This document shows, piece by piece, positions 1 through 64,000 of a stretch of DNA of 64,000 bases. The position numbers and the translations under genes are program-made. The notes beneath the pieces were generated by a model. The model saw only the letters and a program-made list of their open reading frames with translations, was not told the DNA's origin and searched no databases. Origin of the DNA: Octopus sinensis (Eukaryota); contig NC_043007.1 in the NCBI RefSeq assembly GCF_006345805.1, positions 37,076,001-37,140,000 of the forward strand, written 5' to 3'. Position 1 is the stretch's first letter. Each line of letters begins with the position of its first letter.

Positions 1-132
1 TTAATAGTAAATTAAATTCCCTACATAATAAATTTGACTGGCATGCAAGACTGTCCCAGTTTCAAAAAATTCATATATATATATATATATATATAATATA
101 TATATATTATATATATATATAATATATATATA

Positions 133-519
133 TAGAGGAAAAGCACTCCGTCGGTTACGACGACGAGGGTTCCGGTTGATCCGATCAACGGAACACTTGC
201 TCATGAAATTAACGTGCAAGTGGCTGAGCACTCCACAGACACGTGTACCCTTAACGTAGTTCTCGGGATATTCAGCGTGACACAGAGAGTGAACAAGGCC
301 GGCCCTTTGAAATACAGGTACAACAGAAACAGGAAGTAAGAGTGAGAGAAAGTTGTGGTGAAAGAGTACAGCAGGGATCACCACCATCCCTGCCGAGCCT
401 CGTGGATCTTAGGTGTTTTCGCTCAATAAACACTCACAACGCCCGGTCTGGGGATCGAAACCGCGATCCTACGACCGCGAGCGCCCGCTGCTAACCACTG
501 GGCCATTGCTCCTCCACAA
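133..519 (-). mobile_element. tRNA-derived SINE, head H1 + tail T1 (octopus OR1-like, tentative)
   Basis: Minus strand reads tgtggaggagcaatggcccagtggttag (A box) ... ggtttcgatcccc (B box). Same head at 24495-24877 and 31143-31427; same tail at 4375-4694. Confidence 0.85.
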
Positions 520-520
520 T

Positions 521-564
<44 letters not shown>

Positions 565-694
565 AATCACCAAGACTTCATCAACAAGAACTTCTCCTAC
601 ACATTTGTTATTCAGAGTTTTTTTGTTTTCTTTTTTTTGCGACTTCTACATCTACATACATCTATATTCTCTCGCCGTCTGACTCTGCACTTAC

Positions 695-735
695 AGTAAG
701 GACCAAACGCAGTGCTCATTGCAGCCCAGATAATA
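695..735 (-). CDS. Candidate 41-nt internal exon (IIWAAMSTAFGPY or YYLGCNEHCVWSL frame)
   Basis: Minus strand: tatgtttctatatag acceptor and perfect gtaagt donor; two frames open. No homology recognised. Confidence 0.25.
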
Positions 736-923
736 CTATATAGAAACATATCTTCAGAATCCCTCCACAAGATTAGATATAATTTAGCATACTGTTAAAT
801 AAACAGGAGGCAGCATAAAAAAGTCACAAACTAAGATAAATTCCAAAATGATAACGTATGATCAAAATTAATATTCCGACATTAACGTCTATACCAATCA
901 TATTCGTCCTGCTTACCCTAGCG

Positions 924-1193
924 CAGTGATTCTCGACAGGGGTCTACACGACTCTTAAGGGTCCATATAAGATTTGGTTGCTAAAGTTTATGTGCAATAA
1001 ATTGTTATACTTCTATAATACACAAAATATCTTAACATTTTTTAAACATTTCTTTTTAATATTTAATTTTTAAAAATATATATAATAGGATTTTTTTTTT
1101 TTTTTTTTTTGGCATCAAATGGCTATAAGGGCCCATCTGAGTAAAATAGGAATCAAAGGGAGTCCATAAGCATAAAATGGTTGAGAACCACTG
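924..1193. mobile_element. hAT-type MITE
   Basis: TIRs cagtgattctc / gagaaccactg; internal sequence shared with 47901-48211. Confidence 0.75.
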
Positions 1194-1214
1194 CCCTGAA
1201 AAGACACCAGCACA

Positions 1215-1380
1215 TAGGCGTAGGAGTGGCTGCGTGGTAAGTAGCTTGCTTACGAACCACATGGTTCCGGGTTCAGTCCTACTGAGTGGCACCTTTGGCA
1301 AGTATCTTCTACTATAGCCTCGTGCCGACCAAAGCCTTGTGAATAGATTTGGTAGGCGGAAACTGAAAGAAGCCCGTCGT

Positions 1381-1412
<32 letters not shown>

Positions 1413-1645
1413 TATATGCGTGTGTGTGTGTACATGTTTGTGTGTCTGTATTTGTCCCCCAACATCGCTTGACAACCAGTGCTGGTGTGTTTACGTCCCC
1501 GTAACTTAACGGTTCGGCAAAAGAGACCGACAGAATAAGTACTAGGCTTACAAAGAATAAGTCCTGGGGTCGATTTGCTCGACTAAAGGCGATGCTCCAG
1601 CATGGCCACAGTCAAATGACTGAAACAAGTAAAAGAGTAAAAGAG
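1215..1645 (+). mobile_element. SINE family A (octopus OK-like, tentative)
   Basis: Head aggcgtaggagtggctgcgtggtaag...ggttccgggttcagtcc, central (TA)/(TG) spacer, tail ...gaaacaagtaaaagagtaaaagag; more than 10 copies in window. Confidence 0.85.
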
Positions 1646-2216
1646 TACATGCCAATATCACTTCATCCCGAAGCTAAGGCTGTGAAGCTCTAGAAACGTT
1701 GACGCAGGATTTAGGAAATTTACTGCAAGAAACTTCATATAAAAATGTATATCATTAAAGCTTGATAAAAAGATAAAACTAAAACACATTTGTGTATTTA
1801 ATGTGTCTAAAAGAATAGCTATTCCCTTGATATACAAATATAGTTGTGTGTGTGTGTGTGTGTGTGTTTGAATGTATTTATATATGAGTGTTCTATGGTT
1901 GTTTTTTAACTGTATTGTTTTTAATGTGCAAATTTAATAATAAGATTTGGCTATGATTTAAAACATATCCTCGTTTTTCATATACAAGAAGAACAAGAAC
2001 AATGTATTATAATGAAATGAAACAGTGGTTGGTAGGAGGGGGTAGGGTTGGTGTTGATGTTGTTGGCGGAGGTGGAGACGACGACGACGACGACGACGAC
2101 GACAATGATGGTGGTAGTGGTGGTGGTAATTGATGGCGGTCACGACAACGATCACGGTGGCAAAAATGGTAATGTTTGATGAAGATTGTGGTGGTGGAAA
2201 TTACGATTGCGATGAT

Positions 2217-2316
2217 NNNNNNNNNNNNNNNNNNNNNNNNNNNNNNNNNNNNNNNNNNNNNNNNNNNNNNNNNNNNNNNNNNNNNNNNNNNNNNNNNNNN
2301 NNNNNNNNNNNNNNNN
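2217..2316. other. Assembly gap (100 N)
   Basis: Run of exactly 100 N. Confidence 1.
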
Positions 2317-2607
2317 ACCTTTTTCGCGCCTGTTGATCGTCGTGGTTTGGACGACTGAGAATTCTTGGATTCGGTTTCGAATCTAGGCTTAGAGAAGGAA
2401 GTGCTCCCTTTGACCTGCGACCTCAGCCATGTCAAGCGAAGTTCAACTGGACAAGCGCTGACCTACTTTGGTACAAACTCTGCTGCAGTATGTCTGGTTT
2501 TTGGCAGAACAAAGCAAACCTTTTTTCGCGCCTGTTGATCGTCGTGGTTTGGACGACCGAGAATTCTTGGATTCGGTTTCGAATCTAGGCTTAGAGAAGG
2601 AAGTGCT
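2317..2607. repeat. 202-bp-period tandem duplication abutting the gap
   Basis: About 90 bp (ttttcgcgcctgttgatcg...ggaagtgct) repeated at offset 202 with one substitution. Confidence 0.85.
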
Positions 2608-2633
2608 AATTCTTACATATATATATATATATA

Positions 2634-2960
2634 TATATAGGTTGACTTTACCTTTCATCCTTTCGGGGTCGATTAAATAAGTACCAGTTACGCGCTGGGG
2701 TGGATATAATCGACTTAATCCGTTTGTCTGTCCTTGTTTGTCCTCTCTGTGTTTAGCTCGTTATGGGTAGTAAAGAAATAGGTATTTCGATGCCGTTACG
2801 TTCTGATTTCACAATGCGCCGAATTCGACTTTACCTTTCAACTTTTCTGAGTCGATTAAATAAGTACCAGTTATGCACTGGGGTCGACGTAATCGACTTA
2901 ATCCCTTTGTCTGTCCCTGTTTATCCCCTCTAGGTTTAGACCCCTGTAGGCAATATCTAT
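2634..2960 (+). mobile_element. SINE family C dimer (5'-truncated)
   Basis: Two copies of gactttacctttc...cggggtcgattaaataagtaccagtt...; joined at gtaaagaaata|ggtatttcg. Confidence 0.8.
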
Positions 2961-3233
2961 AGAGTAGATGAAACCATAGCGACTGAAGAAGGGGTTTTTT
3001 CTTTGTGTTAATTGTCCTGTACTCCATTTTTTTTTTTTTAATGTCCAGTTCCTTTGGTTTGTGTCTATGTTTTCGTTTCCCTTTGTGTTCGACGTCCCTT
3101 TGGTGTCCTGTACTCATATATGCGTGTATATATACATGTAGAGGTAGGTACGTACATATATGTTTATATATATGCATATGTTTTATTTTATTTATTAATA
3201 TATTATATGATAAAACGCACGCACCCCCTTAAG

Positions 3234-3902
<669 letters not shown>

Positions 3903-4374
3903 ATACACACACACACACACACACACGTATACATATGAGCAAGAAATTTTAGGTGTGCTTCGGGGCGAGGCGTATGTGTGTGCGCGCGCTCGTAATTGCA
4001 TCACGCAGCTTTAAAAGGATTTGTGTATATATGAGGCGAACTCATGCTGTATGTTGTTTAATCTAATTGAAGATACGACAGAATGAACAAACATTGGTTT
4101 CCATTAACTTAACGGATATAAAAGCAAATTACTTACACAAATTGGATTTTAAAAAAAGAATAACAGGCAGGAATTTTCTCTCCTGCTCTCTTTCTCTCTC
4201 GTTGTCTATCTGTTTGTTTATTTATCTGTCCATATATGCATGTGTGCACACACAGCCGTGTGTATACATACATGTGTATATGCATGAATATATGCATGCG
4301 TATGTAAGTACATGTATGTATGTCTATGTGTTCGTGTGTGTGTACATACCGTTATACGTATATATGCACACAGA

Positions 4375-4694
4375 GTGAGGGCGCGTGGCTTAGTGGTTAG
4401 GGCATTGGGCTCATGATCGTAAGGTTGTGAGTTCGATTCCCGGCGACGCGTTGTGTCCTTGAGCAAGACACTTTATTTCACGTTGCTCCAGTCCACTCAG
4501 CTGGCAAAAATGAGTTGTACTTGTATTTCAAAGGGTCAGCCTTGTCACTCTCTGTGTCACGCTGATTATCCCCGAGAACTACGTTAAGGGTACACGTGTC
4601 TGTGGAGTGCTCAGCCATTTGCACGTTAATTTCACGAGCAAGCTGTTCCGTTGATCGTATCAGCTGGGACCCTCGTCGTCGTAACCGGCGGAGT
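4375..4694 (+). mobile_element. tRNA-derived SINE, head H2 + tail T1
   Basis: gcgcgtggcttagtggttagg...gagttcgattccc head; 3' half matches tail of 133-519. Confidence 0.85.
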
Positions 4695-4750
4695 AAAGAA
4701 AAAATATATGCACACATATATGTATACATATGCATGTATATGATTGTGAT

Positions 4751-4807
<57 letters not shown>

Positions 4808-5287
4808 TGTGTGTGTACTCTTCTATCTTTTAATTATTTGAATTCTTCCTGTGAAGAAGGAGCTGGCTTCTAACAATGACAAAAAGTTCCATATTTTTGT
4901 CATTGTAGATGACAGAATCAATATTGCATGTTGAACTTGATAAAACTCTTACATATTTTTACTGTTCCTCTCACATGTTGCATTTGTAACGTCTGTGTTA
5001 ATTGGCTGATTTCTTTATATATATATGCACGTTTGAGCAGAATCGTTATTTCTTCAAGTTTCACTGGATTGTGTTTCTCTCACTTGTGAAACTTAAAGTA
5101 ATGCGATTCTAATTCGGATGCAAATAAATGAAAACCTAACGAAAGGTGTTCTCTGCATTTTCACTCGTTTGTATATATTTGTGTATGTGTATGTACGTAC
5201 GTATGTGTGTGTGTGAATGTGTGTGTGTGTGTATATAATTTGCTTTTAACTGTGGACAAGGCTACAAATAGTAGCATGTAAATAGTG

Positions 5288-5382
<95 letters not shown>

Positions 5383-5805
5383 TGAGATAGGGGTTGTGAG
5401 TGCAACCCACCATGAGATAACATATATCCAATATATTGCCAGTAAAGCACCCGACAAAGTTAATACATAAATGTTAAGAATTGCGATGCAATTAATTCAT
5501 TTATTGTGTTATATGGGCGAAGGTAAAATGTTTTACCACAAATTCACAATACAAAATAAGAAAATGGAGAAATACACCTTAATCAATAAATTCCAAGAAA
5601 GTTAGAGATTGTGAATCCAACCAACTAAGGGATAATATCTATCCAATATACTGCTGGTAGAATACCCAGCTGTTATTTCAAAGAAAAATGCGATGGAAAT
5701 TTTTGAATGATTTACGACAAACACAAATAGAAAATGAAGTTGTAGAAATATTCGCACATGCAATGCTTATCAAGAAGGAATTCAAATGAGAGATTACTTG
5801 TGTTA

Positions 5806-5907
5806 GCACATGCGCATAAACTGTAGTCCTGTCATGAACACATCACTCTGGCCGGAGACAATATAAAAGGGGTTACTGTATATCATTGCGCATGCGTTAC
5901 CGGAAGT
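5806..5907. promoter_or_regulatory. Candidate housekeeping-type promoter: NRF1-like and ETS-like motifs
   Basis: tgcgcatgcg (5887-5896) next to accggaagt (5899-5907); second gcacatgcgca at 5806; non-repetitive sequence. Confidence 0.4.
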
Positions 5908-5987
5908 CCATAATAAACATGTATTTCTTAAAATGATGTAGAAGATATATATATATATATGTGTGTGTGTGTTTAATTATTTTGTAG

Positions 5988-6406
5988 GTTCTTTTTTCCA
6001 TTCCTTGGAGAAAGGTCTGGCGGGGCATCGGCAGCCGGACACATTTGGCCAGACGCTAAAACAGAGCAAACGAGCCAAGAAACTCGCTTTGCCGGAGAAA
6101 CGCAATGATGTTAGAAAACTCCGAGTATCAGAAAGAACGAGCAGCGGCAGCAGCAGCAACAGCGGCAGCAGCAGCAGCAATAGCGGCAGCAGCAGCAGCA
6201 GCGGCAGCAGCGGCAGCAGCAGCGGCGGCGACAGCAGTAGTGGTGGCGGCAGCAGCAGTGTTGATAACAAGTATGAGAGCAATACAGCCAGTCATTTCAC
6301 GGATAGCAAAAGTAAGCAAGATAAAGTCAATACCGACAGGGGTTTTGTTGAGGCGCCTGTTAAAACAATTACAGAAGAGGCTAACGATGACCATGAGAAT
6401 GTTGAG
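5988..6406 (+). CDS. Internal exon A of an unrecognised protein with Ser/Gly tract
   Basis: ttttgtag acceptor, gag|gtatgc donor, open frame GSFFHSLEK...DHENVE; ends phase 0, compatible with the exon at 8433. Confidence 0.7.
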
Positions 6407-6491
6407 GTATGCTAATATTTCGTATTTCCATATCCTTCTATCCATCTCACTATTACCTTTTTGCTTATCCATTTGTTTCTTTATCTAACCC

Positions 6492-6790
6492 AAGAGTTCT
6501 CAACCATTTTTTTTACCTATGGACCCCTTTAATTACTATTTTATTCTGGCGGACCACCACAGTCATTCGATGTTTAAAAACAAGTTTTATAGAAGTTTCT
6601 TTCAAAATATCTATTTTGTTTTTCTCACATCAACTTGTATCGGTTGAACTGTGTAAAACGTTAGAGAAAGAAACCTAGCCATTTCTTGCAATACATACCA
6701 ATACAGACATCTAAAGCAAAATTATTTCAGGGCCCTTAAAACGATATTGTGGATCCTCAATTTACTATTTTGCTGCGTGGACCCCCTAAA
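6492..6790. mobile_element. Degraded hAT-type MITE
   Basis: gagttctcaaccatttt...ctatggacccc matches the terminus of 924-1193 and 47901-48211 in reverse. Confidence 0.5.
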
Positions 6791-7192
6791 AAGCGTTTTG
6801 AAACGTTTGAGGGAGAAATTTCGACGAAAGCCGAAATTTCGGATCTGTGGATCTCAAACAATTGGATTCTTCACAACGACAATGCACTCTGTCACCAAGC
6901 TCTGCTCACACGTGAGTTTCTTGGCAAATACAACATGGTATCTCTTCCGCACCGGCCCTATTCTCCAGGTTTAGTACCAGTGGACTTCCCTCTCTTCCCC
7001 AAGATGAAAGGGCAGCTCAAAGGTAAAGCCGTTTTAATACCGTTATTGAGATCCAGAGCGAATCGCAGAATGTCCTCGACTCGCTTACAGAAAACGACTT
7101 CCATGCAGGATTCCAAAAGTGGCAGGAACGTTGGAACCGGTGTATTGCTGCGCAAGGCGACTATTTGGAAGGAGATGATATTAAAACTTAGG
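6790..7192 (+). mobile_element. Mariner transposase remnant
   Basis: WILHNDNALCH...PHRPYSPGLVPVDFPLFPKMK and, after a frameshift, FQKWQERWNRCIAAQGDYLE. Confidence 0.9.
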
Positions 7193-7537
7193 TAGGCGCA
7201 GGAGTAGCTGTGTGGTAAATAGCTTGCTTACCAACCGTATGGTTCCGGGTTCAGTCCCACTGCGTGGCACCTTGAGCAACTATTTTCTGCTATAGCCTCG
7301 GGCCGACCGAAGCTTTGTGAGTGGATTTCGTATACGTGTGTGTGTGTGTTTGTCCCGCCACTATCGCTAGGCAACCGATGCTGGTGTGTTTACGTCCCTG
7401 TAACGTAGCAGTTCGACAAAAGTGAACGATAGAATAAGCACTAGGCTTACAAAGAATGAGTCCTGGGGGTTGACTTGTTCGACTAAAGGTGGTGCTCCAG
7501 CATGGCCGCAGTCAAATGACTGAAACAAATAAAAGAA
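7193..7537 (+). mobile_element. SINE family A (internally deleted)
   Basis: Same head and tail as 1215-1645. Confidence 0.8.
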
Positions 7538-7594
7538 AATAAGTAATTTTTTTATCAAGCATATCTAGTCCAAGAACCTTCTGAGACCACCTCA

Positions 7595-7915
7595 TAACTA
7601 CCTATTCATTTCCCTCTTAGTTTAACCTTTTATTCCATGGCCTATCATTTTCATTAATTATCTACCGTCTATCTACATATTCATTTGCTTCTCTATCTAC
7701 CCTTTTATTCATCGGCTTATTCTTTTTATTAACTATCTACCACCTATCTATCTACCTATTCATTCCTCTCTTTGTCTAACCCATCATTCATCGATCTCTC
7801 TCTTTAATTAACTGTTTGATACCTACCTGCCAACATATGTACTCACCTGCTCATCTTCCTCTTTATCAAGCTCTTTATTCACCCTGCCATCTTTATAATT
7901 AACTATTCTAACTCT
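7595..7915. repeat. Degenerate ~80-bp pyrimidine-rich minisatellite
   Basis: Recurrent ctacctattcatt...ttattcat...ttaattaactat blocks, about 4 units. Confidence 0.5.
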
Positions 7916-8432
7916 CTGTCTATTGGCGCAACAATGTTGTGTTTAAGAAGCTTATTTCAGTCACGTGGTTTGATTCCATTGTGCTGAAGCTTGGGCAAGT
8001 GCCAACTCCTATAGTTTCCAGTTGATCAGTAATTAATAACTCTTACTGGACTTTACAGTTCAATACTAGAATTGTTTTTTTTTAATTGTTATTTTTGTTG
8101 TTCCCATGCCGCTCCTAATTGAACAAACCCATGATCAAATGAGTATTCCAGCCTTGATACCCGTCCTTTTTCGAACGTAGTGTACCCTGAGACTACATTA
8201 TCCAAGGTGTTCTTTTTAAGATAGTATACTGTGGTTGGTTTGAAGATTTAGCTGTTATTTCAAAGTCGAACGACTTTTTCATTGGTTCTGAGTAATTCTG
8301 ACAAAGGGATTCGAACCCTCAGTTCTTTTCTCTCATACCCTCGAGCAGCTTTGTCTTTCATTGTGTTTGTATCCAGTCATGAATTTTGTTGAAACAGATT
8401 CAATTAACATTTGAACTATCATTTGCTGACAG

Positions 8433-9245
8433 GTTTCCACAGCTCAGCACCCAGTTGATAACAACCCTCGTGCACCAGATTTTAACGAGAACTCTGCCCT
8501 TGCGGAGGACGACTCAAAAGAAGACAATGAAAATTTCCAGTACGAAACCGACTTGCAAAGAACATCTGTCGGCGAGAAGAACTTCTCAAATGGCTTTCCA
8601 GTTCTACCGATTAAGAAAGAGAAACCCGTTAGAGTTGCACAACGTCCAGATCTTTCGGGAACACAGGATGAGGAACACATATCGATAAAACAGGAATTGC
8701 AGGATGACGATCAACTAGCAGACACGCAGATGGATTCAGAAAAGAACGCTTCCGTAGAATTGATCAAAATCCATAAATCGACTGGTATCTCCCCTCAGAA
8801 TAAGGAGACAGATCGAGAGGACAGAGACTGGGTTGGTGTTGGCCACGCAAAGCAGGTGGTAACATCTGCCAGTAAAACTGTTCCCCATAAATCCTCAAAA
8901 GAAATTCTTTCTTCAGTAAATGGTCAAAACTTAAAGGAAAGTCACAAGAAGGGCAAGGAAGTTGGTTTACCTCTTCAGTTGCCAATATATTCTCATCGCA
9001 GACTCGTTCCCAGAAGGACGAATCGTACCAAAGAGATTCTTTCAAGCAAAAACATCTCATTACAATCTGCAGCTAAGAACACAGCTAATATGGAAGACAA
9101 AGTCCACCGAACTCATCAGCAGATGTCTAAGGAACGTCGTTTGATAAGCCATCGACGTAAACCTGTAATGAACATTCCTAAAACAAAAGCGGCCGAAACC
9201 GTAACACAAATGGCTAGCAAGGATCAAGATAGCAACAACGACGAG
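8433..9245 (+). CDS. 813-bp internal exon B of the same unrecognised protein (S/K/D/E/Q-rich, likely disordered)
   Basis: ttgctgacag acceptor, gag|gtaag donor, 271 open codons VSTAQHPVDNN...DSNNDE, phase 0-0. Confidence 0.8.
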
Positions 9246-9270
9246 GTAAGAAAAAAAATCAATTAATGTT

Positions 9271-9673
9271 TACTCTTTACTCTTTACTCTTTTACTCTTT
9301 TACTTGTTTCAGTCATTTGACTGCGGCCATGCTGGAGCACCGCCTTTAGTCGAGCAAATCGACCCCAGGACTTATTCTTTGTAAGCCCAGTACTTATTCT
9401 ATCGGTCTCTTTTGCCGAACCGCTAAGTGACGGGGACGTAAACACACACCAGCATCGGTTGTCAAGCAATGCTAGGGGGACAAACACAGACACACAAACA
9501 CACATACATATATATGACAGGCTTCTTTCAGTTTCCGTCTACCAAATCCACTCACAAGGCATTGGTCGGCCCGGGGCTATAGCAGAAGACACTTGCCCAA
9601 GATGCCACGCAGTGGGATTGAACCCAGAACCATGTGGTTGGTTAGCAAGCTACTTACCACACTCCCGCGCCTA
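9271..9673 (-). mobile_element. SINE family A
   Basis: Reverse complement of family A, near full length. Confidence 0.85.
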
Positions 9674-9759
9674 TTTGTGCAATTTTATTTTCGTTAAGCT
9701 TTCAGTTTGATAAAGATTATTAAGTCTCTCGTAAAAAATGCTTTTACCCTAGTCTATGC

Positions 9760-10290
9760 AGAATCACTTAGATTTAAGAGGGGAAACATGATATTGTATT
9801 GGGAAAAATAGGGAACAAAGTCGGAACTGTAAGGAGGATGGAAGACAGTTTTGATGCTTATCTCTGTCAAATAGTTGATTACCAGGATGGAATTGTAGAC
9901 TGGTGTAATGTCCTGATGCAGGTGTTCTGACATTATACTATGAAGTATCTTCTTGAACTCCCTCAAAATTTCCACAAAGAACTTTTTTGTTGATCATTTG
10001 GCAAGAGAGAACCTACTAGATGTAAATGATGTCCTTGCTGTCGAAAAAGGAGATCATTATAAGCTTTTCGGTGGACTTGCTTTAACTGGCGTCATGTGCT
10101 AACTATAAATAGATGTTTGGCTCATGCCAGTTAACCCATAAGCAGTTTGGAGTATTTCATAAGTTTTACAGCATTTCTCCCAGTTTAATGCAAAACTTTA
10201 TTGTATAACAAGTTTTCAGACTGCCTTCACATCCCGACTGCATTCAGCAAACTAGTCACATGTGACAAGTAGTGTGTAGTAAGATGTCTT
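9760..10290 (-). mobile_element. Mariner transposase remnant
   Basis: LHQDITPVYNS...KTVFHPPYSSDFVP resembles the HQDNAP...HPPYSPDLAP motifs. Confidence 0.65.
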
Positions 10291-10464
10291 CAAAGTGCTG
10301 TTGCAGCCGTTTCCTTCAATCAAAACTTGGCAGGTCAGCTTATTAGATGTATTGTAATGATATACTAATATTACAATAATCTTAAGAGAGTTATAACTGC
10401 CACTACTAAAAAAAAAGTCTCAAAACTTCTGGAATGCACCTCATGTGTGTGTGTGTGTGTGTGT

Positions 10465-10710
10465 GTGGAGGCGCGTGGCTTAGTGGGTAGGGTATCAGCA
10501 TCATGATCGTAAGATTGTGGTTTCGATTCCTGGACCAGGCAATGTGTTGTGTTCTTGAGCAAAACACTTCATTTCACATTGCTCCAGTCCACTCAACCGG
10601 CAAAAATGAGTAAGACTGCGATGGACTGGCGTCCCGTCAAGCTACGGAACACATACGCCATTGAAACCGGGCCCATGAGCTTGGCTAGGCTTTAAAAGGG
10701 CGCATTTATT
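10465..10710 (+). mobile_element. tRNA-derived SINE, head H2 + tail T3
   Basis: Head as 4375; tail ctgcgatggactgg...acatacgcca..gaaaccggg resembles tail of 31143-31427. Confidence 0.75.
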
Positions 10711-10887
10711 ATTTTATATATATATATCAAAGTATACAGTATTATCGATACACAATAGCCGATCTTAACAGGTTTCGCACTGGATAATAAGTAACTGAGC
10801 AGTTGTGTAATACGTATGCTGATTAGCGATGGCAGGCAATGTAAAAAGTGGCGACTGCTCTGACTTATGGATTCTTAGAGGGCTCTG

Positions 10888-10935
<48 letters not shown>

Positions 10936-10959
10936 CAATACATACATACAGACAGATGG

Positions 10960-11335
<376 letters not shown>

Positions 11336-11474
11336 TGAATACTCGGGTATTCATATCTATTTATCTTTTGTATGATACATCTGTATTGTATATGGAGCGA
11401 TGTTGCCAAAAATGAAAGGATTATTATTAGCCTTATTATTCGACTTCACTCGGGTTTGGTCTTATTCCTGGTCG

Positions 11475-11509
<35 letters not shown>

Positions 11510-11990
11510 GAGTGAGAGAGCAGTGCATGCCATCAAAGTGACACTGGGGTAAAATATACGAAACCCAGTATACCCATCATGACTACCCGTCTGATAAAGG
11601 TACACTAGGCACATGCATCACAACCATATGTGCGCGACATGGTGATCTCATATCAAGTTAAACAGCACATGACCTTGTAGGTGGGGCCCAGTTAGAATTT
11701 TTTCTTCTGGTCGAGTTACCCATCCCGCTCAAAAGGTCTCTGAATAGGGGTTGTTTAAGGATGTTGAACAAAGCACTCGTGTTTCCAGAGGTGAATTATC
11801 CAAACTCCAAAGAATCCCTCTCAACACATAGCTATGATGCTCCCCCACTACTTCTGCTCGTGATCAGAGATGCACATATCGTCAGCCACTAAGGGACATG
11901 CTCAACTGGTTAAGGTCAAACAACTGATAAACAAATCTGTGGTATTGAGCAGAATATTTGCTGTAGCCCATCTTTTATACCAAGACAAAA
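11510..11990 (-). mobile_element. Family D: 5'-truncated non-LTR retroelement 3' end in (ATT)n
   Basis: Three copies share an identical left end gagtgagagagcagtgcatgcc, have variable right ends and are flanked by ATT repeats. Confidence 0.75.
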
Positions 11991-12007
11991 TTATTATTAT
12001 TATTATT

Positions 12008-12695
12008 AAAGGCGGCGAGCTGGCAGAAACGTTAGCACGCCGGGCGAAATGCGTAGCCGTATTTCATCTGCCGTTACGTTCTGAGTTCAAATTCCGCCGA
12101 GGTCGACTTTGCCTTTCATCCTTTCGAGGTCGATAAATTAAGTACCAGTTACGCACTGGAATCGATATAATCGACTTAAGCCGTTTGTCTGTCCTTGTTT
12201 ATCCTCCTTGTGTTTAGCCCCTTGTGGGTAGTAAAGAAATAGAAATAGGTATTTCGTCAGTCTTTACGTTCTGAGTTCAAATTCCGCTGAGGTCGACTTT
12301 GCTTTTCATCCTTTCGGGGTTGATAAATTAAGTACCAGTTGCGTACTGAGATCGATCTAATCGACTGGCCCCTCCCCCAAAACGTCGGATCTCGTGCCTA
12401 GAGTAGAAAAGATTATTATTATTATTATTATTATTATATTATTATTATTATTATATTATTATTATCATCATCATCATCATCATTATTATTATTAAAGCGG
12501 CGAGCTTGCAGAAACGTTAGCACGCCGGGCAAAATGGTTAGCGGTATTTCGTCAGTTCAAATTCCGCAGAGGTCGACTTTGCCTTTCATTTTTTCGGGGT
12601 CGTTATAATAAGCCCCAGTTGTGTACTGGGGTCGATGTAATCGACTAGTCCCCTTCCACCGAATTTCAGGTCTTGTGCCTTAGTAGAAAGGATTA
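12008..12695 (+). mobile_element. Cluster of three family C SINEs (octopus OR2-like, tentative)
   Basis: ggcggcgagctggcagaaacgttagc A box, gagttcaaattcc B box, conserved gcctttcatcctttcggggtcgataaa core. Confidence 0.85.
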
Positions 12696-12710
12696 TTATT
12701 ATTATTATTA

Positions 12711-12756
<46 letters not shown>

Positions 12757-12757
<1 letters not shown>

Positions 12758-13075
12758 TCGGATTCGTCTCCTTGGTGTTGTGGTTTCTCGACCGTCCAGT
12801 ATACGGTAGACACTTGGTTCGATTCCCGTAGATGATTCGGTCCATTTTCTGTTTTTAAGGATGGGGGAATTGACGGAGAATCACAAGAAAGTTGGAAGAA
12901 GTGCTGTGTGGCATTTATTCCTTGTCTTTACGTTTCGAGTTCTAATCCTGCCGTGGTCAACTTTACGTTCCATCCTTCCAAGATTGATAAGATAAAGTAC
13001 TGAGGTTTATTCAATCGACGAACCCTACTCAAAACATTTCTGGCCTTATACTAAGTTAGAAGCGATTATTATTAT
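12757..13075 (+). repeat. Direct repeat copy 1 with tRNA-Thr(AGT)-like head
   Basis: Near-identical to 14321-14635; accgt-ccagtat-acggt anticodon arm and ggttcgattccc B box. Confidence 0.8.
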
Positions 13076-13078
13076 TAA

Positions 13079-13209
<131 letters not shown>

Positions 13210-13857
13210 GTTGTTGTTGTTGTTGTTATAACTTATACTTCTTTTTTCTTTTCTTTTTTTTTTTCAGAAAGCGTTGATGTCCCTTGTATCTCATCTCAAC
13301 ACGAACAGCAAACAACACAAACAGTAACCATGCAAGACATGAAATGTCCGAATACAAGAATGAATGAATCAACAAACATTCGCATCCACACAAACACATG
13401 TGCACGCGCGCATTCACTCACACACCCGCGCACACACACATCCTAATAATAGTTTCTGTCCAAATTTTGCACAAGGCCACGAATTTTTTTTTTTTTTTTT
13501 TTTTTTGGAGAGGAATTATAGTCGACTGAACTGATTCCTAATCATTTACTGATTGGCATTTTATTTTATCGACTTCCACGCTCGAAAAGATAAAAGCACA
13601 GCCCAAGCACTGAAATTTAAATTTCCTCACTCCAGGGACGATGAAATATGTACCAGTGAAATACTTAGATTTTCAAGAGGTTGAAAAAAATAAAGACACC
13701 AGTCAACATGAGGCTTGGATTTCATACCTGCTCGAGAAAGAGATCGATAAAATAGCAATCAAGTCTTTTATCTTGATATAATAGATTTTTCGCTTCCCAC
13801 CAACCACCACGAAAATGGATAGCCTCGTATTTATGCAAGAAATTGTTATTATTATTA

Positions 13858-14183
13858 TTTGTAAAGAATAAAAGTTTTGAATGGTACAACAATGCACAAT
13901 AATACAGATAATGGGCTATTTACCTGTTGAAATTTAGTCATCCATAGTCTGATATGATATTTCGGAATAATATTCCTTCTTCAGATATTCTTAGATGGAG
14001 TCGCTGCTATAACCAGTTTTCTAACGGCTAGAAAACCGACTCCATCTAAGAATATCTGAAGAAGGAATATTATTCCAAAATATCATGTCAGACTATTGAT
14101 GACTAAATTACAACAGGTAAATAGCCCATTGTCTGTATTTTAGTACATTGCTGTACCATTCAAAACTTTTTATTCTTTACAAA
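13858..14183. repeat. 326-bp near-perfect palindrome with a hammerhead-like motif in each arm
   Basis: Arms 13858-14003 and 14037-14183 are reverse complements; spacer contains a gttttcta/tagaaaac hairpin. Confidence 0.9.
13952..13988 (-). ncRNA. Minimal type I hammerhead ribozyme-like motif
   Basis: Minus strand: ATAT-CTGAAGA-a-GGAAT-att-ATTCC-GAAA-TA-TC-ATAT. Confidence 0.55.
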
Positions 14184-14285
14184 CAATACACAATGCTTCA
14201 AGCGAACTACAATACTCTCCTATTATTATTATTATTATCGTTATTATTATCATTATTATTATCATCATTATTATTATTATTATTA

Positions 14286-14320
<35 letters not shown>

Positions 14321-14321
<1 letters not shown>

Positions 14322-14632
14322 TCGGATACGTCTCCTTGGTGTTGTGGTTTCTCGACCGTCCAGTATACGGTAGACACTTGGTTCGATTCCCGTAGATGAT
14401 TCTGTCCATTTTCTTTTTTTTTTATGGATGGGGGAATTGACGGAGAATCAGAAGAAAGTCGGAAGAAGTGCTGTGTGGCATTTATTCCTTGTCTTTACGT
14501 TTCGAGTTCTAATCCTGCCGTGGTCAACTTTACTTTCCATCCTTCCAAGATTGATAAGATAAAGTACCAGTCAAGTACTGAGGTTTATTTAATCAAAAAA
14601 TTTCTGGCCTTATACTAAGTTAGAAGCGATTA

Positions 14633-14635
<3 letters not shown>
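14321..14635 (+). repeat. Direct repeat copy 2 with tRNA-Thr(AGT)-like head
   Basis: Offset 1564 bp from copy 1. Confidence 0.8.
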
Positions 14636-14681
<46 letters not shown>

Positions 14682-14683
<2 letters not shown>

Positions 14684-14885
14684 GGCAGTGAGCTTGCAGA
14701 ATGGTTAGCACGCCAGGTGAAATGCTTAGCGGTTTTTCGTCTGCCGCTACGTTCTGAGTTCAAATTCCGCCGAGGTCGATTTTGCCTTTCATCCTTTTGG
14801 GGTCGATAAATTAAGTACCAATGAAACACTGGGGTCGATGTAATCGACCTAATCCCTTCTCCCAAATGTGAGGCCTTGTGCGTCC
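14682..14885 (+). mobile_element. SINE family C
   Basis: Family C head and core after (ATT)n. Confidence 0.8.
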
Positions 14886-14899
14886 AGTATTATTATTAA

Positions 14900-14954
<55 letters not shown>

Positions 14955-15839
14955 TATTATACAAAAACACCTATTATGTATATACGTGCACACGCATATA
15001 TAACTAATATATCGAATGAATGCTCACATAAACAAGAAAATAAGCAAACAAACCAAACAAACAAAATATCAAAAGAATATTAATAGACAACCTTTATTTT
15101 ATTCTTTATATTTAATTTATTTTATTTCATTTTTTAAAATCTACTAATCGCAGGATCTAACTTAATGAGATTAGCTTTTTGAGTTATGATTGTCTTATTT
15201 GTCCTCAATCTTAATCTAAATTTTGGATGGAAAAAGAAAAGAAAAACCAAAACAATCGGACAAATAGTAAATAGATTTGAATGGTAGACTTAATGTGTCG
15301 CCCGGTTTAACTCCACATACATCATCTGACTAATGGCTGCTTCTAGCAGAGTCCACTCGGTTATAAGTATTCGGTCCAGGTCTCTGATGGCTAAGGACGA
15401 TTATCTCCCTTCCTCTCACCAGCCATGTAGACCACAGAAATATCTCTTTATCCCCTGAGAAATAATTCATTGAAAATTTGTACTAATGCATTGGTTTTCT
15501 TAATGCTGTCGTTGTTGGGCTTTGGTTTGTCATAAGGGGATGTCGCTATCAAAATCTGTTGACTGTACCGCCATACCAACAACGGAACACAGTCAGTTTT
15601 TGTCTTTTCTTTTTCTCATTATTTTTCTCATTATTTTTTTCTTTCTTGATTGATATTATTTTTCTATTGTTGTTATTATTGCTGCTGTTTCCTGTTTTTC
15701 ATCTTATTCACCAAGTGATGCTCATACGAAGACACATACCCACGCATATACAGACGACAAGCATACGCACGCGCGCATATACAGACGACAAGCGTATGCA
15801 CGCGCGCATGCAAACGCATATTTACGCATGATCAAACAC

Positions 15840-16555
15840 AAACACAAATACATACACACATGAATATGTACGTACATACATACATACGCATACAGCCATG
15901 TGTGAATATATAAACACATACAAACATGAATATGTACGTACATACATACATACATACATACGCATACAGCCATGTGTGAATATATAAACACATACACACA
16001 TGAATATGTACGTACATACATACATACATAGATACATACATACATACATACATACATACATACATACATACATACATACGCATACAGCCATGTGTGAATA
16101 TATAAACACATACACACATGAATATGTACGTACATACATACATACATACATACATACATACATACATACATACATACATACATACATACATACATACATA
16201 CATACATACATACATACATACATACGCATACATCCATGTGTGAATATATAAACACATACACATACAGAGACTTATATGTCGCTGCGCAAACAATTATCAT
16301 AAGATTTAAAGCTCATAATCAAGTGTGTGCGTATAAGTCTGTATGTATATGTGTGTATATGCGTGTATATATATATATGTGTGTGTGTGTGTGTATGTAT
16401 ATATGTATGTATGTATGTGTGTATGTATGTATGTATGTATGTATGTATACATGTATGTATGTATGTATGTATGTATGTATGTATGTATGTATGCATGCAT
16501 GCATGTATGTATGTATGTATGTGTGTATATATGTATGTATATATGTATGTACGAA
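15840..16555. repeat. Compound minisatellite with (CATA)n, followed by (TATG)n
   Basis: Four copies of cgcatacagccatgtgtgaatatataaacacatac with expanding CATA tracts. Confidence 0.9.
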
Positions 16556-16813
16556 CGTCTTTATGTTTAAGTCATTGGTTTCAGTTGCTTATTAGTGGTT
16601 TTTTTCTTTATATTTGCCACACAAACAAATTTGCTTTGTTTATTTAATATACATAAATACACATATATTGTATATATTAGACAATTATGTATGTGTGTGT
16701 ATACACACACACACACACATATATAATATAGATACATTCATACATATAATCGATTTTATAAATGTATATACGAACAAAATTAGAACACTCAATACGTATA
16801 GAAGTGTGATATA

Positions 16814-16931
<118 letters not shown>

Positions 16932-17537
16932 GTGTGTATGTATGTATGTATGTATGTATGTATGTATGTATGTATGTATAAAACATGATACAATCCGTTT
17001 GTGTCAAAAATCGTAACTAAGTTTCGCGTTTAGCTTATGCTAAGCATCATCAGACATACTCAATTAGTTCGTAAAATGGACACAGTATATTTGCGGTTTT
17101 GTTGTTCCAGGTGATAAAATTATTCTAAGGAGCATAACTCGTTGTATATAAATATTGTTACGTATCAGTTATTTCCCTTGGAAATTCAAAATATGTGAAG
17201 GTGAATAACTTAAATTAATAACTAAGGATGTGGGAAAGTTGGGGACGGCCAAATGAAAATTAATATGAAAGAGTGTTGGAAATATAAGGTCTCAAAGAAT
17301 TATTATTATTATTAGAAAGTGTAGAGAAGAAATAATGTAAAAGGAAATAGAGATAATGTGAGTGATCCCGTAATAAAACACTCTTCTTTTTTTCTTTCTT
17401 TTTTTTTTTTCTTGTTTTACTTTTCAGAAATGAACTAGAAAAGCAATGATGCATAACTTAAATTTATATTATCAGTATTTTATTATAATTTTTAGTATTT
17501 ATTATAATTTTCAGTATTTTTTTTTTTTTTTTTAATA

Positions 17538-17755
17538 TGGCGGAGAGCTAGCAGAATCGATAGCACGCCGGGCAAAATGCTTAGCGGTGTCTCACCTGTC
17601 TTTACGTTCTGAATTCAAATTCCACCGAGGTCAACTTTGCCTCTCATGCTTTCAGGGTTGATAAAATAAGTACCAGTCGAATTCTGGGGTCGATGTAATC
17701 GACTTACCCTACCTCCGAACTTGCTGGTCTTATGTCAAAATGTGGAACTATTATT
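17538..17755 (+). mobile_element. SINE family C
   Basis: Family C head and core. Confidence 0.75.
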
Positions 17756-18430
17756 TATTATAATACTTTTTTTTTAATCTTATATTTTCAACTATTTAAC
17801 TTCTCATTCTCATTTCCATCTAGCAGTTCCTTTTTTCCCCTTCCTTAGTTATATTTCAAATTCTTTATCTTTCATATTTATAAACACCCAAAGGAAATAG
17901 CTCAGCCCGGCAATAGTTATATACGAGTTATGTCCCTTACAAAATTTTAACATTCTTCACGGTACATCAGAAACAACCTAAATTTGTCGCGAATATTTTA
18001 GGAATTGGCAGTTTGATGTTTAATAAGGGTTTGGCATAAACTAAGCATGAAAGTTACGATATATAGTCACTAATAAGCTATATATTATATAATATACACA
18101 TGCAACCATACATACATACACACACACATACATACATGTATACATACTTACATATATATATATATGTAGATATATATATATATATATATATATACATGCT
18201 TACGTTTTAGTTATTAATCCATTCTCTTCCAAAATGATTTATCTTATTGTTGTTAGAGAGCTGAGTACAAAAGTGGGGGTAATGCAGACAATATTTTCGT
18301 CTGCCCTTTTTTTTTTCTTTTTCTCCACATTCTAGTACCATTCTTTACAAACCAGCTGAGGCAAAATAAAGTATCAGTTAAATGAACGACAGCATCCCCC
18401 TTGTACCCTGTGTCTAACCTACAAATCATG

Positions 18431-18469
<39 letters not shown>

Positions 18470-18497
18470 TATTATTATTATTATTATTATAATACAA

Positions 18498-18715
18498 AGG
18501 CGACGAGCTGGCAGAATCGTTAGCATCCTGGACACGAAATGCTTAGTAGTATTTCGCCTGTCGCTACTTTCTGAGTTCAAATTCCACCGAGGTCAACTTT
18601 GCCTTTCATTCTTTTGGGGTTGATAAATTAAGTACCAGTGAAACACTGGGGTCAATTGAATTGACAAGTCCCCTCCCCCAAAATTCCAGGCCTTGTGCCT
18701 ATAGTAGAAAGGATT
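18498..18715 (+). mobile_element. SINE family C
   Basis: Family C head and core after (ATT)n. Confidence 0.8.
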
Positions 18716-19049
18716 ATTAGTATTATTATTGGGGCTTTTGTTAATGTTTTTATGCTTATTTATTTTTGTCATGTTTTTTTTCAAGACAAAATATAGTGAG
18801 ACAATCAATTTGTTTTTGTTTGATAATATTTAAGGCTGTCGTTCTAGAGGATATACATGATCAAACAGACTGAAGTAAGGCTGGTATTGTTCCACGTCAG
18901 CAAACTTAGATGATATAGTAAAATTGATTAAAAAAAAGTGTACAGTTGGCAAAGCACTAGACTTTCCATTCCTTACAGCATGTTGACTGTAGTCTTTTGG
19001 CTGATTTTACCAGTGTGTGTGTGTGTGTATGTATGTATATATATATAAG

Positions 19050-19091
<42 letters not shown>

Positions 19092-19844
19092 CATATATGT
19101 GTGTGTGTGTGTATGTATGTATGTATATATATATATGCATATGCATACAGACATATCACATATGTATATAAATATAAGTATATATGTACTATCGTATTAG
19201 TGTGAATGCAACTAAACAAAAGTACTCAAACAGTCAATACAATCACGTAGAGTGTATTCTTAGCTGAATCTGATTGAATTTTGTACTCAAGTTTCACGTT
19301 CTGCAATATCTATCTCTTTGTCGAGATCTATTTTATGCAAGGGAAATTGAATTCCGTAAAATGGGACAAAAATAGTACCATGCCCACTTGTAAAACACTG
19401 CTACAGTTTTTAAATTAGATACAAATAACTTATAGATAAGTATATAATCTATTTAAAAGAAGGCACTTCAACAACAAAAAGAAAGTAGGGAATTAATCGT
19501 TGTGGGGAAAGTGTGGGTAGATCAGTAATTAATATTAACAAATATTTAAACGGGAGTTAATCAGAGCAGGAGTACTGAAATTGGGGTTGTAATATAATTA
19601 GAGATGATTTCACTATTCTAAGTAAAACCAATACATGTACATACATATACAGTCATATACAAGCACAAACTCACACAGTTACACCCTTAAGTATATATAA
19701 TCAAGAAGGGAAGGAGAGAGTAAAAACATGTATGTGTCATTTATCAAATATAAGAACTTAAAGGACATAATTATTTATATTGTCACAAACATAGTAATTA
19801 ATCTGTTCTATACTGAAAAATGTTAAACTATATGTGCATAATCA

Positions 19845-19890
19845 TTTACATATACATGTACATGCATATATATTATATATATATATATAT

Positions 19891-19924
<34 letters not shown>

Positions 19925-20007
19925 GCATATATATATGCATATATATATGTATATATAATATATATATATATATATATATTATATATAATATATATATATA
20001 TATATAA

Positions 20008-20060
<53 letters not shown>

Positions 20061-20066
20061 TATATA

Positions 20067-20115
<49 letters not shown>

Positions 20116-20196
20116 TATATAATATATATATATATGTGTGTGTGTGTGTATATGTATATATATATGAGTGTTTGTGTGTGTGTATGCATGTGTGTC

Positions 20197-20265
<69 letters not shown>

Positions 20266-20335
20266 GATTGATAGATATATAGATATAGATATATACATGC
20301 ACACAGACACATGCATACACATGTGTGTATATATG
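19845..20335. repeat. Long imperfect (AT)n array
   Basis: Direct reading. Confidence 0.95.
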
Positions 20336-20664
20336 AATATACAATTAAGATGCAGTTATTTTTATTATTATTATTACTATTATTAATAATAACTATTTGT
20401 TGCAATAAAAGAATGTCTAGTAATGTAATGTCCTTCATAATGCCCTTGCGGCAATTAGTGAAATCACTAAACCAACCATTATTACTCTTATATATAATAT
20501 ATAATATATTATTATTATTACTATTATTTATATTTTTGTTATGATTGTTATACTCTTGTATACCTTAGATACTATTTTGTAATTTTAACAGTCTTGTATT
20601 AAAAAGAAATATTTTAAAACAAATATTTTGTCTTCTTATTTATTTCTCTTATAATAATGAAATT

Positions 20665-21123
20665 ATTGTATACAGTGCTCAGGTGCACCACAACTTGTCA
20701 AAAGTGCATATAAAGCATATGCAGTAATGTACAAATGTCTGGAAAGTGAACAATGTATGAGTCAGATACATGCTTGTGTGTGTATGGATGGGAGAAAATC
20801 AGGTGTAGTGTTGGCGAATCTCAGGAAGCATGGAAGTTTTCAAGGATACAGTGCTCCGACAACTAACAATTGATGCCGGCAGTTTGTTCCATGCTTCAGC
20901 AACTCTTAGCTTGAAAAACATGTTTCCGAAAGTCATAGGAGCTGTGCTGTTTTCTGATTTTGTAAACATGTCCACGGGTGTTAGACAGGTGGAGTTTGAA
21001 AAGGTGCTCAGAGTTATTGTTTGTAAGATGGTTAATAATTTTATGGATGTCTGCCAAGTCAGCTACCAGACGTCGGAGTTTCAATGTATCCATGCCCAGG
21101 GAAGTAAGGCGTTCAGAATATGG
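20665..21123 (-). mobile_element. CR1/L2-type LINE 3' fragment
   Basis: PYSERLTSLGMDTLKLRRLVADL...NTRGHVYKIRKQ...FRKHVF matches the CR1 ORF2 C-terminal pattern (RRL..DL, TRGH). Confidence 0.85.
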
Positions 21124-21147
21124 CAAATATACACACGTATATACACA

Positions 21148-21348
21148 CAGGGTTAGCCAGAAGTCACCCAATAGTAAATCAAAATTCCATAAATGCCATC
21201 TGTAATTCTGTATTGACTCGAATGGAAAAATGTGTCGCACAAGAAGGACTTCAGTTTGAACAATTTTCATGATGCTTCATACTTAGCTGCTTCTATTAAA
21301 TTCATTCATTTGCTAAACAAATAGATCTTGAAATTTTGGCCAACCCTG
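21148..21348. mobile_element. Tc1/mariner-derived MITE
   Basis: TIRs cagggttagcca / tggccaaccctg followed by TA; internal remnant VLTRMEKCVAQEGLQFEQ. Confidence 0.7.
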
Positions 21349-21599
21349 TATATATATCATTGCTATTATGCAAAGGTGTCTTAATTCCAAAACATTGTTT
21401 TTCAGAAAACAACAAAATAGTTTCACCATTCCATAGCAAAACTACCCTTTGACAATTTTTGATAACCTGACATCTGAAGCAGCTGGAGATACGATAGTTT
21501 GACGAAAAGAACTGGCTATTGCAAGCAAAAAATAATATTGCAAAAAATGCATTTGGCCAAATTTGGACATACAACAGTTTAGCATAATAATAACAATAC

Positions 21600-21645
<46 letters not shown>

Positions 21646-21760
21646 GCTTTTTATGACAGGTAACGACAAATATATACATTTAGATGGACTGAGATAGTAA
21701 TAAGAGTCATAAAAGTCATTATTATGAGATGATTATAAGGTCAGAAAACAAAGCGTATAT

Positions 21761-22214
21761 ATACAGATAAGGAAATAATTTATTCTCAAATGCAGAATAA
21801 TACTGAGAGAACAGCAGAAACAGGATAAAATATCCATATTTTGCAGAAATATTTATCAGCAGCCAGCCATGAGACTCGAACTCACATCTCTGTGATTACC
21901 GGTCAAGTGTTTTACGATTAAGCTAAACTGTCCACTGACAAATTAATCTATAATTCTATATTTATCATAACTTGAATTCAACATGCAGCATCTTATAGAG
22001 CTAGATTTATAAGTCCAAAAATTGCAACTTAATTTGTCAGTGGGTGGTTTAGCTTAATTGTAAAGCACTTGACCAGTAATCACAAGGATGTGAGTTCAAG
22101 TCTCATGGCTGGCTGCTGACAAATTTTTCCATGAAATATGGACATTTTATCCTGTTCTTGCTGTTCCCTGAGCATTATTCTGCATTTAAGAATAAATTAT
22201 TTCCTTATCTGTAT
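21761..22214. repeat. Large inverted repeat with tRNA-Thr(AGT)-derived arms
   Basis: Arms 21761-21946 and 22029-22214; tagcttaattgtaaagc A box, tga-ccagtaa-tca anticodon arm, gagttcaagtc B box. Confidence 0.8.
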
Positions 22215-22363
22215 TTTTCAATACATCTCAGCTCTTCTAAAAAGCAAACTTTGTTTACATTTATCGTAATTTGAATTTATATATATATATATATATATGT
22301 TGGTAAATGAGTAAGTGTTGACATATACATCTACACAAATTTGTGTGTGTGTGTGTAACTAGC

Positions 22364-22760
22364 TAGGCACAGGAGTGGCTGTGTGGTAAGTAGCTTGCTT
22401 ACCAACCGCATGATTCCAGGTTCAGTCTCACTGTGGTACCTTGGGCAAGTGTCTTCTACTATGGCCTCGGGCCGACCAAAGCCTTGTGAGTGGATTTGGT
22501 AGACGGAAACTGAAAGAAGCCTGTTGTATATATGCATATGTATGTGTGTGTATATGTAGTGTATCTGTGTTTGTCCCCCCCCCCCCAACATTGCTTGACA
22601 ACTGATGCTGGTGTATTTAGGTCCCCCATAGTGGTTCAGCAAAAGACACTGATAGAATAAGTACTAGGCTTACAAAGAATAAGTCCCGGGGCCAATTTGC
22701 TTGACTAAAGGCAGTGCTCCAGCATGGCCGCAGTGAAACAAATGAAATGAGTAAAAGAGT
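22364..22760 (+). mobile_element. SINE family A
   Basis: Family A consensus, CpG-decayed. Confidence 0.8.
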
Positions 22761-22778
22761 AATATGTATACATATATA

Positions 22779-24054
22779 CAGAGACATGCAGGAAGTAAAT
22801 AGACACCTTTAATTTTCAAAATCTTTTATTTAATACACAAAGTGAACAATTGAAATGTAATCAATAGGTAGGACTACATACTTTAGTATATAGTTGACAT
22901 TCCCTTTGCAGTTTTAATTCAGAAACTCTTTTTGGTATTGAACTGATGAGCTTTGTGATTGTCTCTTGTGGAATTTCTGCCCACTTTTCATGCAACAATC
23001 GAAACAATTCATCTTTAGATTTAGGTTTCTGTTGAGTTTTTCATATGGCTCTATCTAGTATGCTCCAAAGATTTTCAATTGGGTTCATGTCAGGAGATTG
23101 GCTCCAACAAGGGAGCTTTTTGATCCCATTTTCAGTCAGCCATTGTTGATTCCTTTTCGCTGTGTGGCATGGAGCCCCATCTTCCATGAATAAAAACTCA
23201 TTTTTCATTATGTTATCTTGTGAATACATCGGAAGTAATCTTTGCTTAAGTATTTCGATGTATTTTTCAGAGTTTATGGTGCCAACATGTTCGATCAACT
23301 CAAAACAACCATTGCTGGTGACAGCTCCCCATACCATTACAGAGATACCGCCATGTTTCACAGTTGGTTGGGGTCATTTCAAATCAAATTCTTGATTGGG
23401 AAGCCTCCAGACCCAAACACATCCACTGTCTGAAAATAATGCAAATCTGGATTCATCAGAGAAAAATCACTCTATTCCGAAATGAACTGGATTATTTTGA
23501 CATTTCCTCAGCCCATTTCTTTCTTTTCATGATATTAATTGGTTGAAGGAGAGGTTTTCTTCTAGCTGCTCATCCATAATACCCAAGCTTATGCAGATAT
23601 GTAACACATGTTCTTGGGCTAATTTCTAGCTGTTTTGCAATGTCAGAAGCCTTTGAACATGTTTTGTTTTCCAAAGTTCTCTTCAAACAGCGAAGCATCC
23701 TTTCTGGGGCCCAGATTGGCCGGGATGAGAATCTGTTGATTCTTTTCCTTGGCTTTTGAATTGCACTATAATTCTATTAAGAGTAGCAAGAGGAATTTAA
23801 AGGTTTTTGGCAATTTTTCGCTGGCTAAGACCAGCCTCAGATTGTCCAACAATATGACCTCTTTGAAAATCTGTCAGTTCTGCTTAACTTTTTGTGCGTG
23901 GCATGGTTCCTCTTCACAAATGTTTAATATGATGGCACTTGGAATGGAAAAGAATAATTACATTATAAATTCTACACCACTGAAAATATATTAAGACGCT
24001 TAGATCAGAAATTTTGAAAATTAGAGGTGTCTATTTACTTCCTGCATACCTATG
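22779..24054 (-). mobile_element. Tc1-family DNA transposon, near full length, transposase with stops
   Basis: About 45-bp TIRs (atgcaggaagtaaatagacacctttaattttcaaaat); motifs FSDESRF, KHGGISVMVWGA, FMEDGAPCH, SPDMNPIENLW (DD34E type). Confidence 0.93.
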
Positions 24055-24058
24055 CATA

Positions 24059-24112
<54 letters not shown>

Positions 24113-24182
24113 CATAATACATACATATATATATATATTGATACACACACACACACACACAATTTGATGTACATATGCATGA

Positions 24183-24221
<39 letters not shown>

Positions 24222-24494
24222 CTATATACCTCAATGTATTGGCCAACATGACAGAACATGTCTAAAGACCATCCTAGGTTTCTCACATTACAATGATTTG
24301 TACTCATACAGCCTCTTAAGAAACCACATTCACATGCACGTCCTCATTTTTAATGTTAATTTCTAATATAGCTCTATGCTTTAATTATTTATCCCCTGTA
24401 TTTATAACACCCTTACAGGTGAGATAATGAAAATAATATACGTCACATTGATAAATCAATACATTATATTACAATGTCGTAATTACTGTTGCTG

Positions 24495-24877
24495 CTTGCT
24501 TGTTTGTTTGTTTGTTGAGCGAAGCGGTCTTCGTTCCATTAGTGGGAGAAGTCCGACACATGGTCCTTTGCTATTCGTAAGACCCGCAGAAGAGAAAGCA
24601 GGTCGACCCCCGACACCGAGAGCATCGACGGATGGATGAATGCGCATCCAGGCTCAGCAGTTGCGTAGGAAGTCAGGGACAAGAAACAGGAAGAAAGAGT
24701 GAGAGAAAGTTGGAGTGAAAGAGTACAACAGAAGTCGCCACCACCCCCTGCCGGAGCCTCATGGAGATTTAGGTGTTTTCGCTCAATAAACACACACAAC
24801 GCCCGGTCTGGGAATCAAAACCGCGATCTTCAGACCGCGAGTCCGCTGCCCTAACCACTGGGCCATAGCGCCTCCAC
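24495..24877 (-). mobile_element. tRNA-derived SINE, head H1 + tail T2
   Basis: Head as 133-519; different tail ending in (caaa)n. Confidence 0.8.
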
Positions 24878-25780
24878 TGTTGCTGCTGATTCGTAGAAAT
24901 ATTCTTTGCTTTTGTTGTTGTTGCTGTTGTTACCTTGCACACATAAGCGAAAGTAGAGTACTGTAGTCGCTCGTCTTTGTCTGTGTGTTTTCAAAATTAC
25001 CGGATGACAGCTGAACGGATTTTTCCCAAATTTGGCAGAAATACTCATTAAGTGAGTGGCACGAAACTCATTGAATTTTGGCAGTTGGGTGAATCAAAAT
25101 TTTCTTTGTTTCATATGCATAAACGATAAGCAGGGGAAAATAACTCTTGATGACATTTTGTTGCAATATGAATTTGAGAATATATTAAGTTAAATTTTTT
25201 TTTTTATCCTGGTGTGTGCGTAGGGTATGCATTGCTCCACGTATGCCATTTTTTTATTGTTGTTGTTGCTCTTCTTCTTCTTCTTCTTCTTCTTCAGTTA
25301 AACCTGCTCAAACAGACATGTGATCATAGATAATCCATATATGATCATGGACTGGGTAAGTCTACTTGAAGCAGTATACTATAGCCAGGTGCAATCACTG
25401 GTGCCAGCTCTGATTTTAAACTAACTTTACCTTTTGCAAGCTACTGGACTGTATGCTTATGCGAGGAATAGACAATATGGACACTGTCTGAGTGACATCA
25501 GTACAAAGAGATTTTAGGGATATGATCCTCCAAAACGTCCAATGCCATTCCTCGTATATCAGGCTTTATATCAGATTGTCCTTCTCCAAAATACATGCTT
25601 TAGTAAAAGCTGAGGAGTGCCTCACTCTGAGTCGTCTTCCAGCATACCAGGCACCAACCGAGAATTTCTGAGGGCCTGTGCAATTGCTAGATGGTCGTTG
25701 AACCTACACTAAGTTCATCCGTCCATTTATATATATATATGTTAACTCAGCCAGCTGGCAGCAAGAGTGATGTGTGTGTG

Positions 25781-25826
<46 letters not shown>

Positions 25827-25898
25827 TATACATTATATATATATATCGCTAGCTACTAAAGCTTTTTATAATTTTCTCTCCTTGTTTTTTCTGCGTTC

Positions 25899-25934
25899 CT
25901 TTCTGTTGAAGAGCATAGGCTCGAAACATAAAAT
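25899..25934 (+). ncRNA. Variant hammerhead-like motif (CUGUUGA core)
   Basis: CTTT-CTGTTGA-a-GAGC-atag-GCTC-GAAA-CA-TA-AAAT; core mismatch and probable CpG decay. Confidence 0.35.
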
Positions 25935-26143
25935 ACTTTCTTACTTCCTGAGTGTTAAACTAATACATCTGTTTGTTGTTTACACGCCCATCTTTGTCTT
26001 TAGTTTTGTTTATTTTTTTGCAAATTCCAGCTATATATGTATATGTATATCAGTTGAATAAAGTTAAAACATGGTCTGGTTTTCATGTTTTCTATTATGG
26101 TATTTCAACATTTAAAAAAATATTTTGTAATGCTCATAAAGTT

Positions 26144-26181
26144 AAATTAGCGCTTTAATACATAGAGTAATCATCAGATTT
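26144..26181 (-). ncRNA. Hammerhead-like motif in left inverted repeat (GAAA to TAAA)
   Basis: Minus strand: AAAT-CTGATGA-t-TAC-tctat-GTA-t-TAAA-GCGC-TA-ATTT. Confidence 0.55.
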
Positions 26182-27869
26182 TAAATGTGTTTAACTGACA
26201 GTCCTACACATCGTCTGAGTAGTCACATACTCAATTTCATTTGGGATGACATCGATTTCCTGTCACATCTGCCCAAAACAACAGAATCTCATTCACTGTT
26301 AGTTTGTTTTGATGCAACAAACTTATATACGAACATTCCACATGATTTGGGACTTACTACCATAAAATATTGGGTTGAGAAACATAGAGAAGCAATCCCC
26401 AGTAGATTTGCTGTACCCTTCATAGTAGACGTGGTCAGTCTCATCCTTGAAAACAATACATTCCTTTTCAAGGGAAAAATACTACCTCCAAATTCGAGGC
26501 ACAGCTATGGAGACATGATTTGCTCCAGTTTTCTCGAACTCTGTATTGGGATACTTGGAACAAAACCTATATAAAACAAAATTGAAGAGAACTATGGCAT
26601 GACCTTTAAAAGACATATAAAGGACACATGGAAAAGTTACCTTGATGATTGTTTCCTAATTTGGACCAAATCCCTAAAAAATCTGGAAGAATTCAGCACC
26701 CTCCTCAACAATCTACACTCTAGTCTCAAATTCACATGAGAAATTAGCAACACACAATTACCATTTCTTGACATAATGGTAATTAAAACAACACAATCAC
26801 AACTGATATTTATTACAAAAACACAGATACACACCAGTACCTAAATTTCAAATCATACCACCCAACACACACAAAACGCAACATCCCATACTGTCTAGCT
26901 AGGAAAATTTGTACTATAGTTGATGATCCAAATACCAGAAGCACACGACTTATAGAACTCAGGGGATTTCTGCTCAAGCAAAATTACCCTCTCCTACTTA
27001 TAGAAAATAGCATATAATGAGCAAAAGAGATACCTATAGAACAACTTAGGGCAAAACGAATCCATAAAAGGAACACAATACCATTTCTAGCAACACACAA
27101 TCCACATCACGAAAACATTTTTAACATCATCAAAACAAATTTGTCAATCATAAAACAAAGTGAAAAATTTAAAAATATAACAACTAATCAAACACTTATC
27201 TTCAGCAAAAGGTAACTACATAACCTAAAGAAACTATTAACAAAGGCAAAATTCAACACGAACAAACAGGATAAAACATTCACAGTATTCAAGTGTAATG
27301 ATAACAGATGTGGAATGTGTCAATATATGCATACTGGTAGATCCATTAGAACAAAAAATGGACAGATTTTTGCAAATGCAGATATGAACTGCAAAAGCAG
27401 AAATTTGATCTACTGCATTAAATGCCTGAATTGCAAAGAACTATATATAGGTGAGACAGGGAATGCATTATCAGAATGTTCGCGAGTCCACACACAACAA
27501 ATCCGGAACACTAATGTTCACCAAATTCCATTGAGCAAACATTTAGAGACATGTGATCAAAAAATGTTTCTAATTTTTCCATCCCACAAACTACATGATG
27601 CAAGTGAGGTTGGAAGAAAGATAAAAGGAAAACGCTTTATTAAAATGTTCAAACCTGTTCTGAATGGAAATAACAACAATAATATAACAAGTTAATGATC
27701 TCCAACACATGAATATAAGCAAATTACAGAATATCGGTATACTTGGCAAACTGTGATGTTTAAGTTGCATGCAGATTGGTCAAAACCGTATTCTAAAAAT
27801 TCAGCTTGTTGGAGCGTTCTAGAAGGTACTACAGTTGTCAAGGACTCAGCTGTCAGTTAAACACATTTG

Positions 27870-27907
27870 AAATCTGATGATTACTCTATGTATGAAAGCA
27901 CTAATTT
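27870..27907 (+). ncRNA. Hammerhead-like motif in the Penelope 3' repeat (stem III GCGC to GCAC)
   Basis: AAAT-CTGATGA-t-TAC-tctat-GTA-t-GAAA-GCAC-TA-ATTT. Confidence 0.6.
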
Positions 27908-28053
27908 AACTTTGAGCATTACAAAATATATTTTTTTTAATGTTGAAATACCATAATAAAAAAACGTGAAAACCAGACCATGTTTTAACTTTGTGCAACT
28001 GATATATTATTCTATACACATTCACACAAATTTGAAGCAATATATATATGTAT

Positions 28054-28442
28054 ATAGGCGCAGGAGTGGCTGTGTGGTAAGTAGCTTGCTAACCAACCAC
28101 ATGGTTCCAGGTTCAGTCCCACTGCTATAGCCCCGGGCCGACCAATGCCTTGTGAGTGGATTTGGTAGACGGAAACTGAAAGAAGCCTGTGGTATATATG
28201 TATATATATGTATATGTGTGTGTGTGTCGTGTGTTTGTGTGTCTGTGTTTGTCTCCCTAGCATTACTTGACAACAGATGCTGGTGTGTTTACGTCACCGT
28301 CACTTAGCAGTTCGGCAAAAGAGACTGATAGAATAAGTACTAGGCTTACAAAGAATAAGTCCCGGGGTCGATTTGCTCGACTAAAGGCGGTGCCCCAGCA
28401 TGGCCACAGTCAAATGCCTGAAACAAGTAAAAGAGTAAAAGA

Positions 28443-28443
<1 letters not shown>
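28054..28443 (+). mobile_element. SINE family A
   Basis: Family A consensus. Confidence 0.85.
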
Positions 28444-28504
<61 letters not shown>

Positions 28505-28959
28505 TGCATATAAGAAAATGGAGGAGAACAATAGTCGGTTCATCAAATATAGGACATTAAAAATGTTAACTTATTTATTTATTAAACTGATAATTATAAT
28601 AACATACTTACATATAGCATATTATTCTATGCATATAAGATAAGGATACAAGTAACTATTAAAAAACATGAATATAAATTAGTGAGTTATATATATATAT
28701 ATCGAGAATGATGGACCATCCAGACATATGAGACAGAGTTCATTTTTGCAGCAAACTTCAAACTTTCAGTCTTTTCCATTTCATGGAAACAGACTTCCAA
28801 ACACCCAAACACATATGTAATATTCCTATAATTGCAGTAACATCCTAAAACCACTGTCTCTCCTGCTCAGTTAATGAACACAGACACACACAGAGTGGTG
28901 GGAAGTAGCTGCAACATCGATAGTCTCATTTGCTCCAAACATGTTCTAGGATGCTGCTA

Positions 28960-29450
28960 TAATTATTATGGCCGGATTCCAACTTGAGGTGCAGCAACAA
29001 AGTCCGCCTGCTACACTTCTCATTTTATCATCACTGCCTCTAGATCCTGGATACATTCCAGGCCAGTGTCTGCAATAAAGTTGTGAATGCAAGTGTGACA
29101 ACGCTTTCCTCTTCTTACATGACCATGAAGTGGATTCCACAAGACTAATTTGGATGCTTCCATTTCAGGGTGGTGCACGCAGTGACCAGATAGTTGCGGC
29201 TGTCTTTGACTGATCTTCTCGCTAACTTTCGGCAGGTCTCCATTAAGACATTCATTTGCCATACATTGCCGCCTTTTCACATTTAACACCACCAACAATA
29301 AATAAAGAGAAACCACAATTATCATGTTTTGCTCAATCCTACCAAACCCTCTTCTGCACAGCCACCATTAGGATCTAATGTAGAACAAAAATGGATTCGG
29401 CTGTTCAGAAATTGTAAGATATCATCCAGATTGTTTCACTGCATCCTCTA
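28960..29450 (-). mobile_element. RTE-clade LINE ORF2 C-terminal remnant
   Basis: GHCVHHPEMEASKLVLWNPLHGHVRRGK...DTGL matches the GH...LW.P.HG..RG pattern. Confidence 0.7.
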
Positions 29451-29547
29451 CAATACATCATCACATGGCCAAGTGTACAACAAGGCAATCAGTTTAACAA
29501 AAACGCTGTATATATGGAGACATTGATCAATAACTCACGTCTCATGA

Positions 29548-29780
29548 AGGCGGCGAGCTGGCAGAACCGTTAGCACGCAGGGCGAAACGCATAGCCGTAT
29601 TTCGTCTGCCGTTACGTTCTGAGTTCAAATTCCGCCAAGGTCGACTTTGCCTTTCATCCTTTCAGGGTCGATTAAATAAGTACCAGTTACACACTGGGTC
29701 GATGTAATCAACTTAATCCCTTCGTCTGTCCTTGTTTGTCCCCTCTATGTTTAGCCCCTTGTAGGCAATAAAGAAATAAT
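29548..29780 (+). mobile_element. SINE family C, full length, CpG-intact
   Basis: Flanked by a repeat of tatatggagacat(t/c)gatcaataactcacgtctc (29510-29544 and about 29780-29812), a possible long TSD. Confidence 0.85.
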
Positions 29781-31142
29781 ATATGGAGACATCGATCAAT
29801 AACTCACGTCTCGTCACTTGGCAAACTTTCAGCATACCGTTGGATTGCTTAACCGGACCTGACTACAACATATTGATAATTCAAATTGAATATAATTTAA
29901 GAGATGAGGCTATGTTGAAAAGATTTTTCTCATATTATTTTCAAATAAGAATCCGATTATTAAATAAAAATTCTATTCAACAACAACTTTTTAAATGATA
30001 CAAACTCAAACTCAGAGTGAATATTTTCCCCCAAGACGTAATTTAATTCGAGATATTCTAAACAAATATATGAAAAATCTTTTACAAGATTGAATTTCAA
30101 ACATGTTGAGAAAGTTTTCTCTTCTGGTGAGGGTTTAAAAAAAAAAACTCTTTTTTTTTTTTTTTTTTGCAAGTTTTGGCAGGGAAAGCACATTCTCCTG
30201 ATGAAGGGCACTACTAGAAACAACATGCACTTCTTTGAACCACCAACAAAGTTACCTTCATGTGGTAGCTTATTATCCAAGAAATATCAGCTAACCATCT
30301 TTCAAATCACGTCCTGACAAAAACAAAAAGACACTTGATAACGGAGTCTTAGATAAAACCACCTGAAAATTAGGGACAACCAATGGTCACGGTTGGAATG
30401 CCTTTGATCATAAGCTTATTGGATGAAAATTAACATGAGGCTAAAATTAATGACATATAAGTTCTCAGATATTACGAAATGCAATTCTTGATGATACAGA
30501 CAATCAAAACTATCCACTCTATCTTCAATTTTCGCTGCCAATTTACAGCAAAGATGAGCAAGGCAAGCAAAGATTAAGTGAACAAATCAAAGGGAGACAA
30601 TTTCATAACGGAGTAGAGGGGGGTAATTCATGTCTTTTGTTTCTCGTAGAATGAATACGTAATTGTTGAAACTTGTTCGTGTTCGGTTTTTAAAAAAAAC
30701 TACTGAAATTGAAGCAGTGTTTGTCTATTGGCGGTGAGATGGATGAGCTTCATAATGCCGCTTAGCTATTAATTATTTTGTCTATATATAATTATAAGAA
30801 GAGCTGACAACCGAATGGAGAGGATATCGCTGCTTCTTGGCAAATTGTCCAATATATACAGAAACATTCGAAGACAATAGCTCCTGCATACGATCTGATA
30901 GAAAAAGAATCAGTAAAACAAATAAAGAACTTTTTTCGTCGCTATAAGACCGCGACCTGTTCACTGACAAAAATCCGTGCTGCTATACAATCCGTGCAGC
31001 CTACAAATAAAGAATTTGTAGGCTTTAATGTTGTAACCAATTCTGTTGACAGGCGATAGTACTCTAGCAATAATAGCTACTATGTGGGAGTAAAAATTGT
31101 TACTATAGCTATGAATAGTTATGAAGGAGTACTTATATATTT

Positions 31143-31427
31143 TGTGGAGGCACATGACCTAGTGGTTAGAGCAGCGGATTCGTGGTCGAGGGATCGCGGG
31201 TTCGGATCTCAGACCGGGTGATGTGTGTGTTTATGAGCGAACCACCTAAGCTCCATGCAGCTCCGGCAGAAGGTAATGGCGAACTTCTGCTGACTCTTTC
31301 ATCACAAATTTCTCTCATTCTTTCCTCCTGCATTTTTCACCTGCAACGGACTGGTGGGGAACATATACGCCAAGGAAACTGGGAAATCAGCCCTATGAAC
31401 CAGATATGGCTTGAGAAGAAACAAAAC
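31143..31427 (+). mobile_element. tRNA-derived SINE, head H1 + tail T3
   Basis: tgtggaggcacatgacctagtggttag head; tail similar to 10465-10710. Confidence 0.75.
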
Positions 31428-32097
31428 TTACATATTTTGCTTCAAACTCATCTACGAGTGATAAGTTCAAGTGTGTGTATGTTCCCAGTGAGTGGTGGTG
31501 GTGATAGTGAGAAGGGGCCGGTGGCAAACTTTTGGAATAGCTCCCATCAATAAAAAGGTCTTTTTCAGCATTTTTTTTGTTATTTTATACTGCTCTGATT
31601 TCTAAAGATCAAATAATTCGCATTAATTTTTTTTTTGTTTTTTTTATTTCAAAAATCCAAGTCTTTCAAACTTCTTGACTCTCTTTCTCCAACTCCCTTT
31701 ATTGTGCCTTTGGGAATTACTAGTATAATTAAAATGATTTGGGTTTTTTTGTCAGTAATTTTTGTCATTTTATAATAATGTACATTCTGAAACACTTATA
31801 ATTCACATTTTTTAAAAAGGAAAAATTTTCAAATATCCATGTCTTTCAAATTTTTTAGCCCCCACCCCTCTCCTCTCCGCACCCCCATATGACACAAAAG
31901 TTAAATGAATTTAAGCTATTACTGGTGGTTGCTGGAGACTGTGACTTACACAAGTGGTTGCATGAAAAATGAAGTTGGAATTTTGAAAAAAGCTATCTAT
32001 AAAAGGATAATTCCAGTTGTTTGAAATGTATGAAAGAATATAGGGCAAACACTTTCTTACTTTTTCCTCCCTTTATCATAGCAACATTTGCTGCAGC

Positions 32098-32510
32098 ACC
32101 TTGTGGCTGTGTGGTAAGTAGATTGCTTACCAACCGCATGGTTCCAGGTTCAGTTCCACTGCATGGTACCTTGGGCAAGTGTCTTCTACTATAGCCTTGG
32201 GCCAACCAAAACCTTGTGAGTGGATTTGGTAGACAGAAACTGAAAGAAGCCCATCGTATACATGAATATATATGTATGTGTGTGTATATGTTTGTGTGTG
32301 TATATGTTTGTGTGTATGTGTTTGTCCCCACAACATCGCGTGACAACCGATGCTGGTGTGTTTACATCCCTGTAACTTAGCGGTTCAGAAAATGAGACCA
32401 TTAGAATAAGTACTAGGCTTGCAAAGAATAAGTGCTGGGGTTGATTTGCTCAACTAAAGGTGGTGATCCAGCATGGCCACAGTCAAATGATTGAAACAAG
32501 TAAAAGAGTA
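32098..32510 (+). mobile_element. SINE family A
   Basis: Family A consensus. Confidence 0.8.
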
Positions 32511-32549
32511 TTCCTATTTGTTTTCTTTGTTTTTGTAACCAGTTAAATA

Positions 32550-32766
32550 TGAGGGGGTGCTGAAAAGTTCCTGGTTTTTGTTAAAAGAAAATACAGGAGG
32601 ATCAGTTAATTGTGATTTTATTCAACATATTCCCCTCTCAGATTCACACACTTATTGCAGCGGTCCTTCAGTTTTTCTAAGCCCTATGAAAGAACTCGGA
32701 AGGTTGAGCCTCCAGCTAGGCCTTTTGCGATACCCTTAAAGCCAGGAACTTTTCAGCACCATCTCC
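32550..32766. mobile_element. Mariner-type MITE
   Basis: TIRs gagggggtgctgaaaagttcctgg / ccaggaacttttcagcaccatctc with TA flanks. Confidence 0.8.
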
Positions 32767-33052
32767 TATTTCTTTCTTGGGGGTGCATGGAAATCGTCTC
32801 AAGAAATATTGGTTTCAAATTTTCACACAAGGCCAGCAAGTTTAAGTAATGGGATAAGTCGATTACATTGACTCCAGTGCTCAACTGATATTCATTTTAT
32901 CAACCCTGAAAGGATGAAAGTCAGTCAACTACAGCAGAATTTGAACTCAGAACATAAAGACGGATAAAATACCACTAAGCGTTTTGCTTCTCAAGAAGTA
33001 TAGATACCCTCTAATGAAAGACAGCAGCTGATCACTAATATTTTAGTGCCTT

Positions 33053-33630
33053 AGGCAGCGAACTGGCAGAATCGTTAGCACGCCAGGCGAAATGCTTAGC
33101 GGTATTTCGTCTGCCGCTACGTTCTGAGTTCAAATTCCGCCAAGGTCGACTTTGCCTTTCATCTTTTCGGGGTCGATTAAATAAGTACCAGTTACGCACT
33201 GGGGTCGATATGATCGACTTAATCTGTTTGTCTGTCCTCTCTGTGTTTAGCCCCTTGTTGGTAGTAAAGAAATAGGTATTTCGTCTGTTGCTACATTCTG
33301 AGTTCAAATTCCACCAAGGTTGACTTTGCCTTCCATCCTTTCAAGGTCGATTAAATAAGTACCAGTTACGCACTGGAGTCGATATAATCGACTTAATCCG
33401 CTTGTCTGTCTTTGTTTGTCCTCTCTGTGTTTAGCCCCTCGTGGGTAGTAAAGAAATAGGTATTTTGTCTTCCACTACATTCCGAGTTCAAATTCTGCCA
33501 AGGTCAACTTTGCCTTCCATCCTTTCGGGGTCGATTAAATAAGTACCAGTTATGCACAGGGGCCGATGTAATCGACTTAGTCCCTATGTCTGTCACCTCT
33601 ATGTTTAGCCCCTTGTGGGCAATAAAGAAT
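33053..33630 (+). mobile_element. Head-to-tail trimer of SINE family C
   Basis: One full unit plus two units joined at gtaaagaaata|ggtattt. Confidence 0.88.
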
Positions 33631-34279
33631 TAAATATTTTAGTGCCTTGAAATGAAGGGTGACTGAGCTACAGTTTTATCTCGTCTGGGAAATGAAAAAC
33701 AGCATGTAAAATTCAATTTGATAGGAATTATATCAATTTTTAATTTGTTTTTGTCTGTACATTTTCAAAGTGAATATTTCTTTCCTGGGAGGTCAGGGAA
33801 GATCATTACATTCTTGTTCATGAATTGAAATATCCTAGTGGAAAAAAGCAACATTGACATGAGTTGTTCAATTTTGCTATCAACACAAACACATTATAAT
33901 TATGGAGTAAAAAAATTAATAAGCACAGACAATATGATTAAATATGATATTTTTAGCAGCTCCAGCAATCATGAGCAACTTCATAAATTCATTTAATTTT
34001 TGAATCATACAGAAAAAGTGAAATGTTTTTACAGATTGGCAAAAGTGAGAGGTAAAATAGAATTTAAAAAAAAACACGAGGAAAGAGATGAAAAACAAGT
34101 AAATGAGATAAAAATTCCATTAAAAGATGGAATTTAATTTTAATTTTTTTTTACAAGAATTGTTATTTCGTGTGTTTGGCAAACATTAATACTGAAAACT
34201 GTCTAAAAGGTACAATGAAGATAAGATATGGGGCTAGGGAATTTGAAAAACTTGGATTTTTGTAAAAAAAATAAATATA

Positions 34280-34685
34280 TAGGCGCAGGAGTGGCTGTGT
34301 GGTAAGTAGCTTGCTAACCAGCCACATGGTTCCGGGTTCAATCCCACTGCGTGGCATCTTGGGCAAGTGTCTTCTGCTATAGCCCCGGGCCGACCAATGC
34401 CTTGTGAGTGGATTTGGTAGACGGAAACTGAAAGAAGCCTGTCGTATATATGTATATATATATATATGTGTGTGTGTTTGTGTGTCTGTGTTTGTCTCCC
34501 TAGCATTGCTTGACAACCGATGCTGGTGTGTTTACGTCCCCGTCACTTAGCGGTTCGGCAAAAGAGCCGATAGAATAAGTACTGGGCTTACAAAGAATAA
34601 GACCCGGGGTCGATTTGCTCGACTAAAGGCGGTGCTCCAGCATGGCCGCAGTCAAATGACTGAAACAAGTAAAAGAGTAAAAGAG
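34280..34685 (+). mobile_element. SINE family A, CpG-intact
   Basis: Family A consensus. Confidence 0.88.
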
Positions 34686-35176
34686 TATATAAAATAAAAT
34701 ACTGTAAATTACAAGAGTTTCAGAAAGTATAATATTATCAAATGAAAGATAGCGAAAAAAAATTTCATTTTAATAATGGTTCCTGTCCGAATGCACGGTA
34801 AGATGGAATAGAGATAGTCAAGAAGTTTGAAAAACAGTTTGTTTCTCTTGTTTGTTTGATATTTTTAATTCGAATTTCATGTTTAGAATGTGGGACATAA
34901 AAGGTCAAATATGCTGAAAAATGTTATTCGTGATAGTTATTCCGAAAGTTTATATATACATATTTAAACGCATACATCGTACATCGGGTGCGATGTTTTA
35001 GACAACCAAGTATAATCAGCAATGAGAGAGAATAAAAAAAAAAAAAAATGATGTGTTTCCTTTTAATCATGCGGAACTTATTCCAGTGCTACACCGGCAT
35101 CTTATAAAAAAAATAATAAAGCGTATACACACATACACAGAAGGAAGACAGTTGATTTGTTGATTAATCGTTACAG

Positions 35177-35192
35177 TGTCATGGAACCACAG
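35177..35192 (+). other. Candidate 16-nt exon with ATG GAA CCA CAG
   Basis: ttacag|tgtcATGGAACCACAG|gtaaat in CpG-retaining unique sequence. Confidence 0.3.
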
Positions 35193-36095
35193 GTAAATAG
35201 AGCCGAGCTCTCTCTTTATATACGTTCTATCGCGAAGAAACCAAACGTTACTTAGATATGTGTTTATATATTTACAAAGGTTTTAAATTTATTTTAAAAC
35301 AGGAGTATCGTTTTTTCTTTGTTGTATTGTTTATTTAATCATACAAATACATATATTTATACACACACAGACACACACACACATTACTTGATTGCTTTAT
35401 TATTCTTCTCTCCAAAGTACATTACAACTGACCAACGAAGCTCACTCTCCCGCTCCTAGATTGACCTCTTATTTAGGCCTCCCTCATATATTTTTGCTGG
35501 ACTTCTGAGATTTCGTATGAGAGGAAGTCTCGTTGCTTGACCACCACCGATCCACTTCCATTTTATATTTTAGACGGCGAAACTTTCTTAAATATTCATA
35601 AATAATGTCACATTACATCTATTTTCGGTTTTAATTTTTCTCGTTACTGCTTTTATATCGCCCCACTTTATTTCTTTGTATTTTTAATTAAACAAGATCA
35701 CACACAGACACACACATCCTCCCTAATAACACCAATAAACAAACAAGGCAGGTTAGTTTGTATTAGAAAAAAATTTTTTTTTTTTTGAAAAGGAAATGTT
35801 TCAGATGTAACCATCCCACTTTTTTTTCTCTTGGAATTTTGTATCTAAGATCATATATGTCCAATGTCCCCTTCCTATTTTATGGACGGAGAAGTGTGAA
35901 TTGAGGGACATTGAGCAGCTATGTCTAGATCGTCAAGTTACTACATACAGTCTCTCTTCCCTTGTCTCATTGTTTGGCTTGCCTGCAATAAATGGATAGT
36001 TTTTTGTACTTATATAACAACAACGCCGGCACAAGACACTTTCATCCGAATTGTTTACAAATCTGCATATACGACGTACAATAGATGCACACGCA

Positions 36096-36126
<31 letters not shown>

Positions 36127-36340
36127 GTGTATGTGAATGTATGTATATATAATATGTATGATATAAATATATGTATATGCGTATCTGTATATGTATATAT
36201 GTGTCTGTATATGTATGTACAAGGTGATTCGGTATTTAAATGATATATTTAAAATTTTGACTACTTTTTTCGTTACAATTCATATATATATTTATATATT
36301 TTAATACTACATTTGCTATTTTGCTGACTGCAAATATTAT

Positions 36341-36415
<75 letters not shown>

Positions 36416-36559
36416 ATGTGTGTGTGTGAGAGAGAGAAAATGTCATTATCAAAATATGAAAATAGTCATTGGCTTAGAAATAGCACAGTATAATGGTAAT
36501 CCTGCTGAATTGTCTAGGTATATCTTGATGAACCATTTAGGGCTCTCCAGCCCGCTGGC

Positions 36560-37790
36560 ACTATGAGCAGAGTACCCGTTGACTAGTTCTCGTGAAATCC
36601 TTCAGTTGTGGTAGTCAACTGGGATGGGGAGAAGGACCTTGGACTGTGTGGGTTAATGAAAGTAGCAAGGAAGTTGGGGAATGCTGTGGTGAAGATGTGT
36701 CCAGGAGGGATAGAGAAAAAATGATGAGGAAGACATACATTAAGAAGCTCAACTAAACCTCAGTTGTTAGACTATTTATATTAATACTGAAGGAACATTT
36801 GAATCCACCTATATAATATATGTATGTATGTATGCATAAATGGCAATTTCTATCTGTGGCTATGTGTGTGTGTGAATTTGTTACTTTAACTCCTCTGAGG
36901 AGAGTTGAGCCCATGTGACACAAAGGAGAGAAGAGAGAGAATTAATCCCTGTTCACTGCGAAGACAGGAGTCTGGATGGCCCCTGTGCAGGGACAATCCG
37001 AACTCAGCCAGGTGTGGCAAAGAGTGACTGGTAGAGCGGATATGACACAGCACCGAGGTGTCATTGCTGACTTGGATGTCTTGGAGGTGTTCTGCGAACC
37101 AGTCAGCCAAGCAATGTCCCATTTGCCCGATGTATAGAGAAGGGCAGAGAGAGAAGGAAATGCAGTAGATGACATTGGTAGAAGTGCAGGTGAAGAGTCA
37201 CTGATATGATAGGGTCGATGATAGGTGACAGTGAAGAGGGTGGTGTTGGAGAGAGCAGATGTACGGTTCACGGAACATGCTCTGGCAAGGGCGGTGTGGA
37301 TAGTGTCGAGGGGATATCCACATAGGAGGAAGTGGCGAGCCAAGAGTTGAGACTGAGTCTCAAAGTCATGGTCATCACTGTAGAGCCTGCGTAGATGATG
37401 GAGAGCTTGGTGTTCTTAGGGTGGGAGGAGGAGAAGTTGAGGTGTGAGAGTGGAGTGATGAATGCTGACCAAAATGTCGAAAAAAGAGACAGAAGTGTTA
37501 GAAAGAGGGCAGGATGGAAAGGTTTGACAAAAGAGAGGAAAAAGTCTAGATGTTTGCAGGAGAGTGAGGTTGCACCGATACCATCATCAATATAACTGCC
37601 GTATAGTTCGGGAGTGGGACCAATGAAACTTGAGAATATTTAGGCCTCAACGTACCCAACAAGCAGGTTCGCATAGTTGGGGCCCATTCTCATTCCCATG
37701 GCCATTACTGAGATCTGCTGTTAAAAATCACCAGCAAATGAGAAGCAGTTGAGTGAGAGGATAAGTTCGGCCAGACGAACAAGTGAGGAT
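36560..37790 (-). mobile_element. Second Penelope-like element remnant
   Basis: RT MGMRMGPNYANLLVGYVE, YIDDG; GIY-YIG-like LYIGQMGHCLADWFAEH; multiple frameshifts. Confidence 0.8.
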
Positions 37791-37815
37791 GTGTCAGGTA
37801 GGGGATATATATATA

Positions 37816-37845
<30 letters not shown>

Positions 37846-37846
<1 letters not shown>

Positions 37847-38252
37847 CTCTTTACTCTCTTTTACTTGCTTCAGTCATTTGACTGTGGCCATGCTGGAGCA
37901 CCGCCTTTTAGTCAAGGAAATCGACCCCAAGACTTATTCTTATGAAAGTCTAGTACTTATTCTATTGATCTCTTTGCCGAACTGCTAAGTTACAGGGACA
38001 TAGACACACCATCATCGGTTGTCAAGTGATGTTGGGGGGACAAACACAGACACACAAACATATAGACACACACATACATGTATATACATATATACGACGG
38101 GCTTCTTTCAGTTTCTGTCTTCCAAATCCACTCACAAGGCTTTGGTTGGCCTGAGGCTATAGTAGAAGACACTTGCCCAAGGTGCCATGCAGTGGGACTG
38201 AACTATGTGGTTCATAAGCAAGCTACTTACCACACAGCCACTCCTACACCTA
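37846..38252 (-). mobile_element. SINE family A
   Basis: Reverse complement of family A. Confidence 0.82.
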
Positions 38253-38263
38253 TATATCATCAT

Positions 38264-38708
38264 CATCATCATCATTGATTAACATCCGCTTTCCATGCTA
38301 GCATGGGTGGATGATTTGAGTGAGGTCTGGTGAACCAGATGGCTGCACCAGATGCCAATCTGATCTGGCAGAGTTTCTACAGCTGGATGCCCTTCCTAAA
38401 GCCAACCACTCCAAAAGTGTAGTGGGTGCTTTTATGTGCCACCGGCACGAAGACCAGTCAGGTGGTATTGGCAATGGCCATGCTCAAATGGTGCTTTTTA
38501 TGTGCCACCTGCACAGGAGCCAGTCCAGCAGCACTGGCAACGACCTCGCTCAAATGTTTTCTCACATGCCACCAGCACAAGTGCCTGTAAGGTGATGCAG
38601 GTAACGATTATGCTCGAATGGTGCTTTTCACATGCCATTCACGTATATATATGAGTTTTTTAAAATTTAGATGCATTTTCAACAACACATTTATATATAT
38701 ATATATAT

Positions 38709-38757
<49 letters not shown>

Positions 38758-38930
38758 ACGTATGTACACATACATGATTGGCCTCTTTCAGTTTCTGTCT
38801 ACCAAATCCACTCACAAGACTTTGGTCCGCCCAAAACTATAATAGAAGACACTTACCCATGGTGTCACATAGTGGGACAGAACCTGGAACCATGCTTTTG
38901 GGAAGCAAGCTTCTTACCTCACAGCCACAC
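38264..38930 (-). mobile_element. Composite SINE: family A head + tail E with 65/66-bp repeats and (GAT)n end
   Basis: Head at 38770-38930, microsatellite spacer, tail ggatgcccttcctaa...catcatcat. Confidence 0.75.
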
Positions 38931-39472
38931 GTCTAGTTCATAAATTATTTAATTACGTCATCTTACACATGCTTCAGTGAAGTTTTGATCAAATTACTTT
39001 CAAAGTGTAGACTTAGAAAGCAGTAAGTTTTCTTTGGCTCAACCATTATCTTCACTGGTCTGCCTTTAAGATAATCTAATTAAATAATCTATGAACAAAT
39101 ACAGGCATCATTTTGTAGTTAAGGGGTATGCTTTGCAACCATCTCGGTTCTTGTCTTATTGCTTTCTTTGTTATCTACCTGCTTGGTCACATTGTCTTGA
39201 GTGAACAGTCACACTGTAGAGTTGATCAGTTAATCTTCCAGGATGCAAGATAACAACACTAGTACTTAATAAAATGCACCTAGTACATTCTGTAAAGTGG
39301 TTGGCGAATGAGTGGAGACACTATAAAATCAAGAGGATGATTTAGTCTTAAGGACATGCCAACCTCTTAAGTGCAAGTGTCACAATAAAATTTATCCAGT
39401 ATACTCAATGGTGATTGATACTAGGAAGAGAATCTGTGCATGGACTCTGACGATGATAACGTTTATTAAGAT

Positions 39473-39858
39473 CTCTCTTTACTCTTCTACTCTTTTATGT
39501 GTTTCAGTCATTTGCCTGTGGCCATGCTGGAGCACCGCCTTTAGTCGAGCAAATCGACCCCAGGACTTATTCTTTTTGTAAGCCTAGTACTTATTCTATT
39601 GGTCTCTTTTGCCGAACCGCTAAGTTACGGGGACGTAACCAGCATCGGTTGTCAAGTGATGTTGGGGGAAGAAACACAGACACACACACACATACATACA
39701 TATATATATATACATATATACAGCGGGCTTCTTTCAGTTTCTGTCTACCAAATCCACTCACAAGGCTTTGGTCGGCCCGAGGCTATAGTAGAAGACACTT
39801 GCCCAAGGTGCCATGCAGTGGGACTGAACCCGGAACCATGTAGTTCGTAAGCAAGCTA
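39473..39858 (-). mobile_element. SINE family A
   Basis: Reverse complement of family A. Confidence 0.82.
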
Positions 39859-40184
39859 CGAGTAAACAGGACCCTGAATGCATCTATAGTGCATAGCTGA
39901 AAAAGCTGCAAGTCAAAGAAGCATAAATAAAGAAATATGTAAAGTCCATTATTTATGCCTTTTCTTGTATGTCATTCTGTGAAAAAGACCAGTTTAACTG
40001 GGGAATGCAACCATGGATTTACAAAATTGACTAGTGATGGACTTCAACCTTGGAACTTGCTCTAGGATTACCTGGGGTTCTTTACTAATCTGAAAATATT
40101 TTGTTAGGCTGTGATGTAGTTTGCCCAAATTGATAATCCTTTATTAATAACTCTTTATTCTAATATGTGTTTGTGTGCGCATGT

Positions 40185-40512
40185 GCAGGGTAAAAGATAA
40201 AGGCCCTGATTGGTCATGAATGACCATGGGATTGCACCTAGAAAAATCACCCTCTGAAGCACAAATCTGGGCAAGGTTGTTTACTGAAGAACAGCAGTTG
40301 CCCATCCATACCAGTCTCCCCTCTCCATGCCACCAATGTTGTTCAAGGGAAAGGCAGATACAGCTTGGCACCAGTGACATTGTAACTCATTTCTACAGCT
40401 GAGTGAAGTGGAGTGATGTGAAATAAAGTGTCTTGCTCAAGAACACAACACACAGCTTGGTCCAGGAATCAAACTCTCTACGTCATTATTGTGAACCTGG
40501 TGCTCTAACCAC
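40185..40512 (-). mobile_element. tRNA-derived SINE, head H2 + tail T4
   Basis: Tail ...ctaggtgcaatcccatggtcattcatga shared with 54805-55135. Confidence 0.75.
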
Positions 40513-40968
40513 TGAGCCAGGTATCTTCTGCATATATATATATAAAAGATCCAAGGATCAAGGTGTAGGAAGAAACACACATATATATATATACACACAC
40601 ATACATACATATATATATATATATTAAATACAAAATGGGACAAGAATGCAAAACATCCGGACAACTAAGTGATACAAAAAGGGACAATAAAACATCCAGA
40701 TAGACGATAAAAAAACAAAAACAAGGACGGGTCATTCGAAGTTTTCTATCTTCAGTCAAGACCAGATTATCCTCGCAATTTCAGCTGATTAATCTTGAGA
40801 TTGCTCCAATATGGCCAGCCCCAAGGAAAAACTAAGCTAAGAGCATTAGATTCCTTGGAAGAAAGCATCGAATGTATATAAAAACAAGGACGGAAAAGCA
40901 GATAATGTTACACAACTATAAATACAATAAAAATAATAAGATATATATAATATATATAATAAGATATA

Positions 40969-41004
<36 letters not shown>

Positions 41005-41015
41005 TATTTATATAT

Positions 41016-41425
41016 ATATACACACACACCTACATCATCATTGTTTAATGTCCTTTTTCTATGCTGGCTTAGGTTGGATGGTTCAACAGAAGCTAAGGAG
41101 CCAAAGGAATGAGCCAAGCTTCAATGTCTACTTTGGGATGGTTAGATGCTCTTCCAGTTTACATAGTATACTGGGTGGGTTTTTTTTTTCACACCACTGA
41201 CACTGACGAGGTCACCAAGTAACTCATAAGACAAGGCCTTTCAACTGAGTGGGGGGTGTGTAGTATTGAGGGAGGTTTCTTTATGCCAGGTGCTGAGAGG
41301 TTAAAGTAGATAGAGGGACAGGCACAGTGTCTTGCAGAAGAGAGGATATTTGGCTCAAGGTGTCATGCAGTAGGACTGAACCCAGAACTATATGGTTAGG
41401 AAGCAAATTTATTACCATACAGCCT
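41016..41425 (-). mobile_element. Degraded family A head + tail E
   Basis: catcatcatt...ccatgctgg...ggttggatgg tail; gcagtaggactgaacccagaac head. Confidence 0.55.
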
Positions 41426-41904
41426 TGTTTACACTATTTACATAGCTGTGCAATTCAACAAAAAGAGAACAGCAGAATAAATAATACTAGACTTTAAAAA
41501 ATATACTGGTGTCAATTTATTTGGCTAAATCCTTTAATGTAGTGCACCAGCATGGCTACTATCCAATGCCTGAAACAAGGAAAAGATTGTTGTGAAGTGA
41601 AATGCCTCACAAATCATCTCTTAACCTGCAAGTTTATTGACAAACTTAAGGACTACCCGTGACTATTAAGTGATCGGGAGTGTGTGTCTGTGTGTGGGTT
41701 GGTTCATTCTTTTGATACATTCTCAACTCTCTTGCATTCATTTAGGTTAAGTATCTTAAACTTAAAGACTGCTTATGATAGCAGGTTTAGCAGGTGTTGG
41801 GGTACTTTCTTAATCCTTAATGTTTTCATAGCTGTCTTAGGCATTCATTTTGTTCAGTTGAATGCCATAAACTTTAGGGCTACCTGTGTGATATCTTCTC
41901 TTAG

Positions 41905-42603
41905 GTTCTGTTATTTGTTTCAGTCATTGGACTGTGGCCATGCTGGGGCACCACCTTGAAGGGTTTTAGGCAAATGAATCTACCCCAGTACATATTTTTG
42001 GGTTTTTTTTTTTTTAAGTCTGATAGTTATTCTGTTTGTCTCATATGCTGAACTGCTAAGTTACAGGGACATAAGCAGAACAACACTGGTTGTCAAGTGG
42101 TGGTTGCGGGGAGCAAGTACAAACAAAAGACACATACATAGATACATACACGCATACATATATATATATATATATATATACAACAAAAAGTGGCGAGCTG
42201 GCAGAAACGTTAGCACGCGGGGTGAAATGCTCAGCGGTATTTCGTCTGTCGCTACGTTCTGAGTTCAAATTCTGCAGAGGTCGACTTTGCCTTTCATTCT
42301 TTCGGGGTCGATAAATTAAGGACCAGTTTCGCACTGGGTTCGATGTAATCGGCTTAATCCCTTTGTCTGTCCTTGTTTGTCCCCTCTATATTAAGCCCCT
42401 TGTGGACAATAAAGAAATATATATATATATATATACAATAAACTTCTTTCAGTTTCCCTCTAACAAATTCACTAACAAGGATTTGGTCAGCCCAGGGCTA
42501 TAATAGAAAAGTCACTTGCACAAGATGTCATACAATGGGCCTGAACCGAGAACCATGTGATTGGGAAGCAAATTTTTTCCAACACTGCCCCACCTACGTC
42601 TAT
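41905..42603 (-). mobile_element. Family A SINE split by a plus-strand family C insertion (42188-42418)
   Basis: A tail 41905-42130, C copy in the (TA)n spacer, A head 42440-42603. Confidence 0.75.
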
Positions 42604-42927
42604 ATACTTATTTTTCTTTTTTTTCTTCTTCGTTATCATTTAGGCATGTTGGCTTTCTGCAAGTGCTTCAGATTTAATGTTGTCAAGTTATGCGACTTGT
42701 AAATACAAACAAGACTTAAAGGTTCTCTTTCTCTCTCTCTCTCTATCACTAACACGTTTTCACCAGACACTCCTTTAGTTTCATGTGAAATTACTGAAAT
42801 AATTTCTCGTTAGAGTACAATAGCGAACATTCTATTTACTTTTACTACTACGATATCTTGGTCACTGTGTGTGTATGTTATACGTTGTTTGATGACCCAA
42901 CTTCGACGTTCAGTAAATGGATGGGTT

Positions 42928-42967
<40 letters not shown>

Positions 42968-43761
42968 CTAAACAGAACACCTATAGTAATATATATTCTC
43001 TCATTCGTTCGTTGTGAAGTTACATAAGTGACTCAAGGACGTAGAGTTCCGTGTGTCTGAGTTTGATAACTTAGCTCCGGATCAGCTGAGCAGATCTATC
43101 ATCAAAGACGCTCCAGACATGACCACTCCGTTGTTTTCTCTTTTCAGATATTGTATATTTAAGATTACGTTATCCAGTGTAACCCCTCCTTATTATTGAA
43201 AGGCGTTCCACTCGTGACTAACCAGTTTTTTGGGGGGCGGGGGTGGGGGTTAAAGAAAATATTTGTAATTCTACGAATACACTGGCCAATGTGACATGTG
43301 ACCTTACATTTTTTAAGACTGTTAGGTGCGAATCAGTGAAGTTTTGGTTTCTATTTCTAGCAGTTCAAACGACCACATTGTGACTCCTTGTCTAAGTGCT
43401 TGTAAATGGGAAAGGATTGGTGGTGTGTGTGTGTCTGTGCTTGTATGTGTGTGTTGGCGATAGTGTTTGCAACAGAGAGAGAGAGAGAGATAGACTATGA
43501 AAGAGGGTGATGCGATACGATATGTGTGGTGTAATGCTTTGATGTGTGTGCGCGAGCGAGTTAGCTACACCTTTGTGCGGCTGTGAGTGGGTGTCTCATA
43601 TAATTAGTGAGATAGTGTAGTGCAAAAGAGTTTGTGGTTCTCGTGGTCTTTTTTCAATTGAAATCTCGATATATTTTATGTCTGTGTAGGTGTGTACATG
43701 TATGTGTGTGTGTGAAAATAAGAGTATTTTTGTGAGTGTACTTGAGAAAGAAATTTTATGC

Positions 43762-43799
<38 letters not shown>

Positions 43800-44034
43800 A
43801 GGTAGGTGTTCGTATGTTTGTGTGTGTGTGTGTGTGTTTAACTATGATCGTGTAAGTGAAACCATGTGAAATAGCATCGTGTGTGTGTGTGTCTGTTATT
43901 TGCATACGTTTGTATGTACTTTTTTTTCTGGTTTCGGACAGAGATTGTTGCCATGCTGGAGCACATGTACGAGTACCTCATGCATGTGTAGCTATTTGTT
44001 TGAATGGTTAGATTTGACACTATGTGTATATGTG

Positions 44035-44084
44035 TGTAGATAGACAGATAGGTAGGTAGGTAGATAGATAGATAGACAAATAGG

Positions 44085-44136
<52 letters not shown>

Positions 44137-44250
44137 CAGATAGATAGACAGATAGATAGATAGATAGACCGACAGATAGACCGACGGATAGATAGACAGA
44201 CAGATAGACCGACAGATAGATAGACAGATAGACAGACAGATAGATAGATA
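44035..44250. repeat. (AGAT)/(AGAC)n array
   Basis: Direct reading. Confidence 0.95.
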
Positions 44251-44721
44251 GGAAACTGCTTTTATTTCTTGACTGTGGTGGTGATGATGATGGTGGTAGA
44301 TTCTGTGTGTGAGTTTCTAATTGTTTCAGTGTATGCGTGTGCGCGCACAATACGCGGGTGTCTACGTGTGTGTGCGTGTGCATGTATGTGTGTGTTTGAG
44401 TATATTTGCGTTTTTATAAGTATTCTATGTGTGTGTGTGTGTGCAGTAGGACGTGCTGCGCCTTTACAGTAATGTGACACATGACTCGGGGGAAAACAAC
44501 AGTGTCTGTCAAAACTGCCCCTCCTCCCCTTCCTTCCTCTCTGCTTTCATCACGTTGTTTTTCAACCTTAAATCGGGACTTCGTTTTTTTTTTTTTTCTC
44601 TCTCTACTGCAAATGGACAAGACAGTGTGAGCCTTTTATTGTAAGATACCAGGCACATATACACACACACACACTGCCACCTTAGAACAATAAGTACCAA
44701 ATAGATCGGAGCAAAGCCAAG

Positions 44722-44746
44722 ATGAGTAGTTTTAGCCGAGGTAAGA
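44722..44746 (+). other. Candidate first-exon end with ATG and strong donor
   Basis: aagccaagATGAGTAGTTTTAGCCGAG|gtaaga downstream of unique CpG-containing sequence. Confidence 0.35.
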
Positions 44747-45009
44747 ATTAGTTAAAGCCTTCGATAGGGAAAAACAAACTCCCATACCTTATGATTCTGT
44801 CTTTTACTTTGTGTCTTTCATAGCTATGCAAATACATACATACCTACATACATTTCTCTCTCTCTCTCTCGCGCACACACACACACAGAGAAAAATTTGA
44901 ATTAACAATCAAGACGAACACTATACTAACACCAAGATTCAAATTATATATATATATATATATTATATGACCATCTATTATATATATATTGTATTGTATC
45001 TCGGGTGGG

Positions 45010-45225
45010 TCAGCTGATGGTTCACTCCGTCGCTTCTCTGAGTATTTCGTCTACCGCTACGTCCTGGGTTCAAATTCCGCCGAGGTCGACTTAGCCATTC
45101 ATCCTCTCCGGGTCGATAAATTAAGTACCAGTTGCGCATTGGGGTCGGTGCAATCGACTTAATCCGTTTGTCTGTCCTTGTTTGTCCCCTCTGTGTTTAG
45201 CCCCTTGTGGGTAGTAAAGAAAAAA
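45010..45225 (+). mobile_element. SINE family C
   Basis: Family C core and tail. Confidence 0.75.
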
Positions 45226-45402
45226 ATAATAATAATAATTATTATTATTATTATTATTTTTAACCTGTATGTGTGTGTGCGACCCTTAAGGAGACAAGAT
45301 CTTTTTGCCACCTTGAAGGATCGATCGCACCTCAGAAGAAACTCGGTGTGGCCGGCGATGATGGAGAAAAATCATCAGGTTATTTATTTATTTACTTATT
45401 TG

Positions 45403-45756
45403 TCTTTTACTTGTTTCAGTCATTTGACTGCAGCCATGCTGGAGCACCGCCCTGCCTTGAAGGATTTTAGTCGAACAAATCGACCCTTAGACTTGTTTTT
45501 TTTTAAAACTCTAGTACTTATTCTATCGGTTTCTTTAAATAACCAACACCAGTTGCCAAGCGGTGGTGGGGAACACACACACACACATATATATCAGGCT
45601 TCTTTCAGTTTCCGTCTGCCGAATCCACTCACATGGCTTTGATCGGCCCGAGATATATAGTAGAAGACACTTGCCTAAGGTGCCACGCAGTAGGACTGAA
45701 CCTAGAACCATGTGGTTGTGAAGAAAGCTTCCTACCACACAGCCACGCCTGCGCCT
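45403..45756 (-). mobile_element. SINE family A
   Basis: Reverse complement of family A, internally deleted. Confidence 0.75.
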
Positions 45757-46010
45757 CTTACCAGACGGTCGAACTCGAAGTAGAAAAAGCTATAAATAAT
45801 ACGGTGTAAATATTAGTTTCAAATTTTGGCACAAGGCCGGGAAGCGAGTAAGTCGATTACATAGACTCCGGTACTCAGCTGATAATTATTTTATCGACGC
45901 CGACAGGATGAAAGCAAAGTTGATCTCAGTGGAATAGTTAAAAAAAAACAACCCTTGAGTGGAAAAAGTTGGTCACGAACCCACATTCATATATGTGTGC
46001 ACTTCTCTGC

Positions 46011-46111
<101 letters not shown>

Positions 46112-46483
46112 TTCACTCATTGATTTGCAGGAATGGCTCCAATGCTGGATCAAGTAATGTGCTGTCTAGCATTTCAAGTTTTATCCATCTGCATTTGTTC
46201 AGAGTTCAAACTGCATCCCACCCAAGGGCGGGGCGTTATTTTGCAACTATTTCCTCCGAAATAGAATTAATAACCGAGAGCATTTATGTACTACAGTTTG
46301 GTGAATTAATAATACACACACCCTCTCATCTAAATTCGGTCAATTGAAAATATTGTATTAATGTGTAATGTGTCATTCACGAAAAAATAGCGTCGGACAA
46401 AGTGTCTCGAAGTCCTTAGTTATGTCCCTTCGCATTCTGGTTTCAAGTCCCACAGAAGCTAGCTTTGCCTTTTATTCTTCTAA

Positions 46484-46715
46484 GGCGGTGAGCTGGCAGA
46501 ACTGTTAGCACGCCGGGCGAAATGCTGAGTGGTATTTCGTCTACCGTTACGTTCTGAGTTCAAATTCTACCGAGGTTGACTTTGCCTTTCATCCTTTCGG
46601 TGTTGATAAATAAAGTACCAGTTATGCACTGGGGTCGATGTAACCAACTTAATCCCTTTGTCTGTCTTTGTTTGTCCCCTCTATGTTTAGCCCCTTGTGG
46701 GCAATAAAGAAATAT
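46484..46715 (+). mobile_element. SINE family C
   Basis: Full-length family C. Confidence 0.85.
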
Positions 46716-47116
46716 ATTCTAATGTGGTTGATAACATAAAGTAACAGTACTGGGGTCATTTTAATCCATTTCCCCCTCACCCTGCAGATTTATGTCCTAA
46801 GTTTTTAAAGAACCCGAAGCGCAGCAAACAATGATCAGGGCAATATTTAAGTTACGTTTCATTGGTCAACTCTGCTTTTTCATCTTTCTGGAATCGATCA
46901 AATCTGTACCTGTTGAATACTGATTCGGTGGTACAATGCCTTTGTAGTTTGTCAGGACACTGCTTCTTTCAAATACTAAATACTTCCCAAAATTTACTGA
47001 CACTACTCCTGACAAGCCTATGCACCCTTTCCTGACTTTTTTAATGCTCATGTTTCTGTCATTTTGTGTTTTATTCTGTGTACTGCGCTTGTATTTCTAA
47101 CTTTTATCGATGTCTT

Positions 47117-47527
47117 GGATCTTTTCTGTTTGAATGGCAGTTTTTAACATAATTTCCAGGTAACTAAAAATTTTAAACTTCGTATACTGGTAGAATGTGT
47201 TTATAAAACATCTTTTTCTCTTGGCTTTATTGAGAAAATTCTATAGTTTGTAAGATATTTGTTGTTTTTTTTTCTTCAATTTCTGCAATTTCAACCAATC
47301 ACTGACGTCCATTGAGATAAAAAACATTCTGTGCCATATGAATATGTTCCTCGTTTAAGAAACAGATTGGGTTTATTTACATTTGTGAAGAAAAAAAGAT
47401 ACCCTTCCCCCCACCCCTAACCCTAAAATAGATTGAAATGCAATAGATCGATACTAGGGTCATAATTATGGGTGACAATTTCATATGACACCGCTAGAAA
47501 AAACTGCCGTTCAAACCAAAAAGATCC
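47117..47527. mobile_element. MITE with ~28-bp TIRs and perfect 8-bp TSD
   Basis: ggatcttttctgtttgaatggcagtttt / aaaactgccgttcaaaccaaaaagatcc; TSD gatgtctt at 47109-47116 and 47528-47535. Confidence 0.9.
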
Positions 47528-47900
47528 GATGTCTTTCATTATTTATATGTCTGCTTTCTATTCCCTCTATTAACTTTTTCCGGTGAGTTGAAGTGCACCT
47601 GAGCACTATATAAGCTCATGTGTATCGTTAAGGTGGCAAGCTGCAGAATCATTAGTATAGTGTACAAAATGCCTAGTGACATTTCATCCTACTCTTTACG
47701 TTTTGAAGTCAACTTTGTCTTTCATCCTTTCAAGATCAATACAATAAGTTCTTGTTGATTTCTAGGGTTGATGACTCCCTCGAAATTTCGTCTTTGTGCC
47801 TATAGTAGAAGGAATTATTACTATCAAAATAACTTTATTATTAAACTAGAATAAAAAGTTTGGAATAAAAAGTAACAAAGAATTTTGATAAGTTTTAATC

Positions 47901-48211
47901 CAGGGTTTCTCGACTGGGGTTCATATAAAATTATTAGGGTCCACGGATGCAATATAGGAAATTGGGGGTCAGTGGTAATTTTTCAGGGGCCATGAAAACA
48001 ATTGTGCTTCAGATCAGTAAAGTTCACATGTAACAAACTGCTTATACATCTACTATACACAAAATATTTTAACAATTTTTAAACAAGTCATAATAATATT
48101 TAATTATGAAAATGTAATAGGATTTTCTAAATATCAAATGGCTATTGGTGTCCACCCAAGTAAAATAGGAATCAAAGGGGTCCATAGATAAAAAATGATT
48201 GAGAACCCCTG
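47901..48211. mobile_element. hAT-type MITE with 8-bp TSD
   Basis: TIRs cagggtttctc / gagaacccctg; flanks ttttaatc / ttttaacc. Confidence 0.85.
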
Positions 48212-48365
48212 TTTTAACCGTTTAGCTTGCAGATTACTTTATCAAATATAACTTATTCACATTGCTTTCAATTAATCATGTACCATCTTACAGCTTCATG
48301 ACTTTGTCCTTGTGGCAAAATTTAAAACCATTATTATTATTGTTGTTGTTGATATTATTATTATT

Positions 48366-48911
48366 GAGTGAGAGAGCAGTGCATGCCATCAAAGTGACAC
48401 TGGAGTAAAATATATGAAGCCCAGTATACCCATCATGACTACCAGTCTGATATGGGTACACCAGGCATATGCATTACAACCATATGTACGTGACATGGTG
48501 ATCTCATATCAAGATAAACAGCGCATGACCTTGCAAGTGGGGCCCAGTTAGAATTTTCTTCTGGTCGAGCAGCCCATCCTGCTCAAAAGGTCCCTGAATA
48601 AGGATTGTTTAAGGATGTTGAACGAAACACTCATGTTTCCAGAGGTGAATTATTCAAACCCCAAAGAATCCCTCTCAACACATGGCTATGATGCTCCCCC
48701 ACTACTTCTGCTCGTGATCAGAGATGCACATATCGTCAGCCACTAAGGGACATGCTCAACTGGTTAAGGTCAAACAACTGACAAGCAAATCTGTGGTATT
48801 TGCTGTAGCCCATCTTTTATACCAAGACAAAACAATGTGCATGATAACACTTCCAATCAGTTAAGATCAGAAGCCATGAGAGCCACTGTCTGGTACTGCA
48901 TCAGGGCATTT
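48366..48911 (-). mobile_element. Family D retroelement 3' end (longest copy)
   Basis: Matches 11510-11990; ATT repeats on both sides. Confidence 0.8.
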
Positions 48912-48939
48912 ATTATTATTATTATTATCATCAGCAGCT

Positions 48940-49612
48940 GCAGCAGCGGTGAGCTAGCAGAACCATTAGCACATCAGACAAGATGCTTAGGAGGCATTTC
49001 ATTCATCTTTATGTTCTGAATTCATATTCCACTGAGGTCAACTTTGCCTCTTATCCTTTCAATAAAATAGATACCAGTTCAGTAGGTGGGGGAGGGGGGG
49101 CAATGTAATCGACTTATCCCTCTGCCAAAATTTTAGGCCTTTTCTCTATAGTCGTAGGTAGAATTATATCGTGTGATTAACAGACACATTTGTCATTTCC
49201 CAGGCAAAATCAAAATCATCATTGTCCCTATTGTAGACTTCATAGCAAAATCCATACCTGGACTGAAATTTCATTCATGTATCCATCACAAATGCAGCTT
49301 CTTTCATTTTTACTCCTTTCCTTCAAACACTTGTATGTTGAAATCAATGGGTGTGACCATCATCATCATTATCATCATTCTTAAAGCATTATCATCATCA
49401 TTCTTATATCGTTACTGCACTAGGCAAAATGCTTAATGGCATTTTGTCTGTCTCTGAATGTTCTGAGTTCAAATTCCACCTAGGTCAACTTTTCCTTTCA
49501 TTCTTTCAGGGTCAATAAAATAAGAAACCAGTTGAGGACTGGGGGTCGATATAATTGACTTACTCCTCCCAACCTTACTGGTCTTGTGCCAAAATTTGAA
49601 ACCATTATTATT
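48940..49612 (+). mobile_element. Two CpG-decayed family C SINEs (about 48940-49155 and 49420-49612)
   Basis: Degenerate family C head and core. Confidence 0.6.
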
Positions 49613-49635
49613 ATTATTATATTATTATTATAATT

Positions 49636-50094
49636 GAGTGAGAGAGCAGTTCATGCCATCAAAGTGACACTGGGGTAAAATATACGAAGCCCAATATACC
49701 CATCATGACTACCCGTCTGATAAAGGTACACCAGGCACATGCATCACAACCATATGTGCGCGACATGGTGATCTCATATCAAGATAAACAGCACATGACC
49801 TTGCAGGTGGGGCCCAGTTAGAATTTTCTTCAGGTTGAGTAGCCCATCCCGCTCAAACGGTCCCTGAATAAGGGTTGTTTAAGGATGTTGAAAGAACCAC
49901 CCATGTTTCCAGAGGTGAACTATTCAAACCCCAAAGAATCCCTCTCAACACATGACTATGATGCTACCCCACTACTTCTGCTTGTGATCAGAAATGCACA
50001 TATCGTCAGCCACTAAGGGACATGCTCAACTGGTTAAGGTCAAACAACTGACAAGCAAATCTGTGGTATTGAGCAGAATATTTGCTGTAGCCCA
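49636..50094 (-). mobile_element. Family D retroelement 3' end
   Basis: Matches 11510-11990; ATT repeats on both sides. Confidence 0.8.
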
Positions 50095-50125
<31 letters not shown>

Positions 50126-50559
50126 TATTATTATTATCATTATTATTATTATTACTATTATTATTACTATTATTATTATTATCATTATTACTATTATTAT
50201 TATTATTACTATTATTTTTGGAACACTTTGTTGTTGATTCTAGAATGTTCAGTAAAATAATCAATAGAATGAATGAAATGAATATTTCCTTTCTCATGGC
50301 TGGTGGTCAACAGCCTCAGACACAACCACTCCTTGTCACATAGTGTGGTCTTGTGCTGCAGCTATACACAGCCCTTGATGTTGTCACTCCCATCTTAATC
50401 TTTTTTCATTCAGGCACAGAAAGTCTGAGCCCTGATAACACCATCAGATTTCACCATCAGACTATTGTCATTATTTTTTGCTCCCTTGTCCTCCGAGACT
50501 GAATCATTTGTTTTACAGCTTGCTCAGCTGATCTCACCTGTAACACATCATCTCAATGG

Positions 50560-51260
50560 CCTCATCATCATCATCATCATCATTTAACGTTTGTTTTCCA
50601 TGCTGGCATGGGTTGGAAGGTTTGATTGAGGTCTGGAAAGCCAGCAGCTGCACCAGATTCCAATCTGATCTGACAATGTTTCTACAGCTGGATGCCCTTC
50701 CTAACACCAACCACTCCAAGAGTGTAGTGGGTGCTTTTTAATTGCCACCAGCACAGGAGCCAGTCAGGTGAGCCTAGCATCGATCGCGTTCGGAAAGTGC
50801 TTTTTATATACTACTGGCATGGGAACCAGTCAGGGGGCGCTGGCATCAGCGACATTTGGATGGTGCTTTTTATATGCTACCAGCATGGGAGCCAATCAGG
50901 CAGCCTTGGCATCGATCACATTCAGATAGTGCTTTTTATGTGCAACCAGTACGCGAGCCAGTCAGGGAGCACTGGCATCGGTGACATTCAGATGGCGCTT
51001 GTTACGTGACCCCAGAACGGGAGCCAGTCACGCGGACCTGGCATTGACCACATTTGGATGGTGCTTTTTATGTGCTATCAGCACAGGAGCCAGTCAGGGG
51101 GTACTGGCATCGACCACGTTTGGATGATGCATTTAATGTGCTACTGGCACGGGAGCCAGTCAGGTGGGCCTGGCATCGGCCCCATTCAGATGGTGCTTAT
51201 TACATTCCACCACAACGGGATTCAGGGGGTACTGGCCACAGCTATGATTTTGGTTTGGTG
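50560..51260 (-). mobile_element. Tail-E retroposon carrying an eight-unit 66-bp VNTR
   Basis: Units start at 50731, 50797, 50863, 50929, 50995, 51061, 51127 and 51193. Confidence 0.85.
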
Positions 51261-51437
51261 ATTGATATTAATTATTTTATCTTTTCCCATTCCAACATTT
51301 AAGTTACTAAAGATAAGACTGATGCATGAAGTGGACTAAGTTGGGAGGGATGAAAAATGCATTGTGGTATTTAGTTACATCCCTTTCTGTTCATCATCAT
51401 TCTATACCCACTTTTCCATGTGAGTATGATCTGGATG

Positions 51438-51487
<50 letters not shown>

Positions 51488-51644
51488 TGTGTGGTGTACA
51501 GTCATGGCCAAAATTTGCAACATTTAAAAAAAATTAAAATTGATATGCCCAATATATGCTCCAACCAAATATAACTTTGGGCACTTAATATAAAAATTCT
51601 AATTTTCAGACCTATGTTCCAAACTTTTTGCTACAACTGTATAT

Positions 51645-51960
51645 CATTATCATCATCATCATGTAATGTTAAAATTCCATGCTGGCATAGTTTGGATGGT
51701 TTGGCAGGATCCAGCAAGCCAGTGGCCTGAGTCGGGCTCCATTGTTTGATTTGGTAAGGTTTCTATGGCTGGATGCCCTTCCTAATGCCAACAGCTTAAC
51801 TAAGTGCACAGGACGCTTTGTTTGAGACACCAACACTAGCAAGGCCACCATGCAGCCTGCAAGACTTAGATCCCTCTGACTGAGTGGGGCTACAGTAGAG
51901 AGGATAGCAGTTTTATGTTAAGAGGTGAGGGGTTAAAGTGTGAATGGAGCTGGAACAGAA
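51645..51960 (-). mobile_element. Tail-E retroposon fragment without VNTR array
   Basis: catcatcatc...ccatgctggcat...ggatgcccttcctaatgccaac. Confidence 0.65.
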
Positions 51961-52129
51961 CCTATATGACTACTCACAATATAAAAGTGAGGTTAGGAGT
52001 GGCCTGGTTGGGGTTTAGAAAATATAAAAAAATGAATAAAAATGCCCCCTTCCCTCTCAAGTTTCTTGACTTGCAAGTTACTTTGTGACCCTGCTGGTGC
52101 TGGTATCACATTTGTCTGCAGCCATGCCC

Positions 52130-52313
52130 CAGCATGACTACAGTCAAATTACTGAAATGAGTAAAATATAACAAAAATAAATTGACTCCAGTACTTATTC
52201 TATTTGTCTCTGTTGCCTGACCTCTGAGTTATAGGGACATAAACACACCAACATTGATTGTCAAATGGCAGTGGAGGACAAACACAGACACAAAGATACA
52301 CACACACACACAC

Positions 52314-52345
<32 letters not shown>

Positions 52346-52745
52346 CGACCGGTTTCTTTCAGTTTCTTATTTCTTTACTGCCCACAAGGGGCTAAACACA
52401 GAGGGGACAAACAAGGACAGACAAACAGATTAAGTCGATTATATCAACCCCAGTGCGTAACTGGTACTTATTTAATCAACCCCAAAAGGATGAAAGGCAA
52501 AGTTGACCTCGGCGGAATTTGAACTCAGAACATAGCAGCAGACGAAATACTGCTAAGCATTTTGCCCAGCATGCTAATGTTTCTGCCAGCTCACTGCTTT
52601 CAGTTTCTGTCTAGCAAATCCACTCACCAGGCTTTGGTTTACCCAAGGCTATAGCTGAAGACACTTGCCACAGTGAGACTGAATCCACTACCATGTAGTT
52701 GGGGAGCAAGCTGTTTACCACACAGCTACACCTGTGCTTGGTACT
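52130..52745 (-). mobile_element. Family A SINE with nested family C insertion (52367-52597) and 10-bp TSD
   Basis: tttcagtttc duplicated at 52357-52366 and 52598-52607. Confidence 0.85.
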
Positions 52746-52979
52746 TTATTTCATCAACTCTAAAAGGATGAAAGGTAAAGTCACCCTTTGTGGTATTTGA
52801 ATTCAGAACATAAAGAGCCAGAGAAAAATATCGCACAGACTCGGACTCTTCTCCCTGCTCATAATAATAATGTCTATCATTGACATATGGTCACACACTT
52901 GTGGACACAGAACATTCAATTAAATTGACCCCAGTCCTTACACAAACCAAAGAGAGAACTTCAACATGGTTGCTCGACC

Positions 52980-53198
52980 TATTTCTTTACTACCCACAAG
53001 GGGCTAAACATAGGGAGGACAAACAGATTAAGTCAGTTATATCGACCCCAGTGCATAACTGGTACTTAATTTATCGACCCCGAAAGGATGAAAGGCAAAG
53101 TCGACCTCGGCGGAATTTGAACTCAGAACGTAGCGGCAGACAAAATACCATTAAGCATTTCGCCCAGCACACTAACGTTTCTGCCAGCTCGCCGCCTT
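52980..53198 (-). mobile_element. SINE family C
   Basis: Reverse complement of family C. Confidence 0.85.
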
Positions 53199-54409
53199 TT
53201 TAGTTGCTCAACCTGCTTACAGTTTTAATGGTGGAAATAGTTGAGACCCATACAAAATACTTTATGGTATTTAGTTATGTCCTTTTACTTTTAAGTTCAA
53301 ATCATGCCAGATTTCAGCTGTGACCTTTATCTCTCCAATATCAATAAAATGTACATTATCAGTAATGCACTAAACCAATTCGATCAGTTATAACCCTTGA
53401 ACGTAATGCTTTTAAATACCAGATCCATTCCAATCTGCATTGTCTATAGTGTCCAAAAATTTCAATCAACTGATCTTATCGAAGTTACTTCCCTTCACTT
53501 GTTCTTTGTTTTTAAACTTTTCAAAATTTCTAGAGGGAGGTTTTTGTAGTTTTTTTCTTTGTTTTGCTATTTTTCCTCCCTTTTTTTTTTGTCTATTAAT
53601 TTCTTTGGATAATCTCAGCCGATCAAAGTTTCTCAATTGACTATATTACATATGAGAAAGCCTGTTGCATCTGTCAGGCTGATGACCTGCCAGTAATTCC
53701 TGCCATCACCATTAGTAGTAGCAGCAGCAGCTGCTGCTACTAGGAGAACCAGCGACAAAAATGCCTGCTCACCTGAGATTATTAGCTCAAATATATGTAA
53801 GAAAAATGAAGTTTTGTTATACACATTCAGGTGAATACAATGTGATGGCTAATGAAATTTGATACAGTGAACTGGTGAAAGAATGTTTCATGGGGAATAA
53901 GGGCAGGTGGGGGAGATGTCTAGTTATTTATTTATTTTCCCCTTCTACTGTTTTTTTTCTCCCTTTTATTTTATTTTATTATATTTTTTTTAAGTGGTGA
54001 CCTGTGTGCAAGGATGAAATGTCATACTGTTCCTCCTGTCACAACTTCAAACATATGAAATACTGAGGTAATAGCTGACTGCCTGCTAGATCACATGACT
54101 AACAATCATAAGAATTGAGATACTTCATCTTGCATTCAAGTCAGTATATAATATAAATAAAGCAAAAAATAAAGCCATACTAAACATGTAACCTTTCCCA
54201 TGAAATTAGATATTACAACACATGCACACACACACAAATGAGTAATATATTATATAAATGAATATATATATATATATCGGAGTAAACACATAAATGTGAA
54301 ACAAGGTGGAAAAAAGAGTACTCAAATACCAGTGGTAGAGTAATATGCTTTATTTAAAGTGAAACTCAGAGTAACAGATTTTGTTGAATTTTCTGCTGCT
54401 TTAAATAAA

Positions 54410-54482
<73 letters not shown>

Positions 54483-54487
54483 GTACA

Positions 54488-54804
54488 CAGACCTGTAGGA
54501 AGTAAATAGACACCTTTAATTTTCAAAATCTTGTTTAATATGCAAAGCAAACAATTGAAATGTAATCAATAGGTAGGACTACATACTTTAGTATTTAGTT
54601 GACATTCCCTTTGCAGGTTTTAATTCATAAACTTTTTTTGGCATTGAACTGATGAGCTTTGTGATTGTCTCTTGTGGAATTTCTGCCCACTTTTCACGCA
54701 ACAATCGAAACAATTCATCTTTAGATTTAGATTTCTGTCGAGTTTTTCATATAGTTCTATCTAGTATACTCCAAGATTTTCAGTTGGTTTCATGTCAGGA
54801 GATT
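54488..54804 (-). mobile_element. Truncated copy of the Tc1 element at 22779
   Basis: Same TIR and transposase 3' end; ends where the SINE at 54805 begins. Confidence 0.85.
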
Positions 54805-55135
54805 GGCACATGGCTCAGTGGTTGGAGCATCAAGCTTACGATCATGAGGTTGTGAGTTTGATTCCAGGAGTGGGCTGCATGTTGTGTTCTTGAGCAAGAC
54901 ACTTTATTTCACATTACTCCAGTTCACTCAGCTGTAGAAATGAGTTGCGATATCACTGGTACCAAGCTCTATTGGCCGTTGCCTTTCCCTTGGATAACAT
55001 TGGTGGTGTGGAGAGAGGAGGCTGGTATGCATGGGCGATTGCTGGTCTTCCATAAATAACCTTGCTCAGACTTGTGCCTGGGAGAGTAACTTTCTAGGTG
55101 CAATCCCATGGTTATTCATGACTGGAGGGGATCAC
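54805..55135 (+). mobile_element. tRNA-derived SINE, head H2 + tail T4
   Basis: ggcacatggctcagtggttgg...gagtttgattcc head; tail as 40185-40512. Confidence 0.75.
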
Positions 55136-55589
55136 TTTTTTTTTTTTAGTACCTGACTAGTACTTAATTTATTGACACTGAAAGGACGAAAGGCAAAGTC
55201 AACCTTCGTGGCATTTGATCTCAGAATGTGAAGATGATCAAAATGCTGCTTAGCCCTTTGTCCAGCATGCTAACAATTCCATCTGCTCACCACCTTACAT
55301 ACATATATGCATTCATACAAATGTATGTATATATATATATATAATACAGTGTACATTACATGAATAATATATACTCTATTGGCTAATTTTTCTATACGCT
55401 AGGCCACTGGTAGTAAAAATTTCTAAAATCTTTATTACCGTAATATTATTAATTATGTGTGTGTGTGTGTGTACACACACACATTCATATGTAAGAAATC
55501 CCATAGTTGTGAATAGGTTTAGAGGAATTTTAACTGATTTATATGACTGTTGGGAATTTCTAAGAAATAATCTGCCTTGTGCTACAGAT

Positions 55590-56620
55590 CAAACATATGG
55601 CTGGGACAAAGCCATAACCAAATTGAAGGTAACATAATGGTTGATAGGATAGGTAAGGCTAAGAGACAGGGACAGGCTTGGGAAATCTGGAAGGATATTG
55701 GTATTAGGGAGAAGTATCAAATGGCTAGAAGAGCAGTTAAGTGACAGGTATACTTGGCTAAGGGTGAGGCAGAAAGTAAGATATTTGCACATGTCCTACA
55801 TGAGTCACAGAAGCATGATGTGTTCTGGATTGCAAGGCAGTGTCTGAGAAAGAACTGAGACAGAATTCTTAGTATGCTGTACAAAGTGTTTAGCAGTATT
55901 TTGGTCCATCTTCAGGTTCTGAGTTTGGCAAGAAGTATATTCAGAATGATGAGGGCATACTCATCATACACATGGAAGACAAGAAAGTGGCGTGGAAGTG
56001 TTATTACGAGAGGCTTCTGAATGTGGAGAATGCATGGAGTATAGAAGTGCTGCCTCATACTGATGCTGGCCCAATTTAAGTTTATAGTAGCTTGGTAGAT
56101 AAAGTGATTAAGAAAGTTGTGTATTTGTTAGGGATTGTTGCAGAGATACTCAAGATATCTGATGATGTAGGATGCATAGACAAATCCAGGTTATACAGGA
56201 AGCTGTCATACTCAGTAACTAGCATAGATGTGTCATCATAAAAGCCACAAGAACAATGACGTTGCTTCTGTGAGAGGATGAATCAAACTAGGTGATCAGG
56301 TTATGATGTTCCCAGAGAAAGTTGTAATACAATTAATCTGTGATAGAGTAGAGCTAGATGAGATGCAGTTTGGCTTCATGCTCAAAGGGGGTACCACAGA
56401 TGCTATCTTCTTAGTGAGGCAACTGCAGGGGAAATACTTGGTTAAAAATAAACCACTATTCTTGGTTTTTGTTGATTTGGAGAGGGCCTTTGAAAGAGTA
56501 CTTAGTGATCTGATAGCCATTAAGGAAACTAGATGTAGATGAATGACTTGTGAGAGTTGTACAAGCTATATACAATGATGCAGTGAGTAAAGTGAGAGTT
56601 ATCAATGATTTCAGTTACAG
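55590..56620 (+). mobile_element. RTE-clade LINE reverse transcriptase remnant
   Basis: QFGFMLKGGTTDAIFLVRQLQGKY...LFLVFVDLERAFERV. Confidence 0.85.
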
Positions 56621-57264
56621 AATTTAGCATCCTTCTCCTTCTTCCTGCTCTGCCTTCTCCTTTTCCCTATCTCCTTGTTCTTCCTTTCTCCTTCTCCTCC
56701 TTCTCTTCCTTTGCTGCCAACAACAACATCAATACTAGACACCAGTAGAACCTACATACAGCTGTTTGATGTGCTATAAATAGAAGCCAAGTCTCTTCAG
56801 AACCACACTTACTCACTTCACAAAATGGAACAGGAAACGTTGGATAATGTAGTGCACTATTCCTGTTTAAAATAACAAATGAGCCAAAAAGAAAGGGATG
56901 GTCATAGCTGAAATACGTTTGTTCATAGATCTGCTTGATTAGAGCTGGCCTGGGGTTATACAAAAACAACAATAAAAAATATTTACATGTATGTATGTGT
57001 ATGTGTGTTTATGTACACATGTAAGTTACAATTTCTCCAGTTTTATTCCACTCTTCTTTTCTGTCTATGTCTAATCTATCTTTCTGAAAAAGATTGAATG
57101 CTCAAAATGTTAAAGACATTTCCTTTTTTTAATTTTTTTTTTGTCCCGTTTCCTGAGTGTCAAATTAACACTAATTCTGTTTTGTCTTTAAATTACTTCA
57201 TCTCTCCTTTGTGTTGTATTTTTCATCACCTCTACACCATCTTACATATGATCCTTTCTATTAT

Positions 57265-57878
57265 AGGCACAAAACCTGAAATTTGGGGAAAGGGGATAGT
57301 CGATTACATCGACCCCAGTACTCAACTGGTACGTAATTTATTAACCCCAAAAGGATGAAAGGTAAAGTCGACCTTGGCGGAATTTGAACTCAGAATGTAG
57401 CAACTGGCGAAATACTTCTAAGCATTTCGTCCAGAATTCTAACAATTCATTTCTACACTAGGCACAAGGCCTGAAATTTTGGGGGAGGGGGTCAGTTGAT
57501 TAGATCAACCTCAGTACATGACTGGTACTTAATTTATCATCCCCAAAAGGATGAAAGGCAAAGTCAACCTCAGTTGGATTTGAACTCAGAACGTAAAGAC
57601 AGATGAAATACCGCTAAGCATTTCACCCAGCATGCTAATGTTTCTTATTTCTTTATTACCCACAAGGGGCTAAACATAGAAGGGACAGACAAGGACAGAC
57701 AAAGGGATTAAGTCGATTACATCAACCCCAGTGCGTAACTGGTACTTAATTTATCGACCCCGAAAGGATGAAAGGCAAAGTTGACCTCTGCGGAGTTTGA
57801 GCTCAGAACGTAACGGCAGACGAAATATGGCTACGCATTTCGTCTGGCATGCTAATGTTTCTGCCAGCTCGGTGCCTT
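57265..57878 (-). mobile_element. Tandem array of 3-4 family C SINE units
   Basis: Repeated aaaggatgaaaggcaaagtcgacc...gaactcagaacgta. Confidence 0.85.
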
Positions 57879-58405
57879 CCACCATCTTGCATATAATAAA
57901 ATGCAATGTGTCTCATTGGCCACGCTGGTGAAAGAAAAGTAGTACAACTAATGGAGTGGATGTGGGTGACAGTCAGAGACACTAAACGCAGGCCAACTGC
58001 ATTCAAATGATTTACTCTGAAGATGCTGGTATTTTCATCAAAATGAAACTGCAAATTTTTATCGTAAATTGAATTTAGTTTATCAGTTTCACACACAGAA
58101 ACAGAAATATATGTATTAAATTAAATCTTAAACAGTTGTCCCTGTTTCTCATCTACTCCATGTTTCGAAGGTGAGAAGATGAATCAGGGACAACTGAAGA
58201 AGGGGAATATTCTTTATGTTGTTTGTTTCGTTGTTTGAAAAAAATGTTCGTTTCTATCTTTTTGTTTTTATGTTTTCGTTTCTCATTGTGTTCAACGTTT
58301 TTTCGATGTCCTGTACCCTTATATGCATGTATATATACATATATATGTAGGTAAGTACATATGTATATGTATGTATATATGCATATATATATTTTTTACT
58401 GATAT

Positions 58406-58441
<36 letters not shown>

Positions 58442-59152
58442 TACATATACACATATATACATATGTATATAGATTTATTTATTTATTTATTCTCTGATAT
58501 CTGTCCTTTTTCTTTTTTTCAGTCAGATTCCTTCTTATATTCTGGAGACATTGGATCCTGGAATTCTGATTGCAAGATGTCTGTTACTAATGTGATAATT
58601 TAAATGATGCAAGTTACCGTTAACCATCGTCACCGTCAACATACACACAGTTTGAATATTCTTTTATTATATGCCAACTTCAGAGTACAAAAGAAGTAAA
58701 TAATAATAATAATAATAATAATAATAATTAGCAATAACCAAGCCTCATTGGCTGCATGGAGGTATTAGAGATTTTTAAACAAGCTATCAATATAATAAAT
58801 TTTCCAACCTGATCCATCATCAATATGATTATTAAAGAAATCTGCAGGGTAAAATGGAACTATTTTTCAACAAAATCATATATTGAAAACAAATAATTTC
58901 AAAAGTTAAAAGATTTTATTTAATAAAGAAAACAGAGAAAGGAAACTTATGATCTTAAGACATAACTTTACCAAGATGAGAATTCATTGTCCATTCCACT
59001 TTCAGATTATCCCTTTGGGTTCATGCAGGTCCGGCCAAAATGTTTGGTTCATACTCTGATTTTTCAGGTCTTGATGTAAGATCGATAGCTCCCATATACT
59101 TCAACATCAGCAAAAATAATAAAATTGAAGAAATCTCTTTGATCTTGTTACC

Positions 59153-62100
59153 ATGGATATGAACCAAATTGATACAAGGTTGTTCTCTGAAATGGAAGAA
59201 TCCTCATTCGAGTCCGTTTCTATTTATGATGATGCTCCGCAGTTGGTCACCTCTGACACAGACCTGGCAGTTCAGTCAGTATCCTCCGATGTATCATTAA
59301 CAAACTTCTTTCAGGAAACGCCAGCATCAGCTGCAACTGAACTACCATCATCCATATTGTCATCATCATCGTCATCATCATCATCATCTTCATCTTCCTC
59401 GTCATTAACAACAGCAACACCTTCACTGTCATTGTCATCTTCCAACCAACAACCTCAGTCCCAAGCTTCACCTTCTATTACGATTGTTGATGAAGAGCCT
59501 CTTGATACTCTACAAATTACCTCGGGGACACCTTCTAAGAACACTAATGCCACTAGTGTTACGTTTTCAAAGCCAGTTCAAAGCAATGAAAATCCTTCTG
59601 CGTCTCAGCAAAACCTAACCAATGTTTCCAGTCTTCCGGATCAACAACAGGTTTACCATTCCACCGAGGCAACGAATGTTATTGCCGATGTAGCACCTTT
59701 ACCCTCAGCTGTAAATGGAGGGAGCAGTCAACCAGAGAAATCAGAGAAAAACTCCGAACCATCCCCTGGTGGAGTTTCTCTGTCAAAGATAGATAAGCCA
59801 TTCAAATGTGAGTACTGTAAGAAGATGTTTTCTCAGGCCTGTCACCTTACTCAACACATTCGAACTCATACAGGTGAGAGGCCTTTTAAATGTGACTACT
59901 GCCAGAAGGCTTTCACTTTGCGTGGTGACCTCAACCGGCATATTCGCATTCACACAGGAGAGAGACCATTTCATTGTCCACAGTGTCCGAAAGCATTCAC
60001 GCTCCGTGGTGACCTGACTAGGCATGTCAAGATACACTTAGGCACAGATAAGCTGTTCAAGTGTAACAAATGTGAGAAGCGCTTTACCAGTCTTCGCACT
60101 CTCTCGATGCATTGCCGGAATGTTCATTTCGAAGAGAAGCGCTATCGATGCAAATACTGTTCTGATTCGTTTCCTGCTCTGAGTCATTTAATAAAACACA
60201 TGAGACTCCACTCGCTGAGTCACGGAGATGTTTCTGCAAACAAGGTGTATTCCACAGGTGAGGTAGGGTTGAACAAGCCACTGAAGATTAGAAGAAGCAA
60301 TGTAGTTCGCAACTTGGTGAGCAACCAAGCTTTATCTCAGGAACAGAACAAGAAAGTTCTGCAAAACTCTTCAGCGTGGTTTAACAACCAGTCAAGAGAT
60401 TTAACCAATAGGCAGGGAAGCAAGTATAACTTGGACAAGTCTCTTGTGCCCACCACTTATTTTTCAACACCTCAATGTCGAAACGTCTTAGATAAAGAAC
60501 TTAAAAGCATTTCAAAAAACCAGCACTTAAGCAATAAAAGTAGCAAACGCTCATTTGTAGAACAACAAGGTGCTGCAGCTAAAATGCTCAAGCGGTCCGA
60601 AGTTGAAGAAGTGGTCATTCTTGATGATGATCCAATAGAAGATGGCTTATCAGTCAATCAATCCAAAGATGGGGGTAAAGACAGATCAAAGGTATCAGGT
60701 GGAAACAGTAAGGTGCATTTGCCAATTAAAACAAGTCGCAGTCAGGAACATGGAATAAAGAGCGATTCCAAGAGATTACTGATTCACAGTCGAAACTTCT
60801 TGAAGTCAAACTATTCCTCAGCTCCAAAAAAAGACCACGTCCGAAAACAGTTCCAGTTCTTTGTAAATAACAGTAGGAATTCCATTGTTGGAAGAAGTCG
60901 GCTAGGTGTTCTTGATAAGGATGTACGGACATCCAGTGAAGGCCGAGTGACATCAAAAAGCATTGCAATACAAACTGAAAGAGATATAGATGAGAAAAAA
61001 ATGGAATTTATCCGGAACAATATTGAAAGTGCTGATCTGAAACATGTTGCCGTGCATTGCCGCACAAAGACTGGTCAGTGGCTATTTTACTGTGAGAAGT
61101 GTAACGAGCTATCCATGAATATTGACTTCAACACATTTTCATTACTGAACTTAGCTCACCCGCCAGATCCATTAGGTAACTTAGATCATTCTCGTAACCC
61201 CGTTTCTACTGCTCCCAAAACAAATGAATTGGGGAGAGAGAGGTCTGATATCTCGAACTATGATACTTTAGATCTGAACAGTGGGAAAAGTAATAGCAGG
61301 AGATTATCATTAGAAAAGGAACAAACTCGAATCAATAACAAGCCAAATGTTTTGAGCAACCGAAGAAAGAACAACATGCCATCAAAGACATTCTCTTGTG
61401 ACCAATGTCCACTGCAGTTCGTTGGATCTGCTGAACTGGTCAACCACTTGAAAACTCACACAAGCCAGAACAAGCCAGATATTTATTCATCAAGCAGCAA
61501 TTTGACTGAAGCGATTAAGAAAAACAGAGAACTAATCCAGATTCTCAATGGTTATTGCGATCAGTCAGAATTTGATGACCAATTCATTAACAGAAGTTTG
61601 ACCTTTGACCTTACAAACTATCAGAAGTTTTCATCTGAACTAAATGATTCTCAGTTCAGTTCCAGCTTTCCAGAAAACCTTTCCCATAGTGACCAGTTTG
61701 TTAATCTTGATAGCTATTGTGGCAATAACGAAGACATGGTACTTCTTGAAGAGATTTCCACAACTAACACCAACACCACCAACAACAACAACAGCAACAA
61801 CAATAACAACAGTATTGAAATGAACTCAATCACAGATGCTGGTAGTCAAGACAGGCTTGGAGTAAATTCTAGCAACAAAACCTCAAACACCATCAGTAAC
61901 TTTGATGTAAAATTGTCCCTAGTAAATGACTGTTCAGAACTTTCTCAGGGTAACTTCAAAAATGACAGTGGCACTTTCCTAACTGTAGACAAATCTCAAG
62001 ATCTTTCTCGAAATGATATCCTGGCATCAAGAAAAGACCAGTGTGATAAAGACATCAATTTCATGACACACAATGTAAATTTTGATGGCCAAGCAGGAGC

Positions 62101-63832
62101 AACTTATTTAGAAGAGAATGCTTACACAAGCAATCAGCCAGTGAACCAACGAACCACAACGTCATCAACATCATTAGCAGCAGCAGCACAAAATGAAATC
62201 ATTAATGACATTACTGTAGATCTGAATAAATTTCCAGTGACAAGTGAGTCCAGTACTGACCTGCAGCAAAACTTCTTTTGTATTGACCAATCTGAAAGTG
62301 ACCAAGATTCACCTCTTGTCATAACATCTGTATCTTCAGGAAACCTTCCTAATGCAGAAGACTCAGCCAGCTCTGGACATTCTCTGTACACCTGTGAGTT
62401 TTGTAAGGTTAATTATTTAACTGTTGACAATTTCGTTAACCATATGTCAGTGCATGAAGATAAAAGATTGTTTAAGTGTATGATATGCCATATCTACTTC
62501 TCCACTGTTGATTCATTCACAACCCACTTCAGAAGACACACACCCAGACCAAATTTGAAATCAAACTCTTCTGTTAAAATTGATAATTTGGAGAAAAGTT
62601 TCCAGAAGCAATCAGAAACAAACTTGGAGACTGCAGGCCAACAAAATTCCCAGAACAAAACCTCCAAACAGTTCAGTAGAGATGGCTTATTTCAGTGCAA
62701 AATCTGTAGTAAGCAATTTGATAATCACAGCAGTTTGGAGTCCCATCTGAAGAACCATACAGAACAAAGATCCCTTCCAAGTTCTGATTTGATGACAACT
62801 TCTAGTTTGAGAAGTAGTAAAGATTTGAGCCCAGATATCCAAAGATCAGAAGCCTCCTCAGAAAAGGCCCAGTTTCAATGTGATCAGTGCTTGTCTACGT
62901 TTCAGCATAAAAATGATTTTATTTCTCATTTGAAAACCCACATTGAGAATTTGGAGTTAGCATATAACCAAACTGAGGAGGCAAACAGTTTTCAAAATGT
63001 GGACACTTTGTATTTCATTGAGAAATGTAAAGAAGAATACACAGAACCTACTCAAACAGATCCTTTAAACGGTAAAGAGCTCAAACCTACAACAAGTCAA
63101 GAGAGTTCTTTGAGTACCACATCTACTTTAGCTAACAGCGTTTCTGCTACAAACAGCCCTTATTTGTGCAATGTTTGTAATCAGTCATTTGTTGAGCGTC
63201 TGCATCTTGTTAAGCATTTAATCACACACATTGGAAATAAACAGGTACTGAACAGCAGTTTAAGAAACCTAGACAGTTCACCAGCGTCTATTGAAAATGT
63301 AACTCAGGTACAGAACGACAAATTGTATAGTTGTAAACACTGCAACAAAGTGTTTACTCATATGCACCAACTACTGAAACATATGGCTGTGCACAGAAAA
63401 ACCAAGTCTTTTGTCTGTCGCTTTTGCCAAAAGGAAATAACTCTCTACAAAGACTTCATCAACCATCTGAAAATTCACACAGGACCTTTGCAATGTCCTG
63501 TCTGTCGAAAGACATTTTTACATTCGAGCCTTCTCAAATCACACGTTCTAACTCACAACATTGAGAAAGCATTTGCTTGTCAGTACTGTGATAAATCTTT
63601 TGCCCAATCATGTCACTTAACACAGCACATACGCACACACACAGGAGAAAAACCATTTGCCTGTTCATATTGCCATAAAGCCTTCTCGCTACGTGGCGAC
63701 TTGAATCGGCACATTCGTACACACACTGGCGAGAAACCATACAAATGCAATCTGTGCGAGAAAGCTTTTGCATTAAAGGGAGACTTAACCCGACATAAAA
63801 ACACTCACAAAGCTGAAATCATATTAACATGA
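59153..63832 (+). CDS. C2H2 zinc-finger protein, 1559 aa, 17 fingers, single coding exon
   Basis: Uninterrupted 4680-bp ORF; gttaccATGG strong Kozak with in-frame upstream stops; 17 CxxC-12-HxxxH motifs counted; TGERP/TGEKP linkers in fingers 1-3 and 15-17; candidate acceptor ttttcag at 59067. Confidence 0.97.
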   Translation: MDMNQIDTRLFSEMEESSFESVSIYDDAPQLVTSDTDLAVQSVSSDVSLTNFFQETPASAATELPSSILSSSSSSSSSSSSSSSLTTATPSLSLSSSNQQPQSQASPSITIVDEEPLDTLQITSGTPSKNTNATSVTFSKPVQSNENPSASQQNLTNVSSLPDQQQVYHSTEATNVIADVAPLPSAVNGGSSQPEKSEKNSEPSPGGVSLSKIDKPFKCEYCKKMFSQACHLTQHIRTHTGERPFKCDYCQKAFTLRGDLNRHIRIHTGERPFHCPQCPKAFTLRGDLTRHVKIHLGTDKLFKCNKCEKRFTSLRTLSMHCRNVHFEEKRYRCKYCSDSFPALSHLIKHMRLHSLSHGDVSANKVYSTGEVGLNKPLKIRRSNVVRNLVSNQALSQEQNKKVLQNSSAWFNNQSRDLTNRQGSKYNLDKSLVPTTYFSTPQCRNVLDKELKSISKNQHLSNKSSKRSFVEQQGAAAKMLKRSEVEEVVILDDDPIEDGLSVNQSKDGGKDRSKVSGGNSKVHLPIKTSRSQEHGIKSDSKRLLIHSRNFLKSNYSSAPKKDHVRKQFQFFVNNSRNSIVGRSRLGVLDKDVRTSSEGRVTSKSIAIQTERDIDEKKMEFIRNNIESADLKHVAVHCRTKTGQWLFYCEKCNELSMNIDFNTFSLLNLAHPPDPLGNLDHSRNPVSTAPKTNELGRERSDISNYDTLDLNSGKSNSRRLSLEKEQTRINNKPNVLSNRRKNNMPSKTFSCDQCPLQFVGSAELVNHLKTHTSQNKPDIYSSSSNLTEAIKKNRELIQILNGYCDQSEFDDQFINRSLTFDLTNYQKFSSELNDSQFSSSFPENLSHSDQFVNLDSYCGNNEDMVLLEEISTTNTNTTNNNNSNNNNNSIEMNSITDAGSQDRLGVNSSNKTSNTISNFDVKLSLVNDCSELSQGNFKNDSGTFLTVDKSQDLSRNDILASRKDQCDKDINFMTHNVNFDGQAGATYLEENAYTSNQPVNQRTTTSSTSLAAAAQNEIINDITVDLNKFPVTSESSTDLQQNFFCIDQSESDQDSPLVITSVSSGNLPNAEDSASSGHSLYTCEFCKVNYLTVDNFVNHMSVHEDKRLFKCMICHIYFSTVDSFTTHFRRHTPRPNLKSNSSVKIDNLEKSFQKQSETNLETAGQQNSQNKTSKQFSRDGLFQCKICSKQFDNHSSLESHLKNHTEQRSLPSSDLMTTSSLRSSKDLSPDIQRSEASSEKAQFQCDQCLSTFQHKNDFISHLKTHIENLELAYNQTEEANSFQNVDTLYFIEKCKEEYTEPTQTDPLNGKELKPTTSQESSLSTTSTLANSVSATNSPYLCNVCNQSFVERLHLVKHLITHIGNKQVLNSSLRNLDSSPASIENVTQVQNDKLYSCKHCNKVFTHMHQLLKHMAVHRKTKSFVCRFCQKEITLYKDFINHLKIHTGPLQCPVCRKTFLHSSLLKSHVLTHNIEKAFACQYCDKSFAQSCHLTQHIRTHTGEKPFACSYCHKAFSLRGDLNRHIRTHTGEKPYKCNLCEKAFALKGDLTRHKNTHKAEIILT

Positions 63833-64000
63833 TAAACACTTAATTTTGCTACACCATACCATATATGGCAGGAATTTAAAAAATTTTATGAAACAAAAAA
63901 AATTTTCCAATCTATTTATTTTTCTTCAAAAATTTTTTTTTTTTTTCCTTTTCACCAGTTCTTTGTTGCTTGCCAATTTAGAGCAAGAAATTAGTTTTTG

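What the first reader, a model, noticed from the sequence alone, without database searches (positions are those of the whole stretch)
59801..63808. Twin three-finger DNA-reading heads with near-identical recognition helices at opposite ends of one zinc-finger protein
Seen: fingers 1-3 (59801-60037) have helices QACHLTQH / LRGDLNRH / LRGDLTRH, and fingers 15-17 (63572-63808) have QSCHLTQH / LRGDLNRH / LKGDLTRH. Positions -1, 2, 3 and 6 are identical in all three pairs, about 1250 aa apart. The codons differ at many synonymous sites (cgt ggt gac ctc aac cgg cat vs cgt ggc gac ttg aat cgg cac), and the CxxC halves differ. Only these triplets have TGE(K/R)P linkers; the 11 fingers between are isolated or atypically linked. 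Established: ZEB/deltaEF1-type proteins use two separated finger clusters to bind bipartite sites. Inference: an old duplication kept under purifying selection, giving a bivalent factor that could bind two copies of one site (roughly GCn-GCn-nGA by the approximate recognition code) and bridge or loop DNA.
Basis: partly seen in the sequence, partly recalled or inferred. Interest (0 to 1): 0.8.

Follow-up and report, generated by a model that had tools for sequence, protein, structure and literature searches.

The report
Octopus zinc-finger protein with twin heads
A large, uncharacterised octopus zinc-finger gene carries two anciently duplicated three-finger DNA-reading modules, one near each end, whose base-contacting residues have stayed almost identical; the design is real, but it is already known from proteins such as HIVEP, ZEB and ZNF236.

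Summary

- **Twin heads:** fingers 1-3 and 15-17, 1178 aa apart, share 19 of 21 recognition-helix residues. They share only 14 of 35 other variable residues, and their synonymous sites are saturated.
- **Conservation:** three orthologues (Argonauta hians and two unnamed sources) are 36-61% identical overall but keep both heads at 90-99%. The residues that distinguish the N head from the C head are fixed in all four. The duplication is therefore old, selection is purifying, and there has been no gene conversion.
- **Specificity:** no other triplet among 1822 from 240 zinc-finger proteins exceeds 11 of 21 helix matches.
- **Distribution:** the family looks restricted to cephalopods, because an exhaustive search with its conserved central block found only itself.

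The functional reading (one protein binding two copies of a GCn-GCn-nGA core, perhaps bridging DNA) is plausible but untested.

The architecture is not unusual. HIVEP and ZEB are precedents. ZNF236 and other large single-exon octopus zinc-finger genes recovered here carry two to seven such repeated heads.

Verdict: a new member of a known kind, of moderate-to-low interest.

The parts
59153..63832 (+). Complete single-exon coding sequence (1559 aa plus stop) of an uncharacterised multi-zinc-finger protein. The gene is probably O. sinensis LOC115217032.
   Evidence: ORF listing and translation. The start MDMNQ aligns with MDLDQ of the orthologues. The exact protein is on record in GCA_006345805.1 CM016869.1. 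The Argonauta orthologue carries the name 'LOC115217032'.
59801..60037 (+). N head: fingers F1-F3 (aa 217-295), TGERP-linked, helices QACHLTQ / LRGDLNR / LRGDLTR.
   Evidence: It is 71-78 of 79 residues identical in the orthologues.
60056..60211 (+). Fingers F4-F5 (aa 302-353), joined to the N head by non-canonical linkers (LGTDKL, FEEKR). With F1-F3 they form a five-finger N cluster.
   Evidence: Conservation is 92% in Argonauta and 63-65% in the distant orthologues.
60959..61159 (+). Conserved central block (aa 603-669) with invariant H631, H635, C636, C647, C650 and H669. It may be an atypical zinc-binding domain; its function is unknown.
   Evidence: Invariant columns. Conservation is 72-90%. 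An exhaustive profile search finds only the family itself. No meaningful Pfam match: best E = 0.043, below the curated cut-off. The AF2 model (pLDDT 70) is beta-alpha-beta-beta-beta-alpha, with no Foldseek PDB match below E = 0.1.
61391..63229 (+). Span holding the isolated or loosely paired fingers F6 (61391-61459), F7-F8 (62387-62539), F9 (62690-62758), F10 (62873-62941) and F11 (63161-63229), set in a Ser/Asn/Thr-rich region.
   Evidence: These fingers are weakly conserved (13-65% in the distant orthologues). F6 is absent from those orthologues, which carry an extra finger instead.
63326..63556 (+). Fingers F12-F14 (aa 1392-1468), immediately N-terminal to the C head. With F15-F17 they form a six-finger C cluster.
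   Evidence: Conservation is 60-86%.
63572..63808 (+). C head: fingers F15-F17 (aa 1474-1552), TGEKP-linked, helices QSCHLTQ / LRGDLNR / LKGDLTR.
   Evidence: It is 72-76 of 79 residues identical in the orthologues.
63809..63829 (+). Conserved C-terminal tail, KAEIILT.
   Evidence: E1555, I1556, L1558 and T1559 are invariant in all four sequences.

Best explanation
The region is the single-exon gene of a cephalopod-restricted multi-zinc-finger transcription factor of 1559 aa.

**Origin of the heads.** An ancient intragenic duplication produced two three-finger modules with canonical TGE(K/R)P linkers. One opens a five-finger N-terminal cluster. The other closes a six-finger C-terminal cluster. 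About 1180 mostly low-complexity residues lie between them, along with a few poorly conserved fingers and one conserved domain of unknown function.

**Selection.** Purifying selection has held the base-contacting helix residues of both modules almost identical. The rest of each module, and most of the protein, has drifted.

**Most likely mechanism (inferred, not shown).** Each head reads the same core of about 9 bp, roughly 5'-GCn-GCn-(A)GA-3' by the canonical recognition code. One molecule would then engage two copies of that core with flexible spacing and orientation. It would gain affinity and selectivity for paired sites, as described for ZEB1/2 and HIVEP/ZAS proteins. The different neighbouring fingers (F4-F5 versus F12-F14) may extend the two sites differently.

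**Shown versus inferred.** Shown: the gene, the fingers, the duplication, its age and the selection. Inferred: DNA binding, equal specificity of the heads and simultaneous binding.
For: - **Gene integrity.** The ORF is intact and the exact protein is on record in the O. sinensis assembly.
- **Finger domains.** Pfam finds only C2H2 families.
- **Layout.** There are 17 fingers, with canonical linkers only inside the two heads.
- **Head similarity.** Helices match 19/21, framework 23/23 and other positions 14/35; 23 of 56 identical residues share a codon.
- **Age.** pS between the heads is 0.97.
- **Orthologues.** Both heads are 90-99% identical against 36-61% overall, with N- and C-specific residues fixed.
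- **Selection.** Between orthologues, dN is 0.005-0.08 with dS of 1 or more.
- **Single exon elsewhere.** The orthologue in a 135-kb contig is also a single ORF, as is the Argonauta gene.
- **Specific helix set.** It is absent from 1822 other triplets.
- **Paralogous head is the best non-orthologous match.** BLASTP gives 135 bits against at most 112.
- **Precedents.** The two ZEB clusters bind two CACCT half-sites with variable spacing (PMC8304685). HIVEP/ZAS proteins carry two widely separated ZAS domains, and individual ZAS domains bind elements of the GGGGNNNNCC consensus (PMC3048431; its reference list cites Fan and Maniatis 1990).
Against: - There are no binding data of any kind.
- The motif comes from an approximate code, and Leu at position -1 has no firm base preference.
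- The heads sit in different finger contexts, so their real sites may differ.
- Expression was not demonstrated here. The Logan contigs carrying an orthologue show no poly(A) tail.
- Two of the three orthologues come from unnamed species, so the taxonomic depth is inferred from divergence alone.
- Only about 130 fingers from other octopod ZNFs were available to test whether the helix set is unique.
Confidence: 0.6

Rival explanations
1. The protein is an architectural factor. The two identical heads bind two distant copies of one motif, in cis or in trans, and physically bridge or loop DNA.
For: The predicted core specificities are identical. The heads are separated by 1178 largely low-complexity residues. 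Both heads are the most conserved parts of the protein.
Against: Nothing here distinguishes bridging from simple avidity on nearby paired sites. For the ZEB precedent, the source read here describes binding of two separated half-sites in target genes, not long-range looping. No oligomerisation domain was identified, and the central block has no recognisable fold.
Confidence: 0.15
2. The two clusters have different effective specificities. The shared three-finger core is read together with different auxiliary fingers: F4-F5 on the C-terminal side of the N head, and F12-F14 on the N-terminal side of the C head. The protein would then recognise a bipartite site made of two unlike halves, or two classes of site.
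For: The flanking fingers are joined by short linkers and are moderately conserved, at 60-92%. They lie on opposite sides of the shared core, which would extend the DNA site in opposite directions.
Against: The flanking linkers are non-canonical. The flanking fingers are clearly less conserved than the heads. In many multi-finger proteins such fingers do not contact bases (general knowledge).
Confidence: 0.25
3. One or both heads serve a ligand other than double-stranded DNA, such as RNA or a protein partner. The helix conservation would then reflect that interaction.
For: C2H2 fingers can bind RNA or proteins (general knowledge). Position -1 is an unusual Leu in four of the six head fingers.
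Against: TGEKP-type linkers and the R(+6)/D(+3) and Q(-1)/H(+3) patterns are typical of DNA-reading fingers (general knowledge of the Zif268-type code).
Confidence: 0.08
4. The resemblance is trivial: a generic finger consensus, chance, or recent gene conversion between the two ends.
For: Framework residues and linkers are shared by all C2H2 arrays. One octopus ZNF has a similar first helix, QACHLTY.
Against: The next-best triplet scores only 11/21. Synonymous sites are saturated and only 41% of identical residues share a codon. N- and C-specific residues are fixed across four lineages.
Confidence: 0.02
5. The open reading frame is not a functional gene. It would be a retrocopy or a decaying remnant.
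For: It is intronless and lies in repeat-rich DNA.
Against: A 4.7-kb frame has stayed open in four divergent lineages, with strong purifying selection on specific domains. Other large octopus ZNF genes are also single-exon.
Confidence: 0.02

Closest known systems
HIVEP / Schnurri / ZAS proteins (PRDII-BF1/MBP-1, HIVEP1-3)
   Same: They are very large proteins with two widely separated, paralogous C2H2 modules that recognise the same DNA sequence (PMC3048431; its reference list cites Fan and Maniatis 1990, Genes Dev 4:29). A long, poorly ordered region separates the modules.
   Different: ZAS modules are finger pairs followed by acidic and Ser/Thr-rich segments, not TGEKP-linked triplets embedded in 5- and 6-finger clusters. 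The helices are unrelated. No HIVEP protein is among the 120 best hits. The two are not homologous beyond the C2H2 fold.
ZEB1 / ZEB2 (deltaEF1 / SIP1)
   Same: They have N-terminal and C-terminal finger clusters. Both are needed to bind two CACCT(G)-type half-sites with variable spacing and orientation, and the linker is long and flexible (PMC8304685).
   Different: ZEB proteins have a central homeodomain, a SMAD-binding domain and CtBP-binding motifs. None of these was found here. There is no sequence orthology.
ZNF236 (vertebrates to molluscs)
   Same: It is a large (about 1850 aa) protein. Its finger clusters come as three pairs with near-identical helices (15-19 of 21). One pair sits near the two ends, about 1400-1525 aa apart. 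This is conserved across bilaterians. It is the most frequent named hit to the octopus protein.
   Different: It has six paired clusters in mirror order (A B C C' B' A') rather than one pair. The helix sets are different. The alignments cover only 13-32% of the query, 14% in most. It lacks the central block. It is not an orthologue.
Large single-exon multi-head octopus ZNFs (O. sinensis LOC115208765, O. bimaculoides LOC106883442, O. vulgaris 'Xfin-like')
   Same: They come from the same genomes, and two of the three (LOC106883442 and the O. vulgaris 'Xfin-like' gene) are likewise intronless. They are long proteins in which three- to six-finger heads with matching helices recur, separated by hundreds of low-complexity residues.
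   Different: They carry five to seven heads rather than two, and their helix sets differ (for example xxxNLIK / NPSNLTR). They have no central block. They were not tested for conservation outside octopods, except LOC106883442 in Argonauta.

Membership tests
C2H2 zinc-finger proteins (Pfam PF00096 / PF13465) | C-x2-4-C-x12-H-x3-5-H fingers scoring above the Pfam gathering thresholds. | tested here: met
   PF13465 scores 182.6 bits and PF00096 scores 170.6 bits. The regex scan finds 17 fingers.
Canonical DNA-reading poly-finger array (Zif268/Krueppel type) | Consecutive fingers joined by TGE(K/R)P linkers. | tested here: met
   The feature is met only within F1-F3 and F15-F17. All other junctions are non-canonical or long.
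Canonical DNA-reading poly-finger array (Zif268/Krueppel type) | Sequence-specific binding of double-stranded DNA. | not testable with these tools
   This needs SELEX, PBM or EMSA.
ZEB family | A homeodomain between the two finger clusters. | tested here: not met
   No non-finger Pfam family matches the whole protein or the inter-cluster segments, even at E up to 10.
ZEB family | Conserved CtBP-binding PxDLS-type motifs. | tested here: not met
   One weak match (PENLS) occurs in O. sinensis only and is absent from the three orthologues.
ZEB family | Sequence orthology to ZEB1/2. | tested here: not met
   No ZEB protein is among the 120 best hits.
HIVEP / Schnurri (ZAS) | Two separated ZAS domains, each a pair of C2H2 fingers followed by acidic and Ser/Thr-rich segments. 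| tested here: not met
   The heads are triplets inside 5- and 6-finger clusters. No HIVEP protein is among the best hits.
HIVEP / Schnurri (ZAS) | Both modules bind the same DNA sequence. | not testable with these tools
   This is only predicted, from identical residues at positions -1, 2, 3 and 6.
ZNF236 orthologue group | The conserved cluster order, with helix sets KPSQLxR / KPSDLVR / KSxHLKQ recurring in mirror order. | tested here: not met
   The helix sets and cluster layout differ. The alignments cover only 13-32% of the query, 14% in most.
Effector-domain ZNF classes (KRAB, SCAN, BTB/POZ, ZAD) | An N-terminal effector domain. | tested here: not met
   Pfam finds only finger families. 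The N-terminal 214 aa are low-complexity and about 25% conserved.

The most novel reading that the evidence does not exclude
The protein is a coleoid-specific chromatin-architecture factor. Its two identical heads would clamp two distant copies of one motif and so build loops or bridges. That would be an independently evolved, CTCF-like organiser tied to the reorganised cephalopod genome.
Probability: 0.08. Interest if true: 0.7.

Novelty: new member of a known kind. Interest (0 to 1): 0.3.

Why it matters
If both heads do read the same motif, this gene gives cephalopod biology a clean, conserved and lineage-restricted example of a bivalent zinc-finger regulator.

Unlike the fast-evolving octopus ZNF expansions, its recognition helices appear fixed over a deep divergence (synonymous sites are saturated between orthologues). 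That points to a stable target sequence that could be found by SELEX or DAP-seq and traced in cephalopod genomes.

The session data also show that repeated heads are a recurrent design in large single-exon ZNF genes of octopus and in bilaterian ZNF236. That wider pattern may be more interesting than this single case.

The underlying principle has been known since 1990, so the finding adds a member rather than a mechanism.

Tried and rejected
1. **Homologue search with the N cluster alone.** It returned only proteins of 253 aa or fewer, none above 54% identity.
2. **Exhaustive profile search with the central block.** It found only the family itself plus three generic ZNFs at E above 1e-5. There is no deeper homologue and no link to a known family.
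3. **Pfam on the central block and the inter-finger segments at E up to 10.** Nothing meaningful was found.
4. **AF2 model of the central block and Foldseek against the PDB.** Model confidence is moderate (pLDDT 70). No match falls below E = 0.1, so the fold stays unassigned.
5. **PDB sequence search with the N head.** It returned only generic finger arrays (ZNF568, Aart, CTCF) at 53-76 bits per triplet. No solved structure has these helices.
6. **Species of orthologues P0004 and P0005.** A decapodiform origin is only inferred from divergence.
7. **Literature search for LOC115217032.** No paper was found.
8. **Flanks of three other octopus ZNF genes, fetched to enlarge the octopus finger sample.** No further ZNF genes were found in the flanks.
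9. **ZEB membership.** Rejected: no homeodomain and no conserved CtBP motif.
10. **Gene conversion or a recent duplication.** Rejected, because synonymous sites are saturated and head-specific residues are fixed.
11. **Evidence of transcription from the Logan contigs.** They show no poly(A) tail, so the result is inconclusive.

Full report
**What is in the sequence**

The window comes from the Octopus sinensis assembly GCA_006345805.1, chromosome CM016869.1. The exact protein is on record there. Another protein named as O. sinensis maps to the same assembly.

Positions 59153-63832 on the + strand form one uninterrupted reading frame of 1559 codons. Its start, MDMNQ, aligns with the start of two distant orthologues. 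Pfam recognises only C2H2-type finger families.

- F1-F3 lie at 59801-60037, with helices QACHLTQ / LRGDLNR / LRGDLTR.
- F15-F17 lie at 63572-63808, with helices QSCHLTQ / LRGDLNR / LKGDLTR.
- TGE(R/K)P linkers occur only inside these two triplets.

No other C2H2 finger exists in any frame of the remaining 59 kb of the window, which is repeat-rich.

**Is the resemblance more than chance?**

Over the 79 residues of each head, 56 are identical. The distribution of those identities is the telling part:
- 19 of 21 helix positions (-1 to +6) match.
- 23 of 23 framework and linker positions match.
- Only 14 of the 35 remaining positions match.

This is the reverse of ordinary finger paralogues, in which the helices diverge first.

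Further comparisons agree:
- Within the protein, F1/F15 share 17 of 23 residues and F2/F16 share 18 of 23. Unrelated finger pairs share 4-11.
- F3/F17 share 13 of 23, no more than either shares with F2 or F16. Their likeness lies mainly in the helix.
- Among 1822 tandem triplets (4031 fingers) in 240 other zinc-finger proteins, the best helix match to either head is 11 of 21. That sample includes four large octopod ZNFs. Only the three orthologues reach 21.
- BLASTP gives 135 bits between the two heads and at most 112 bits to any unrelated triplet.
- No solved structure carries these helices.

**Age and selection**

Between the two heads the proportion of synonymous differences is 0.97, which is saturated. 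Only 23 of the 56 identical residues use the same codon.

Three orthologues were found:
- Argonauta hians, named 'LOC115217032, partial', which is 61-66% identical overall (956 of 1559 query residues).
- P0004, from Logan assemblies.
- P0005, a single ORF in a 135-kb ENA contig.

P0004 and P0005 are 36-39% identical overall.

Conservation across these orthologues is uneven:

| Region | Identity to the O. sinensis protein |
|---|---|
| N head | 90-99% |
| C head | 91-96% |
| Other fingers | 13-100% |
| Inter-finger regions | 19-61% |

Between orthologous heads, dN is 0.005-0.08 while dS is 1 or more, or saturated.

The residues that distinguish the N head from the C head are the same in all four sequences. 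These are A versus S at helix-1 position 1, R versus K at helix-3 position 1, and the beta-hairpin residues.

The duplication therefore predates the split of these lineages. There has been no gene conversion, and both copies are under strong purifying selection.

**Anatomy beyond the heads**

The heads are not isolated.
- F1-F3 run on into F4-F5 through 6-7-residue non-canonical linkers.
- F12-F14 lead into F15-F17.
- The protein therefore has a five-finger N cluster and a six-finger C cluster.

The auxiliary fingers lie on opposite sides of the shared core. If they contact DNA, they would extend the two sites in opposite directions.

The 1178 residues between the heads are Ser/Asn/Thr-rich. 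They hold six weakly conserved fingers, F6-F11. F6 is absent from P0004 and P0005, which carry an extra finger elsewhere.

One well-conserved block, aa 603-669, also lies between the heads. It has invariant His and Cys residues. Attempts to identify it gave the following:
- The only Pfam hit is a sub-threshold one, E = 0.043.
- AF2 gives a moderate-confidence mixed alpha/beta model.
- Foldseek against the PDB finds no match below E = 0.1.
- An exhaustive profile search of 1.84 billion representative proteins finds only this family, plus three generic ZNFs at E above 1e-5.

As far as that block is detectable, the family is confined to the lineages found here. These are octopods plus a second, deeply divergent group. 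That group is probably decapodiform cephalopods, but I could not verify the species.

**How it most likely works**

Canonical linkers and residues such as Arg at +6, Asp at +3, Gln at -1 and His at +3 are typical of DNA-reading fingers.

By the approximate recognition code (established knowledge, not computed here), the predictions are:
- F2, F3, F16 and F17 each read GC-n.
- F1 and F15 each read (A)GA.
- The core is 5'-GCn-GCn-(A)GA-3'.

The two helix differences fall at position 1, which usually does not contact bases, so equal core specificity is the natural prediction.

The best-supported mechanism is a bivalent factor that engages two copies of one core motif with flexible spacing. Steps shown are the duplication, its age and the selection. 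Steps inferred are DNA binding, equal specificity and simultaneous engagement. Bridging or looping of distant DNA is possible, but no evidence here favours it over simple avidity on paired sites.

**Comparison with what is known**

The principle is established.
- HIVEP/ZAS proteins carry two widely separated finger modules. The 1990 paper of Fan and Maniatis, cited in PMC3048431, describes them in its title as recognising the same DNA sequence.
- ZEB1/2 need both their N- and C-terminal clusters to bind two CACCT half-sites with variable spacing (PMC8304685).

The octopus protein belongs to neither family. It has no homeodomain and no conserved CtBP motif, its heads are triplets rather than pairs, and no sequence orthology was detected.

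The session data also show that the design is common:
- ZNF236, from hemichordate and molluscs to mammals, has three nested pairs of heads in mirror order, each pair matching at 15-19 of 21 helix positions. The outermost pair lies near the two ends.
- O. sinensis LOC115208765 has seven heads with matching helices.
- O. bimaculoides LOC106883442 and its Argonauta orthologue have six heads that share the core helices (V/I)xRNLxx / Q(K/Q)SALxx.
- At least two of these octopus genes are also single-exon.

A recent survey of cephalopod C2H2 expansions (PMC12513265) contains none of the terms I searched for on recognition helices or internal duplication. No paper mentions this locus.

**Verdict**

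- The heads are parts of larger clusters.
- The F3/F17 likeness is mainly in the helix.

The evolutionary interpretation is supported. The functional interpretation is plausible but untested. The claim to novelty is weak, because this is a two-copy instance of a recurrent architecture with well-known precedents.

The finding is a new, apparently cephalopod-restricted member of a known kind. Interest is about 0.3. The main limitations are the small sample of other octopus ZNFs, the unnamed source species of two orthologues, and the absence of any expression or binding data.

Noticed in passing
window 60959-61159 (aa 603-669): A conserved non-finger block has invariant H631, H635, C636, C647, C650 and H669. 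It is 72-90% identical across orthologues. It has no Pfam family above threshold, no PDB fold match and no homologue outside this family in an exhaustive search. It may be an atypical zinc-binding or interaction domain.
   Followed up: yes
proteins P0035, P0049, P0086 and P0058 (ZNF236 of Gorilla, scallop, oyster and hemichordate): ZNF236 has three nested pairs of finger clusters with near-identical helices in mirror order: A(199) B(484) C(659) C'(969) B'(1169) A'(1724) in Gorilla. Each pair matches at 15-19 of 21 helix positions, and the layout is conserved across bilaterians. This internal symmetry was not something I set out to find.
   Followed up: partly
L007 10001-22386 (O. sinensis LOC115208765); L009 10001-17218 (O. 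bimaculoides LOC106883442); L008 10001-16831 (O. vulgaris 'Xfin-like'): These are very large octopus ZNF genes of 2276-2522 aa. Their five to seven finger heads recur with matching helices, separated by hundreds of low-complexity residues. At least two of them are single uninterrupted ORFs, like the gene in the window.
   Followed up: partly
window 61391-61459 (F6), compared with P0004 aa 1268-1290 and P0005 aa 1252-1274: The internal fingers turn over. F6 exists only in the two octopod sequences. The two distant orthologues instead have an extra finger (YQCPYC...HIQSH) that is absent from octopods. F7 has a one-residue deletion in those orthologues.
   Followed up: partly
window 60611-60631 (aa 487-493): VVILDDD is a hydrophobic-then-acidic motif that resembles a SUMO-interaction motif. 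It is identical in Octopus and Argonauta but degenerate in the two distant orthologues.
   Followed up: no
window 63809-63829 (aa 1553-1559): The extreme C-terminal tail (K/R)(A/T)EI(I/V)LT is conserved in all four sequences, directly after the last finger.
   Followed up: no
window 59360-59404 and 61781-61810: A run of 15 serines and an Asn-rich run (NNNNSNNNNN) lie in the coding sequence. The serine run is absent from the other species. Argonauta keeps an NNNNN run at the aligned position, and the two distant orthologues have neither.
   Followed up: no
window 27216-27692 (+): An ORF has a weak GIY-YIG nuclease match (E = 0.003). It is probably a remnant of a Penelope-like or other mobile element.
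   Followed up: no
window 33101-33629, 50730-51220, 57264-57638; also 3237-3899, 15848-16551, 19866-20295: There are tandem arrays with 184-, 66/198- and 196-bp units, and long ATAG/ATAC/AT microsatellites. A 100-N assembly gap lies at 2217-2316. No tRNA genes were found.
   Followed up: no
L006 15536-24434 (Argonauta hians): In Argonauta the downstream neighbour, on the opposite strand, is a proteasome 26S AAA-ATPase (PRS7-like domains). The window ends 168 bp after the stop codon, so synteny could not be checked.
   Followed up: no
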